A DNA stretch of 63,276 nt, counting the filler, from Octopus bimaculoides (lineage: Eukaryota), in the NCBI RefSeq assembly GCF_001194135.2. It is 8 parts of 7 records of this genome, joined end to end, with 100 filler letters (N's around TTAATTAATTAA, not from the genome) between each part and the next. Parts side by side here need not be neighbours in the genome. Positions count along the whole stretch, not along the records: positions 34,523 to 56,322 come from NC_068998.1; 7 more parts are not named here. One strand, written 5' to 3'. Under the pieces are notes generated by a model, which made no database searches, was not told the origin of the DNA, and saw only the letters and a list, made by a program, of their open reading frames with translations. A program made the translations under genes and the position numbers. Positions within the stretch are counted from its first letter, which is position 1. Every line of letters starts with the position of its first letter. Positions 1 through 63,276 of the stretch are shown here, one piece after another.

Positions 1-64
<64 letters not shown>

Positions 65-1257
65 TGTGTGTGTGTACATCTTCACGCACGAGTGTGAGGG
101 AGAGAGAGAATATGTGTATATATTTGGAATATGGTCGCCTCAGTAAATCGTTTAATAATACATCATAACAATTTAAATTTATTGTAGATGGTTGCATAAC
201 ACACATCCGATCTGTTATGAAAAAGTCTTTACGTAAAACGTGTGAGTTTTTCTACAAGATATCCGCCCACTGACAATTACAGCTATTATCAAGTGGACGG
301 ATTCCAGTCCGTTTTTAATCTACCCCTGGCTACTTATGATGTGAGTTTATGGTAAAACACATTTGTACAAGCTGCTAACGATTGAGANNNNNNNNNNNNN
401 NNNNNNNNNNNNNNNNNNNNNNNNNNNNNNNNNNNNNNNNNNNNNNNNNNNNNNNNNNNNNNNNNNNNNNNNNNNNNNNNNNNNNNNNNNNNNNNNNNNN
501 NNNNNNNNNNNNNNNNNNNNNNNNNNNNNNNNNNNNNNNNNNNNNNNNNNNNNNNNNNNNNNNNNNNNNNNNNNNNNNNNNNNNNNNNNNNNNNNNNNNN
601 NNNTGTGCGTGCGTGTGTGTGTGTGTGTATAAGCGTGTGTTTGGCATGTACGTGATGTGCGTTTGTGGTTATGTGTGTGCGTGTGTTTGCGTGTGTGCAT
701 GCGTGTGTCCGCGCGTGTGTGTGCTTGGAAGCGATTGATTGAAAGTGCAATATAACTAGCTTTGTGATCAAACGTGTGATTATGGCTTTTGGCATATGCT
801 TCCACAACTAAGCAGATGAAGGTTATTGACGTGTACATTTATCGAAATATTGATTAATATAGCATTCAGACGCGAAATCCGATATTTAATTGGTTCGTTA
901 GTTGATTGCCGAACGAATTTGGAGGAGAGATAAACAGATAGACAAATAGACAAAAACTCACAGACTGACATACACATACAGAAATTAGCATTTATACACA
1001 CAAACACACACACTTTCACACACTCAGACACGGTTGTGGGTGTATATATGTATGTAAACACAGGCTGATAAAACAACATATACGTTTGTATATACAGATG
1101 TATTTAAATATACGTATATTGATATATATTTACACACATATATAAATATATGTTTACGTGTATATATCTATACACATATATATGTATGTGTGTGTGTGTG
1201 TGAGCGTGTGTGTGTGTCTGTGTGTATTTACATATATATACATGTAGGTATACATGT

Positions 1258-1308
<51 letters not shown>

Positions 1309-1322
1309 NNNNNNNNNNCATG

Positions 1323-1354
<32 letters not shown>

Positions 1355-1363
1355 CACTCACAC

Positions 1364-1410
<47 letters not shown>

Positions 1411-4400
1411 AAGTTGAAACAAAGAGAAAGAGATGTAGGCTCTAAAACTTTATAAAACATTATCATACAGTTCAAGTGTTTTATACTTTACATGAATCGG
1501 AATTAAATAAAAATAAAATCAATAGTAAAATGGAAAAAGGAATAAAACGAGAAAATATAATTAACTGATGTTTCTATATTCTAATATTAATGGTCAGCAT
1601 TTGAAGAATGAATACTTTGAATTATTGGAAATCGTACAAGTTTGAGAACAAACATTGCCAAGCGTAATACAAGAAAGCACGATGTGTCTCTCAAACTAGA
1701 CGGTACTGCCCCACCCCACCCCAGGAAGACGGAGATAATATATGTTACATGGGTAATAAGGACGAAAGTTTTGCTACGGGTGCAATATAAGCATAGGTGC
1801 AATGTTATTTTATTATCGTATCTCATATAAATATGAAGTTCGCTTACATGCGCAAAAAAAATATAGATAATCGTAATTATACTGGCAAATTTCAGCATTA
1901 GTAATAGACTTCTGAATGTAAAGAAATAAGTGAAGAACATAGAATGCATACCACCTATGTTTATAATATTCCATCTATGCTTACAGCACAGTGATAATGT
2001 AGTTATTAGTAATTCGCTTCTAACTCATACCCAGAACTACATTGCTCTGACTGGGTATTATTGTATGTTTATAAAATTAGATTCAAGTGTTTAAAATGTT
2101 ACGAAAAGAAAACTGGCAATAGTTAAAATAAATTTAGAGAAACTAGTGTTTGGTGTATAATGTAAATAAAATGGTAGACAAAAGTCTGTGGAAACCGGAT
2201 CACGTCGATGTAAACTTCGTAAATTTTCTAATCAGTGAAATCGATAAAATAAGTATTAGTTGAATATTGGTGTTTATCTAATAGACTGGAGGCAACCATA
2301 CATTGGAATGATTATGCCTGTGAAGAATCGAAGCCTTGTAGTTAGGTGTTACGGCATATAATCAAGAGCTTTGTATTCAGTTATTTGATGAGGTGATTCT
2401 CTAGGATTCTTCAGTAAAGTACTCTTTTATGCTCTCTCTCTGATTCTATAACTGCTTCCCAGATTTTTCTCTTGTCTGAGCGTGATGGAACCAACAGCGT
2501 GTACATAGGAACATGAAACATCTAACGAAAGCATAGTACACCCTATCACACCATTCTCGCTTATGAGCGACACTATATTCTGTTGTAGTATGTCTGTGAG
2601 GAATCAATATATATAAGGGGTGATACATTTTGAAAACACTTAGTACTGTCTGCCCTCAGTAGAGTGACGTGCAAACCGTAATGCTGAATGTATTGCTATT
2701 ATTGAACCAACCTCGGTTTTCACGATGAACATTCACTTTCTCACTCAAGTAAATTGATTCGTCGTGTAATTTAACATATAATTGAATATACCACCAAAAA
2801 GTCCTCTCTCAGAATCCTCATCACACACCGATGTTTTTTGGCTTGTGTTTGTTTCGCAGATTTCGGTATAAAGTGAACGAACTGTGTGTCAGAACTGATA
2901 AAGTTTCTGGTATTTCTTAACTAGTTCGAAGTATCTACAGCGTAAGGTAAAGGTATTTGATAGATATCAGTACATATGTTGAAAGCAAAGAAAGTTTTGT
3001 TGGAAACTAAGTCAGTTTCGATCCAATCTCACTTCATGGACATTTGAGAATGAGACTTTTATTTTCGGTTGCCAAATAATTTTAAAGTGAATCTTAATGT
3101 ATAGAAACAATGTGGCATTCCAACCTGTACACACATACACACACACACACATACACACACATACACACACATACACACACACACCACACACATACACACA
3201 TGCAAATACACACTCACCTTCACCTCCTCCCTACCAAATACACAGAGAAATACCCGAGTAACTCAACCTTCTCTCAGGTCAAAAGAGATAAACAACCGTC
3301 AGTTAAACATCCATTCATCTTATATCGCCTTAAGAGATGAAACCATGAAGATGATCTACCGAATGACCTCGGATAATACGAACCACACTGTAATCATTCC
3401 AGCAATAAGGATGTTAAGTGACATGTGATTTGTGGAAATGCGCGTAGCCATGCATTAAAATATACATTCCATCCAAGTATTATTGTCATTGCTACTATAT
3501 TTATCCTATATTATATCGGTACAGATCGATGAAGCCCCACAAAAGTTGGTACACCAGTCAGCATCATTAGCCTGTGGCCGGAATAGGAGCTTTATATGCG
3601 TATTCAAAACGTTTCACATAAATAAATTTTAAAATATATGATTAGATATATCTATTTGGGTGGGAATGTGTGTAATTATTGACATACATATAGGGTGTAG
3701 CAAACAATATCAGATTTACTTTTATTGATAAACGTTTTAACAAAATCACGCCATAGCAGATTCAAACCATGTCCGTAATTAACTAATAAACGGTAAAGCA
3801 TTAGCTACCTTGAGACACCGTCACCATTTGTAATATACGAGTGGTTTTTTTGTCTGTGTTGCACCCTGTATAATATGAAATTAATTTATCTCATATCTTT
3901 TTTTGTTATCACATCGATATATTACAGTTTATACACAACACGAGTTAAACGAGTAAAGATAAATTCTCACATGGATGTGTTTTTGCCTGAGTAAATTTAG
4001 TGTTGGTTAAAAATTATTGCATCTTAGCGTTTTGATAAAAAAAATGGACCAGAAACAATAAATTTTAGAATAAATATCATCGGATTAATTTCTTGATCCC
4101 GTTGTTTTTACATGGGTGCAGTCCAATGATTTAATACATTAAAGGAATATATTCATTATATAAATAATCTGCGTGGTCTGCTAGGTATGATTGCTGGCTG
4201 CGTACTTGGTTTTCACCAATTCTTCAAGGAAAAGAACAGCTGTCTGTACCTTGCAGATACTGACGACACGGCGATTCTTGTGTGAACCATAACGCTGCCG
4301 TTATTTATTCATTTACCACAACCTGTTCATGATACATAGCTCTGCTGAAGATACGAGTTTTGCGATGGACTTGCTTGATCACATTTTCAGATGTCGATGA

Positions 4401-5046
4401 GAGATAAAACAATAATAATAGTAGCAAATATAACGCTGTAAAACTCAAACTGGTCTTTGATGTCAATGTTGACTTTCATGAAGGAGAAATAAATAAACTT
4501 ATTGCAACATAAGTTTAGAATGTTTAATATATATATTGTTTGCAGAAGTTTTAATTAATTGACTTCTTTCAATTTTTAATTGTTTATTTTTAGCTTTTAA
4601 TTAATGATATTTTAATAAGTTACGGATAATTGACGCTAAAGAAATATCATTAATCATCAAAGAAAATAGCAGTGAACTCCACGTCGGGAAATATTTAAAG
4701 CTATACCTATTGATTACAACGACTACATTGAACGGGCGAGCAGACATCTTTGAGTGAAACTGAAATTATCAATCGAATAATAACTTTTAGCCATGATAAT
4801 AAAAAGAAGATACGTGGGTGTGAACATATTTAATGCATGGAACATTAAAATTCTAAAAGCAGAATCAAGTATACTTGAAAAGGTTAGAAAAATTATTATC
4901 AGTTTATGGCTATTATTCTGGCCTGCGAAGACGTTGAGATGGCAAAAATTGTTAGAGTGTTAGAAAAATATAACTTAGTGGAATCTATTGCAGTTCTTTC
5001 GGCTCTGAGTTCAAATTCCGGTCAAAGTCGATAAGATTAATAAGTA

Positions 5047-5100
5047 CAGTAATCCCTCCACGATAGGGGTGAAAATTCGCGAAGGAGTAAGAGTACTGTA
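5047..5100. mobile_element. Internally deleted end of the same Tigger-like MITE family
   Basis: TA|CAGTAATCCCTC..GATAGG..TGAAAAT..GCGAAG..AGTACTGTA matches the reverse complement of 21585-21666. Another end fragment lies at ~7470-7514. Confidence 0.6.
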
Positions 5101-5103
5101 TAT

Positions 5104-5140
<37 letters not shown>

Positions 5141-5834
5141 NNNNNNNNNNNNNNNNNNNNNNNNNNNNNNNNNNNNNNNNNNNNNNNNNNNNNNNNNNNN
5201 NNNNNNNNNNNNNNNNNNNNNNNNNNNNNNNNNNNNNNNNNNNNNNNNNNNNNNNNNNNNNNNNNNNNNNNNNNNNNNNNNNNNNNNNNNNNNNNNNNNN
5301 NNNNNNNNNNNNNNNNNNNNNNNNNNNNNNNNNNNNNNNNNNNNNNNNNNNNNNNNNNNNNNNNNNNNNNNNNNNNNNNNNNNNNNNNNNNNNNNNNNNN
5401 NNNNNNNNNNNNNNNNNNNNNNNNNNNNNNNNNNNNNNNNNNNNNNNNNNNNNNNNNNNNNNNNNNNNNNNNNNNNNNNNNNNNNNNNNNNNNNNNNNNN
5501 NNNNNNNNNNNNNNNNNNNNNNNNNNNNNNNNNNNNNNNNNNNNNNNNNNNNNNNNNNNNNNNNNNNNNNNNNNNNNNNNNNNNNNNNNNNNNNNNNNNN
5601 NNNNNNNNNNNNNNNNNNNNNNNNNNNNNNNAGTTCTGCCAGAATTCTATCAGATTGGGCAGTAGATGATGATGCACCGTTTTGCATTATGTTCAAAGTA
5701 ACTTCTGGAAGTGGTGAATTGCTGCAGTCTGTTGCTGTCTTTTTAAACGGAGGCATAATCTATGTACATATTAAACAGAACAACAAAAGTTATAACAGAT
5801 GGGATGGTCGGTAGTTTTCACATTTCGGTGATTT

Positions 5835-5944
5835 TTCAGATTAACACCCGCACGATTACGTAACCCTAACCCTAAAACCATAACCCTGACCCAAAAACCG
5901 TAAACCTAACACCCTAGTGAAAATCGTGCGGGTGTTAATCTGAA
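5835..5944. repeat. 23-bp perfect inverted repeat enclosing degenerate (TAACCC)n
   Basis: TTCAGATTAACACCCGCACGATT (5835-5857) and its reverse complement (5922-5944). A decayed inverted copy lies at 6605-6690. Confidence 0.9.
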
Positions 5945-8385
5945 TAATAATAATAATGACCTCTGCAGATCAAACTCCCAACCCACAACTAAGTTTTAAG
6001 TGTATATATATATATGGGCAACACACACACACATACACACTAAATAAAAAAAATTTAGTAAGTACAGAACTTTAGCATTATATATTAAGATGGGCAACAC
6101 GCACACACACACTAAATATAAAAAAATGACAGGTATTTGTATGTATGTGTGTATTAATGTGTATTCTGTGTCTATATATGGTAGTAAGTAAATGCGCTTT
6201 AAGAAAGATATTTAAAAAATTCAGTTTGTAAGGAATAAATGTTTGACTGTCGATCGTATTTGGAAGAGAATGGCAGATATTTGTATGTATGAGTGTGTGA
6301 GTTCAAATTCCACTGAAGTTGACTTTGCCTTTCATCCTTTCGGGGTCTAAAAAATAAGTACCAGTTGAACACAGGGGTCAATATAATCGACTATTCTCCA
6401 CCTGCCCGAAGCCGCCGTTGTGGGAAAAATTTAAAATAATAATAATAATAAATAAATAATAATAATAATAATAATAATGACCTCTGCCGATCAAACTCCC
6501 AACCCACAACTAAGTCTTAAGTGTATATATATATATGGGCAACACACACACTAAATAAAAAAGATGTTAGTAAGTAAAAGTGTTTTAAAAAAGATTGTTA
6601 AATTTTCAGATTAACACCCGTACGATTTTCACTACAGTGTTAGGTAAGGTTTTGTTAGGGTTAGGTAGGTAATGATGGGGCTGTTAATCTCAAGATTTTC
6701 GAAAAGATTTTCAAAACAAAACTCACAGTTTGTAGGGAATAAATGTTTGTTGATCGTATTTGAGAAAGATGTTTCGCTGGTAAATGACGGTGTTAGAAAT
6801 GGAAATTAAACTTATAATTCCCGCCAATTAGAATGAGGTCATTGATAACCATAGGTACATATATATGTGTGTATTTACGTATGATTGGCAGTGTGTCTGT
6901 TTATTTGACTCTCACGCTCCTTCATTTCTTTGTCTTTTTTCTTGGATCATTCGTAAACGTTCATAAGAGAAAGTAGCAATTGAAACGATGTGTAAGAGGA
7001 ATAGAAATAGTTAATTTTAGATGGGCAAAGTAATTTTGTATGTACTTTTAGTGTCTGTCATTACAGTATCGAAATGTGATTTGATACTGAAATAGTTTTC
7101 TTTTTCTCCTTCCTTTATTTTTGTATTTGTTGTTCGATTTTTCGTAAAGCCTCATTAAGAGAAAGTAGGAGTTGAAAGGATTTGTATTAGAAAGAGGAAA
7201 TTAGATTTTATTAGGGAGAAAATATTTACTTGTGTAGTTTTAAGGATTTTATTCGCTATTAGGAATTTTTTAGAGTGAAAAAATGACGAAGTGACCTAAC
7301 TTATTGTATTTAGAATATTAATTGCGATTGTTTAATCGAAGAAATTTGGAATTGTGTAAATGTATGAATTTTAAACATACACACACACACAGAAAATCTG
7401 CCTTTTATAGTATAGATGCAATACAACACCATGGAGGAATCGACTTAAGCTTAAATAATAAACCACGATAGGTGAACCGCGCTTGCTGGACCGCGATATG
7501 GCAAGGGATTACTATATTAATACGATACAGTTAATACATATCCGTTAATTATTGGGGTCGATGTAACCGAGAAACACCCTACCACTAAAACTACTGTCCT
7601 TGTGCCAAAATGTGAAATCATTATACTGTCCCCCGTAGGAGATACTTCCACACATGCTTCTGTGTTATGTATGACTTATAGGGGGGGTGTATTATTTTCC
7701 AATGTAAACTTCTGAGTTCTGCCAAAGTAATTGCTTTCATAATTAAACGCCACTAGTTGTCGTTGGGGAGACATTAGTACCAACCACTCTTTTGTAAATA
7801 TTCGGGTAAGTTGTTCAGTGTAATACCAGTTTCCATTCAATCTTAAGAGCCTCTAAATTGTTATGAAATGTACATTTCTTTATCTGACTAAGTCACGAAT
7901 ACGAATAGGCAACAGTGTTTTCCAGCAGATAAATACTGATGTACGTCGTATGTTAACAAGACGCTTGTGTGTAATGAAAAAGTACTTAGGAATAGAATTT
8001 CAGAGGCAAAAAGGGATTAGGAATAAAATTTCAGAGGACAAAAGGGATTCACCAGCGTGGGGCGTGTAATGATCAGTTGAGTAGTCTGCCACTTGAAGTC
8101 ACGTAGCCTAATGTTTTTGGTGTTGCACAAACGATTGTTAGATTATGGTTTTGATTCATGTGGTAAGTTGGTGTTCTTCAACAAAACATTTCCTTTCACA
8201 TTGTCCAAGTCCACTCAGCTGTAAATGACTTCCACAAAAAGCTGAAAAATTAACCCCACGATGGACCAGCATCCGGTCCCGGTGGGAGATTTTGCAATCT
8301 CGGTTATTTCTACTTAATGGAGACCACGGTGGTCATCTGTATCATAAGGTTCATGAGCGACCTAATTAAGTCTGCAGCAACATGA

Positions 8386-8407
8386 GATGATGATGATGAT
8401 GATGATA

Positions 8408-8480
<73 letters not shown>

Positions 8481-8489
8481 CGGTGATGA
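8386..8489. repeat. (GAT)n microsatellite
   Basis: Direct reading. Confidence 0.97.
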
Positions 8490-9768
8490 TATATGGTTGT
8501 TTGTAGCGAGCAAGCTGTCGAACATGCAAACCTAACACACGAGCGATATTTTTTCTATCTCTTTTCAATTTTTATCTCCATTATTCACTCCCTTGATTGT
8601 CTTCAAATTTCCTCTGATATCCGAAGAAATGTTATGCCCGAATCGGTATAACATATACTCTATAATTTTTCCATTCTTTCCATTCTTACTTGCGCGCTTA
8701 ACTCGTAATATTAATTGAGAATATCGTTTATGTATTTGCTTTTTACCGTATACATATGATCATATATATATATGCATTTATGTATGTATGAGTATTTGTA
8801 TTTCTGTTTATCCATACTTTTTCATTTGGATTTGGGTTTTAGATTGAGAAAATAAGGCTATAACAATATAAGATACTTGAAATTCTAAACAATGAACATC
8901 CATATTTAGAAACCATTGAATATATTTCACACATTAATGATTGAAAATATGAAGAGATGATGTTATAAAAAACAATATGAAAATATCTTTCGTAGGACGT
9001 TTGTTTAGCATAATGGGAGCAATGAAGCTCAACATAACTTCTTCCTTTTTCATATGATTTACATTTTTCCTATACATACCTATATAGTTTAATACGGTGT
9101 GACTTCGATCATAAAACTATAAGCTTAGAAGCAAAGAAAAAAACAGGAACATTACACAGCAATGTTTTCACGTCGTATTAACCCCATAGAAACTGTTTCA
9201 ACTGACGAGTAAATATTTATAAACTATCTTCTTTACATTAAAAAATATTTGTTTCTGTTTCTTTAAGTCACTGTACAACCGAAAATTATTGAAAGATTTT
9301 TCGTTCCTGTTTCTGCGTACTAACGGAAAAAGAAAACAAATATTTCATATCGATATATTAAGGTTCTATACAATAAACGAGCTACTTTTATGAATGATTT
9401 TTCCCCAATATCAGATTTGATTTTATTAAAACACTATTTACAAGTCTCTTCTAAAAATTTCCGTTTTATTCATTCCTAGACGGTTAGATATATTTCTATA
9501 CTTAATATATTAGATTTATTTTGTTACAACGTATTTATATATATTTCTATAAAAAGAACACTAAAATATCATTTCCAAATTTCTTTAAATCAAACTATCT
9601 TCTTCCGTAAATTTAGGTGAATATATGTGCGCGTGTGAGTGTCAGTGCGTGGGATAGTATATTGATATGTATATGTACATAAAATCTTATGTATATATAC
9701 CTATATGCATACATGCATTCCTATATATGTAGGTACACACAGACACATACTCACATACATACACGTGT

Positions 9769-9911
<143 letters not shown>

Positions 9912-11134
9912 NNNNNNNNNNNNNNNNNNNNNNNNNNNNNNNNNNNNNNNNNNNNNNNNNNNNNNNNNNNNNNNNNNNNNNNNNNNNNNNNNNNNNNNNN
10001 NNNNNNNNNNNNNNNNNNNNNNNNNNNNNNNNNNNNNNNNNNNNNNNNNNNNNNNNNNNNNNNNNNNNNNNNNNNNNNNNNNNNNNNNNNNNNNNNNNNN
10101 NNNNNNNNNNNNNNNNNNNNNNNNNNNNNNNNNNNNNNNNNNNNNNNNNNNNNNNNNNNNNNNNNNNNNNNNNNNNNNNNNNNNNNNNNNNNNNNNNNNN
10201 NNNNNNNNNNNNNNNNNNNNNNNNNNNNNNNNNNNNNNNNNNNNNNNNNNNNNNNNNNNNNNNNNNNNNNNNNNNNNNNNNNNNNNNNNNNNNNNNNNNN
10301 NNNNNNNNNGAATGCCTCGTAGATGGGTAGTAGTAAATCTGAAGGAATAGTTTGTGTACAGAGAATTAATTGGTTAAGCAGGAGCAGCTGAAGGAGGAGG
10401 AGGAGGAGGAGGAGGAGAAGGAGAAGATGAAGGAGGAAGAGAAGTAGGGAAAGAAGAAGGAGGAGGAGAAAGAAAAGAAATATACAGGTTTGCTGTGACA
10501 GTAAATTGTTCATGGAATCTTTTTAATGGTCAAATGACCTAAGATTGACCTGTTGTGATTATAGCAGTAGTGGCTGGAATTGTTCTAAATTCGTGTAGTA
10601 GTTTCATCTGTGTTGGTGACGGCATTGAAAATAGGTTTATATTTTGCGATAAAATATGCTTCTCTACTAATGCACTGATTATAGGTTGCATTGTCCCTGA
10701 ACGCGCCATCACAATGTAATAATGCTTTCTATTATGGGCACAAGGCCTGTAATTTGTGGGAGAGTGTGCTAGTCAATCACGTTGACCTTAGTGCCTGGTT
10801 GTTACTTTTTTTTTTCGACCAAGAAAGGACGAATGGAAAAGAGGGCTTCGGCGGAATTCGAACTTCGAATGTAAAATCAGACGAAATGCTTCTAAGCATT
10901 TTGCCCGACCGCTTCTGCCAGGTTGCTGCCTTACCAACATGTTTTGGCACAAGGCCAGCAATTTCGGGAAGGGTGAAAATGAATCACACCGTCCCGGTAC
11001 TCAAGCAGTGTTTATTTTATTGAAAGTATGATAAGCACAGACTACCTCCGCCAGATTTGAACTGAGAACATAAAGACGGATGAAATTCTGCTATGCATTT
11101 TGTCCGGCGTGAAAAAAGATTCTTATTTCTTTAT

Positions 11135-11608
11135 TGCCCACAAGGGACTAAACATAGAGGGGACAAACAATTCCAGCCACTACTGCTATAATCACTACAT
11201 GTCACTCTTAGGTCATTTGACCATTAAAAAGATTCCATGAACAATTTACTGTCACAGCAAACCTGTATATTTCTTTTCTTTCTCCTCCTCCTTCTTCTTT
11301 CCCTACTTCTCTTCCTCCTTCATCTTCTCCTTCTCCTCCTCCTCCTTCAGCTGCTCCTGCTTAAACCATTAATTCTCTGTACACAAACTATTCCTTCAGA
11401 TTTACTACTACCCATCTACGAGGCATTCACAAAGCAATAGAGACACACAAACAAGGACCCCAGTGCGTAATTGGTACTTAATTTCTCGACCCCGATAGGA
11501 TGAAAGGCAAAGTCGACCTCGGCGGAATTTGAACTCAGAACGTAACGGCAGACGAAATACCGATAAGCATTTCCTCGGGCGTGCTAACGATTCTGCCAGC
11601 TCACCGCT
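11135..11608 (-). mobile_element. tRNA-SINE with Nin/Deu-like core, interrupted by a 276-bp insertion
   Basis: GAGCTGGCAGAATCGTTAGCAC head, GACTTTGCCTTTCATCC..GGGGTCGA..TAAGTACCA core. The tail appears split by 11171-11446. Confidence 0.8.
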
Positions 11609-12375
11609 TTCATTCTCAATTGTAACTAATATCTCATTGACACCATTATCGTTTGACTTACGTTCAATTAAATTTCGGCCATTGTACCTGTTTTAAATGT
11701 GACGGTTAACCCCCCTCCCCATCCAGTGAATTTGTCTTAATAAAGTAATGGACTGAATCTCAATTTTAAGAGCGAAACTTTTATATTCCTATTATAGTAC
11801 ATAGTTTTCAAATATGTATTTTGAAGCCACTGAAAAGGGATTGCACAAATGTGAAAAAACACGATGAAGAGCCAGAAGAAATAGAATCCAAACAAAATTG
11901 AACTCATAACATAAATAGATAAAATAGAATACTGAAGAGCTCTCAGTAATAAGAAACCACCCACTACAAGAAATTAATAGCGTTGACTTAGCGGACATAT
12001 GCAAAAGCTGAATGAAGAATTACGATAATTCGTGATGAACAATCCAACATATAATAGCAAAAAAGAAACTTAAAGAATTCCTGTGTTATAAATATTATTT
12101 TATATTTTATTTCTAATAGCGTTTTAAGATATTTTAGATTTATCTTTATTCTATTTGTTATATAAAGTTTGTCTTAGAAAACTGTGCTGAGGAAACATCG
12201 AAAGCTAATGAAAAGTGAATTGCTGGAGATTCTAGGAGTTTCTCAACATGTTATGGAAGCATAGCATATGCAAATATTCCTTCAATACCGAATAGTTAAA
12301 CATTCTGAATCAACAACGCGTATTGATAATAATCTTGTGTTTAGATTTACTCAGGTTTCTTTAACTCTGCGTCAA

Positions 12376-12422
<47 letters not shown>

Positions 12423-13319
12423 NNNNNNNNNNNNNNNNNNNNNNNNNNNNNNNNNNNNNNNNNNNNNNNNNNNNNNNNNNNNNNNNNNNNNNNNNNNNNN
12501 NNNNNNNNNNNNNNNNNNNNNNNNNNNNNNNNNNNNNNNNNNNNNNNNNNNNNNNNNNNNNNNNNNNNNNNNNNNNNNNNNNNNNNNNNNNNNNNNNNNN
12601 NNNNNNNNNNNNNNNNNNNNNNNNNNNNNNNNNNNNNNNNNNNNNNNNNNNNNNNNNNNNNNNNNNNNNNNNNNNNNNNNNNNNNNNNNNNNNNNNNNNN
12701 NNNNNNNNNNNNNNNNNNNNNNATATATATATATATATAGCTTTATAAACAGGTAACTAGAATTAGCAGAGTGCATATAAATAACGTGTATATGTATACA
12801 CTGTCACATGCAGTTAAGCAGGTACAAACATGCATACATACACATACATACATAGATACATACATACATACATACATACATACATACATACATACATGCT
12901 TACATACATGCATGCGCGTACACTTCACTTTTGTTATGGAAATATATACAAATCATCGTAAGATTGAATTCAGTATTCTATTTCTGACAAGCGAATTTTT
13001 TTATTTAAATAATAATATTTTTATACTATCCCCATTCCTGTCAAATGGCACCGTGCCCTGTGTACAATAATCCTATAATATTCATGTTTTATTTATTTGC
13101 TTGTCTATGGCATCAATTCCACCTGCAACGAATTGTAAATTTGTGAACGAGGTAGTATCTGCTATGACTAAGTTCTATTAAATTCACTCTTTTCTCCTAC
13201 ATATATTTACTGTTTTACATCTTTCATACTTATTTCTAGTAACGTATTATCCGCGATGCCGTTACGATTACCACAGTCTGAATGATGTTTCACCTGCATA
13301 TCTGAGCTGCATTATACTA

Positions 13320-13650
13320 TACTGATTGGAAGTCCCTTGTCATAACCTTGTATTTTATGGTCAACAATTGAAAACCTCCTAGATATATCGACGATGTAGA
13401 TAAATGTTACTTAGCTCATCATCAGTCCTGCTAAATGTAGAGTTATGTCGTCGACATTCGCTGCATTTGAAACCCAGAATCCTGAAGAATAAGACAATAT
13501 GCTCTAAATATTTCCTAGTTGTATTTACTATTCCTGCCTTCAACAACCTCCAGAAGATTAAATTTAAAACGTTGCTTGACAAAATCGTCGTCGGACTAAA
13601 TCCATTCAAATCTCTTACACGTTTATATTTTAAATCTCATCGAATCTAAT
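13320..13650 (+). mobile_element. Highly degenerate Penelope-like RT remnant
   Basis: IGSPLS (MGSPLS motif), RYIDDV (catalytic YxDD), then FLVVF..KFKT..K...RLYFKSH resembling the PLE thumb. Several stops and frameshifts. Confidence 0.5.
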
Positions 13651-14173
13651 TTTGCTATCTCTGTGGGTTTCTTAAATAACTACATGTCCAGTACTGACAC
13701 TCGCCTGTACCAATCTCCCGAAATATTTTATACTTGTATGTCACAAATAAATATGGCTACTACATTTAATTCTGCTGCCATCTTTATTTGTGATGATACA
13801 CTATCGAAAAGAAGAAAATGAGCTTGGAGTATATTTTTGAATGAAACGAAGAGGAAAAGATTTATTCTTAAAATTAAATTGAGTGACTATTTATTGATAA
13901 CTTTATGAGGTCGGATGAAGAGAATTTTTTAAAGTTCGAATTCACACGGATAGGAGTAGACCTCACATAAATAGTTATATAAATATCCCTGTATATAAAT
14001 ATGTCAAAAGTGTAATAATTGAAAATATCAGTACATTATAAACATTTGAGATACTTTCCCTTAATTTTACACTTTCCAGTTCTCTCACAGTGCTTGTGTT
14101 TCAAATTTCATGAAAGCTAAATCATCCTATTAACTCTTTTGGAAACTACATATCAAACACACACACATGTATG

Positions 14174-14211
<38 letters not shown>

Positions 14212-15369
14212 NNNNNNNNNNNNNNNNNNNNNNNNNNNNNNNNNNNNNNNNNNNNNNNNNNNNNNNNNNNNNNNNNNNNNNNNNNNNNNNNNNNNNNNNN
14301 NNNNNNNNNNNNNNNNNNNNNNNNNNNNNNNNNNNNNNNNATATATATATATATATATATATATACCAGGACAATGTATTGTAATGATTTCTGTTAGAAT
14401 AACCATCATAACTTTTTACGCTACCAAATATCTTTCTGCATTCTGAAGCAAATATTTTTCCCATTTCATCCATTAAATTACCGACATAACTACTCGTAAC
14501 CCAAAGGGTCAATTTCAATTGGAAATTCGTTGAGTTTTGACTCTAATTAAATGTGAAATGCGATTAATGTTGAAATTGTATATTTAATTATATTTGACTG
14601 TTTTCTATTAGAGTGAATAAATTGTTTGATTCCCTAAAAGAAATTCGATACAATTGCAGTTTACATACAAGTACGTAATTTAAAACTACATCGCTGCAAA
14701 ACATATTCCAATGTGATTTATATGTAAAATATGTATAGAACCAGAAACGTTGTAAAAATTAAACAGTATTTTTTGAATAACAATTACGTCTATCACCAAA
14801 TAGTCCGAGGGAAATCGTACTCAGAAGATAATGTTTTATTATTAATTGTATGTAAATAAGGGATGTATGGTATTATATATGTGAGCCAAATGTTACGTTT
14901 TAGGTCTGAATTTCAATTCACCTGAAGAAATGGTTTTTGTCATGATATAATAATGATTTGTTCGTCAACATCAAATGCATCTGAAATAGCTGTAGCTATC
15001 CTCAGCCCGTTCAGGATTTTATTTATTTTACCCCATACATGGGACCTTCATCGCGTTGGATCCGGGACTTACCGTGGACCGTAAAACTGCATGTCGGTGT
15101 ACGTCTGAATGCGAATTTACATATATATGTATTTTTATATTGACAGGTATATTGATCTGTCCATGTGCATGTGTATGTAATTAGTAGGACATGTCCGTAT
15201 ATATATTAATATATACGTGAATATCCATTGGTTGAGTGCCAACGATACAGAGAGAAAATCGTAATAGTGAGACATGGTTGTGCCTGCAGAAAGGAAGGCT
15301 GTAAAGGAAGTTTTATTGAAGATTAATTGGATAGAAACCAAGATAGACAAAAGTCAGGTAGAGTTCCAA

Positions 15370-15990
15370 TATAGGTTATGTAAATCAAAGTGTGACTTAT
15401 ATATTAAGTGACTATAGTATGCTGGCACAGAAAGAATACAAGAAAATATATGACAACGGAGGGAGTATAATCCACTGGGAGTTACATAGAAAGTTAAAAT
15501 TTGACCATACTGATAAATGGTATGAACTTAAACCTAGTAAAATGCTAGATAGTAAGAAATATGAAATGTGGGATTTTAACAATTAGGATTTTATGAGGTG
15601 TAGTACTTTAACAGTCTGACAGAGTAATTGAACCTGGAAGGCCTGATTTTTAGTGGTGGGCAAAGAGAATAGAAAGTGTCAAGCACGTTTGTAGTCCCAA
15701 ATGATGAAAAACTAATATGAGAGTTACAGGGAAAATAACAAAGTATTAGGACCTAGGCATTGAGTTAGAGAGGTTATGGAAAGTGTGGGTAAAATGTATC
15801 CTTGTAGTTATAGGTAAAATGTATCCCTGTAGTTACGAACTATCCTTAAATATTTCAACAGATGGATAGAGATAATATACATATTACGTAGTTTATAAAC
15901 TATACATAATACCTATTTTCGAAAATAATACTATTACGGACAGCTAGGATACTTAGGAATCTTTTTGGCAATTACGGTTACTTGTTTTAG
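15370..15990 (+). mobile_element. Degenerate R4/Dong-type non-LTR retrotransposon 3' end (zinc knuckle + REL endonuclease)
   Basis: Frameshifted translations: ILSDYSMLAQKEYKKIYDN..SIIHWEL..KWYE.KP...WDFN, DRVIEPGRPDF, VVPND, DLGIELERLWKV..VVIG, RILRNLF. Confidence 0.8.
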
Positions 15991-16355
15991 CACAATGTCA
16001 AGAATTATTTTTTCGAACAGCCTAATTTGTTGCGTGTATATAAAATTATAATGACGGTGATGATTTTAGGTTCTAGTGCAAGACCAGCAAGTTCGGTGGT
16101 CAGTCTAAGCTGATCAGATCGACACAATGCTCAGCTGGTATCCATATTAAAGACCCCGAAAAGTGTTGAAAAGTGGCGGATTCTGAATATAGTAATATTA
16201 TAATAATGATAGCAACAACAACAACAATAATTATTACTATAATTATTCTAATGGGCTGTTATAGCTCGATATTAGGACATTTTTTTTCTTTTCCAACAGT
16301 CTAATCTGTTGTGTATGTATGATAATAATAATTATATAATATATATATATATATT

Positions 16356-16499
16356 TAAGGCAAATAAGAATATGAAGAGGATATACAATCGACAAATATC
16401 AGCCAGTAAACATTCAATTATATACCTATTTATTAAATGATTACAATCATGTGTGTGATTGATACAAATTAACGAATGAAATAAGTCAATAACTACATA

Positions 16500-16574
<75 letters not shown>

Positions 16575-16717
16575 CTATGCAGTTATTGACTTATTTTATT
16601 TGTTAATTTGTATCACTTACACATATGTTTGTAATCATTTAATAAATAGATATAATTGAATGTTTACTGGCTGATGTTTGTCGATTGTATATCCTCTCCA
16701 TTTTCTTATTTGCCTTA
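16356..16717. mobile_element. Foldback/MITE with ~143-bp inverted arms around a (TA)n(TG)n core
   Basis: 16356-16499 is the reverse complement of 16576-16717 at roughly 90% identity. Termini TAAGGCAAATAAGAA...TTCTTATTTGCCTTA. Confidence 0.85.
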
Positions 16718-17237
16718 TAAATCGTGGGTGGATTTCTAATTTACCCGCACCCATACCTAATAGCCAATTGCGATATTGCCATGCAATTGTAGGCACTTGG
16801 TTATAAATAATTAGGTACACATTCAATAGTATAGTGCATATTTAATATCCCTCAGACGATTTCTTAACCTCTAACTCATACAGAAACACACACACACATA
16901 TATATATACACCCTTTATTTTGCGTATTAATTGATGCCTCCAGAGGTCAAGTTCTCCACTTCATTTAAGGGCTCTTAAAATTAACATAATCCCTCTCATT
17001 TTCTTTCCAGTTTTTTTTTTCTGTATAACATCCTATGCACGTTTCTATCAACTTCTATATATGTTACTGCAAAACATAAATGAATGTGACTTACATTTAT
17101 TTATCAGAATATCTAAATGTTACGTTGAATGTGTTTAACAGCAGCGAACTTCAGAATAACAACAGATCATTTACAGAATGGGGCTCTCAACACTGAGACT
17201 AGAACCTGGCGACTATTAATGCTTAACTATCAGTCAC

Positions 17238-17269
<32 letters not shown>

Positions 17270-19551
17270 AGTCACATCGGCTCGCAAGTAAGTTGGCCTT
17301 TTATATGTCAAAACTTTTGCAGTTTTAAAATATTTGTTGTGGAAGAGGTGTATAAGTCTATACACTTCGACCCTATTGGGTTTTTGTAATAGGAAGTGGC
17401 TCCTTCTGGAGTTTATTTCCAAAAGTTTTTGATTTTTCTCCGGCTTATTTGCCATATTTCGTAAAAGAAATATGGCTAGACCTTCACACGTGGTCGATTT
17501 GCTTCTAACAGCAGGCAAGGAGACTGACCAACAAGTCGTTCCGCATGAACGAACACAAGACGTAGAGACCAGGAATGCTGCGTTTACTACTACTGCCTTC
17601 ACCACCTCCACTACCACCATTACGACCGCCACCAACGACAACAAAACCAAAACCACTACTGCCACCGTCATCGCAGCCACGACTACCACCAAGAACAACA
17701 ATAACANNNNNNNNNNNNNNNNNNNNNNNNNNNNNNNNNNNNNNNNNNNNTTAATTAATTAANNNNNNNNNNNNNNNNNNNNNNNNNNNNNNNNNNNNNN
17801 NNNNNNTATTAACAGAATCGCTCGTCAGCCTTCTCACTCTCTCTCTTTCTCTCTGTCTCTCTCTCTCTAAATATTAAGCGAATAACGTCGACGCCATTTT
17901 ACCCACGGAGCGTAAGATCACCATCTCCCCCAGCAAGCAATGTGAGTTTAGAATTGCAGGCGCCAATCCCCGTGTGATACGCCCCCAAGAAAGCAACAAC
18001 GCTGTTGTTGTTGTTGTTGTTGAGGAAATACAGGAGCAGCAGCACCGAACAACAAAAGGAATATTAAAAGCAGCAGCAACAACAACAACAACAACGACCG
18101 ACACCAACACCTGCATAATGCCGAAGAACTGCTCCTTATTTAGCAACGTAGCAAATACATGGACTCAACATTAGCCCAAGGGCAAAAGTAAAACCATAGA
18201 GAGCTATAACGATGACATTGCTCGGCCTAGTGTCGGACATGTTGTCGGCAAAAGAAGTTAACGACACGAGCAGAGGAGCAGTTATATGCAGTAGCCATAC
18301 CCTGATAAATAAGAGAATAATACAGTACGTTAGCTCAGACTGAGAAATACCTAATGTGGATCACTGAAGGGTACGTAACGAGGGAGAAAACACAGGACTG
18401 TGGTGGAAATTTGCCATAGTGCTACGCAGAATCTTCGCTACAAATGGCACTCTTAAGTTTGCGATATCACCCTACATGCTTACATAGGACGACGCATTGC
18501 AATAGTGACTGTGACAAACATACTAACTCACAAAGACCAACTCGAAGTGGGGACAATGGTTGAAGAACACAAGCTGTAACAATGACATTGTTCGACCTAG
18601 TGTCGTAAATGTCGGTAAAAGAAGTCAGCGATGCGAACAGAGGAGCAGTTACGTGCTGTTACATACCCATTCTCCTTTGCTATCATATGGATTTTCTACG
18701 GGGTGCATGCCCTTGCTTACCCCCAACCTCAGTTTCTAGATATGAGTTGTCCTGAGACAAAGGCTTCTACCAGGAGTTTTAAGAAATGTGGTGGAAAACT
18801 AGCTCAGGAAGGCAGGGACGCTACTCCCTGAGACCCCTTTCGGAAGCCCGCTACCTATTATTATCATTATTATTATTATTATTATTATTATTGTGTGTGT
18901 GTGTGTGTGTGTGTGTGATAATGATGATAATGATGATATATGATAGTGATAATGATGATAGCAGTGTTTTCATGTCCAAAGATCACAAGGAAGAGTGGCA
19001 TGCCCTCAAGTGGGTAGATTAACCGATCCTTGACGCTGCAGTGTTTTTCTACCTGCCTGCACTTAGTAGTTTTAAAGTGGGAGCTAGTCCACACAATCTG
19101 ATCCCACTCTTTAGACTTGGAGGTCTGACTACAGTGCCTCAACAGTTTATGATGACTGCGGTGACTAGCAAGCTATAGGTTTTACATTGGCGTGCCCTCT
19201 TCCCAGGTGAATTGCCTTACAGGTATAGTGAATTCTACCGACACTGGTGTTGCCAGAGGGGTGTCAAAGCGGGCATCGGACCTCCCGAAGGACTGCACTC
19301 CTTGAATTGTTGCCGAGGTTGACTCTCTTAGCATTTTCTTTTTCCGAGGTAATCACAAAGCAATGAGGGTTTGTGCTTGAACTTTCTTCCATAACATGTT
19401 AGTTAAAACATAGCTGGGACCCTCACGTATGCTATTAAATGTGACCTGGGAACAATAGTGGTTCCACCCACCTACCTCAAAAAAACGCTGGGATATCCCA
19501 ACCAGTGTCCTACGAACTGGATGCAGTTTAAAGTTATACCCAGGAGACAAC

Positions 19552-19702
<151 letters not shown>

Positions 19703-19933
19703 ATAATTTAACGAGGGAATCACTGTCCAATTTGTTGTGTTTTATCGACTCCAACAAGAAGGGTGAAAGTCAAGATTAACTTCAGCGGGAAGTGAAAAAT
19801 CGAAACAATTACTGCAAGGCATTTAGTACGACGCACTAGCAATTCTGTCAATCTACATTAAAAAATAAAGAAATTTAAAAGCGGTGCCCCAGCATGGCCA
19901 TAGTCTAATGACTGAAACAAGTGAAAAAAAAGT

Positions 19934-20064
19934 AATTGTGGAGAAATTAAGAATTGTGGAGAAATTAAGAATTGTGGAGAAATTAAGAATTGTGGAGAAA
20001 TTAAGAATTGTGGAGAAATTAAGAATTGTGGAGAAATTAAGAATTGTGGAGAAATTAAGAATTG
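19934..20064. repeat. 18-bp minisatellite (AATTGTGGAGAAATTAAG) x7.3
   Basis: Perfect tandem copies running into a spacer. Confidence 0.95.
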
Positions 20065-20164
20065 NNNNNNNNNNNNNNNNNNNNNNNNNNNNNNNNNNNN
20101 NNNNNNNNTTAATTAATTAANNNNNNNNNNNNNNNNNNNNNNNNNNNNNNNNNNNNNNNNNNNN

Positions 20165-20474
20165 ATCGATGGTCAACCCTATCAAAAGCTTTAGACTGGT
20201 CCAAATGTACCAGTGCCCCACCTTTGCCAGATTTATTATCAACCCTCTCTATGGTATAGCGAATAAGATGGAGGGTATCCTGAATGGTTCTGCCTGGGAT
20301 GGCACGTGTCTGTGCCTCTCCGACTATACCATCCGCGACACGCGCCAACCTTTTCGCTAAGACCTTGGCCAAAATCTTCACTTCTGCCTTTAACAGAGTG
20401 ATGGGCCTGAAATTCTCTATAACGTCCCCCTTGTCCAGGTCCTTTCTGACCAACGTCACTACTCCCCGGCGCAC
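20165..20474 (-). mobile_element. L1/Tx1-clade LINE reverse transcriptase fragment
   Basis: GVVTLVRK...ENFRPITLLKAEVKILAKVLAKRL...IPGRTIQD...LDQSKAFDRVDH, the N-terminal RT motifs. Truncated by a spacer. Confidence 0.9.
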
Positions 20475-21399
20475 AGATCTGGGGATAAACTCACAACTTT
20501 ACGATCGTGAGCCGAATGCCTTAACCACTAAACCAAGCGTCCTCAATAGTAGATAAAGAAGTACATGAAAAGAGTAGAGCGAAGGAGATGGGGATAAGAG
20601 AAAAAAGAGAGAGAAATGGCGAACAAGAAAAAGAGCGTGTATTTTCTTCTTACACTGTATTGAAAACGTACGATTTGTTACAGATAGAGCGAAAAATATT
20701 ACAATTAACTCGGTGATGACGTTACATCTTGTTATTTGCAAAGAAAAATATCTCACAAAACCAATAAAACAACAGAGAAATGATATTAACAATATTTTCT
20801 ACGACAAAAGGTTATATACTGCAATAAATATATCTGATAATATATAGATAAAGATTGATATTGGCAAAATTTCATGATATTAATATCAAAACAAGTAATT
20901 TTGAAGAGAAGAATATGATAATATAACGTATTCTAATTTATACAGTGAAGCTGTTATTTGCTTTAATATTGTGATATTACACGAATGAACAGTTTATCTG
21001 GTGGCAGCCAAGTATTTAATGTTACAAGTACCAATAGTGAAGAGGGTAGTAGCTTAGTTAATGTTGTAATCTAGGAAATTTTAATTAATCGAAATTACGC
21101 CGTAAGTGATAAGAACAATTGTTTTCAAAAGCAGACATATTCGTAACAAATTTTAATGATTTAAAACTGATTAACAAGAAAATGCAGTGAGGGGTGAGTT
21201 GAATCTTGATAATAAGGGAGACAGCTACAGACATGTTATATATAGCCTTATTAGACTTCATCTCTGAGGCATAGTCTAACTATCACAAGTATTGGGTTGT
21301 CAAGTACGAGATGCTTTCCATAAATTTTGATACTTTTAATTTAGGAGAGGCAGTTATAATTGACCTTGGTTTTTGCAAATTTAATATATCATTAGTATA

Positions 21400-21666
21400 C
21401 AGTAATCCATCGCCATATCGTGGTTCACTTATCGTGGTCCATTTATCGCGGCTCACTTATCGCGGTTCAGCTACCGTGGTTTATCATTTAAGCTTACGTC
21501 GATTCCTTTGCAGTGTTGTTTTGCATTCATAATAAAATAAATATATACAAATTATAAAGATAATTTTGTTTTAAATATGCAATACAGTACTGTTTCTACT
21601 TCGCAGATTTTCACCTATCGCAGGGATATTTGGAACGTAACACCCGCGATATTCGAGGGATTACTG
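21400..21666. mobile_element. pogo/Tigger-like MITE
   Basis: TA|CAGTAATCC...GGATTACTG|TA, with about five ~15-bp subterminal repeats (CACTTATCGyGGyyC). Confidence 0.85.
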
Positions 21667-21774
21667 TACATCTAATGAGCAAACCTACCAACCCTTTTAT
21701 TCCAGATTGAAGGAGACGGTTGTAACAGCATTTTGAGCGCACTTTACTAGATACTGCTTGTAATAGCTGATTAG

Positions 21775-22451
21775 TTTGCAGAATGCAATCGGAGCGGCTG
21801 GAAGCACACTTTGTAATAAGGTTTTTGCGTTAAACTGGACAAAAAAACGTTGCAGAAACTTATGAAGTACTCCAGAATGCTTATGGATTAACTTTTTCGC
21901 TGGTTCAAGAGATTCAAGATGGTAGAAGGGAAATAAGAGACGATTAGTTATGAGAGGGAGGCCAGAATATCAGAGCTGGTTGAGAGAATTCGTTATTTTC
22001 TGAATGAAGTCCGTCGTGTGTCTATAAAGACAATAAACGTAGTTTGGAGTTGGTGTAGCAACTGTACACAGAATTATCTATGAGGATCTGAACATGCACA
22101 AAATTTGTGCAAAGTTTGTTCCCAGAGTGGCCAGTGACCAGCATCCTTGTAATCAAGAAACGCCCAAAAATTTCAGGGAGGAAAATAGTTTTGATGCCTA
22201 TTTCTATCAACTTGTTAAGTTGAAGAAGAACTTCTGAGGCAGTTGTTTTGAAAAACTTTAGAATTCCTGTCAGGGCCTCCTTAAACGACTTCACGATGGA
22301 GGGCTACCATGGGCCTTCACGAAGGGGTTAGCGGGCTACAAGTGCATTGAAGTCAGAAGATCCTACTTTGAAGGGGATTAGTGTTTTATATTTGTTTGAG
22401 TTAATAAATATATCCTCTGAGAGTGTCTAAAAACTTCTCAAATTCACCTTG
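21775..22451 (+). mobile_element. Internally deleted mariner remnant
   Basis: N-terminal ..AETYEVLQNAYG..FRWFKRFQDGR..VATVHRIIYEDLNMHKICAKFVPRV joined to C-terminal FTK....YKCIEVRRSYFEGD*. Ends ..TTCACCTTG|TA. Confidence 0.75.
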
Positions 22452-25400
22452 TAAATTCGTTCTTTTAACTCTTTTCATTGTTCTTTTTTATATTTTAATC
22501 TTTTATTTATTCATTTATCTATTTATTTATTTATTTCTAGCTCCGTTCTTCCACAACTTTTCTTTATATCGTTTTTGAAATTTGAATGGATTTTACTTTT
22601 TTGAAAACATATGATGATGAAGGGCCAAGTAGAGAAAAACGAATTTAATTGACAGCCAAAAACTTTAATGAATGAACACTTAATGGCGTCTAAATTACAA
22701 AATTAATTTAATAAAGAACCAGTATTAGTACTGTTTCTCATTACTTCTTTCTTCAATTTTTCTTGTAATGAAGAATAACATGGGAGCAGACGACATTTTG
22801 GGATCGGTTCTGAATATAAAGACAAATTCTTCATTGATATGATGACTTGCATGTTTATTTTTAACATGTTCCGACGAAAGTGTATATGCAACTCGCTGTT
22901 GTGTCCGTCACCAGAAAAAAGCTTCTCCTTTACGATGGCTGCCATCAGAACACACTTGTATCATAAATACTAGGGATTCTGGGACACCGGTGTTTCATCA
23001 TATTGTGTCTTATCAGTCAAAAGTACCCGGACCAATGAAACTAACAAGTGCCGATGACCTTGTTTTTACTTCCAGCGAACAAACTGTTCACAGATCCGTG
23101 ATGATATCTACCGACCGTTGATAAACCTTTGTTAATCTAATATCTCAGATTATGTTGTTGTTTTTTTTTGTAAGTTTGAATTTCCTTTTTTTATAGCTTG
23201 ATCAGGAGGAAAGGCTTGTGCCCATGGCTTTTTAATCATAAGAGTGTTCGATCTAAAAAGATTAAATATAGCATTTTACTGTACTTAGTCCTTTCTAAAC
23301 ACAATAAGCTTACGTGGTGTATTGGTTAAGGTGTGCGTTGGTTTTGTGATCGTAAGACCATGTTGAATACATTGATACGTTAAGTTCATGAGCAAAGCAG
23401 TTCAGTTCACGTTGCTCTAGTCTAGTCAGCCGAAACTGAGTGCCCGTCTAATACTAGTGCAGCTCTCCCTTCCTCTACGTATTATATCTTCAGTACCACG
23501 CTCGGTCAAAGACTGAGACAGTGTATGTCTACTGGCGATTATATTGATACATAAAACCCACGGTTGGTACAAATTACCAACCCATACTCGCTTGTGAGGA
23601 AAAGCTTTGATTTGAATACAGAAAATGGTTTTGCTGAATCCGCCAGAGTCAAGACCTTGCTTTTCATCCTTCCGGGGCCAGTGGCACAAATACTAACCAA
23701 GTATTTATGTCAAATAATCGACGCTACTTGTGATAGCGAACCAATAACACATGTGTAGTTTATGACACCCAAACGAATTTTTAGGTGACATGCAATGGAC
23801 TTTGAAAGAGAAAAGGAATAATATCCCAGCGGTCTCATACTATACAAAGAGAATGCTATTTGGCAAAGAATATTTACGATTTTTCGAATATGAATACGTC
23901 TATGTTAACAAAGTGATTGAAGATAGAAAAATATCCAATGGGTGTATATACATATTTTAAGGGTTAGTGCTCCTTCTTCAGCACCACAATTTATCAAGTA
24001 CATACGAACACACAGATTAAATAGCCAGTAAATTTAGTGATGTTACACAACTGGATATACTAATTTTACATATTAGACATATTCCTGGTAAATTGTACGT
24101 GCATATTAATTACTGGTAGGGGCACTATATTTTGTTATGCGACCATAATATACTATGAAGTATATTAAAGGCTTCATAATTCAATACTATGTTCCACCTG
24201 TGTTAGCAGGTCCATTCGTTCACTTTATAAAGTTATCTGTATAGAGTTTCTATTGAAATTAGAGCAGCTCAGAAAGTCACAACATACGTATACGAATATG
24301 CATATACACCCATCATCTATTTTTCTATCTTCGATCACATTGTTTATATAGACGTATTCGTATATGAAACGTCGTAACTTTTAGTGTTGGCTCTAATTTT
24401 TAGAGAAAATCTAGAGAGATAACTTTAAAAAGTGATTGAATCGCAGTGCTAATACGGGTGTGACACATTATTGACTTTATATTCTTTTAATACATTTGGT
24501 AGTTATTATGTTTGCTTAACGAAATACAGTGTCCCAACCAGTAATTAATTATAACTATCATGCACGCCGTCATTTTAAAGCATTTTTCAGTAAAGAAATG
24601 AATATATCACAGTAAAGATTGTCATAGAACAAGATGTAAACTTCCGGATAGCACTGTAGAGGTAACACCCCGGAGAGTACGCCATTCTATTTTGATTTAT
24701 AGGTTGAATAGCATCGCAAGTATTGCTGCTAATGCTTTTATGCAATTTGCTTCCTTCTCAAGAGCATTAGCCGCGTAAACAGCTTTCCCACTGTCTCAAT
24801 TGAATATTATAAAGCTTTTAGTCTCCAGTAGCCACCTCAGCAACAGTAATACAAAACAAAAAGAGAAAAGAGAAACTGATAAATGAACATGACACAGCCT
24901 GATTTCCATTTTACTCCAAATTGGAAACATTGTGATTATATCGATCTGTCTTTATTTATCTCATGGGAGCGTTCATCTACATTGAATAAACAGAGATGAT
25001 ACACATTGAGTAAATTGATGTTGTTTTTCCATATTTGCAGCATCACTCAACGAGCTATTAACGCTTTATCTTCTCAGGACAAACTGAGTATTTACTATAA
25101 ATCATGAAATACAAAACCCTTACTGTCGATTCTTGGGGATTCAAGAGCGGTGAATCTTCGCTTAAAAGCTGATCAGTACTAATCGAGTAAACCTATGTTC
25201 AAAGACATTCCAACCGTGAACACCTCGTCTTTTTTGTGCGGTGTATCTCGAGCTTCATTTTCTTATTTACGACAGTAGTGTATGAGTGGAAGAAGATCTC
25301 GGTCGTCATTTGTGGCAGGTTCATCTACCATGTTGGTTCCTATTGGAGTAATGTGTTAAAATGACTAAACTTACTTGGAGCATATTATAACGACTTGTGA

Positions 25401-25582
25401 ACAAAGGAGTAACGATGACGACCACCCAACCTTTCTCTTGGTACATTCTGTGTTTAAGAAATTTGATTTTGAAATTATACGGTTTCGGGTTCGATTCCAC
25501 TGCGTGACAAGTTTGGCATGCATGTTCTACCCTAGGAATTTGGAATCTTGTAGACGGAAGCTACATACAAACATTCATGCAT

Positions 25583-25887
25583 GCACTCCGTCGCTTACGA
25601 CGAAGAGGTTTCCAGTTGATCCGATCAACGGAACAGCCTGCTCGTGCTGAGCACTCCACAGACACGCGAATCCCTTCACATACTTCTCGGTGGGGTTCAG
25701 CTTGACACAGAGTGTGATAAGGCTGGCCCCTTGAAATACAGGTACTACGCATTTTTCCCAGCTGAGTGAACTGGAGCAACGTGAAATAAAGTGTCTTGTT
25801 CCATGACACAATGCGCCGCCGGGAATCGAACTCGTGACCCTACGATCGCAAGCCGAATACCCTAACCACTAAGCCACGCGCCTTCAC
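25583..25887 (-). mobile_element. Full-length tRNA-derived SINE with CORE-like centre
   Basis: Head GTGAAGGCGCGTGGCTTAGTGG (A box), GAGTTCGATTCC (B box), GTGTC..GAACAAGACACTT centre. The tail is shared with 45876-46112. Confidence 0.85.
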
Positions 25888-26166
25888 ACACACACACACA
25901 TACATATATATACGGCTCTACTCTAGGCACAAGGCCCGAAATTTTGGGGTAAGTAGCCAGTCGATTGGATCGACCCCAGTACGCAACTGGTACTTAATTT
26001 ATCGACCCCGAAAGAATGAAAGGCAAAGCCGACCTCAGCGGAAAACACATATATATATACATATATATAATGTGAGTATGTGTGTGTGTGTATATATATG
26101 TATATATATATATTTATATATATATATATATATGTGTATATATATGTATGTATAATATATACAAGT

Positions 26167-26219
<53 letters not shown>

Positions 26220-26319
26220 NNNNNNNNNNNNNNNNNNNNNNNNNNNNNNNNNNNNNNNNNNNNTTAATTAATTAANNNNNNNNNNNNNNNNNNNNNNNNN
26301 NNNNNNNNNNNNNNNNNNN

Positions 26320-26379
<60 letters not shown>

Positions 26380-26823
26380 CTTATTTTCGATTCTGTACTC
26401 TCCCTGGCAGCAAGTATAAAATATATAAACCAATGTCGTAAAACAGCGTGTATAATTTCATATCTTTTACTTGTTTGAGTCACTAGACTGCGGCCATGAT
26501 GGAGCACTCGATTTGAACGATATGAGTCGAGCATATTGACGACAATGCATATTATCTTCAAAGCCTATCGGTCGACTTATCCGAACAGAGGTGTGACGTT
26601 GAAATAAACAAACCAGCACGGCTGTCAATCTGTAGTGGGTGCCGCAACAACACACACATATATATATATATCAACATGTACATACATATATACGCTCATA
26701 TATACATTCATACATAAAGGTAAAGAGACAGGTAGATAGAATACAATTATTTTTTTCCTTTGGCTGTCTTTTAAGTGTATGTGTCTATGTATGCACGTAT
26801 ATATGCCTATATACATTAGTAAG

Positions 26824-26860
<37 letters not shown>

Positions 26861-27480
26861 CAAAATAAGTAACAGAATCTCAAATAGTAGCACAGTACGA
26901 CCGTTTCAAGCGACACAATTTAATTGAACAATGCAATCATTACATCAATTTTAAATACAGCGCAATATTCAGCTGCACATATATTTAGCAAGAATGTTAT
27001 ATNNNNNNNNNNNNNNNNNNNNNNNNNNNNNNNNNNNNNNNNNNNNNNNNNNNNNNNNNNNNNNNNNNNNNNNNNNNNNNNNNNNNNNNNNNNNNNNNNN
27101 NNNNNNNNNNNNNNNNNNNNNNNNNNNNNNNNNNNNNNNNNNNNNNNNNNNNNNNNNNNNNNNNNNNNNNNNNNNNNNNNNNNNNNNNNNNNNNNNNNNN
27201 NNNNNNNNNNNNNNNNNNNNNNNNNNNNNNNNNNNNNNNNNNNNNNNNNNNNNNNNNNNNNNNNNNNNNNNNNNNNNNNNNNNNNNNNNNNNNNNNNNNN
27301 NNNNNNNNNNNNNNNNNNNNNNNNNNNNNNNNNNNNNNNNNNNNNNNNNNNNNNNNNNNNNNNNNNNNNNNNNNNNNNNNNNNNNNNNNNNNNNNNNNNA
27401 TATATATAATATTCTATGAAATTAGAATCAATATCATCTGATGAACAAATATGTTTATCCTTCTCCTTCCACCTCTTCTC

Positions 27481-27527
<47 letters not shown>

Positions 27528-28262
27528 ACTCACTGACTCTTTCTCTCCCTCTCTCTCTCTCTCAGTCTCTCTCTCTCTCAGTCTCTCTCTCTCTCTCTCG
27601 CGCGCGTTCATTTATGTAAAGCTATAAAAATACATAAGTCACTATTGAGAAATGTCTTGGATGTTTGAAATTGTTTCTTCCAAGAATTCCATGTATCCTT
27701 CCTCCCCGTGACTTCGGAACTTTAAAACAACCTTCCAGGTGTCATGACGTCGTATACCTCCAAGCTGGGAGTTATTTTCATCGATACTTTATTTAGATCT
27801 CATGAAATTCGTTCCATTTCTACCACACACACACACACACACACACATAGACTTATACTATGGCGGCAACTATCCCATCTTAGAGCGAATTCTGCATATA
27901 AAGCAGGTCCTTCCTTACTAAAAGAATTTAAATAATTAAAAATATTAAACGCATGCATACATTCACTTTTATATACTAACAATATTGTTCAATGGCGACC
28001 AGCTGGCAAAATCGTTAGCTGTCAGAATTGTCCCGACACACCGGTTGACAATTGGTGTTGGTTTGTTTACATCTACATAACTTAGCGATTCGCTAAAAGA
28101 GACCGAGAGGATCAGTGGCAAACTTGAAGAAAAAAAAATACTGGGGAAGGGGTCGATCTGTTCAACTAAAACCCTTGAAGGTGGTGCTCCAGCATGACCG
28201 CAGTTTAATGACTACTGGCAGAATCATTAGCTGGCAGAATCATTAGCTGGCAGAATCATTAG

Positions 28263-28460
28263 CTGGCAGAATCGTTAGCACGCTGGGAAAAATGCTTCGT
28301 GACATTTCATCCGTCTTTATGTTCTGAGTTCAAGTACTGTCGAGGTTGACTTTACTTTTTCATACTTTTGGGGACGATGAAATAAGTACCAGTTAAGCAC
28401 TGGGGTCGATGTAATCGATTTACCCCGTTGCTGGTCTTGTACCAAAATTTGAAACTAGTA
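28263..28460 (+). mobile_element. Nin/Deu-core tRNA-SINE copy
   Basis: CTGGCAGAATCGTTAGCAC...TTCTGAGTTCAA...AAATAAGTACCAG...TGGGGTCGAT...CCAAAATTTGAAAC. Confidence 0.8.
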
Positions 28461-29101
28461 GGAATACTGCGAAGTTTTGAAGGCTTAAATCGTTTTTTAT
28501 TTCTCTCTGTTCGAATTGATTTTTTTTTTTAATATATATATATATATATATANNNNNNNNNNNNNNNNNNNNNNNNNNNNNNNNNNNNNNNNNNNNNNNN
28601 NNNNNNNNNNNNNNNNNNNNNNNNNNNNNNNNNNNNNNNNNNNNNNNNNNNNNNNNNNNNNNNNNNNNNNNNNNNNNNNNNNNNNNNNNNNNNNNNNNNN
28701 NNNNNNNNNNNNNNNNNNNNNNNNNNNNNNNNNNNNNNNNNNNNNNNNNNNNNNNNNNNNNNNNNNNNNNNNNNNNNNNNNNNNNNNNNNNNNNNNNNNN
28801 NNNNNNNNNNNNNNNNNNNNNNNNNNNNNNNNNNNNNNNNNNNNNNNNNNNNNNNNNNNNNNNNNNNNNNNNNNNNNNNNNNNNNNNNNNNNNNNNNNNN
28901 NNNNNNNNNNNNNNNNNNNNNNNNNNNNNNNNNNNNNNNNNNNNNNNNNNNNNNNNNNNNNNNNNNNNNNNNNNNNNNNNNNNNNNNNNNNNNNNNNNNN
29001 NNNNNNNNNTATATATATATATATATTGTATGTATTGTATTTGTGTGGGAGTTTAAATGTGGAACGTGTGATCACCAGACTAGATGAACAAAAATGATAG
29101 T

Positions 29102-29102
29102 G

Positions 29103-29178
<76 letters not shown>

Positions 29179-29200
29179 CTATGATGATGATGATGATATT
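29102..29200. repeat. (AAT)n then (GAT)n microsatellite
   Basis: Direct reading. Confidence 0.97.
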
Positions 29201-29821
29201 ATTATTAATGAAACAACAGCATATTTCAAAGTTAGTAATGAAGCAATCAATTTTAACAGATTAATCGATGTTCATTGAAATGTTAATTTTTAATTATTTG
29301 TTATAATTACAATTTTTGTCCTTGAATAGAGATTTTCTTTTAATTTTCATCTTATTTTTTGATAAAAAAAAAGTTGATAAAAATCTATTTAGACATTAAA
29401 TGATATAACCCATGGATCTAAATCATTCATTTCGATATTAGCATACCATGGCTGCCATCAAATATTTTATTTTTATTTTCTTTTGCATGCTTCAGTCATT
29501 AAACTGCGGTCATGCTGGAGCACCACCTTCAAGGGTTTTGGTTGAACAGATCGACCCCTGCCCCAGTATTTTTTTTCTTCAAGTTTGCCACTGATCCTCT
29601 CGGTCTCTTTTACCGAATCGCTAAGTTATGCAGATGTAAACAAACCAGCACCAATTGTCAGCCAGTGTGTCGAGACAAACAACGACACAAAGACACACTC
29701 ACACACACACACACACATACATACATAAATACATACATACATACATATATGTGTGTATATTTTGTATTCCCACGATAAAGAAATTTGTCCTACGAAAATC
29801 TGTCTTCCACTTTGATTTATG

Positions 29822-29853
<32 letters not shown>

Positions 29854-29899
29854 NNNNNNNNNNNNNNNNNNNNNNNNNNNNNNNNNNNNNNNNNNNNNN

Positions 29900-29944
<45 letters not shown>

Positions 29945-30254
29945 TCATATGTATGTATGTATGTATAAGCTAGTGAGTGGACAAACGAAAAAATTTCCAA
30001 TGGCGGAAGATTAGCATCACGCATTGAAACTCAGAGTACCAACGAATTTGAGTCTTAAATGTTTTGACCCATGCATACATGCACCCATCCATCCATCCAT
30101 CCATACATACATACATGCATACATGCATACATACATACATACATATATTTAAATTCAATAATAGGATGAATTCTTTTACAAAGATTTATCAAGTAGCTAG
30201 CGTGAAAAAAACCTCATAAGGGAAAAAATCCATCATTTATTCCCAAAATATATT

Positions 30255-30382
30255 TATTTATATAAGGGCATTACTATACAACAATGCCTCTCGCTATGAG
30301 GGACTCTAAGGAGTCCCTCATAGTCTGACCTTAGAGTCCCTCATAGCGTGAGGCATTCTTGTATAGTAATGCCCTTATATAA

Positions 30383-30385
<3 letters not shown>
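30255..30385. repeat. Near-perfect palindrome / probable MITE (57-bp arms, 17-nt loop)
   Basis: Arms 30255-30311 and 30329-30385 differ at only 2 positions. Confidence 0.9.
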
Positions 30386-30415
<30 letters not shown>

Positions 30416-30418
30416 TAT

Positions 30419-30575
30419 GGGGAGAATTCACAAAAAAAACAACAGACGAAGACAGGTGGTGTAGACAACAAACAGATGTATTAGTATAACGCTCGGAAAT
30501 TGAAAAAGTCTTTAACGTTTCGAGCTTACGCTCTTCGACAGAAACGAACACAGAAAGAAACAAGGAGAGAAAAAA
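30419..30575 (-). mobile_element. Second copy of the hammerhead-bearing short element
   Basis: Homologous to 53560-53730; ends in (TA)n/(TATG)n. Confidence 0.65.
30509..30544 (-). ncRNA. Second hammerhead-like motif of the same family
   Basis: Minus strand reads TTT-CTGTCGA-A-GAGC(GTAA)GCTC-GAA-ACGT-T-AAAGA. Stem I is reduced to 3 bp and the triplet is GUU. Confidence 0.5.
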
Positions 30576-32973
30576 ATCTGTGTAGTGGTTAGCGATACGA
30601 TGGGCTTCTACAAAATCCACTCACAAATCATCGGCCAGCGCGGTGCTGTAGTAGAAAGACACTTGCCCAAGGTACCGCGCAGTGGATCTGACCCCGAAAC
30701 TGCGTGATTGTAAAGCGAATTTCTTACCTACAACAGCCATAACTACGCCTATAAAATGTTAAACAATGTCGAATGTTTTAAAGAAAGTGATAATGTCTCA
30801 CCTAACTCAATTCTGGTCGAAGTTATTTTATTATACTTAAACACCGTTAATGTCTTTGAGAAAGACATGAAAATTCACAATTTCCTATTATCATCTCTGT
30901 CCATTATAACGAAAATAATAATTGCATGAATTCTTTCTTTTGAGCTTAGACTTGGCTTCATATTTATACTTATGTCGTTGATATACTTACAAAGAAAAGA
31001 TAGCCAATATCTTCGAGCAGAAACTAGGTCATATGTTGACGCATTAAAAAGTAAGGTCGTGACCTGATTTCGTTTCGTTGAGTCGTTAACTCTCTCTTAA
31101 GAAATAGAAAAGCGCAATATCTTTATACTTTGGTTCTCCTAAAAGCCCCAAGTTTTCTTGCATGTGTAAAAATAATCTATTCATAAAGTTGTTAACGATC
31201 ATACCTAACACAAGGCCCCCATAGTCGACTCTTTATGACTTTCAAACTTTAATAGCTCATCGTTCGATTCTTGCTTGTGTCGATACAATAAACATAAACA
31301 GAAATAGCTTACCACTGCTACCACGAGCATAAATTTTAGCTAATGTTTTGGTCAAAATGTAATTTAAGTGATTACCATAGAAAATCTTTACGACCAAGCA
31401 AATCTTTTGGACAAAAGTCTTAGAGGAGGAAAGAGGAGAAAATTTACTAAAAGATGTTTAATAGTTTCGCGTTGCGTCGAAATCTTGACCGAAATGACAT
31501 GGAGAAAAGAATTTTCGTGTTTTCTGCTGATTATGAACAGTTGCAGAGGTTTCACAAAAGGTTACATCCAGCAAGCTAAATGTTTTGTGTGTGTGTGTGT
31601 GTGTGTGTGTGTNNNNNNNNNNNNNNNNNNNNNNNNNNNNNNNNNNNNNNNNNNNNTTAATTAATTAANNNNNNNNNNNNNNNNNNNNNNNNNNNNNNNN
31701 NNNNNNNNNNNNTATATATATATATATTTAGGGTATGGTAGATGAGTTCAGCAAAAATTTAGATTCAGGTGAATATGGTACTTAAGTTGAGGCACCAGAA
31801 TTTAGTACGGTATTATCCATACAATTTCAAAGTAAGGTGATTAAAATCAAAATGAGCAACAAGGATATCCAGAGGTTATGCAGTACAATCATTTCATGCA
31901 ACTCCATTTAATTGAACAATGCAATCATTACATCAATTTAAAATGCAGAGCAATCCTCAGCTGCACGTGTATGTGTGTGTTTGTCCTGCCATCATCACTT
32001 GATAACTGGTGTTAGTTTGTTTATGTTACTTAGTGGTTCAGCGAAAGATACAGTAGAGTAAGTACCAGACTTATTAAAAAAAAATGATGTACTGGAGTTG
32101 ATTTGTTTGACTAAACTCTTCAAGATAGTAATAACCAGAATGCAATGATTGAAACAAGTAAAAGATAGATAATAAAAGAGACAGAATATTAAATCTCTCA
32201 TAAAATACCAATATTTGTTGAACCTTTTGCTGAATGTTGTATAAACATAACTATTGTATTTGGAATAGATGTTTTAAAAAGTTACTTGACTTTATATAAC
32301 GAACCAGTATTAGAGGCTGGCATGAGATCTGCTTTAGTTCAGAGACAAAAGATTTATCGTGTATCTTTTATCTGTTTACTGGTTTCAGCCCAAGGCTGAG
32401 GTCATGCTGGTGCTCTACCTGTAGTTACTTAGTGTTGTTTATATTGTAAACAATAATGATTATCATGCACTTTAGCTACTTTGGTTGTTTGTGTAGGTGA
32501 TGGATTTAAAATAAAACAGGAATAATGGTTTAGCATTCAAATTATTCTGTCGAATGTAATGCTTATTTAGTCACATTGTTTTGAATTACCATGCATTATA
32601 TTATAGCTTTGATATTGCAATGTTGTGACTATTTACCTTTTAGAATGACATTGTAGGGTAGGTGTGAGAGGCTGGATTTGGCTGGTTCAAACATAAAACA
32701 AGTAGAATATTTAGGCCAGATATCACCAGTTGAAATGTTAAAGGGTTAAAATTTGCCTATAGTAGTGAGCATCCAGGACAAAACTTACATGAGATCCAGT
32801 CATGCATACTGGACCTGGGGTGATATTTTGAGATGTTTTGGCCACCAAATATGATGTGTATTTATGATGTTTTGGTAAAAAAATGATATGTATTGAGATG
32901 TTTTGGTAAAAAAAAAAAAGTGCGTTGTATATGGCCACCAAATATGATATGTATGTATTTTTTAATATTCCAG

Positions 32974-33154
32974 ATGCCTGTGCCAGTCAAGAAGTTTACA
33001 CGGGCGACAGTGAGATGCCTGGGTCAATGCACATTGAAGACACAAAAAGCTGTTTTGAGACAGTAAACAGTATATTATCATGTGTTATAAAGCTTGAACA
33101 GGAACATAAACAATATAAAAAAATCCTCCAAAAGCAAACAGTCAAAGGTTCTTG
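32974..33154 (+). CDS. Candidate internal coding exon of an unidentified gene (181 nt, phase 1 to phase 2)
   Basis: Acceptor TTTTTTAATATTCCAG|A and donor TTG|GTAAGG. Only one frame is open: ACASQEVYTGDSEMPGSMHIEDTKSCFETVNSILSCVIKLEQEHKQYKKILQKQTVKGS. Non-repetitive sequence; no homology recognised. Confidence 0.45.
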
Positions 33155-33412
33155 GTAAGGCAGTTTTTAACTTGTCCCTTATTAATTATATTCTTCCTAT
33201 TCAGTTCCTTTCGCATGTGTATTCATTTCATATTTGTTCCTGTCATGTCCTTTTGTTTCTTTTTGTTTGCATGCACACCCGTCATGAGGTATTCACTGTC
33301 CCAATTATTTTTGGACATATCTTCATCCATCCAGATATATTTGTTTCTTTGTTTTTAATGTTGGAATTAAAAATTATTATTATTATCATCATCATCATCA
33401 TCTTCACCATCA

Positions 33413-33700
33413 TCGTTTAACGTCCGCTTTCCATGCTAGCATGGGTTGGACGATTTGACTGAGGACTGGTGAGCCAGATGGCTACATCAGGCTCCAATCT
33501 GATTTGGCAGAGCTTCTATGGCTGGATGCCCTTCCTAACGCCAACCACTCTGAGAGTGTAGTGGGTGCTTTTAAGTGCCACCGGCACGAAGGCCAGTCAG
33601 GCGGTACTGGCAATGCCCACGCTCAAAATGGTGTATTTTATGTGCCACGTGCACAGGAGCCAGTCCAGCGGCACTGGCAACAACCTCGCTCAAATGTCTT
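33413..33700 (-). mobile_element. RTE-tail-type SINE/LINE 3' end with (GAT)n tail
   Basis: GGATGCCCTTCCTAACGCCAACC motif typical of RTE-related 3' ends. An opposite-orientation relative lies at 33785-34066. Confidence 0.7.
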
Positions 33701-34213
33701 TTCACATTATGATATAAACAATATATATATTTCGAGGGTTGGGTCTCACAGAGGTAATGTGGTTGATGTCAGTGTTGGGTAACTAGCATCTGTGCCGGTG
33801 GCACATGGAAAGCACCTTTCGAGCACTGGGCCTCATAGAGGCAATGACAACTGACCAAGATCTTTGGCAATATGTTGTGCTTGAGAAAAAGACCCATCAA
33901 GCCAAGTGAAATCACAGTCATGACAGATACTGGTGTCACGCAACTGGCCCTTGTGTCGGTGGCACGTAAAAGCACCCATTACACTCTCGGAGTGGTTGGC
34001 ATTAGGAAGGACATCCAGCCATAGAAACCATATCAAGTCAGACTGGAGCCTGGTGCATCCCTCAGCTTATTATTATTATTATTATTCCACTGTGGTCGAC
34101 TTTGCCCTTCATCTTTTGGGGTCGATAAAATATGTATAAGTTGAGTACTGGGGTCGATGTAATTGACTATCCTCCTCCCCTTAAATGGCTGGCCTTGTGC
34201 CAAAATTTGAAAC

Positions 34214-34256
<43 letters not shown>

Positions 34257-34354
34257 TTGTTTTATTTTTATAACGTGCTTTCACTTCACTACCGAGCACA
34301 GCTCTGTGTGCCTTGGCTATGTGCTGTAGTTTGCTGTGATGCTCTTATGGTTAC

Positions 34355-34422
<68 letters not shown>

Positions 34423-34522
34423 NNNNNNNNNNNNNNNNNNNNNNNNNNNNNNNNNNNNNNNNNNNNTTAATTAATTAANNNNNNNNNNNNNNNNNNNNNN
34501 NNNNNNNNNNNNNNNNNNNNNN
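34423..34522. other. Artificial 100-bp scaffold spacer 44N-TTAATTAATTAA-44N (one of seven)
   Basis: Identical structure at 17707-17806, 20065-20164, 26220-26319, 31613-31712, 34423-34522, 56323-56422 and 57494-57593. The 12-mer has stops in all six frames. Confidence 0.97.
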
Positions 34523-34744
34523 ATATATATATATGTACACACACACATGCAGTTTTACGAATGTCAGTAGACCAATATTAGCGGAGAGACCTTAACTATG
34601 TCTCACCTACCCCTACAGACTATTCACATCTAAAGGCTTGTCACTCTTTAAATCACTTCCCAGTTCATAACGAAGTTACTGATGAGTTCCTCTCTGTATA
34701 CGATGAATTCGTTTCGTACAAGTGGGTTGTGAGTTCAATTCCGA

Positions 34745-34929
34745 TTAATGGTTACATTGTATAATTTTTCCGATCAGAGCGCTCGACGGAAAATCGATAG
34801 AAATAAAACCAAACCGTTTCTTGGGTTTCTTTTCTTCTAAGTAGTTCTCGAGTTGAGGGTTGATACGATCAGCTACGGCATTGGGATAAGCCCCAGAGCT
34901 GGCTCCGCTGGTGAAGGTTACATAAATAA
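34745..34929 (-). CDS. PI-PLC coding exon 2 (terminal; 61 aa + TAA), not in the ORF track
   Basis: Acceptor TTTCTTTCCTATTTGCAG|TT. The phase-1 join restores the frame and gives VIYVTFTSGASSGAYPNAVADRINPQLENYLEEKKPKKRFGFISIDFPSSALIGKIIQCNH*, the expected family C-terminus (Y.TFxSG, RINP, GxxxxDFP with the Asp274 equivalent). No N gap lies between the exons. Confidence 0.92.
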
Positions 34930-35054
34930 CTGCAAATAGGAAAGAAAATACAAGCGGTTATAAATACATCGACATTGTTCATAATTGTTGTCGTCGTCGT
35001 AAAATAATTTAATATGATTGTGGTTATTTATCCTGTGGTGGTAAACGAAGATGG

Positions 35055-35186
35055 GAAGGCGCGTGGTTTAGTATTTAAGGTGTTGCACTCCCGATCGTCG
35101 TTTCGTTTCACGGACCAGGCAGTGTATTGTAATGTTGGGCAGAACACTTCATTTAACGTTATTCCTGTCTACTCAGCTGTAAATGA
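35055..35186 (+). mobile_element. tRNA-SINE 5' half inside the PI-PLC intron (antisense to the gene)
   Basis: GGAAGGCGCGTGGTTTAGT head...CACTTCATTT...ACTCAGCTG. Confidence 0.7.
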
Positions 35187-35232
35187 CTTCCAGAAATAGC
35201 TGGGAAATTAAATCTGAGATGGTGTAAAACCA

Positions 35233-35372
35233 GTGGAGGCGCATGGATTAATGGTTAGGCTGTTGCACTCATGATCGCAAGATTGTGGTTTCGATTCCTG
35301 AAGCGGGTGACGTGTTGTGCTCTTGAGCAAAGCACTTCATTTCAGGCTGCTCTATTGCACTCAGCTGGCAAC
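35233..35372 (+). mobile_element. Second tRNA-SINE 5' half inside the PI-PLC intron
   Basis: GTGGAGGCGCATGG..AATGG A box, GGTTTCGATTCC B box, CTTGAGCAAAGCACTT...ACTCAGCTG. Confidence 0.75.
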
Positions 35373-35740
35373 AGAAACCAGCTCTATGAGTCTATATGAC
35401 TCGGGAAGTATCTTTATCCCTTTAACCTATATTTAGGAACGCGGGTTTATGACTCATCTCGGATGAAGAATGGATCTTATTACGTAGATTGAGTAAATGG
35501 ATGATGGAAGCTGGCGAATAGGTGATATCAATAACACTGTGTAAGAAAATTCTTTGTTTTTGGTAGATTGTTAGGGGCCTGACATAGGGCAAAGTACGAT
35601 AGGTACTACACCAATTGTAACTACTGTTGTTGCTGAATTGTAGATACTTGGAAATATGCACTTTAGAGTACAATGGGTATGGTACCACACAGTAGGTATT
35701 CTGTAGTGGTTAGTAAAGTCATTAGTAAAATCCAACTTAC

Positions 35741-36383
35741 CGGAACTTCCTTCGTCCGCACCGGAAGTGTCAAGCTGACGTTTGACATGCTGCCATTTCT
35801 CTTCTATATGTGAGTACAGAATTGTAGGCACATACCAATGATCCTCAATTGAGAACAAACCACCATTGTAATTCAATCCATACGCGGATCCCGGGAAATT
35901 TTGCAAGATAACAATTTTGCCACGGATATCTCCAAGTTTGGGAATAGAAGAGAAGGAACTCGAAATTCGACCATTCTCGATATATCGTTGGATAGAGACT
36001 TTGAGCGTTTCTTCATAGGAACGGTTATTTTCAACCGTTTCATATTCCTCTTTAATACGCATAAAGATCGTCTCTGTGGGGTAGTCTGTTAAAAAGCGAA
36101 GCGAGTTTCTCAGAACCGTGTCAATATCAGCATATTGATATTTGACTCCGTGGTGTATATGTAGCCCATTACGAAAATGCCGACAACGAATGTCTAAGAA
36201 ACGTATGCCTCCCAATAGCTGTGGATATAACTCCCAGTATTGACACGCGATGAGGCTTCCGCCGTAAAAAGCCATTGTGTTGTGTGTGCCTGGCACGGTT
36301 AAGTGTGCTACAGACGTTTGATCAGAGATTGTCGACATCCAGTTGGGGAAATTGGTTTCGGGTTCACTGAAACCGGAGCCCAT
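35741..36383 (-). CDS. Bacterial-type PI-PLC (1-phosphatidylinositol phosphodiesterase-like, PI-PLC X domain), coding exon 1 (214 codons + 1 nt)
   Basis: First in-frame ATG (CCCATC-ATG-G, A at -3, G at +4) gives MGSGFSEPETNFPNWMSTISDQTSVAHLTVPGTHN...QLLGGIRFLDIRCR...IHHG...MRIKEE...IRGKIVIL...IEDHW. These match B. cereus PI-PLC family motifs (His32 in GTH, Arg69 in DIR, His82 in HHG, RGKIV). The exon ends at a canonical donor, TCCG|GTAAGT (35741|35740). The ORF-track start at 36545 is a TTG. Confidence 0.92.
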
Positions 36384-36423
36384 GATGGGAACGTGATGCG
36401 CCTTTCCCTGGAGTCTCCCTAGT

Positions 36424-36461
36424 CTATAACCAACCGGAAACCGGAGGCAATTGATATATAA
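36424..36461 (-). promoter_or_regulatory. Ambiguous upstream signal of PI-PLC: TATA-like TATATAT with tandem CCGGA boxes, or a 3' splice site
   Basis: Minus strand reads CTTATATATCAATTGCCTCCGGTTTCCGGTTGGTTATAG, 41-78 nt upstream of the ATG. It fits either a core promoter or a pyrimidine tract with a TAG acceptor ending at 36424. Confidence 0.3.
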
Positions 36462-36929
36462 GAAGATGATGTTTCGACACAAGAGTACAAGGTGAGTGCC
36501 ACAACTACACCGCTGAACTGCAATGGATACACTCGTTAACAGCAATAAAACGTTCTTTTTGTTTCTTTTTCTTTATATTATTTTTTCTTCCAATTGATTT
36601 TCAACTTGTAACTATTAAAACACGAACGTGTGATGTGAACCGGTTGTCTTCCCTTGGATTAGTAACGATGTTGAGCTTTTGCTAATTTAGATAAGAGTCT
36701 GTGCGTTCTATTGGAATTTTCTAATAAATCATTGCTATAAATCACAGCCTCATTAGGAATCCAGTTGTCCGCTTTTAACATTGAACAGAACAGAATGAAG
36801 CCAAAACATCAGAACCTGGTTTCGACGTCAGTTTGCCTTTCTCTCAGGTTTTCCCTGGAAACAAAATTAAAAAGAAGATATCATCCTCGTACATCGTAGC
36901 TTTGACAGGAGAGTCAAGGAAAACGCGCG

Positions 36930-36970
<41 letters not shown>

Positions 36971-38176
36971 GTATGCATGTAAGCATGTATATATGTATGC
37001 ATTTATTTATAAACGCAAGTGTTTAAGTATGAATTAAGAGCAGCTCGAGGGATATAAGCAATATCGACCACACATACACAAAGCATGTGTTTTGCTAGTT
37101 CGCGGGAAGGATGGGATCTATTTTAAAACGGGGGCGCCAGTTTTCATTTATGTTTTATGTAGTGTTTTTGGTACGGAAAGACTTTCAAACTTCGTATACT
37201 TAACTATTTTGTGTTATAGAACAGAAAAATATTTTTGTATTCGAATTTATTTCATGTAAAAAATTGTCTTATTTCGNNNNNNNNNNNNNNNNNNNNNNNN
37301 NNNNNNNNNNNNNNNNNNNNNNNNNNNNNNNNNNNNNNNNNNNNNNNNNNNNNNNNNNNNNNNNNNNNNNNNNNNNNNNNNNNNNNNNNNNNNNNNNNNN
37401 NNNNNNNNNNNNNNNNNNNNNNNNNNNNNNNNNNNNNNNNNNNNNNNNNNNNNNNNNNNNNNNNNNNNNNNNNNNNNNNNNNNNNNNNNNNNNNNNNNNN
37501 NNNNNNNNNNNNNNNNNNNNNNNNNNNNNNNNNNNNNNNNNNNNNNNNNNNNNNNNNNNNNNNNNNNNNNNNNNNNNNNNNNNNNNNNNNNNNNNNNNNN
37601 NNNNNNNNNNNNNNNNNNNNNNNNNNNNNNNNNNNNNNNNNNNNNNNNNNNNNNNNNNNNNNNNNNNNNNNNNNNNNNNNNNNNNNNNNNNNNNNNNNNN
37701 NNNNNNNNNNNNNNNNNNNNNNNNNNNNNNNNNNNNNNNNNNNNNNNNNNNNNNNNNNNNNNNNNNNNNNNNNNNNNNNNNNNNNNNNNNNNNNNNNNNN
37801 NNNNNNNNNNNNNNNNNNNNNNNNNNNNNNNNNNNNNNNNNNNNNNNNNNNNNNNNNNNNNNNNNNNNNNNNNNNNNNNNNNNNNNNNNNNNNNNNNNNN
37901 NNNNNNNNNNATTACGAGCCTGGAAAAAAAGTATTTGAATTTGAATTTTTATTTGGAAACACCCTATATCCACTTCCCAACTTTCCCGCTTTCAAAAAGC
38001 TAAAAATTCCGTATGCTTTACGTCTGAAACAGCAGACGAAAAAATATCAAACAATCAGAAAACTCGATATGCTAGGAACAACAGCTAAACGTCTGGAAAA
38101 TATTTTTTATTTCTCATTTAAAAAAAAAAAGATAAACGACGTAATCACCAGCATTTTTTTTCAGTTATTTTATATA

Positions 38177-38700
38177 TTGGGTCATCCTATAAATAATGCG
38201 TTTTTTTTTTCAATTGCATGAATTAAAAGTCGGAGGGGGACGGGATAAACTATCTGCATCAACTTGCTATAAAAGCAGGCAGTAATTTTATCTTGTCCCT
38301 TATTCTTAGTGCAAGTTTTGAAGAGTGCATTTGATTTTAACAATTATTTTTTCAAAGCTATAATGGAAGTAGCAAAGGAGCATGTTCAGTATATTTTGCA
38401 TTATGAGTTCAAGGCAACGGGAAGTGCGACGAATATTAAAGCAGTATATGGGGATCGGACAATAAGCGTGAGCTAGTGTCAAATGCAATTCCAGAAATAC
38501 CGAGTCAGAAACTACAGCCTAGAAGACAAGCCTCATCCTGGAAGATATGTAAAGCTTGACGAGGACTCCTGCAAACCTTGGTGGAACAAAATCCCATCGT
38601 AACTGTTGAAGAACTAGCAGAGAAGCTTGGATTTGGATTCAACCATTCATCGACACATGTGTGCCATCGGAAAAGCCAGTAAATTTGATCAACGGGTCCG
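38177..38700 (+). mobile_element. Mariner 5' fragment (TIR + degenerate HTH region)
   Basis: TA|TTGGGTCATCCTATAAATAATGCG TIR. ATG at 38363 gives MEVAKEHVQYILHYEF..IKAVYGDRTISV..YSLEDKP.PGR..LVEQNPIVTVEELAEKLGFG with frameshifts. Confidence 0.85.
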
Positions 38701-38712
38701 CGCGCGCGCACA

Positions 38713-38747
<35 letters not shown>

Positions 38748-39568
38748 TTCCAGACAGAAGTTGGTTGTAGATAAACATAGTTCAATACAGTTATGATTGG
38801 GTAAAATTTCAGTACGAATTATTTGCTATTTCTATATAAACACAACACGAAAATAATGTGACTTGGCATAAAAAAAACAAAAAAACTTTTGGCAATCTTC
38901 ACTTGCCATATACACGCGCAACTCTAATTGAAATCAACTTTTTTTCCAGGTTTTAATTTATGATGAGCAAATTTAAAAACCTCATTTTCGTATGAACTTA
39001 AAATAAAATTTTTTCAGAAATCGTACAAAATATATAAAACACCTAAAAAAAAAAACCAATTGCGTGTGATTACGTCGTTTGTCTTCGAAAGAAAGAAAGA
39101 AAAAAAAGGGGTCGTTAAATGAGAAGAAAAATATTTTTTAGACATTTAGCTGTTGTTTCTAATAAATCGAGTTTTCTAGTGAAGGTTTGATACCTTTTCG
39201 TTTGCTGTTTCAGCAGAAATCTGCGCATGCGTAAAACATACGGAGGTTTTAACTTTNNNNNNNNNNNNNNNNNNNNNNNNNNNNNNNNNNNNNNNNNNNN
39301 NNNNNNNNNNNNNNNNNNNNNNNNNNNNNNNNNNNNNNNNNNNNNNNNNNNNNNNNNNNNNNNNNNNNNNNNNNNNNNNNNNNNNNNNNNNNNNNNNNNN
39401 NNNNNNNNNNNNNNNNNNNNNNNNNNNNNNNNNNNNNNNNNNNNNNNNNNNNNNNNNNNNNNNNNNNNNNNNNNNNNNNNNNNNNNNNNAATGTATGCGA
39501 GAACAAGGACGAAAAAATAATGGAGAAATGTTACACAGCTAAAAATACAAACAGCAAGACAATATATA

Positions 39569-39823
39569 TTGAGTTGGTGCATAATTATTGCGGCATTTTT
39601 TTTTTCCAACAAATTTTATTCAACAAAAACAATGACAATATTTAACAAAAATATCTTTAAATGACGGTCTGACCGTCTGCCAAGCAAATGGGAAGCAGTA
39701 ATTGAAGTAGATGGTGAATATGCTCCGGAATAATCACTTAAAGATGTTTTTGTTACATGTTGTCTTTGTTGAGTAAAATTTGTTGAAAAAAAAAAAAGCC
39801 GCAATAATTATGCACCAACTCAA
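39569..39823 (+). mobile_element. 255-bp mariner-derived MITE
   Basis: TIR TTGAGTTGGTGCATAATTATTGCGG at both ends with TA flanks. Retains the last transposase codons DRLPSKWEAVIEVDGEYAPE* (39671-39733). Confidence 0.88.
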
Positions 39824-41689
39824 TATATATTGTCTTGCTGTTTGTATTTTTAGCTGTGTAACATTTCTCCATTATTTTTTCGTCCTTGTTCTCGCATACA
39901 TTCGCTTGCTTTCTTCCAAAGAATCTAGTGCTCTTAGCTCAGATTTTCTTGGGGCCGGCCAGATTGGAGCAGTCTTGAGTGTAACCGGCCAAAACTGCAA
40001 AGATGATCTGGAACTCGACTGACGATGGAAAGCTCCGAATGACCCTTCCTTGTATTTTCCTGTCCTTCTTTGTATCGCCTAACTGTCTATGTATTGTTGT
40101 CGCCTGTATATNNNNNNNNNNNNNNNNNNNNNNNNNNNNNNNNNNNNNNNNNNNNNNNNNNNNNNNNNNNNNNNNNNNNNNNNNNNNNNNNNNNNNNNNN
40201 NNNNNNNNNNNNNNNNNNNNNNNNNNNNNNNNNNNNNNNNNNNNNNNNNNNNNNNNNNNNNNNNNNNNNNNNNNNNNNNNNNNNNNNNNNNNNNNNNNNN
40301 NNNNNNNNNNNNNNNNNNNNNNNNNNNNNNNNNNNNNNNNNNNNNNNNNNNNNNNNNNNNNNNNNNNNNNNNNNNNNNNNNNNNNNNNNNNNNNNNNNNN
40401 NNNNNNNNNNNNNNNNNNNNNNNNNNNNNNNNNNNNNNNNNNNNNNNNNNNNNNNNNNNNNNNNNNNNNNNNNNNNNNNNNNNNNNNNNNNNNNNNNNNN
40501 NNNNNATATGTGGAAAGAAGAAATCTACTACCACGCAGGGAAAAATATAGGAGGATTTGTTTTGGGGTTTGAAAATGAACCTGAATCAAAAAAATGTGTA
40601 GTCGTTTTAAAATAAAGTTATTCACATACCAAACTAGTTCCGACAATTTTTTGCTTATCAATGGTACGAATATATAAAAAAAGGTGGGGGTTAGGAGATC
40701 TTAAAGTTACAAGGTAAAAATTGAACAAACATGTTTAAACCGTCAAATGTTCAAATGTTCACAGAAATTTCAGTGAGTTTCACAAGAATAGATTGTAATA
40801 TCGCTGCAAATGTTCGGCGAAGATCATAACAAATGTACATTATTGAAAGTTCATTCATACTGAGTTTTTATAAAATAAGTGCAGAAGAAAGAGAAAAAGG
40901 TGGAGAGAAAGCAAAAAAGAAGTTTGTTTTTTACAATTTCTGTCGTGGTGCATGTAGTCCTTTTTTCAATTTCAGCCTCAGTGTACTAGTCACTTCACCA
41001 TTCACTGCTTGTTGGAGTTGAGAGTAGTATGAGCCGTCCAATCTTTTAGTATATAACATGTAGCTTTACAGAAAATGGTCTAATTTTTGATTGGTTATAA
41101 TTTTGATGACAGTTTATCCTTTTTCTTGTGTGGGTTGTGATAAGAATACTTTCACTTTGGCAGTGTAGTGTTTTAGTTGGTTAACAAGAAACAAGTTCCG
41201 ACTGCCTGTGATTTTCATGATATCACTTTGTTTTGAACAAAAATATTTTCCGTTCTGGGCAAAATACAATCTTATTTCTACCTTTATTTGTTTTTAATCT
41301 TTACGTGTCCTCAACAAAGACACTATTATCGTGATCACCAGGGCTATTACACCAATCTTGTTTATTAACTTGACATTACTTCTTATCTTTATGATTTGTA
41401 ATATTTTAAACGATTGATTCGTTGCCCCAAATCACCCGATAAGGTGGTGATTTGACTGAGTCATGGCTGTATGATAAAGAAGTTCGCTTCGCAACCTCGT
41501 GGTTTCCAGGTTCGATCTACTTTACAGGCAGTATTTTCGATAGTTGTCCAATATTCTTGTGTCCGAGCGGTCAATATCTACTGAGTAGGACTGGGTAGTC
41601 GAAAAGTGTGACCAAGCTCGTCATGATGCCTTGTTCATCATCAAAAATCCTTCAAATAGAAAGCCAGAATTATATAAGAAAAAGCTCCA

Positions 41690-42000
41690 CCAGTTCTTGG
41701 ATTTAATATTTTTATTGAAACAGAGCATAACACAGTTAATTTTTTAGACGTGAATTTTAACCTTGTTTCAGGCAAATATGCGCCATACCATAAGCCTCAC
41801 TCCAAAATCACCTAAATCAATACAAAAGATTATTATTCTAAGTCAATTACTAATTGTTTAGTAATAACATCGAAAAGACAGTAAATTACCTCTCATCTAG
41901 CCAAGATGTCTTTGACGATATCAATGAATTATATGATATTGCACTGGAAAAAGCAGGATTTAAACAGAAAATTGAATATATTAAGCATTGTTCATATACG
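41690..42000 (+). mobile_element. Penelope-like element RT C-terminal remnant
   Basis: GFNIFIETEHNTVNFLDVNFNLVSGKYAPYHKP...(frameshift) NNIEKTVNYLSSSQDVFDDINELYDIALEKAGFKQKIEY. Confidence 0.8.
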
Positions 42001-42127
42001 ATTAATAGTAAACATAAACTTGTGCAAGAAGGTAAACATAACTTAGATAAGAATAAGCTAAGGACTCAACCTACGTTTAATACAATAAATACTGATAAAC
42101 CTGCTTATAGATTACACAATGACTATA

Positions 42128-42430
42128 CACGGGTTGGACAAAATAATGGAAACACCTTAAAATTTCAAACAAATTTATTTTAATATGGGGTAAGACCGCC
42201 TTTGGCACTAATTACAGCTTGAATTCTACGAGGTAAGGACTCGTACAAAGTTTGAATTGTTTCCAAAGGAATTTTTGTCCATTCTTCGGCTAAAACAGTC
42301 TCCAGTTCTTGTAGTGATGATGGTGGAGGATATCGACTCTTTACTTGTTTTTCTAAAATACACCATAAATGTCCAATGATATTGAGATCTGAAGATTGTG
42401 GTGGCCAGATAAGATGTTCAACTTCTCCAA
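42128..42430 (-). mobile_element. Tc1 transposon 3' end (transposase C-terminus + TIR)
   Basis: WPPQSSDLNIIGHLW...LPRRIQAVISAKGGLTPY*, AATAAA next to the stop, terminal TA|CACGGGTTGGACAAAATAATGGAAACACC. Confidence 0.9.
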
Positions 42431-45400
42431 TCACGTTAGTGTTTTGTTGTTTAAGCCAAAGCAAAGCTTCATCGAGTCAACCTATAATCAAACACATTGA
42501 ACCCGCGACTACCTTTCGCCTTTTGCTTGTTTTAGACATTTGGCTGCGGCCATGCTGGGACACCGCCTTCAAAGGTTCAGTCAAACAAACCGACTCCAGT
42601 ACTTATCTTTTCATATCTAATACTTATTCCGTCGGTGTGTCTCTAGGCGAACTGCTAAGTTACGAGGACGTAAACAAGCCAACGCCGGTTATCATGTGGT
42701 GTGAGAACAAACGCAATCACAAAGATCCACACACACATACACATAAACACAACACACAGACACATCCACATGACAGGCTGCCACACAGTTTCCATCCATC
42801 AAGTTCACTCCCAAGGCACTGGTCTGCTGGTGACTATAGTAGAAGACCCACTTGTCATAGTTACCTTACAGTGGGATTGAACCTGAAGCCACGTGGTTAC
42901 AAAGCGAGCTTCTTAACCACACATCTGTGCCTGCGTTGATTTTTTTTCTTCCTTTTTTTTTTGTGTCTACCTACTAAGATAGTAGGGCGTGTGATCTGAG
43001 GGAGATTTAGTTGCTATTTTTGACAGGTCCAATGACCACGTCGTACAGTGTTTCTTCAGGACTTCTGACTGGTCCAGTCCAGTGTTTTGATAAAACATAG
43101 AATCAGCGTACGATGTGTCTTGAGGGAGATTTAGCTGCTATTTTGTGATACATCCAATGACCACATACGAGCTGGGTACCCAAAAGTAACCGGAAACGTT
43201 CTCTGTGAGACATACCCGTGAGACATATACTGAAAATACCAGATAATCAAGGTTGAAACATATTTGGATACTTGCCAATTTTTCTATATTTATTTATCAA
43301 AAGAATTGGCGAGTAAAAAAGAAGTCTGGCACAAGGACTGCAATTTCAGGGACGGACGTAGTTCGATTATATTAAACACGGTGCTCTAACGGATACTTAA
43401 ATGAAAGGTAAACTCGACCTCGGCTGTGTTTGATCTCAGAGGGTAAAGACAGACGAAATACCGCTAAGCATTTCGCCCAGCGTGCCAACGTTTCTGCCAA
43501 ATCGCTGCCTTGCAAATTCTTCTAATAATAATATTAATTGAAAAAAATACTAGAACAATGAAAAGGCATTAAAAGGAATTCTTTATTTATAAATAAATTC
43601 GATTTTCGATTGGTTTATTTCTGCCCAGCATCATAGCAGACTTGGAATTACTGTGCTGGTTGCTATTCAACTTTAGGTTCCAAGATCAGTTTGCGCTCCA
43701 TTTACCACGAAGCGCTTCAGAGAAACCTGACAAATAAAGCATAAAGTACATGTGTTGGTTATTTTTGAGGTTATTGACTGTTTCCTATAAATCTTTCCTC
43801 GACCAACCAGGCATTTAAGTGTTCTTCATAAATTATTGATGTTTCTCAATTCCTTTCCTGTATCCTGAAGCAATCGGCATCAATACAAGATGTACTGGCG
43901 ATTTGAGCTTCTTTTTTCCTCTTTTTTAATTATGTGACTTGGTTAAGTTCAAGAGGTTAAACTTTCTCCATCTAAACACCAGAAAGCGGAGAAGATTGAT
44001 CCCTTAAGAAAAGCAATTTATGACTCACAACATTCATTATAGCCAGCATAGCTAGAACTAGTAATAACAAGGCACTAAATTTACAAAATCAGTAGAGCGC
44101 CAGACCAAGTAAATGCCACGTGACATTTAGTTGCATATCATTCATTAGATTCTGAGTAAGGTTGTGAGCTGGTAGAATCCTCACTGCCCGGATAAAATAG
44201 TTAACAGCATTTCTTCCGGCGCTTTATGTTCTGAGTTGAAATACAGCAGAGATCGACTTTGTCCATCCTTTCGGAGTCGACAAAATAAAGTACCAGTTGA
44301 GTACTGGGGTCGGTGTTATTAACTGGTCCCTAACTCACAAATAAATTTCAGGCATTTTTCCAATAATAGAAAGGACTCATTAGTTTCTGCGTTCAGGCGG
44401 TGAGCTGGCATAAATTGCTAGCGAGTGGGACAAAATGCTTAGCTGCATTTCTGTGTAAGTATGTATGTACGTGTACGTATGTATGTATGTAAATGGATAT
44501 AGATGCATACATATATATTGTGTAAGTGTGTATGTATGTATGTATTATGTGGAGGCGCAATGGCCCAGTGGTTAAGGCAGCGGACTCGCGGTCATNNNNN
44601 NNNNNTCATAGCAGACTTGGAATTACTGTGCTGGTTGCTATTCAACTTTAGGTTCCAAGATCAGTTTGCGCTCCATTTACCACGAAGCGCTTCAGAGAAA
44701 CCTGACAAATAAAGCATAAAGTACATGTGTTGGTTATTTTTGAGGTTATTGACTGTTTCCTATAAATCTTTCCTCGACCAACCAGACAGTCGTTCGTTCA
44801 AGTGTTTCTTCATAAATTATTGATGTTTCTCAATTCCTTTCCTGTATCCTGAAGCAATCGGCATCAATACAAGATGTACTGGCGATTTGAGCTTCTTTTT
44901 TCCTCTTTTTTAATTATGTGACTTGGTTAAGTTCAAGAGGTTAAACTTTCTCCATCTAAACACCAGAAAGCGGAGAAGATTGATCCCTTAAGAAAAGCAA
45001 TTTATGACTCACAACATTCATTATAGCCAGCATAGCTAGAACTAGTAATAACAAGGCACTAAATTTACAAANNNNNNNNNNNNNNNNNNNNNNNNNNNNN
45101 NNNNNNNNNNNNNNNNNNNNNNNNNNNNNNNNNNNNNNNNNNNNNNNNNNNNNNNNNNNNNNNNNNNNNNNNNNNNNNNNNNNNNNNNNNNNNNNNNNNN
45201 NNNNNNNNNNNNNNNNNNNNNNNNNNNNNNNNNNNNNNNNNNNNNNNNNNNNNNNNNNNNNNNNNNNNNNNNNNNNNNNNNNNNNNNNNNNNNNNNNNNN
45301 NNNNNNNNNNNNNNNNNNNNNNNNNNNNNNNNNNNNNNNNNNNNNNNNNNNNNNNNNNNNNNNNNNNNNNNNNNNNNNNNNNNNNNNNNNNNNNNNNNNN

Positions 45401-45875
45401 NNNNNNNNNNNNNNNNNNNNNNNNNNNNNNNNNNNNNNNNNNNNNNNNNNNNNNNNNNNNNNNNNNNNNNNNNNNNNNNNNNNNNNNNNNNNNNNNNNNN
45501 NNNNNNNNNNNNNNNNNNNNNNNNNNNNNNNNNNNNNNNNNNNNNNNNNNNNNNNNNNNNNNNNNNNNNNNNNNNNNNNNNNNNNNNNNNNNNNNNNNNN
45601 NNNNNNNNNNNNNNNNNNNNNNNNNNNNNNNNNNNNNNNNNNNNNNNNNNNNNNNNNNNNNNNNNNNNNNNNNNNNNNNNNNNNNNNNNNNNNNNNNNNN
45701 NNNNNNNNNNNNNNNNNNNNNNNNNNNNNNNNNNNNNNNNNNNNNNNNNNNNNNNNNNNNNNNNNNNNNNNNNNNNNNNNNNNNNNNNNNNNNNNNNNNN
45801 NNNNNNNNNNNNNNNNNNNNNNNNNNNNNNNNNNNNNNNNNNNNNNNNNNNNNNNNNNNNNNNNNNNNNNNNNNG

Positions 45876-46112
45876 GATGGTGGCGAACCCTGCTGTACTC
45901 TTTCACCACAACTTTCTCTCACTCTTACTTCCTGTTTCTGTTGTACCTGTAATTCAAAGGATCACACTGTGTCACGCTGAATATCCCCGAGAACTACGTT
46001 AAGGGTACACGTGTCTGTGGAGTGCTCAGCCACTTGCACGTTAATTACACGAGCAGGCTGTTCCGTTGATCGGATCAACTGGAACCCTCGACGTCGTAAG
46101 CGACGGAGTGCC
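45876..46112 (+). mobile_element. 3' part of a related tRNA-SINE, followed by (TATG)n
   Basis: GAGCAGGCTGTTCCGTTGATCGGATCAACTGGAA..CGACGGAGTGC is shared with 25583-25650. A related head lies at 44549-44595. Confidence 0.8.
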
Positions 46113-46684
46113 TATGTATGTATGTATGTATGTATGTATGTATGTATGTATGTGTATGTATGTATGTATGTATGTATGTATGTAGGCGTGCGTATGTGTG
46201 TATGCATGTTTATGTGTGTATATGTGAGTGTGCATGTATCTGTGCATATGTTGTTTGGTATGATGTATTTTTTAATTCCCTTTTATTGGATTCTTAATAA
46301 AGTTGTCGTCTCTTCTATAATTAGCCTACATTTAATTCATCGCTCTATCCTTTGTGAATGGTTTGTGTATTTTTAACGTGTGTAATGTCTAATGTTATTT
46401 TTGCATGGTATTTCTACCTCAATTCTTCCGCGGCTTAGTCTGCTAGTCTTTTAGAATCTCCCATGTTAATGGGTGTTTGTTTTCTTCTCTGGATTTCTTT
46501 ATTTAATGCCACGTTTATAAAAAGACAATCTAAATGCGCTTCTAAGCAGGGATTTTATTATCGACATTTTGTAACTGTGTGGATATTGACTGTCTCCGTA
46601 CAGTGACATATGTTTGTTTGTGTCTTTGGCGTACATGGACGTGATGTGTCCATTATTTTACGAAGTATGAAATTATGAAATTAT

Positions 46685-46727
<43 letters not shown>

Positions 46728-46940
46728 ACATCTAGACAGCGAGCTGGTAGAATCGTTAGCACGCCGGGCGAAAAGCTTAGCGGTATTTCGCCCTTCCACT
46801 ACGTTATGAGTTCAGATACAGGGTCGAAAGTGCCAGCCGCGTACTGGGGTCGATCCAATCGACTGGTTCCCCCCACCCAAAATTTCAGGCCTTATGCCTA
46901 TAGTAGAAAGGATTATCATCCTCATATTCATCATCTAGAC

Positions 46941-47228
46941 CAGGGGTTTTCAAACTGTGGTCCGCGGACCACAGGGGGTCCCCAAGGACAAGACAGGGGG
47001 TCCGTGGACAACAAATACTTTTTATGGGCAATTTGATTTTATATGTTTTTTAATCGAAATCTTTTAATAAACCTATTTGTTAAATACTGTTAAATAAATA
47101 AATGTAAAAATATATGTTATTTTAAGCAAATATTTATGTATAAATTTCATAAGCGTTTATAAGGGGGTCCCTAAGGTAAAGCCTGAAATATAAAGAGGTC
47201 CGCAAGTCAAAAAGTTTGAAAACCCCTG
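46941..47228. mobile_element. 288-bp hAT-Charlie-like MITE
   Basis: 16-bp TIR CAGGGGTTTTCAAACT and a perfect 8-bp TSD ATCTAGAC (46933-46940, 47229-47236), fitting the NTCTAGAN target preference. Confidence 0.92.
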
Positions 47229-47342
47229 ATCTAGACCAAAGGTTCTCAACGGGGGCTATTAAGTACCAGTGAAAGACTGGGTCCATGTAATTGATTAGTT
47301 CCCTCCCCTAAAATTTCAGGCCTTGTACCTATAGTAGAAAAG

Positions 47343-47391
<49 letters not shown>

Positions 47392-48216
47392 AGACAGCGA
47401 GCTGGCAGAATCGTTAGCACGCGGAGCAAGATGCTTTTGCGGCATTTCATCCGTCTCTTACGTTCTGAGTTCAAAGTCCGCCGAGGTCAACTTTGCCTTT
47501 CATCCTTTCAGGGACGGTAAAGTAATTGCTTATTGAACACTGGGATTGATGCAATCGACTCACCCCCATCCCCGACTCCTCGATCTTGCTGGCTTTATAA
47601 TTGTTTCAAATTGTAAATAATTTGAAACAATATTAAGTCAGTTGTGGTTATTTCATTTGCGTAAAACGTATACAGGAGCCGGGGTTGTATTCTTCTCTAA
47701 CGAGAAGGCCCCTATTCATGTGTTTATCATTAATTAGTTTATTGAGTTTGATTTTTAATTGGTTATTCTGGGTTTTTATAAATTTGTTTTATGTCTTTGT
47801 GTAAATCATTAATTTTTGCATTATATTTGTATCTCTTCATTATTAAGTGCAAGTTAGTTTTCTCACGCTCACACACTAACACACACGCACTCACAGAAAC
47901 ACTGAGAGAGAGAGGGGGGGAGAGAGAGACAGACAGACAGACAGAGGTTGGTACATAAATACATTCGTGGATATGTATAAATATTTGTATATACTTGTGT
48001 CTTCTTCGTACATACGCATAGACACACACGCGTACATGCACACGTATGTACGTATGTATATTTGTATGTATGTGTGTGTGTGTAATGGACAGACATGGAC
48101 TTTATCTATTGATCATGTGTATATATATGCGTCTATATATCTATATATCTATATCTATCTACACACACACATACGTACACGTACACGCACATGCTTGTAT
48201 GTGTGTATGTGTGTGT

Positions 48217-48282
<66 letters not shown>

Positions 48283-49915
48283 AGAAAGTGAGATAATTAT
48301 CTTTCTCACTTATCACTCAGTGTATCTGATTAAAAATACGCCAGATTTGCGAATGTGAATATTTTCAGAAACTACAAAGCTACATTAACCGAATTGTATG
48401 AGAAAATAAAAATAACTAACACTGACAGGCAGAATCAATACAAAAGAGCTTTGTCATTTCTAAACTAGCGTTAATTTATTTTGTTTAGTAAGCACTAAAA
48501 AAAAAAATCCAATAAGAATTATTTACGCAGTGAGAAAAAGACAACACTAACCCAATAACTAATATTTTTTTTTTAATTATGAAACTGAAGTAGTTCAAGA
48601 TAAAAAAAAAAATCTTTATTTGTATGACATACTTAGCGTATGTCGTAGAAGAGCCGGTAGCGGCAGTATTCGTCCGAGAAAAGATTCAAAACACAATAGG
48701 CTTCAGAACTAGGCGAAACGAAATCATCCCGGAAACGGCCGCGAAAGTGACAGATGTGCCTGTCAACGTTTTTGTAGCTTATCAATGTCATGCACACGCG
48801 TCATTTGTGACACAAAAATCATACCGGCTACTATAACGAAGATAAAGTAAGGGAAACAACTCCAGACGTGCTTCAGTTTTTATTAAACCTGCTTAACAAA
48901 GCATAATCTTTTCTGCATTTACCATACTTAGGTTTTCAGTTCAAATACCAAACTAGACTGATTTTCCCTTTCAGACTTTCAAAATTGGTGCAATAACTAC
49001 CTATCAAATATTTGGGAAAAATTTTGACTGCCGTCATTCCCATATTTAAGACCTTCTGCCTATGTCAATAATTCTTAAAATCATTAAGGCATTTGAAAGC
49101 ACAAGATTAAGATAATCGTTAGAGCGACGGATAATATACCTTCTGGTATTAGTTCAGGCTCTTTACAATTTTTACAGATAATTTGCATTATTTAAACCTG
49201 CGACCATGCCGAAGTGCCGCCTTAATAGATGTTAGTTGAAGAAATCAACACTAGGATATTTTCTTTGTTAGCCTAGTAGTTATCCTATCGTTCTTTTTTG
49301 CTGAATCGCTAAGTTACGGGGATATAAACACACCAGCATCAGTTGTCAAACGATGGTGGGGGGACAAACACAGACACACACATACACACACAAATATATA
49401 TGTAAGTAGAGTTAGCAGTTGGGATAACCATCTAAGGGATAAGAATATCCGTTCTTACAACCGGTATCAATTACCTATTTTAACCCTGGGCATGGGTATG
49501 CAAGCACACTATGCTCATAGGGTACAGGTAATAACAGAATAAAGAAGAGTTTATCATGAATGAAATTTATAATAAGCAGAAAATGGAGAACACTTTTAAT
49601 CAGCAAACAAACAAATTGACCAACATCGGTTAATCATTTTTCAATACAAAGCTTAACATTGCTTACGGCCGTTTCGGCTACCAGTGCCTACAAAGAAAAT
49701 TCCGAAAATAATAATATTCGTCATCTTTATAGTACATTCGATCTAGTACATGGAGCTTCATCAGAATGAATACAAATACATAAAATAAAAGAGAGGTAGT
49801 TGGAGTATAATATGGATGATAGAACGGAATCTTTCACAGCCATTGGATCCCGTATAACAATTAAAGACCATAAGGACAATTACCTAAGTAATACACAAAT
49901 CAGATACTGGTATCG

Positions 49916-49916
<1 letters not shown>

Positions 49917-49948
<32 letters not shown>

Positions 49949-50080
49949 ATTGTTGTTATTGTTGTTATTGTTGTTGTTGTTGTTGTTGTTCTTCTTCTTC
50001 TTCTTCTTCTTCTTCTTCTTCTTCTTCTTCTCTCTCTCTCTCTCTCTCTCTCTCCCTCTTCCCCCTCTCTCTCTCTCTCT
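49917..50080. repeat. Compound (TTG)n(TTC)n(TC)n microsatellite
   Basis: Direct reading. Many more (TG)n, (TA)n, (AG)n, (TATG)n and (TTA)n tracts occur throughout the window. Confidence 0.97.
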
Positions 50081-50529
50081 GACCTTCTTCTTTGACTATT
50101 TCTCTCCGGAAGAAAACGGTAGTTCAAACCTAGAGAAGGGATGGATTTAAGCTACCCAAGACATACCATATATTCCTCGCATATGGAACATGGCTACACG
50201 GCAGACTAATTCTGTTGCACAGTAGATACTAGTTACATCTTTACAAATTAAAACCTAACCAGATTCAATAATCTTATCCGAGAAAAAGAATAAAAAAACA
50301 TTTTTTTGTTGAAAACTTATCTTTGACTTAAATGCCTCGATTATATAAATGTAAATATAATTGTCCATCAACGATACGGGAGAGGTATAGCGAACATACA
50401 TACATACATACATACATACATACATACATACATACATCTAGGTTAGAAACTGGCTCTTTCTCTATTGGCAAGAAATCTTGAAATAAAACCGAATAATGAC
50501 ATACATACATACATACACACACGCATACA

Positions 50530-50632
<103 letters not shown>

Positions 50633-51089
50633 GCGCGCGCATGCATTTTTTAATGCTCTTTTTCGGTTCCCGTTATCGAATTTCAATCGGACCGAGGCTC
50701 CGCCTTCAATGGTTTTCTTCGATTATATCGATCCCAGCATTTTTTTTTATAATACTTACTTTATCGATCTCTATTTACTGAATGGCTAATTTCTCTTTCC
50801 GCATAAATGAACATCACTCAACAAAATTACTTTTCATCGCCGCCCTGATTCACTACGTCACACACATACCCACACGCCCTCCACCCCAACACACATACAC
50901 ACACGCACTCACACATACACACACAGGCGCACACACTCACACATACATGCTCACATCCGAATGCGCGCATATTTGGTTCTAGAAATGAAGGAAATGCATG
51001 TAGTAAAATAGACATCAATGTATCATACATAAAGTATAAACACCATCGATAGGTCTGAGATAACATCTCTTTTACACGTGCTATGTTAA

Positions 51090-51795
51090 AAATAGAGCGT
51101 ATACTTTAAGTATGATAGATAGAAGGCTATTTTAATCTAATACTACCTCAGTTGCGTACACCGGATTTTTATTCAGCAGAGTGGTTGTTCACAAAATCAG
51201 TAAATGTTTTATTCACTTTGCCTATACCAGAGGCGACAAATTCTAGTCCGAGTACGTGACTGGCTGCAAGTACGCGCTATTGAAAAGGCTTCAAACGGTT
51301 CAAATGCATCAAGCGTTCTCGCTGGTTGCTCTTGGGAAGAATTTTCATTTCCTTCTGGTATTTATAGCGTTTTTAAAGCTGTTCTTCTGTAACAGGTGCT
51401 ATCTCTGGCGAATACTACAATACCTAGCCTGTTGATAGTGTATATTCGTTAAATATGATTGCATATACTGGATTTTTATTCAGTCAGGCGACTATTTGCA
51501 GCATCAGTAAATGCTTTATTCCTTGTTTCCTATATCAGTATGTAGCTGGCTGCGAGTACGCACTATTGAAAAGGCCCCCAAAAGTCGAAATGCATCAAGA
51601 ATTCTCGCAGGCTGCAGCTGGGGAGAATTTTCGTGTCCGTCTGATATTTATAGTGTTTTTAATGCAGTTCTTCCATAAGAGATGTTATATCGGGATAAAT
51701 AGTGCAGTAACTGGCCTATCGACAGAGTATGTACTTTAAATATTATATGTTGATGGCTGTTTTAATTTAATACTGTTTAAATTGCGTCTACCGGA
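51090..51795. repeat. Diverged ~310-bp tandem repeat (~2.3 units)
   Basis: Unit starts CCGGATTTTTATTCAG (51161), CTGGATTTTTATTCAG (51468) and CCGGA (51791). Shared CTGGCTGC.AGTACGC.CTATTGAAAAGG and AAATGCATCAAG. Confidence 0.8.
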
Positions 51796-53559
51796 CGCGT
51801 AGTAGAGTTTATTCGCTTGAAACTGAGGATTCATTCTATCGGTACTCCGAGTTGTTTTTTTGTGTGTGTGTATGTGCGTGTGTGTGTGGGGGGGGGGTGT
51901 AAGTGACATGTTTGTAACGTACGTATACAGAAAATTGAGAAGGAATGAAAAGAAATATAAACTGCTAAAAGTATTTTTTATCAGTTAGTAGGGTGGGCCC
52001 TTTTCAAGGTTACCGAGACTGGAGGAAGAAAGGGAGAAAGGTATCCCCAAATTGGAGATATGATTTGAATCTTGCAAATCTAAAGGTAACCAAGGACCTG
52101 TGTTAAATCGGATGATGGATTAAGCCTACCATTCATGTAAATCACAGCATGATTTGAACGTATAAAGCAAAGAGGCGAATCAAATACCGTAAGGTATCTC
52201 ACCAATGCTCTCTTTGTTATCAATAGTCCATTGTCTTAGACTGCTACTTTATTTCATGCAAATGGGAAAGATAAAAGGCAATACTGATCTCGGTGGGAAA
52301 TGAACTCAGAGCGCTAGAACCTACGATAAATACTGCAAGACATTTCGTCCGACACTCTAACACTTCTGCCAATTCAACGCCTTGAGAGTGTTGGTAGACA
52401 TGATAGCAAACAGATCGATAAAGTATCTTGGCGCACATCAACCTGTGGGTCAGAGACAGTCTCTTCAGCTATGATTAATTTAGATGTGTTATGTTTTCAC
52501 ATGTTGAATAATCAATATGAGAAAGAATTTTCCTCAACAATGTTTATCGATAACACAAAACATTCTTGGTTTACATGATGTACACTTTTGTTGTGTGCAT
52601 GTTAAGTGTGTGAATCAAGAAGTAACGAAAGATGAGAGCTGGAATATCTCATATAAATTTATGACATTGGCTCCGGTTACAACAGGAATAATCTCTTTGA
52701 GAACAATTTGAGTGATGAGAATTATCTTACAAACGCAAATCTGAAGAAACATAGCTTATTGCCACAATAAGTAAAACTCCTTCTAGACATCTAAACACCA
52801 TAGTTTTATAAGCCCTCTAAAAGATTCTAGAATACTTTACGAAGTCTTTAGACGCGAAAATCAAACTTTCTTTTAATCTATCAACGTCCATCAAAAGCTG
52901 AAGTCAGTGATGACTGACTAGAAAAGACGCCATTAGGCGTTATGATAAAGTTCTGGAATATTACCAAAATTAACTCATCAAATATAGCACTATTAATTGT
53001 TATTGACAATTATGTCTAGTCAATATTCTCAAATTAATACTATTCGCCAGCAGTTTTGACTTTCTGGTTCGAATTTCAGGAAAACTATCAATTATAGTTG
53101 TGTCTGGCGAGAGTCATACTGTCCTGATAACCTATTATCTAACACACGCACAGGTTCGATTTCCACTCATTTATTATTTATATTTTTTTCCTTCCAAAAG
53201 TTTTCGTTGCTTTTGCAACCTTGTAAATGGATGTTGACTCTGTTATCGGAGCTGCGTTTCTTTCGTCCGTTTGTGCGCATGTGTGTGCGCCAGCGTGCAT
53301 GTGTGCTTGTGGATGTATGTATGTATGTATGCATGTATGTGTGTGTCTGCGTATGTGTGTGTGCACTTGTCAGTCCATATTACTTATGTTCCTATCTATC
53401 TACTTACCTATATCTATCTGTTTACCTACATATAATTTACCTTATATATATATATATCTCCCCCTTTTCTTAGCTCTCCTGAAAAAAGAATTTCTAACTT
53501 CCGGTCAGTCATTGTTATGATCAGCCATTATTATGATTGACCGTTGACTGGACACTATT

Positions 53560-53730
53560 CAATTTTTTTTCTCCGTGTTCTTCTCCTTGTCTCCGTATTC
53601 TTTCTGTTGAAGAGCGTAGCTCGAAACGTCAAAGACTTTCCGTATTCCCGAGCGTCATACTAATACATCCTTTTGTTATTTACACCACCTGTCCTCGTCT
53701 GTTGTTGTTTTTTCGTATATTCTCCCATAT
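53560..53730 (+). mobile_element. ~150-170 bp non-autonomous element with hammerhead motif and (TA)n end
   Basis: Aligns along its length with the reverse complement of 30419-30575 (e.g. CGAGCGTyATACTAATACATC...TACACCACCTGTCyTCGTCTGTTGTT...ATTCTCCC then TATATA). Confidence 0.65.
53599..53635 (+). ncRNA. Minimal type-I hammerhead ribozyme-like motif (Penelope/retrozyme type) with U at core position 6
   Basis: TCTTT-CTGTTGA-A-GAGC(GTA)GCTC-GAA-ACGT-C-AAAGA: 5-bp stem I, 4-bp stem II, palindromic ACGU stem III, GUC cleavage triplet ending at 53630. Confidence 0.6.
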
Positions 53731-53821
53731 ATATATATATATATATATATATCAGGTTTCACACACACACATAGATAGATAGATAGATAGATAGATAGAG
53801 CTATGAAAGATTTATATACTT

Positions 53822-54018
53822 TTCTATTATAGGCACAACGCCTGAAATTTGGTGGGAGGGGGCCAGTCGATTAGATCGACCCCAGTACACAATTTATCTA
53901 CCCCGAAAGGATGAAAGGCAAAGTCGACCTTGGCGGAATTTGAACTCAGAACGTAGCGACGGACGAAATACCGCTAAGTATTTCCTGCAGCATGCTAACG
54001 ATTCTGCCAGTTCGCCAG
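53822..54018 (-). mobile_element. Nin/Deu-core tRNA-SINE copy
   Basis: Same family motifs on the minus strand. Further copies at about 6298-6430(+), 10770-10925(-), 10945-11110(-), 25915-26043(-), 34090-34215(+), 43320-43510(-), 44160-44370(+), 46736-46915(+), 47395-47575(+), 52255-52382(-). Confidence 0.8.
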
Positions 54019-54720
54019 CTTTAAAAGATTTATATACTGATATAACAGTATAATAACCACCACTTTTTTTTTACTATTTATTGCACCGACTAGATGAGTT
54101 ATCGGACATTTTAGTTGTGCTGGTTAGTCTACGCGTTGTTAGCCATATTAAAACCAAGTTTATTTAATATTTACGAGGGAACCATTTATTTATACGTAAA
54201 CATTACCATAATTAGAATAGTTACATGCCGGAGGATGTACCGTTGATTACCAGTAGTGAGTAATGAATGTTGGCCTAGACTGATGTAGTTACGTTTTCGA
54301 GTGGGGCGAGAGGTGAGAATGGAGAATGTTCAGTATCGGTGCTTGAAGGAATGAGAATATTGTGTCCATTGTAGTCGAAGTTATCGTTTTTCACCCAAAT
54401 TCGAGCATTCTACGAAAAATCCTGTTCGCCTGTCTTCTCTCGGGCCTCCAAACCTTGCTGCGCGTGTTGCTCGCGTCTCATCCCTCTGCCACCGAGAGCT
54501 TAGCGCGAACCTCAGTTTATAGTCATGTTTTAACGGGAAACCATGGAAAACTCCATCGATTGTACAATTGCAGCTGAATCCAGAGCTAGACACCTGATAT
54601 GCTGTGGCCTAACGCAGTTTTAAATCTAAGCGCTGTTATACATTAATTAGCTTACGCTACTTATTTTTGTCATATAAAGGGAGATAACTCCAGAGTTTAA
54701 CATTTCAATGAATTTTTATA

Positions 54721-54762
<42 letters not shown>

Positions 54763-55216
54763 NNNNNNNNNNNNNNNNNNNNNNNNNNNNNNNNNNNNNN
54801 NNNNNNNNNNNNNNNNNNNNNNNNNNNNNNNNNNNNNNNNNNNNNNNNNNNNNNNNNNNNNNNNNNNNNNNNNNNNNNNNNNNNNNNNNNNNNNNNNNNN
54901 NNNNNNNNNNNNNNNNNNNNNNNNNNNNNNNNNNNNNNNNNNNNNNNNNNNNNNNNNNNNNNNNNNNNNNNNNNNNNNNNNNNNNNNNNNNNNNNNNNNN
55001 NNNNNNNNNNNNNNNNNNNNNNNNNNNNNNNNNNNNNNNNNNNNNNNNNNNNNNNNNNNNNNNNNNNNNNNNNNNNNNNNNNNNNNNNNNNNNNNNNNNN
55101 NNNNNNNNNNNNNNNNNNNNNNNNNNNNNNNNNNNNNNNNNNNNNNNNNNNNNNNNNNNNNNNNNNNNNNNNNNNNNNNNNNNNNNNNNNNNNNNNNNNN
55201 NNNNNNNNNNNNNNNN

Positions 55217-55283
<67 letters not shown>

Positions 55284-56107
55284 CCGAAATGTATAGTATT
55301 ATATATCCATCACGGCTAATCTTACCAATCGGTTCCGTGCTAGAAATACAACGGTGTGTTATGTAACAATCCGATTATACAACTTTGCGCTCATCAGAGT
55401 TAGCCGATATGGAAAGGAATATGGCAACTGCTCTCTATTGTCGGAGATGAATGGACACATCCGGTTTGCAGTTGCTGTGAAAAAGATGGTGAAACGAAAA
55501 TGAGCAGGGGATTAGGTTAGGAGTTATGTCCTTTGGTTGGTTTCGCTGCGAAGCCGGTAAGAGTTATCTTGGCGTGTTTGTGGGAAATGCGTGCGTGCTT
55601 ACGTGACCCATCATGACTACAACCACCAGTCCCCCAACTTCGGCTTTCCACTAATACCCTCAAGCCCGGCAAAGAGCTTGACCAGAGCATACACCAACGC
55701 ACCCACGTACATACCCGCATGCACCAACGCACCAACGCACCCACGTACATAGACTCACGCCCCAACAAGGCGGACACTTAACAAATGGACCGTTTTATGT
55801 AAGCGTTGTGTTTGAATATGCATGTATGTGTGTATGTGTGTGCATGTTTTCAGCCCTTAGTCATCCATCACATAAAAGGCCAGCCCTAAATCATCCATCA
55901 CTAAAACATCCATGCCAAATTGAACCCATTCCGTTACGTTTTAGCCGTAGTTCGATTTTTTAGAAATTGCAAACAAATCTCTTGGTAACAGTGCCCTTCT
56001 GTCTGAAATAAAGAAATAACACCTTATATAATGTAATATCAGACATAATCCGCTTCTCCAGCAAAATGTCGGTATTGCATAATGTATTTAAAAAGTGTTT
56101 CAGCCAT

Positions 56108-56322
56108 GACCAACCAACCAGCCAACCAACCAACCAACCAACCAATCAACCAGCCAGTCAACCAACCAGCCAACCAGCCAACCAGCCAACCGACCAAGCA
56201 ACCAAGCAAGCAACCAGCCAATCAACCAACCAGTCATCCAACCAGCCAGCCAGCCAACCGGCCAAAAAAATCAACATGTCAACCAACCAGCCAGCCAGCC
56301 AGCCAACCAACCAAACGGACAA
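56108..56322. repeat. Compound (CCAA/CCAG)n microsatellite
   Basis: Direct reading. Confidence 0.95.
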
Positions 56323-57680
56323 NNNNNNNNNNNNNNNNNNNNNNNNNNNNNNNNNNNNNNNNNNNNTTAATTAATTAANNNNNNNNNNNNNNNNNNNNNN
56401 NNNNNNNNNNNNNNNNNNNNNNGAATCTATATCTAAACCGTCTATATATATATATATATATATGTATGTATGCATGTAGTTGAAAAGTTTCATTATAAGT
56501 GTAAATATACCAAAAATAAGTATAAGAAATGCAGGAAAAGAGATGTTGCATCAAATTAGACTTAATAAAAAATTGGATTCAATACATACGCACATTTCGA
56601 AAGACAATACAAATATGTAAGAAAAAAATTATAATCATAGTAATTACAATTAAATTTATGCATTGTCATTCTCATCAGTATGATGAATTTTTGGAAGAAC
56701 ATCAAAAAAGGTTTAATGAAATAAAATAAAATAAGATACAATAAGGAAGAATACAGATGGGGAAATAGGGATGTGTGTATGTATGTATCTATGTATGACT
56801 GTATATCCTTATCTGTTAAGTGTATACGGTTCTTCTATCATTGTAAAAATATAAATATTTTTCCCTTCTGATATTCGTTTTTGTTCCTTATCTTTTTGAG
56901 TACCACTCCTACCCCGGGCTAATTTTTCAGTAAGAGAACTCTTTGGAATACACCCGCCGGTCACGTTTGTGATCGCTGATTTCATTTGCTAAGTTCTTTT
57001 GGGTTTTTTCGCTGCTTGTATGTACATTTTTATTGAAATATTATATCTTTTTCTAACATAGTCGTGCCTATCAGCTTGTAATATATATGTTTCTCGTTTT
57101 TCAATATTTTCAATATTAATATGTATACGTATACATCAATAGCTCTTTCCTGCTACTGAACCGTGGCGTTATATTCTACTATACACACGTGACATTTGTC
57201 TGCATTTTACTTCGTCTCGACCTGTTACTATTTCTTTAAAGTTATGTGTTAGATTTTTATTTTCATGTTATTGCTTACTGCACATTTAGACTTGCATACA
57301 CTTTGATATGTCTTTCTTTTTCTTTTTCGTCTCTCTCACTTTAATTATTATTTTTTCCCTTTTTACAACTTGTTTGTAAATATCTGATTTTTCCTTGTTA
57401 CCCCTTCTGTATTCTCCCTTATTGTATCTTATTTTATCTTATATTATTGTATTAAAACTTTTGATGTTCCTCTAAAAATTCCTCACTTATATANNNNNNN
57501 NNNNNNNNNNNNNNNNNNNNNNNNNNNNNNNNNNNNNTTAATTAATTAANNNNNNNNNNNNNNNNNNNNNNNNNNNNNNNNNNNNNNNNNNNNAATAATA
57601 ATAATAACGATAATAAAGATGTATGTACATATGCATGTATATCATTCTATATATGTGTGTGTGTGTACATATATGTATAC

Positions 57681-58065
57681 AAATTCATACAGGCGCAGGG
57701 GTGTCTGTGTGATAAGAAGCTTGCTTCCCAGTCACATGGTTCCGGGTTCAGTCCCAGTGCGTGGCACCTTCAGCAACTGCCTACAATCGCCTTGGGCCGA
57801 CCAACGCCTTGTGAATGAACGGAAAACTGAGGGAAGCCATCGTGTGCGTATGTATATATTTATATGTCTGTGTGCTTGTGTTTATCCATCATAATCGCTT
57901 GACAACTGATGTTGGTGTGTTTACGTCCCCGTAACTTAGCGGTTCGGGAAAAGTGACCAATAGAATAAGCACTAGCTTACAAAGAATAGGTCCAGGGCTC
58001 GATATGTTCGACTAAAGGTGATGCTCCAGCATGGCCGCAGTCATATAACTGAAACGAGAGAATTA
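57681..58065 (+). mobile_element. Composite tRNA-SINE (third family)
   Basis: tRNA-like head AGGCGCAGG..GGTTCAGTCCC and tail ..GTAACTTAGCGGTTCG..GCTCCAGCATGGCCGCAGTC. Related pieces at 42520-42936(-), 30610-30750(-), 28031-28213(+), 29494-29690(-), 49200-49385(-), 26460-26650(-), 62985-63215(-). Confidence 0.75.
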
Positions 58066-59097
58066 AAGACTAGTTTCAGGGTATTTGGCCTTTATCAATA
58101 TAGAGCAGCCGAAGCGAGCAGGTGTCGCTACTGACTGTCTCTTCGAAGGATCATTTACCTCAATTCAGTGGAATGCATCCACTGGTTTTCAAAAATAGAA
58201 ATATTAATATTTCTGTTCTATTTTTCTGGACTGCCATGTTATCTTGGCGATAACTATTAATATCCAGTACCGCTGCCGTAGTCTCATTTAGAGAGACTTG
58301 GGAATATTAAAATTTCTATTATTTAATTGTTAAACGTTTATATTTCAAAGTTATGTGTCTCTATTTTTGATTACTTGAATTATTCAGAAGAAAGATATCC
58401 AATAATGGGCTTCTGTGTGGCCACCACTTTCATAAGACTCATGGAAAGTTCCCTCACTTTTGTCTCGTTCCTACATTTACGTCATTCAGCGCTATGTACT
58501 TTCGACTCTATTGATATCATAAAGTACACAATATTTATTATTACAGTCTTATGCCAACGACCTACCAGCTTATATATACAACTCTCTGTTTAAACCTTAT
58601 CCAAAGATTTCTTTCCATTTATATTTGGGGTTCACATTTTATTTTTCATGAACGCAGCTAATACAAATATACTGTACATTTTCGATTTAAATAAATTTAT
58701 ATAAAGGTTTATTCAAGAAACAAAACAAAAATGTATCCTTCTGGAAGATAAAAAAATCATCAAATTTTATCATTGAAAGCAAAGATAAATATTGAAGATT
58801 TCAGAACATTTTTCGAAGAGAATATATAACATTTCCTAACTGGATTAGAAAGTATGAGTTTCATTTCAATAACATCGTTTTCTTTTTCAGTGTACAGGAA
58901 TGCTTATATGCACCAGCAAAATTATACTTGTATGTATGTGGGTTGATTTTTTTTTCTTTATAGATTCTGTATACATACATCTGTACACAGAAATATACAT
59001 TTATACATACATAGAAACATATATATATATATATATTCATAGACACACGCACTCACATGCATACGCACACACAAATGCATATATCTGTATGTATATG

Positions 59098-59137
<40 letters not shown>

Positions 59138-59839
59138 CATATACATACATATGCATGTCGATGTATCTATATTTATTGTGTATGCATTTCGGATGATGTT
59201 TGGTCTTATCAATATGGCGATGTGTATTTAGATATAAAGCTGAAGTTATATATAAATTGAAAGTAATGTAAACAATGAGACATATAATATTGCATTATGT
59301 GAGTATTAGATCTTCTATTGAATAGAAATCAAATTGTAATGATGTTCATTGATTTCTTATTTACATTTTATTTTTCATACAAGCAAACATAAATTTGTAC
59401 ATAAAATGGAATATTTCAAATGAATATAACTTTTTTTTCAACGGAAGGATATGGAATCATTCATCTTTAAACATAAAGTTATAAGGAAATATTTGGGGGA
59501 AACCTATCTTCAGAAATTGCCTCTGCATAGATTATCTATCGCGTACTTATAAAGAGAAGCAGGCGAACAGATTGAATGTAGATGTAATAAATAAAAATTC
59601 CTTTTCATCAGAACCAGGACCAATGTTTTAACCCGTTTATTGAAACGATTCGCCGAAATATTTGTGATTGATTTTCTTGTTCCCTCCCCTGTGTAATGGA
59701 ATACAATTCTAAAACCCTTAATCTGAACGCAGAGACGAGGGTTTAAAAACGTGTGTGTGTGTGGGGGGGGGGGTTATGTGTGGGTTTGTGTGTGTGCATG
59801 TGTGTGTATGTGTGTAATAATTGTCCTCTCTTGACCGAA

Positions 59840-60920
59840 AAAACCGTCACTGCACACAAAGAACCTTATATTTTACTCCTGTATCATTGTGCCTAATGAT
59901 CCCAGCTCTTCGTACACATTCACGTCCACAACTGCTGCTGAAGGAATCTTTTCCTATTCACTGCAGTGGGAATTCGTTTTCGAGCAGCTACCTTAAGTCT
60001 AATATGCGTTTTTCGTCAAAAGCTCTCGCTCATTTCTTTATTCGATTGCGACTTTACTGGCAATGACAATCATTGCTTTGCCACTTGATGTCGCAGGCTT
60101 TCAAAGAAAATTTCTACATTCCTTAAACCATTGTCTTGAGTTCTGCTGGATTCACTTTCCATAATCTTCTGTTTATAGATACTTTCATCCGAAAAATATG
60201 TCCGAAAAATACGTCCATTTCTGTGTAATAGGTGATTGTGTACCATGACAGAATGTTTGCAACATATTCAATGACAATATGACATTAGCAGGGGCACTCA
60301 AAAACTGTGGGTTCGTGTTTGGCAAGTTGAAATACTACTGGACGTGAGGTATCCAGCAGATTTTATTAAAACATATCCCTAAGAGGAGGTAATTCTGTTA
60401 TAAAACTGGATATACGGGGTACTTCTCTGGACATAAGCAGGATCAGTTTGTTCGCGCTTGAGATCACGGCACTCTCACATTCGTGAGACTGCGACCCACG
60501 TTGGCACTAAATATCTTGCATTTGGATCATATCAATTGGGTTGAAAGAGTCTATGGTGTGTCTATAATTTATCGTATCATGCCCTGGCATTGCTGACTAT
60601 TTTGCATGGGCATTCATGATTAATGGTCTATACAAATACATATACACACACACATACACATTTATATATATAATATATAATATATAAAATCCGTTCTGTG
60701 TGTTTTTACGGGATGAGCAGGAGAAACACCTAGAAGACGTAATCTCACCAGAAACATGTATAAAGCAAGGAGGATTGTAGAAAACCGACGGCAAGAATCT
60801 GAAGAGAGATGAGATTTTCTCAAGATCAGCAAATGCATGTTGCAGCACTTAATGCTGGATCATTAAATCAATGTTTTAATGATTAGACAGAGGTCCAGTA
60901 GAATAGCTCTCAGAAACATA
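59840..60920 (-). mobile_element. Heavily decayed RTE-clade LINE
   Basis: Collinear remnants AFADLEK..PP.FI, FFGHIFRM, SLKACDI, ARAFDEKRI and a terminal CGRECVRRAGIIRH zinc-finger-like motif. Many stops. Confidence 0.55.
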
Positions 60921-60949
60921 CTGCGTACAAATTTGTTCTTCACTACTCC

Positions 60950-61616
60950 TGAGGGTGTTTTCAGATATGGTCCAACTCATTCTTATAAAAATGAAAACTC
61001 TGTCCAAATTGATGTACTAAACACAAATTGTAATTTCTGTAGAACCTTATAATTTTCAAATAAAACAAATGGTATGTGCTGCTCAGGCTGTCAGGTAACA
61101 TTTCCAGAACTACCGGCTTCTTCTCAACATCTTATGGATCGTTTAGAAGGCACTTCAATCCAGTCAAAGGATTTTCTAAACAATATCAGGCAATACAACT
61201 CTGCAATTCAAATAACATCTTTTGGTGCACCTATGAAAAGAGATAAACATGAATTTACGCCGACGTCCAAAGTTCAAGTGGTTCCCCGTTACCCACAAAC
61301 GAAGAGCCACAGTTCCTCCACATTTAATTTATGAGTGATGTAGGACCACAACCCGAAAGTATATCCACTGACAGCTTTTCGGAGCGTTCAAAACTCACAT
61401 AAACCCCGACTCCAATTTTCCATGATATGTTAGGGCCTGAAATAATCCAAACGGACGCATAGCGTGTTGCTCCTTCGAATCAACCCAACATTTAGTCCAC
61501 AAACGTTTTGTTGTCAATGCTGCACTTCCCCATATCACCTGTTTCAACACAGCTGTAATATATTATATACAAACTATGCCATTTTAATCTCGAGCAACGC
61601 CGGGTATCTCTGCTAG
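60950..61616 (+). mobile_element. Helitron remnant (Rep N-terminal region + 3' terminus)
   Basis: FRYGPT..Y...GMCCSG.QV.FPELP...DFLNNIRQYNSAIQITSFGA...FTPTSKVQ. The 3' end GAGCAACGCCGGGTATCTCTG-CTAG|T is a GC-rich subterminal segment followed by CTAG. Confidence 0.85.
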
Positions 61617-61656
61617 TACATATATATATGTATATATATACATATATCTACCAATC

Positions 61657-61724
<68 letters not shown>

Positions 61725-63242
61725 NNNNNNNNNNNNNNNNNNNNNNNNNNNNNNNNNNNNNNNNNNNNNNNNNNNNNNNNNNNNNNNNNNNNNNNNNNNN
61801 NNNNNNNNNNNNNNNNNNNNNNNNNNNNNNNNNNNNNNNNNNNNNNNNNNNNNNNNNNNNNNNNNNNNNNNNNNNNNNNNNNNNNNNNNNNNNNNNNNNN
61901 NNNNNNNNNNNNNNNNNNNNNNNNNNNNNNNNNNNNNNNNNNNNNNNNNNNNNNNNNNNNNNNNNNNNNNNNNNNNNNNNNNNNNNNNNNNNNNNNNNNN
62001 NNNNNNNNNNNNNNNNNNNNNNNNNNNNNNNNNNNNNNNNNNNNNNNNNNNNNNNNNNNNNNNNNNNNNNNNNNNNNNNNNNNNNNNNNNNNNNNNNNNN
62101 NNNNNNNNNNNNNNNNNNNNNNNNNNNNNNNNNNNNNNNNNNNNNNNNNNNNNNNNNNNNNNNNNNNNNNNNNNNNNNNNNNNNATTCTAGTGCTAATTA
62201 TGGTTTTACTGATTCATTGAATGTCTTCCAATTTTAATAACTTTCTTACCTTCTTCAACAAATTAAAACTTTCAAACACATATGTCCTGTTTTAATTCAA
62301 TTCATCAAATAACGAAAAGAAAACAGCAAAAGAAAAAACATTAGTTTCAAGTTGCTTTACTTTTTAATATCGTTTTGCATCTCCAGCATTGGCACCTCAA
62401 TCATTTAGCCTAACATTTCATTTTGTAGTGATGTAATCATCGGTTTAATTAGAACATTACTATGAAATATGACTGCTTATTACATGTCAGTAACTCGATA
62501 TGGTGTTTGGCTCATAATTATAGCTTTATTTGAAAAAGTAATTGGGCTTACTATAACCTTTCTATCTGATGCAGACATAAAATAATGTAATCACTGCATA
62601 TCATTGTTAAAAGTCTAACTTTTTCTGACAATTTCAATGGTTTTTGATTTTTTTTTTCTTTTTATTTTCTTTCATATTCTTGATTCGTTGTAAAAACCTG
62701 AAAGCTTATTACGTTTTGCACCTTAGCAGACACAGTCAAAATAACTTGAAATGGAATTCTTGATTTAACTATTCTTCACACACAGTTATTTTTTTTTTTT
62801 TAATTGTTGCAAAATGGCACAATGTTTATAATTGCGTGTCACACCCGTGATCTGACAGAATGAAATGAGATTAATTACGTGAATTTTTACTTTTAGGGTT
62901 GTAAATGTTTACTAATCACCAAAAGCCAACAAATTCTTATATGTAAATTTACAATTATTTAACCAGATGTTTTTATCTTACGTGTTTTACTTGTTTCAGT
63001 CATTAGACTGCGGCCACGCTGCAGCATCGCCTTCTAGAATATTAGGCAATGAATAGGCCCCAGAAGTTTATTTTTGTTTCTTTTATTGAAGCATGGTACT
63101 TGTATTATCGTTGTCTTTCACCGAAACCCTACGTTACGGGGACGTAAACCCACTAACAACAGTTCCAAAGCAGTCATTGGGAACAAACACTGACACAAAG
63201 ACATACACACACATATAAAAACTCATACACAGACACACACAC

Positions 63243-63276
<34 letters not shown>

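What the first reader, a model, noticed from the sequence alone, without database searches (positions are those of the whole stretch)
34745..36383. Complete, spliced, bacterial-type PI-PLC gene whose catalytic C-terminus is hidden in an unannotated exon
Seen: the 324-aa track ORF is a read-through. A GTAAGT donor at 35740 and an acceptor at 34930 join in frame to give a 275-aa single-domain protein ending ...RFGFISIDFPSSALIGKIIQCNH*. Established: Bacillus/Listeria PI-PLCs are Ca2+-independent TIM-barrel enzymes that cleave PI and GPI anchors using His32/His82/Asp274/Arg69, and lack the PH/EF/Y/C2 domains of animal PLCs. Inference: this animal has an intact stand-alone PI/GPI-cleaving enzyme outside the canonical PLC-beta/gamma/delta set.
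Basis: partly seen in the sequence, partly recalled or inferred. Interest (0 to 1): 0.8.

Follow-up and report, generated by a model that had tools for sequence, protein, structure and literature searches.

The report
Octopus bacterial-type PI-PLC gene, already annotated
This is a real, intact two-exon Octopus bimaculoides gene for a small bacterial-type phosphatidylinositol phospholipase C, but public annotation already holds exactly this 275-aa protein, and it belongs to a widespread, untested animal family.

Summary

That protein is 100% identical over its full length to the public entry '1-phosphatidylinositol phosphodiesterase [Octopus bimaculoides]', so the exon is not unannotated.

Sequence and predicted fold place it with bacterial single-domain PI-PLCs:
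- B. cereus enzyme, E 1.5e-25.
- Family profile against the Listeria enzyme, E 1e-62.
- AlphaFold pLDDT 94, TM 0.80-0.86 to bacterial structures against about 0.57 to PLC-delta.

His32, Arg69, His82, Asp274 and Lys115 are kept. Asp33 is Asn, as in most of the family.

Relatives at 40-49% identity occur in fish, amphibians, hemichordates, a starfish and a limpet. In the four loci checked their coding sequence has no intron. The intron is shared only by octopods, so it was gained there.

The protein has no signal peptide, starts with the myristoylation-type motif MGSGFS, and lacks the membrane-inserting tryptophans of the Bacillus enzyme. I therefore infer a cytosolic PI-cleaving enzyme, not a secreted GPI-anchor cleaver. 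No activity or transcript data exist. Interest is low.

The parts
35741..36383 (-). Coding exon 1 (643 nt, residues 1-214 plus the first base of codon 215). ATG at 36383-36381 sits in a good Kozak context (A at -3, G at +4). It encodes H34, N35, D64, R66, H78, K111 and D181.
   Evidence: tblastn 100% identity over residues 1-214.
34930..35740 (-). Phase-1 intron of 811 nt, running GTAAGT...TTTGCAG. Only its first 173 nt and last 177 nt are conserved with O. vulgaris.
   Evidence: The intron sits at the same codon in O. vulgaris (about 3.98 kb) and Argonauta (about 3.87 kb). It is absent from the gar, Ptychodera, Lottia and ENA eukaryote orthologues.
34745..34929 (-). Coding exon 2 (185 nt, residues 215-275 plus TAA at 34747-34745). 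It encodes the last two barrel strands and D260, the Asp274 equivalent (codon 34795-34793).
35735..35740 (-). Splice donor GTAAGT.
   Evidence: Identical GTAAGT in O. vulgaris (L008), Argonauta (L007) and two further octopod contigs (L009, L010).
34930..34950 (-). Pyrimidine tract and AG acceptor (TATTTTCTTTCCTATTTGCAG).
   Evidence: O. vulgaris has TTTTTTTTTCTGTTTGCAG and Argonauta CTCTCTTTCTAG at the same codon.
36366..36380 (-). Codons 2-6 (GSGFS): Gly2 and Ser6 of an N-myristoylation-type motif.
   Evidence: Matches PROSITE-style G-{EDRKHPFYW}-x(2)-[STAGCN]-{P}. Conserved as MGAGFS in O. vulgaris and MGSDFS in the L009 species. Twenty homologues without a hydrophobic N-terminus also start MG. 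The modification itself is not shown.
36279..36284 (-). Codons for H34 (equivalent to His32, the general base) and N35 (the Asp33 position).
   Evidence: PGTHNT is the family consensus.
36150..36188 (-). Stretch from codon R66 (equivalent to Arg69, 36188-36186) to codon H78 (equivalent to His82, 36152-36150).
   Evidence: Alignment. Numbering.
36443..36474 (-). Block AAACATCATCTTC..TATATATCAATTGCCTCC with a TATA-like core (36459-36454), about 75 nt upstream of the ATG. It is a candidate core promoter.
   Evidence: The block is nearly invariant in three Octopus-group genomes, whereas the whole upstream region is only 74% identical to the L009 species. Promoter function is inferred, not shown.
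35571..36545 (-). Mechanical 324-aa ORF (TTG start) that reads from the 5' leader through exon 1 into the intron. It is not the gene product.
   Evidence: Its tail has no homologue.
35057..35342 (-). Two SINE-like copies of about 100 bp each inside the intron (35342-35237 and 35154-35057, 67% identical).
   Evidence: A third related copy lies about 7 kb downstream in the public assembly (L001 18569-18640). This part of the intron has no match at the O. vulgaris locus.

Best explanation
This is an intact, two-exon Octopus bimaculoides gene, already annotated as 1-phosphatidylinositol phosphodiesterase. It encodes a 275-aa single-domain TIM-barrel enzyme of the bacterial PI-PLC type (EC 4.6.1.13).

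Shown:
- the gene structure;
- identity with the public protein model;
- sequence homology and predicted fold;
- retention of His34, Arg66, His78, Asp260 and Lys111 (Bacillus His32, Arg69, His82, Asp274, Lys115);
- conservation of the splice sites in octopods;
- long-term purifying selection.

Inferred mechanism: His34, oriented by Asp260, deprotonates the inositol 2-OH. That oxygen attacks the phosphate held by Arg66, so no Ca2+ is needed. His78, partnered here by Asn35 rather than Asp, protonates the leaving diacylglycerol. The products are DAG and inositol 1,2-cyclic phosphate.

Inferred location: the protein has no signal peptide and starts MGSGFS. It lacks the Bacillus interfacial residues Trp47, Trp242 and the Tyr246-251 strip. 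It probably stays in the cytosol, is N-myristoylated, and acts on non-phosphorylated PI of cytosolic leaflets, not on extracellular GPI anchors.

Inferred history: the family is old in animals and normally intronless in its coding sequence. Octopods gained one phase-1 intron at codon 215.
For: Structure and junction. Public identity: P0001 is 100%/100% identical and named by NCBI; its gene range is 1639 bp on CM046618.1 of GCA_001194135.2. Family: Pfam PI-PLC-X 1.1e-9, above the cut-off. phmmer against B. cereus PI-PLC gives 1.5e-25 over residues 10-262. The family profile gives 1e-62 against Listeria 1aod and 3e-50 against Bacillus. AF2 gives pLDDT 94.1 and pTM 0.92. The top 24 Foldseek hits are all bacterial PI-PLCs at TM 0.80-0.86, against 0.57 for PLC-delta1. 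Catalytic map; roles of the residues per PMC9572076 and bioRxiv 10.64898/2026.07.28.741319. Arg rather than Asp at the metal position; compare PDB 1t6m (the R70D enzyme and calcium). No hydrophobic N-terminus, MG start and motif match. Trp47, Trp242 and the Tyr strip fall in gaps or are substituted; interfacial site per PMC9572076. A conserved TATA-like block just upstream argues against a missed signal-peptide exon. Selection: versus Argonauta pN 0.195 against pS 0.80; versus the L009 species dN/dS 0.34, with exon identity 86% against flank identity 74-78%. Intron gain.
Against: There is no transcript, protein or enzyme evidence for the octopus gene or for any animal member (searches found no study). 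Asp33, partner of the general acid, is Asn, so activity could be lowered or altered. Arg163, an inositol ligand in Bacillus, aligns with Asn162. Between O. bimaculoides and O. vulgaris dN/dS is 0.71, and the exons (93% and 88%) are no better conserved than the flanks (91-93%). That suggests weak recent constraint. Myristoylation rests on a permissive motif only. Argonauta and the L010 species start MLNFPS instead of MG, so the feature is not general in octopods. Fish orthologues are secreted and co-regulated with digestive enzymes (PMC7092794, PMC8187396), so a missed upstream signal-peptide exon cannot be fully excluded.
Confidence: 0.75

Rival explanations
1. Secreted PI/GPI-anchor-cleaving enzyme of saliva, venom or gut. 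The true transcript would carry an upstream exon with a signal peptide, or the protein would leave the cell by another route.
For: Many family members have hydrophobic N-terminal signals: teleosts, frogs, Lottia and a spider mite. The medaka orthologue falls together with elastases, carboxypeptidases and bile-salt lipase in intestinal transcriptomes. Bacterial relatives are secreted (PMC5773145).
Against: The public model and three Octopus-group genomes start at the same MG(S/A)(G/D)FS, with a good Kozak context and a conserved TATA-like block 75 nt upstream. There is no hydrophobic stretch in the first 45 residues: the maximum Kyte-Doolittle score is 0.82, against 2-3.5 in the secreted members. 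The V-VI connector is shorter than in the GPI-poor Listeria enzyme (PMC5773145).
Confidence: 0.12
2. A decaying or functionally released copy: an intact ORF that no longer works as a PI-PLC. It could be a pseudoenzyme or lipid-binding protein, or it could use another substrate.
For: Asp33 is Asn and Arg163 is Asn. dN/dS is 0.71 against O. vulgaris, and the exons are no more conserved than the flanks. O. vulgaris has several tandem, partly broken copies (P0002-P0004). No transcript-derived contig was found among Logan hits.
Against: The ORF is open in five octopod genomes, with splice sites kept. pN is far below pS over the Octopus-Argonauta distance. Asn at the Asp33 position is the consensus of the whole animal family and of some bacterial relatives, so it is not a lesion of this copy. 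His32, Arg69, His82, Asp274 and Lys115 are all kept. AF2 is very confident.
Confidence: 0.1
3. Bacterial contamination or a very recent bacterial insertion in the assembly.
For: The closest non-animal relatives are soil bacteria at 31-41% identity: Corallococcus, the Nocardiopsis group, Chryseobacterium and Paenibacillus. The coding sequence is intronless in most animals.
Against: The octopus gene has a spliceosomal intron with SINE-like inserts. It lies on a 55.6-Mb chromosome record. It has collinear orthologues with conserved flanks in O. vulgaris. It is closer to other animal proteins (40-49%) than to any bacterium. GC is 38%, like its surroundings.
Confidence: 0.01

Closest known systems
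Annotated Octopus bimaculoides protein '1-phosphatidylinositol phosphodiesterase' (P0001; GCA_001194135.2, CM046618.1)
   Same: Identical 275-aa sequence. The gene range has the same length, 1639 bp.
   Different: Nothing. It is the same gene model. The annotation is automatic and no function has been tested.
Animal '1-phosphatidylinositol phosphodiesterase(-like)' family (zebrafish/medaka si:dkey-266f7.9; gar, caecilian, frog, hemichordate, starfish and Lottia homologues)
   Same: 40-49% identity over 95-100% of the length. Same single domain and the same PGTH(N/D)T, DIRCRH, IHHG and MDFP motifs.
   Different: In the four members checked (gar, Ptychodera, Lottia, an ENA eukaryote contig) the coding sequence is one exon; octopods have an intron at codon 215. 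Teleost, frog and Lottia members carry signal peptides. The octopus, gar, caecilian, some hemichordate and starfish members start MG with no signal.
Listeria monocytogenes PI-PLC (PlcA; PDB 1aod, 2plc)
   Same: Best profile match (E 1e-62, aligned to the C-terminal ...IIK(S/N)N) and best Foldseek E-value. Similar size. Short strand V-VI connector.
   Different: About 28% identity. The Listeria enzyme is secreted and has Asp at position 33. The octopus protein has Asn, no signal peptide, and a connector eight residues shorter still.
Bacillus cereus/thuringiensis PI-PLC (PDB 1ptd, 1gym)
   Same: TIM-barrel fold at TM 0.85. His32, Arg69, His82, Asp274, Lys115 and Asp67 are conserved.
   Different: About 27% identity. 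Differences: Asp33 to Asn and Arg163 to Asn; Trp47 and Trp242 are deleted; Tyr246/247/248/251 are replaced by N/A/V/R; 16 residues are missing between strands V and VI. The Bacillus enzyme cleaves GPI anchors, which the octopus protein probably does not.
Environmental bacterial PI-PLC homologues (Corallococcus, Nocardiopsis group, Chryseobacterium, Paenibacillus, Streptomyces/Kitasatospora)
   Same: 31-41% identity over nearly the full length, much closer than the studied Firmicute enzymes.
   Different: They fall on the other side of a weakly supported split (50% bootstrap) from the animal sequences in an NJ tree. All are uncharacterised.
Eukaryotic PLC-beta/gamma/delta and the X-domain-only PLCXD1-3 proteins
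   Same: They share the X-box half of the barrel (Pfam PF00388) and the His-Asn dipeptide at the first catalytic histidine. The His-Asn point comes from my own knowledge of PLC-delta1 His311/Asn312.
   Different: Foldseek TM is only 0.36-0.61. The octopus protein has no PH, EF or C2 domains, and has Arg where the Ca2+ ligands sit. The relation to PLCXD1-3 was not tested; none appeared among the 120 named hits.

Membership tests
Bacterial-type PI-PLC (EC 4.6.1.13, Bacillus/Listeria/Staphylococcus kind) | Single (beta/alpha)-barrel domain of about 270-300 aa, with no PH, EF-hand or C2 domains | tested here: met
   The protein is 275 aa and its only Pfam hit is PI-PLC-X. The AF2 model has pLDDT 94. 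The top 24 Foldseek hits are bacterial PI-PLCs at TM 0.80-0.86.
Bacterial-type PI-PLC (EC 4.6.1.13, Bacillus/Listeria/Staphylococcus kind) | Full-length sequence homology to solved bacterial enzymes, including the C-terminal half | tested here: met
   phmmer gives 1.5e-25 over residues 10-262. The family profile gives 1e-62 over positions 15-277. Exon 2 alone hits chain residues 228-276.
Bacterial-type PI-PLC (EC 4.6.1.13, Bacillus/Listeria/Staphylococcus kind) | General base His32 with Asp274 | tested here: met
   H34 and D260. Both are invariant or nearly so in the 44-sequence alignment.
Bacterial-type PI-PLC (EC 4.6.1.13, Bacillus/Listeria/Staphylococcus kind) | Arg69 in place of the Ca2+ of eukaryotic PLCs (metal independence) | tested here: met
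   R66 in the motif LDIRCRH. Metal independence itself is inferred.
Bacterial-type PI-PLC (EC 4.6.1.13, Bacillus/Listeria/Staphylococcus kind) | General acid His82 paired with Asp33 | tested here: not met
   His82 is kept as H78, but the Asp33 position is N35. Asn is the consensus of the animal family and occurs in some bacterial-looking relatives. The effect on catalysis is unknown.
Bacterial-type PI-PLC (EC 4.6.1.13, Bacillus/Listeria/Staphylococcus kind) | Secretion signal and the interfacial binding residues Trp47/Trp242 (Bacillus) | tested here: not met
   There is no hydrophobic N-terminus. Trp47 and Trp242 fall in alignment gaps and the Tyr246-251 strip is substituted (site defined in PMC9572076).
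Bacterial-type PI-PLC (EC 4.6.1.13, Bacillus/Listeria/Staphylococcus kind) | Cleavage of PI to DAG plus inositol 1,2-cyclic phosphate; cleavage of GPI anchors | not testable with these tools
   This needs an enzyme assay. The V-VI connector is 26 residues from the conserved Gly to the conserved Asp, against 42 in Bacillus and 34 in Listeria. That argues against GPI cleavage (role of strand Vb per PMC5773145).
Animal 1-phosphatidylinositol phosphodiesterase(-like) family (si:dkey-266f7.9 group) | At least 40% identity over nearly the full length to annotated animal members, with shared motifs | tested here: met
   It is identical to the annotated O. bimaculoides member.
Eukaryotic signalling PLC (beta/gamma/delta/epsilon/zeta/eta) | X and Y boxes with PH/EF/C2 modules and acidic Ca2+ ligands at the active site | tested here: not met
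   Single domain. Arg sits at the metal position. Foldseek TM is 0.36-0.61 at E 1e-5 or worse.
PLCXD1-3 (animal X-domain-only PLCs) | Orthology to vertebrate PLCXD proteins | not tested
   No PLCXD sequence was in hand. None of the 120 listed hits is named PLCXD1-3.
N-myristoylated proteins | Gly2 after the initiator Met, with small or uncharged residue 3 and Ser/Thr/Ala/Gly/Cys/Asn at residue 6 | tested here: met
   MGSGFSE fits G-{EDRKHPFYW}-x(2)-[STAGCN]-{P}, as do 15 of the 25 homologues that start MG, this protein included. Whether the lipid is actually attached cannot be tested here.

The most novel reading that the evidence does not exclude
Animals may carry an old, uncharacterised family of bacterial-type, Ca2+-independent PI-PLCs. 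It may have been acquired once from bacteria. It has switched repeatedly between a secreted digestive form and an N-myristoylated cytosolic form. The octopus gene would be of the cytosolic form and would make DAG and cyclic inositol phosphate from plain PI, independently of the receptor-coupled PLCs. This would be a second, unstudied route of phosphoinositide turnover.
Probability: 0.3. Interest if true: 0.45.

Novelty: already known. Interest (0 to 1): 0.2.

Why it matters
For this window it matters little. The gene and its splice are already in the public annotation under the right enzyme name.

The wider point is modest but real. A bacterial-type PI-PLC family is present in many animal phyla. 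It has secreted and probably lipid-anchored cytosolic versions, and nobody appears to have tested one. An assay of one member would show whether animals have a Ca2+-independent route for cleaving PI itself besides the classical PLCs and the PLCXD proteins. The octopod-specific intron in an otherwise single-exon coding sequence is a tidy example of intron gain.

Tried and rejected
- NCBIfam gave no hit.
- Rfam and tRNA scans of the piece found nothing, so the intron repeats could not be tied to a tRNA-derived SINE.
- The sigma-70 promoter and terminator scan was at chance level and is irrelevant to a eukaryotic gene.
- The Logan contigs L009 and L010 were hoped to be transcripts. They proved to be genomic contigs of other octopods that read through the donor. 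I therefore found no RNA evidence for the junction.
- No second copy of the gene lies in the piece or within 10 kb either side in the public assembly.
- I considered a deep split between MG-type and signal-peptide-type paralogues and rejected it. In the NJ trees the clades follow taxonomy, and both N-terminal types occur inside hemichordates.
- These trees are rough (NJ, 255-275 columns, backbone support 50% or less). They cannot settle a single versus multiple bacterial origin.
- The first tree script timed out. One search was a mis-specified alignment and carries no information.
- Literature searches found no paper on the animal family. They found only three transcriptome tables that list the fish gene.
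- Wei et al. 2005 (strand Vb) is not held in the library, so I cite it through PMC5773145.
- The Bacillus thuringiensis plasmid protein P0098 (PI-PLC fused to lectin-type domains, 43% identity) was deliberately not fetched.
- The bacterial genome scan was run with 100-base flanks, so neighbouring genes of pathogens were not pulled in.
Full report
**What is in the sequence.** The gene lies on the minus strand.
- The mechanical 324-aa ORF (35571..36545) starts at an upstream TTG and runs through a splice donor into intron sequence.
- The first ATG of that frame is at 36383, with A at -3 and G at +4.
- Exon 1 runs from there to 35741 (643 nt) and is followed by GTAAGT.
- After an 811-nt intron, a pyrimidine tract and an AG (34931-34930) precede exon 2, 34929..34745 (185 nt with TAA).
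- The intron is phase 1: Val215 is split G|TT.

**Is the junction real?** Four independent lines say yes.
- The spliced protein aligns without a gap across residues 214/215 to B. cereus PI-PLC (E 1.5e-25).
- It aligns as one uninterrupted tblastn segment to the intronless orthologues of gar, Ptychodera, Lottia and an unidentified eukaryote.
- Exon 2 alone finds residues 228-276 of the Bacillus enzyme as its ten best PDB hits (E 0.008). The read-through tail finds nothing.
- The GTAAGT donor is conserved in O. vulgaris, Argonauta hians and two further octopod contigs. The acceptor sits at the same codon in the two that reach exon 2.
- I found no transcript evidence. The two Logan contigs that looked promising are genomic.

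**It is already annotated.** The product is 100% identical over 100% of its length to a protein held by NCBI, UniRef and EukProt and named '1-phosphatidylinositol phosphodiesterase [Octopus bimaculoides]'. Its gene range on chromosome record CM046618.1 of GCA_001194135.2 is 1639 bp, the same length as 34745-36383. The exon is therefore 'hidden' only from an ORF track.

**What the protein is.**
- Pfam gives PI-PLC-X above its cut-off.
- All 25 significant PDB sequence hits are bacterial PI-PLCs.
- A profile of 44 family members matches the Listeria enzyme at 1e-62 and the Bacillus enzyme at 3e-50, over the whole length.
- AlphaFold2 with that alignment gives pLDDT 94.1 and pTM 0.92.
- The 24 best Foldseek hits are Listeria, Staphylococcus and Bacillus PI-PLCs at TM 0.80-0.86. 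PLC-delta1 reaches 0.57 and PLC-gamma/beta 0.36-0.61.
- The bacterial-type assignment is therefore solid.

**Active site.** I use the Bacillus numbering and the residue roles summarised in PMC9572076 and bioRxiv 10.64898/2026.07.28.741319.

| Bacillus residue | Octopus residue |
|---|---|
| His32 | H34 |
| Asp67 | D64 |
| Arg69 | R66 |
| His82 | H78 |
| Lys115 | K111 |
| Asp274 | D260 (in exon 2) |
| Asp33 | N35 (changed) |
| Arg163 | N162 (changed) |

- Asn at the Asp33 position is not a defect of this copy. PGTHNT is the consensus of the family, and Asp, Gln, Glu, His and Arg also occur there.
- By motif, SIEDHW corresponds to the Asp198/Tyr200 region. This is my inference. One search aligns it with the Listeria IQDDY.
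- Arg at the position where an Arg-to-Asp mutant enzyme becomes calcium-dependent (PDB 1t6m, listed) points to a metal-independent enzyme. This too is an inference.

**Where it probably acts.**
- The first 45 residues have no hydrophobic stretch: the maximum Kyte-Doolittle score is 0.82, against 2-3.5 in members with signal peptides.
- The N-terminus MGSGFSE fits the N-myristoylation pattern.
- O. vulgaris has MGAGFS and another Octopus-group species has MGSDFS.
- Among the 120 homologues listed, 20 that lack a hydrophobic N-terminus start with MG; only a few that lack one start otherwise.
- A block with a TATA-like core at 36459-36454 is almost invariant in three species, although the region around it has diverged to 74% identity. 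This argues that the ATG lies in the first exon.
- The Bacillus membrane-insertion residues Trp47 and Trp242 fall in alignment gaps. The phosphatidylcholine-binding tyrosines 246/247/248/251 are N/A/V/R here (PMC9572076).
- The connector between strands V and VI is 26 residues from the conserved Gly to the conserved Asp. It is 42 residues in Bacillus and 34 in Listeria. The Listeria enzyme's weak action on GPI anchors is ascribed to loss of the small strand Vb (PMC5773145, citing Wei et al. 2005). That this strand lies in the V-VI connector is my recollection, not something I could check here.
- Together these points favour a cytosolic, lipid-anchored enzyme acting on PI and not a secreted GPI-anchor cleaver. 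None of this has been shown experimentally.

**Evolution within octopods.**
- The intron sits at the same codon in O. vulgaris (about 3.98 kb) and Argonauta (about 3.87 kb).
- Only its ends are conserved. The O. bimaculoides middle holds two SINE-like copies of about 100 bp.
- The gar, Ptychodera, Lottia and ENA eukaryote genes have a single coding exon. The intron is thus an octopod, or possibly cephalopod, gain.
- Against Argonauta, pN is 0.195 and pS 0.80.
- Against the L009 species, dN/dS is 0.34, with exon identity 86% and flank identity 74-78%.
- Against O. vulgaris, dN/dS is 0.71, and the exons (93% and 88%) are no better conserved than the flanks (91-93%).
- Long-term constraint is therefore clear, while recent constraint looks weak.
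- O. vulgaris also has tandem, partly mis-modelled copies.

**Distribution and origin.**
- Named homologues at 40-49% identity occur in gar, many teleosts, caecilians, frogs, two hemichordates and a starfish. Lottia is at 39% and a spider mite at 41%.
- The best are Corallococcus (39%), the Nocardiopsis group, Chryseobacterium, Paenibacillus and Streptomyces/Kitasatospora, at 31-41%. All are far closer than the Firmicute enzymes that have been studied (about 27%).
- In rough NJ trees the animal sequences group by taxon. Except for the spider mite, they fall on one side of a split from the bacteria, with only 50% support.
- Both N-terminal types occur inside hemichordates.
- A single old origin in animals is plausible but not established.

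**Literature.**
- I found no paper on the animal family.
- The fish gene si:dkey-266f7.9 appears only in transcriptome tables.
- In medaka intestine it falls together with elastases, carboxypeptidases and bile-salt lipase when IL-17 signalling is removed. That fits a digestive role for the secreted fish form.
- A compendium of metazoan gene transfers does not mention phospholipases in its main text.

**Surroundings.**
- The rest of the piece holds six assembly gaps, many microsatellites and one weak Tc1/mariner-type transposase remnant.
- No other gene is annotated within 10 kb on either side in the public assembly.

**Verdict.**
- It is not unannotated, it probably does not cleave GPI anchors, and one of the five canonical catalytic residues differs.
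- Novelty: already known. Interest: low.
- The one open and testable point is what this animal family of bacterial-type PI-PLCs does.

Noticed in passing
window 35057-35342 (intron): Two diverged copies (67% identity) of a SINE-like element of about 100 bp lie in the middle of the intron. A third related copy lies about 7 kb downstream in the public assembly (L001 18569-18640). This part of the intron has no counterpart at the O. vulgaris locus. No tRNA or Rfam match was found.
   Followed up: partly
window 36443-36474: A block with a TATA-like core is nearly invariant among three Octopus-group genomes, about 75 nt upstream of the ATG. It is a candidate core promoter.
   Followed up: partly
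window 42180-42464 (-): This 94-aa ORF resembles the C-terminal end of a Tc1/mariner-type DDE transposase. The Pfam DDE_3 hit has E 9e-4, below the curated cut-off. It is probably a transposon remnant.
   Followed up: partly
L008 9893-10535 (O. vulgaris): The O. vulgaris genome encodes a full exon 1 starting MGAGFSEPE. The public models P0003 and P0004 begin about 36 residues later, at MAFYGG and MSFYGG. P0002 looks like a fusion of two tandem partial copies. The O. vulgaris models seem to need revision.
   Followed up: partly
P0084 (Tetranychus) in the trees: The spider-mite homologue has a signal peptide and a C-terminal extension of about 110 aa. It groups with bacterial and metagenomic sequences rather than with the other animals. 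This hints at a separate acquisition.
   Followed up: no
L005 / L006 (ENA ERZ26695388 contigs of 171 kb and 853 kb): A group of MGN(I/A/T)N... homologues (P0052, P0067, P0075, P0078, P0085, P0087, P0088, P0101) comes from long ENA contigs. The one checked (P0052, loci L005/L006) has sparse gene calls and retroelement domains (rve, Integrase_H2C2). It probably belongs to an unidentified eukaryote with several copies of the family.
   Followed up: no
P0098: A Bacillus thuringiensis plasmid protein joins a PI-PLC domain (43% identity to the octopus protein over 81% of its length) to ricin-type lectin and HA-17-like domains. It was not fetched or analysed.
   Followed up: no
window 37277-37910, 39257-39489, 40112-40505, 44596-44605, 45072-45874, 54763-55216: These are runs of N (assembly gaps) totalling 2528 of the 21800 bases of the piece. 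ORFs that span them are artefacts.
   Followed up: yes
window 46113-46239, 48217-48293, 49917-50031, 50394-50633, 55231-55281, 56109-56314: The region upstream of the gene is dense in microsatellites and low-complexity arrays: (TATG)n, (GA)n, (TTG)n/(TTC)n, (ACAT)n, (GT)n and (ACCA)n. The long 'QPTN' ORFs at the piece's end are translations of the (ACCA)n array.
   Followed up: yes
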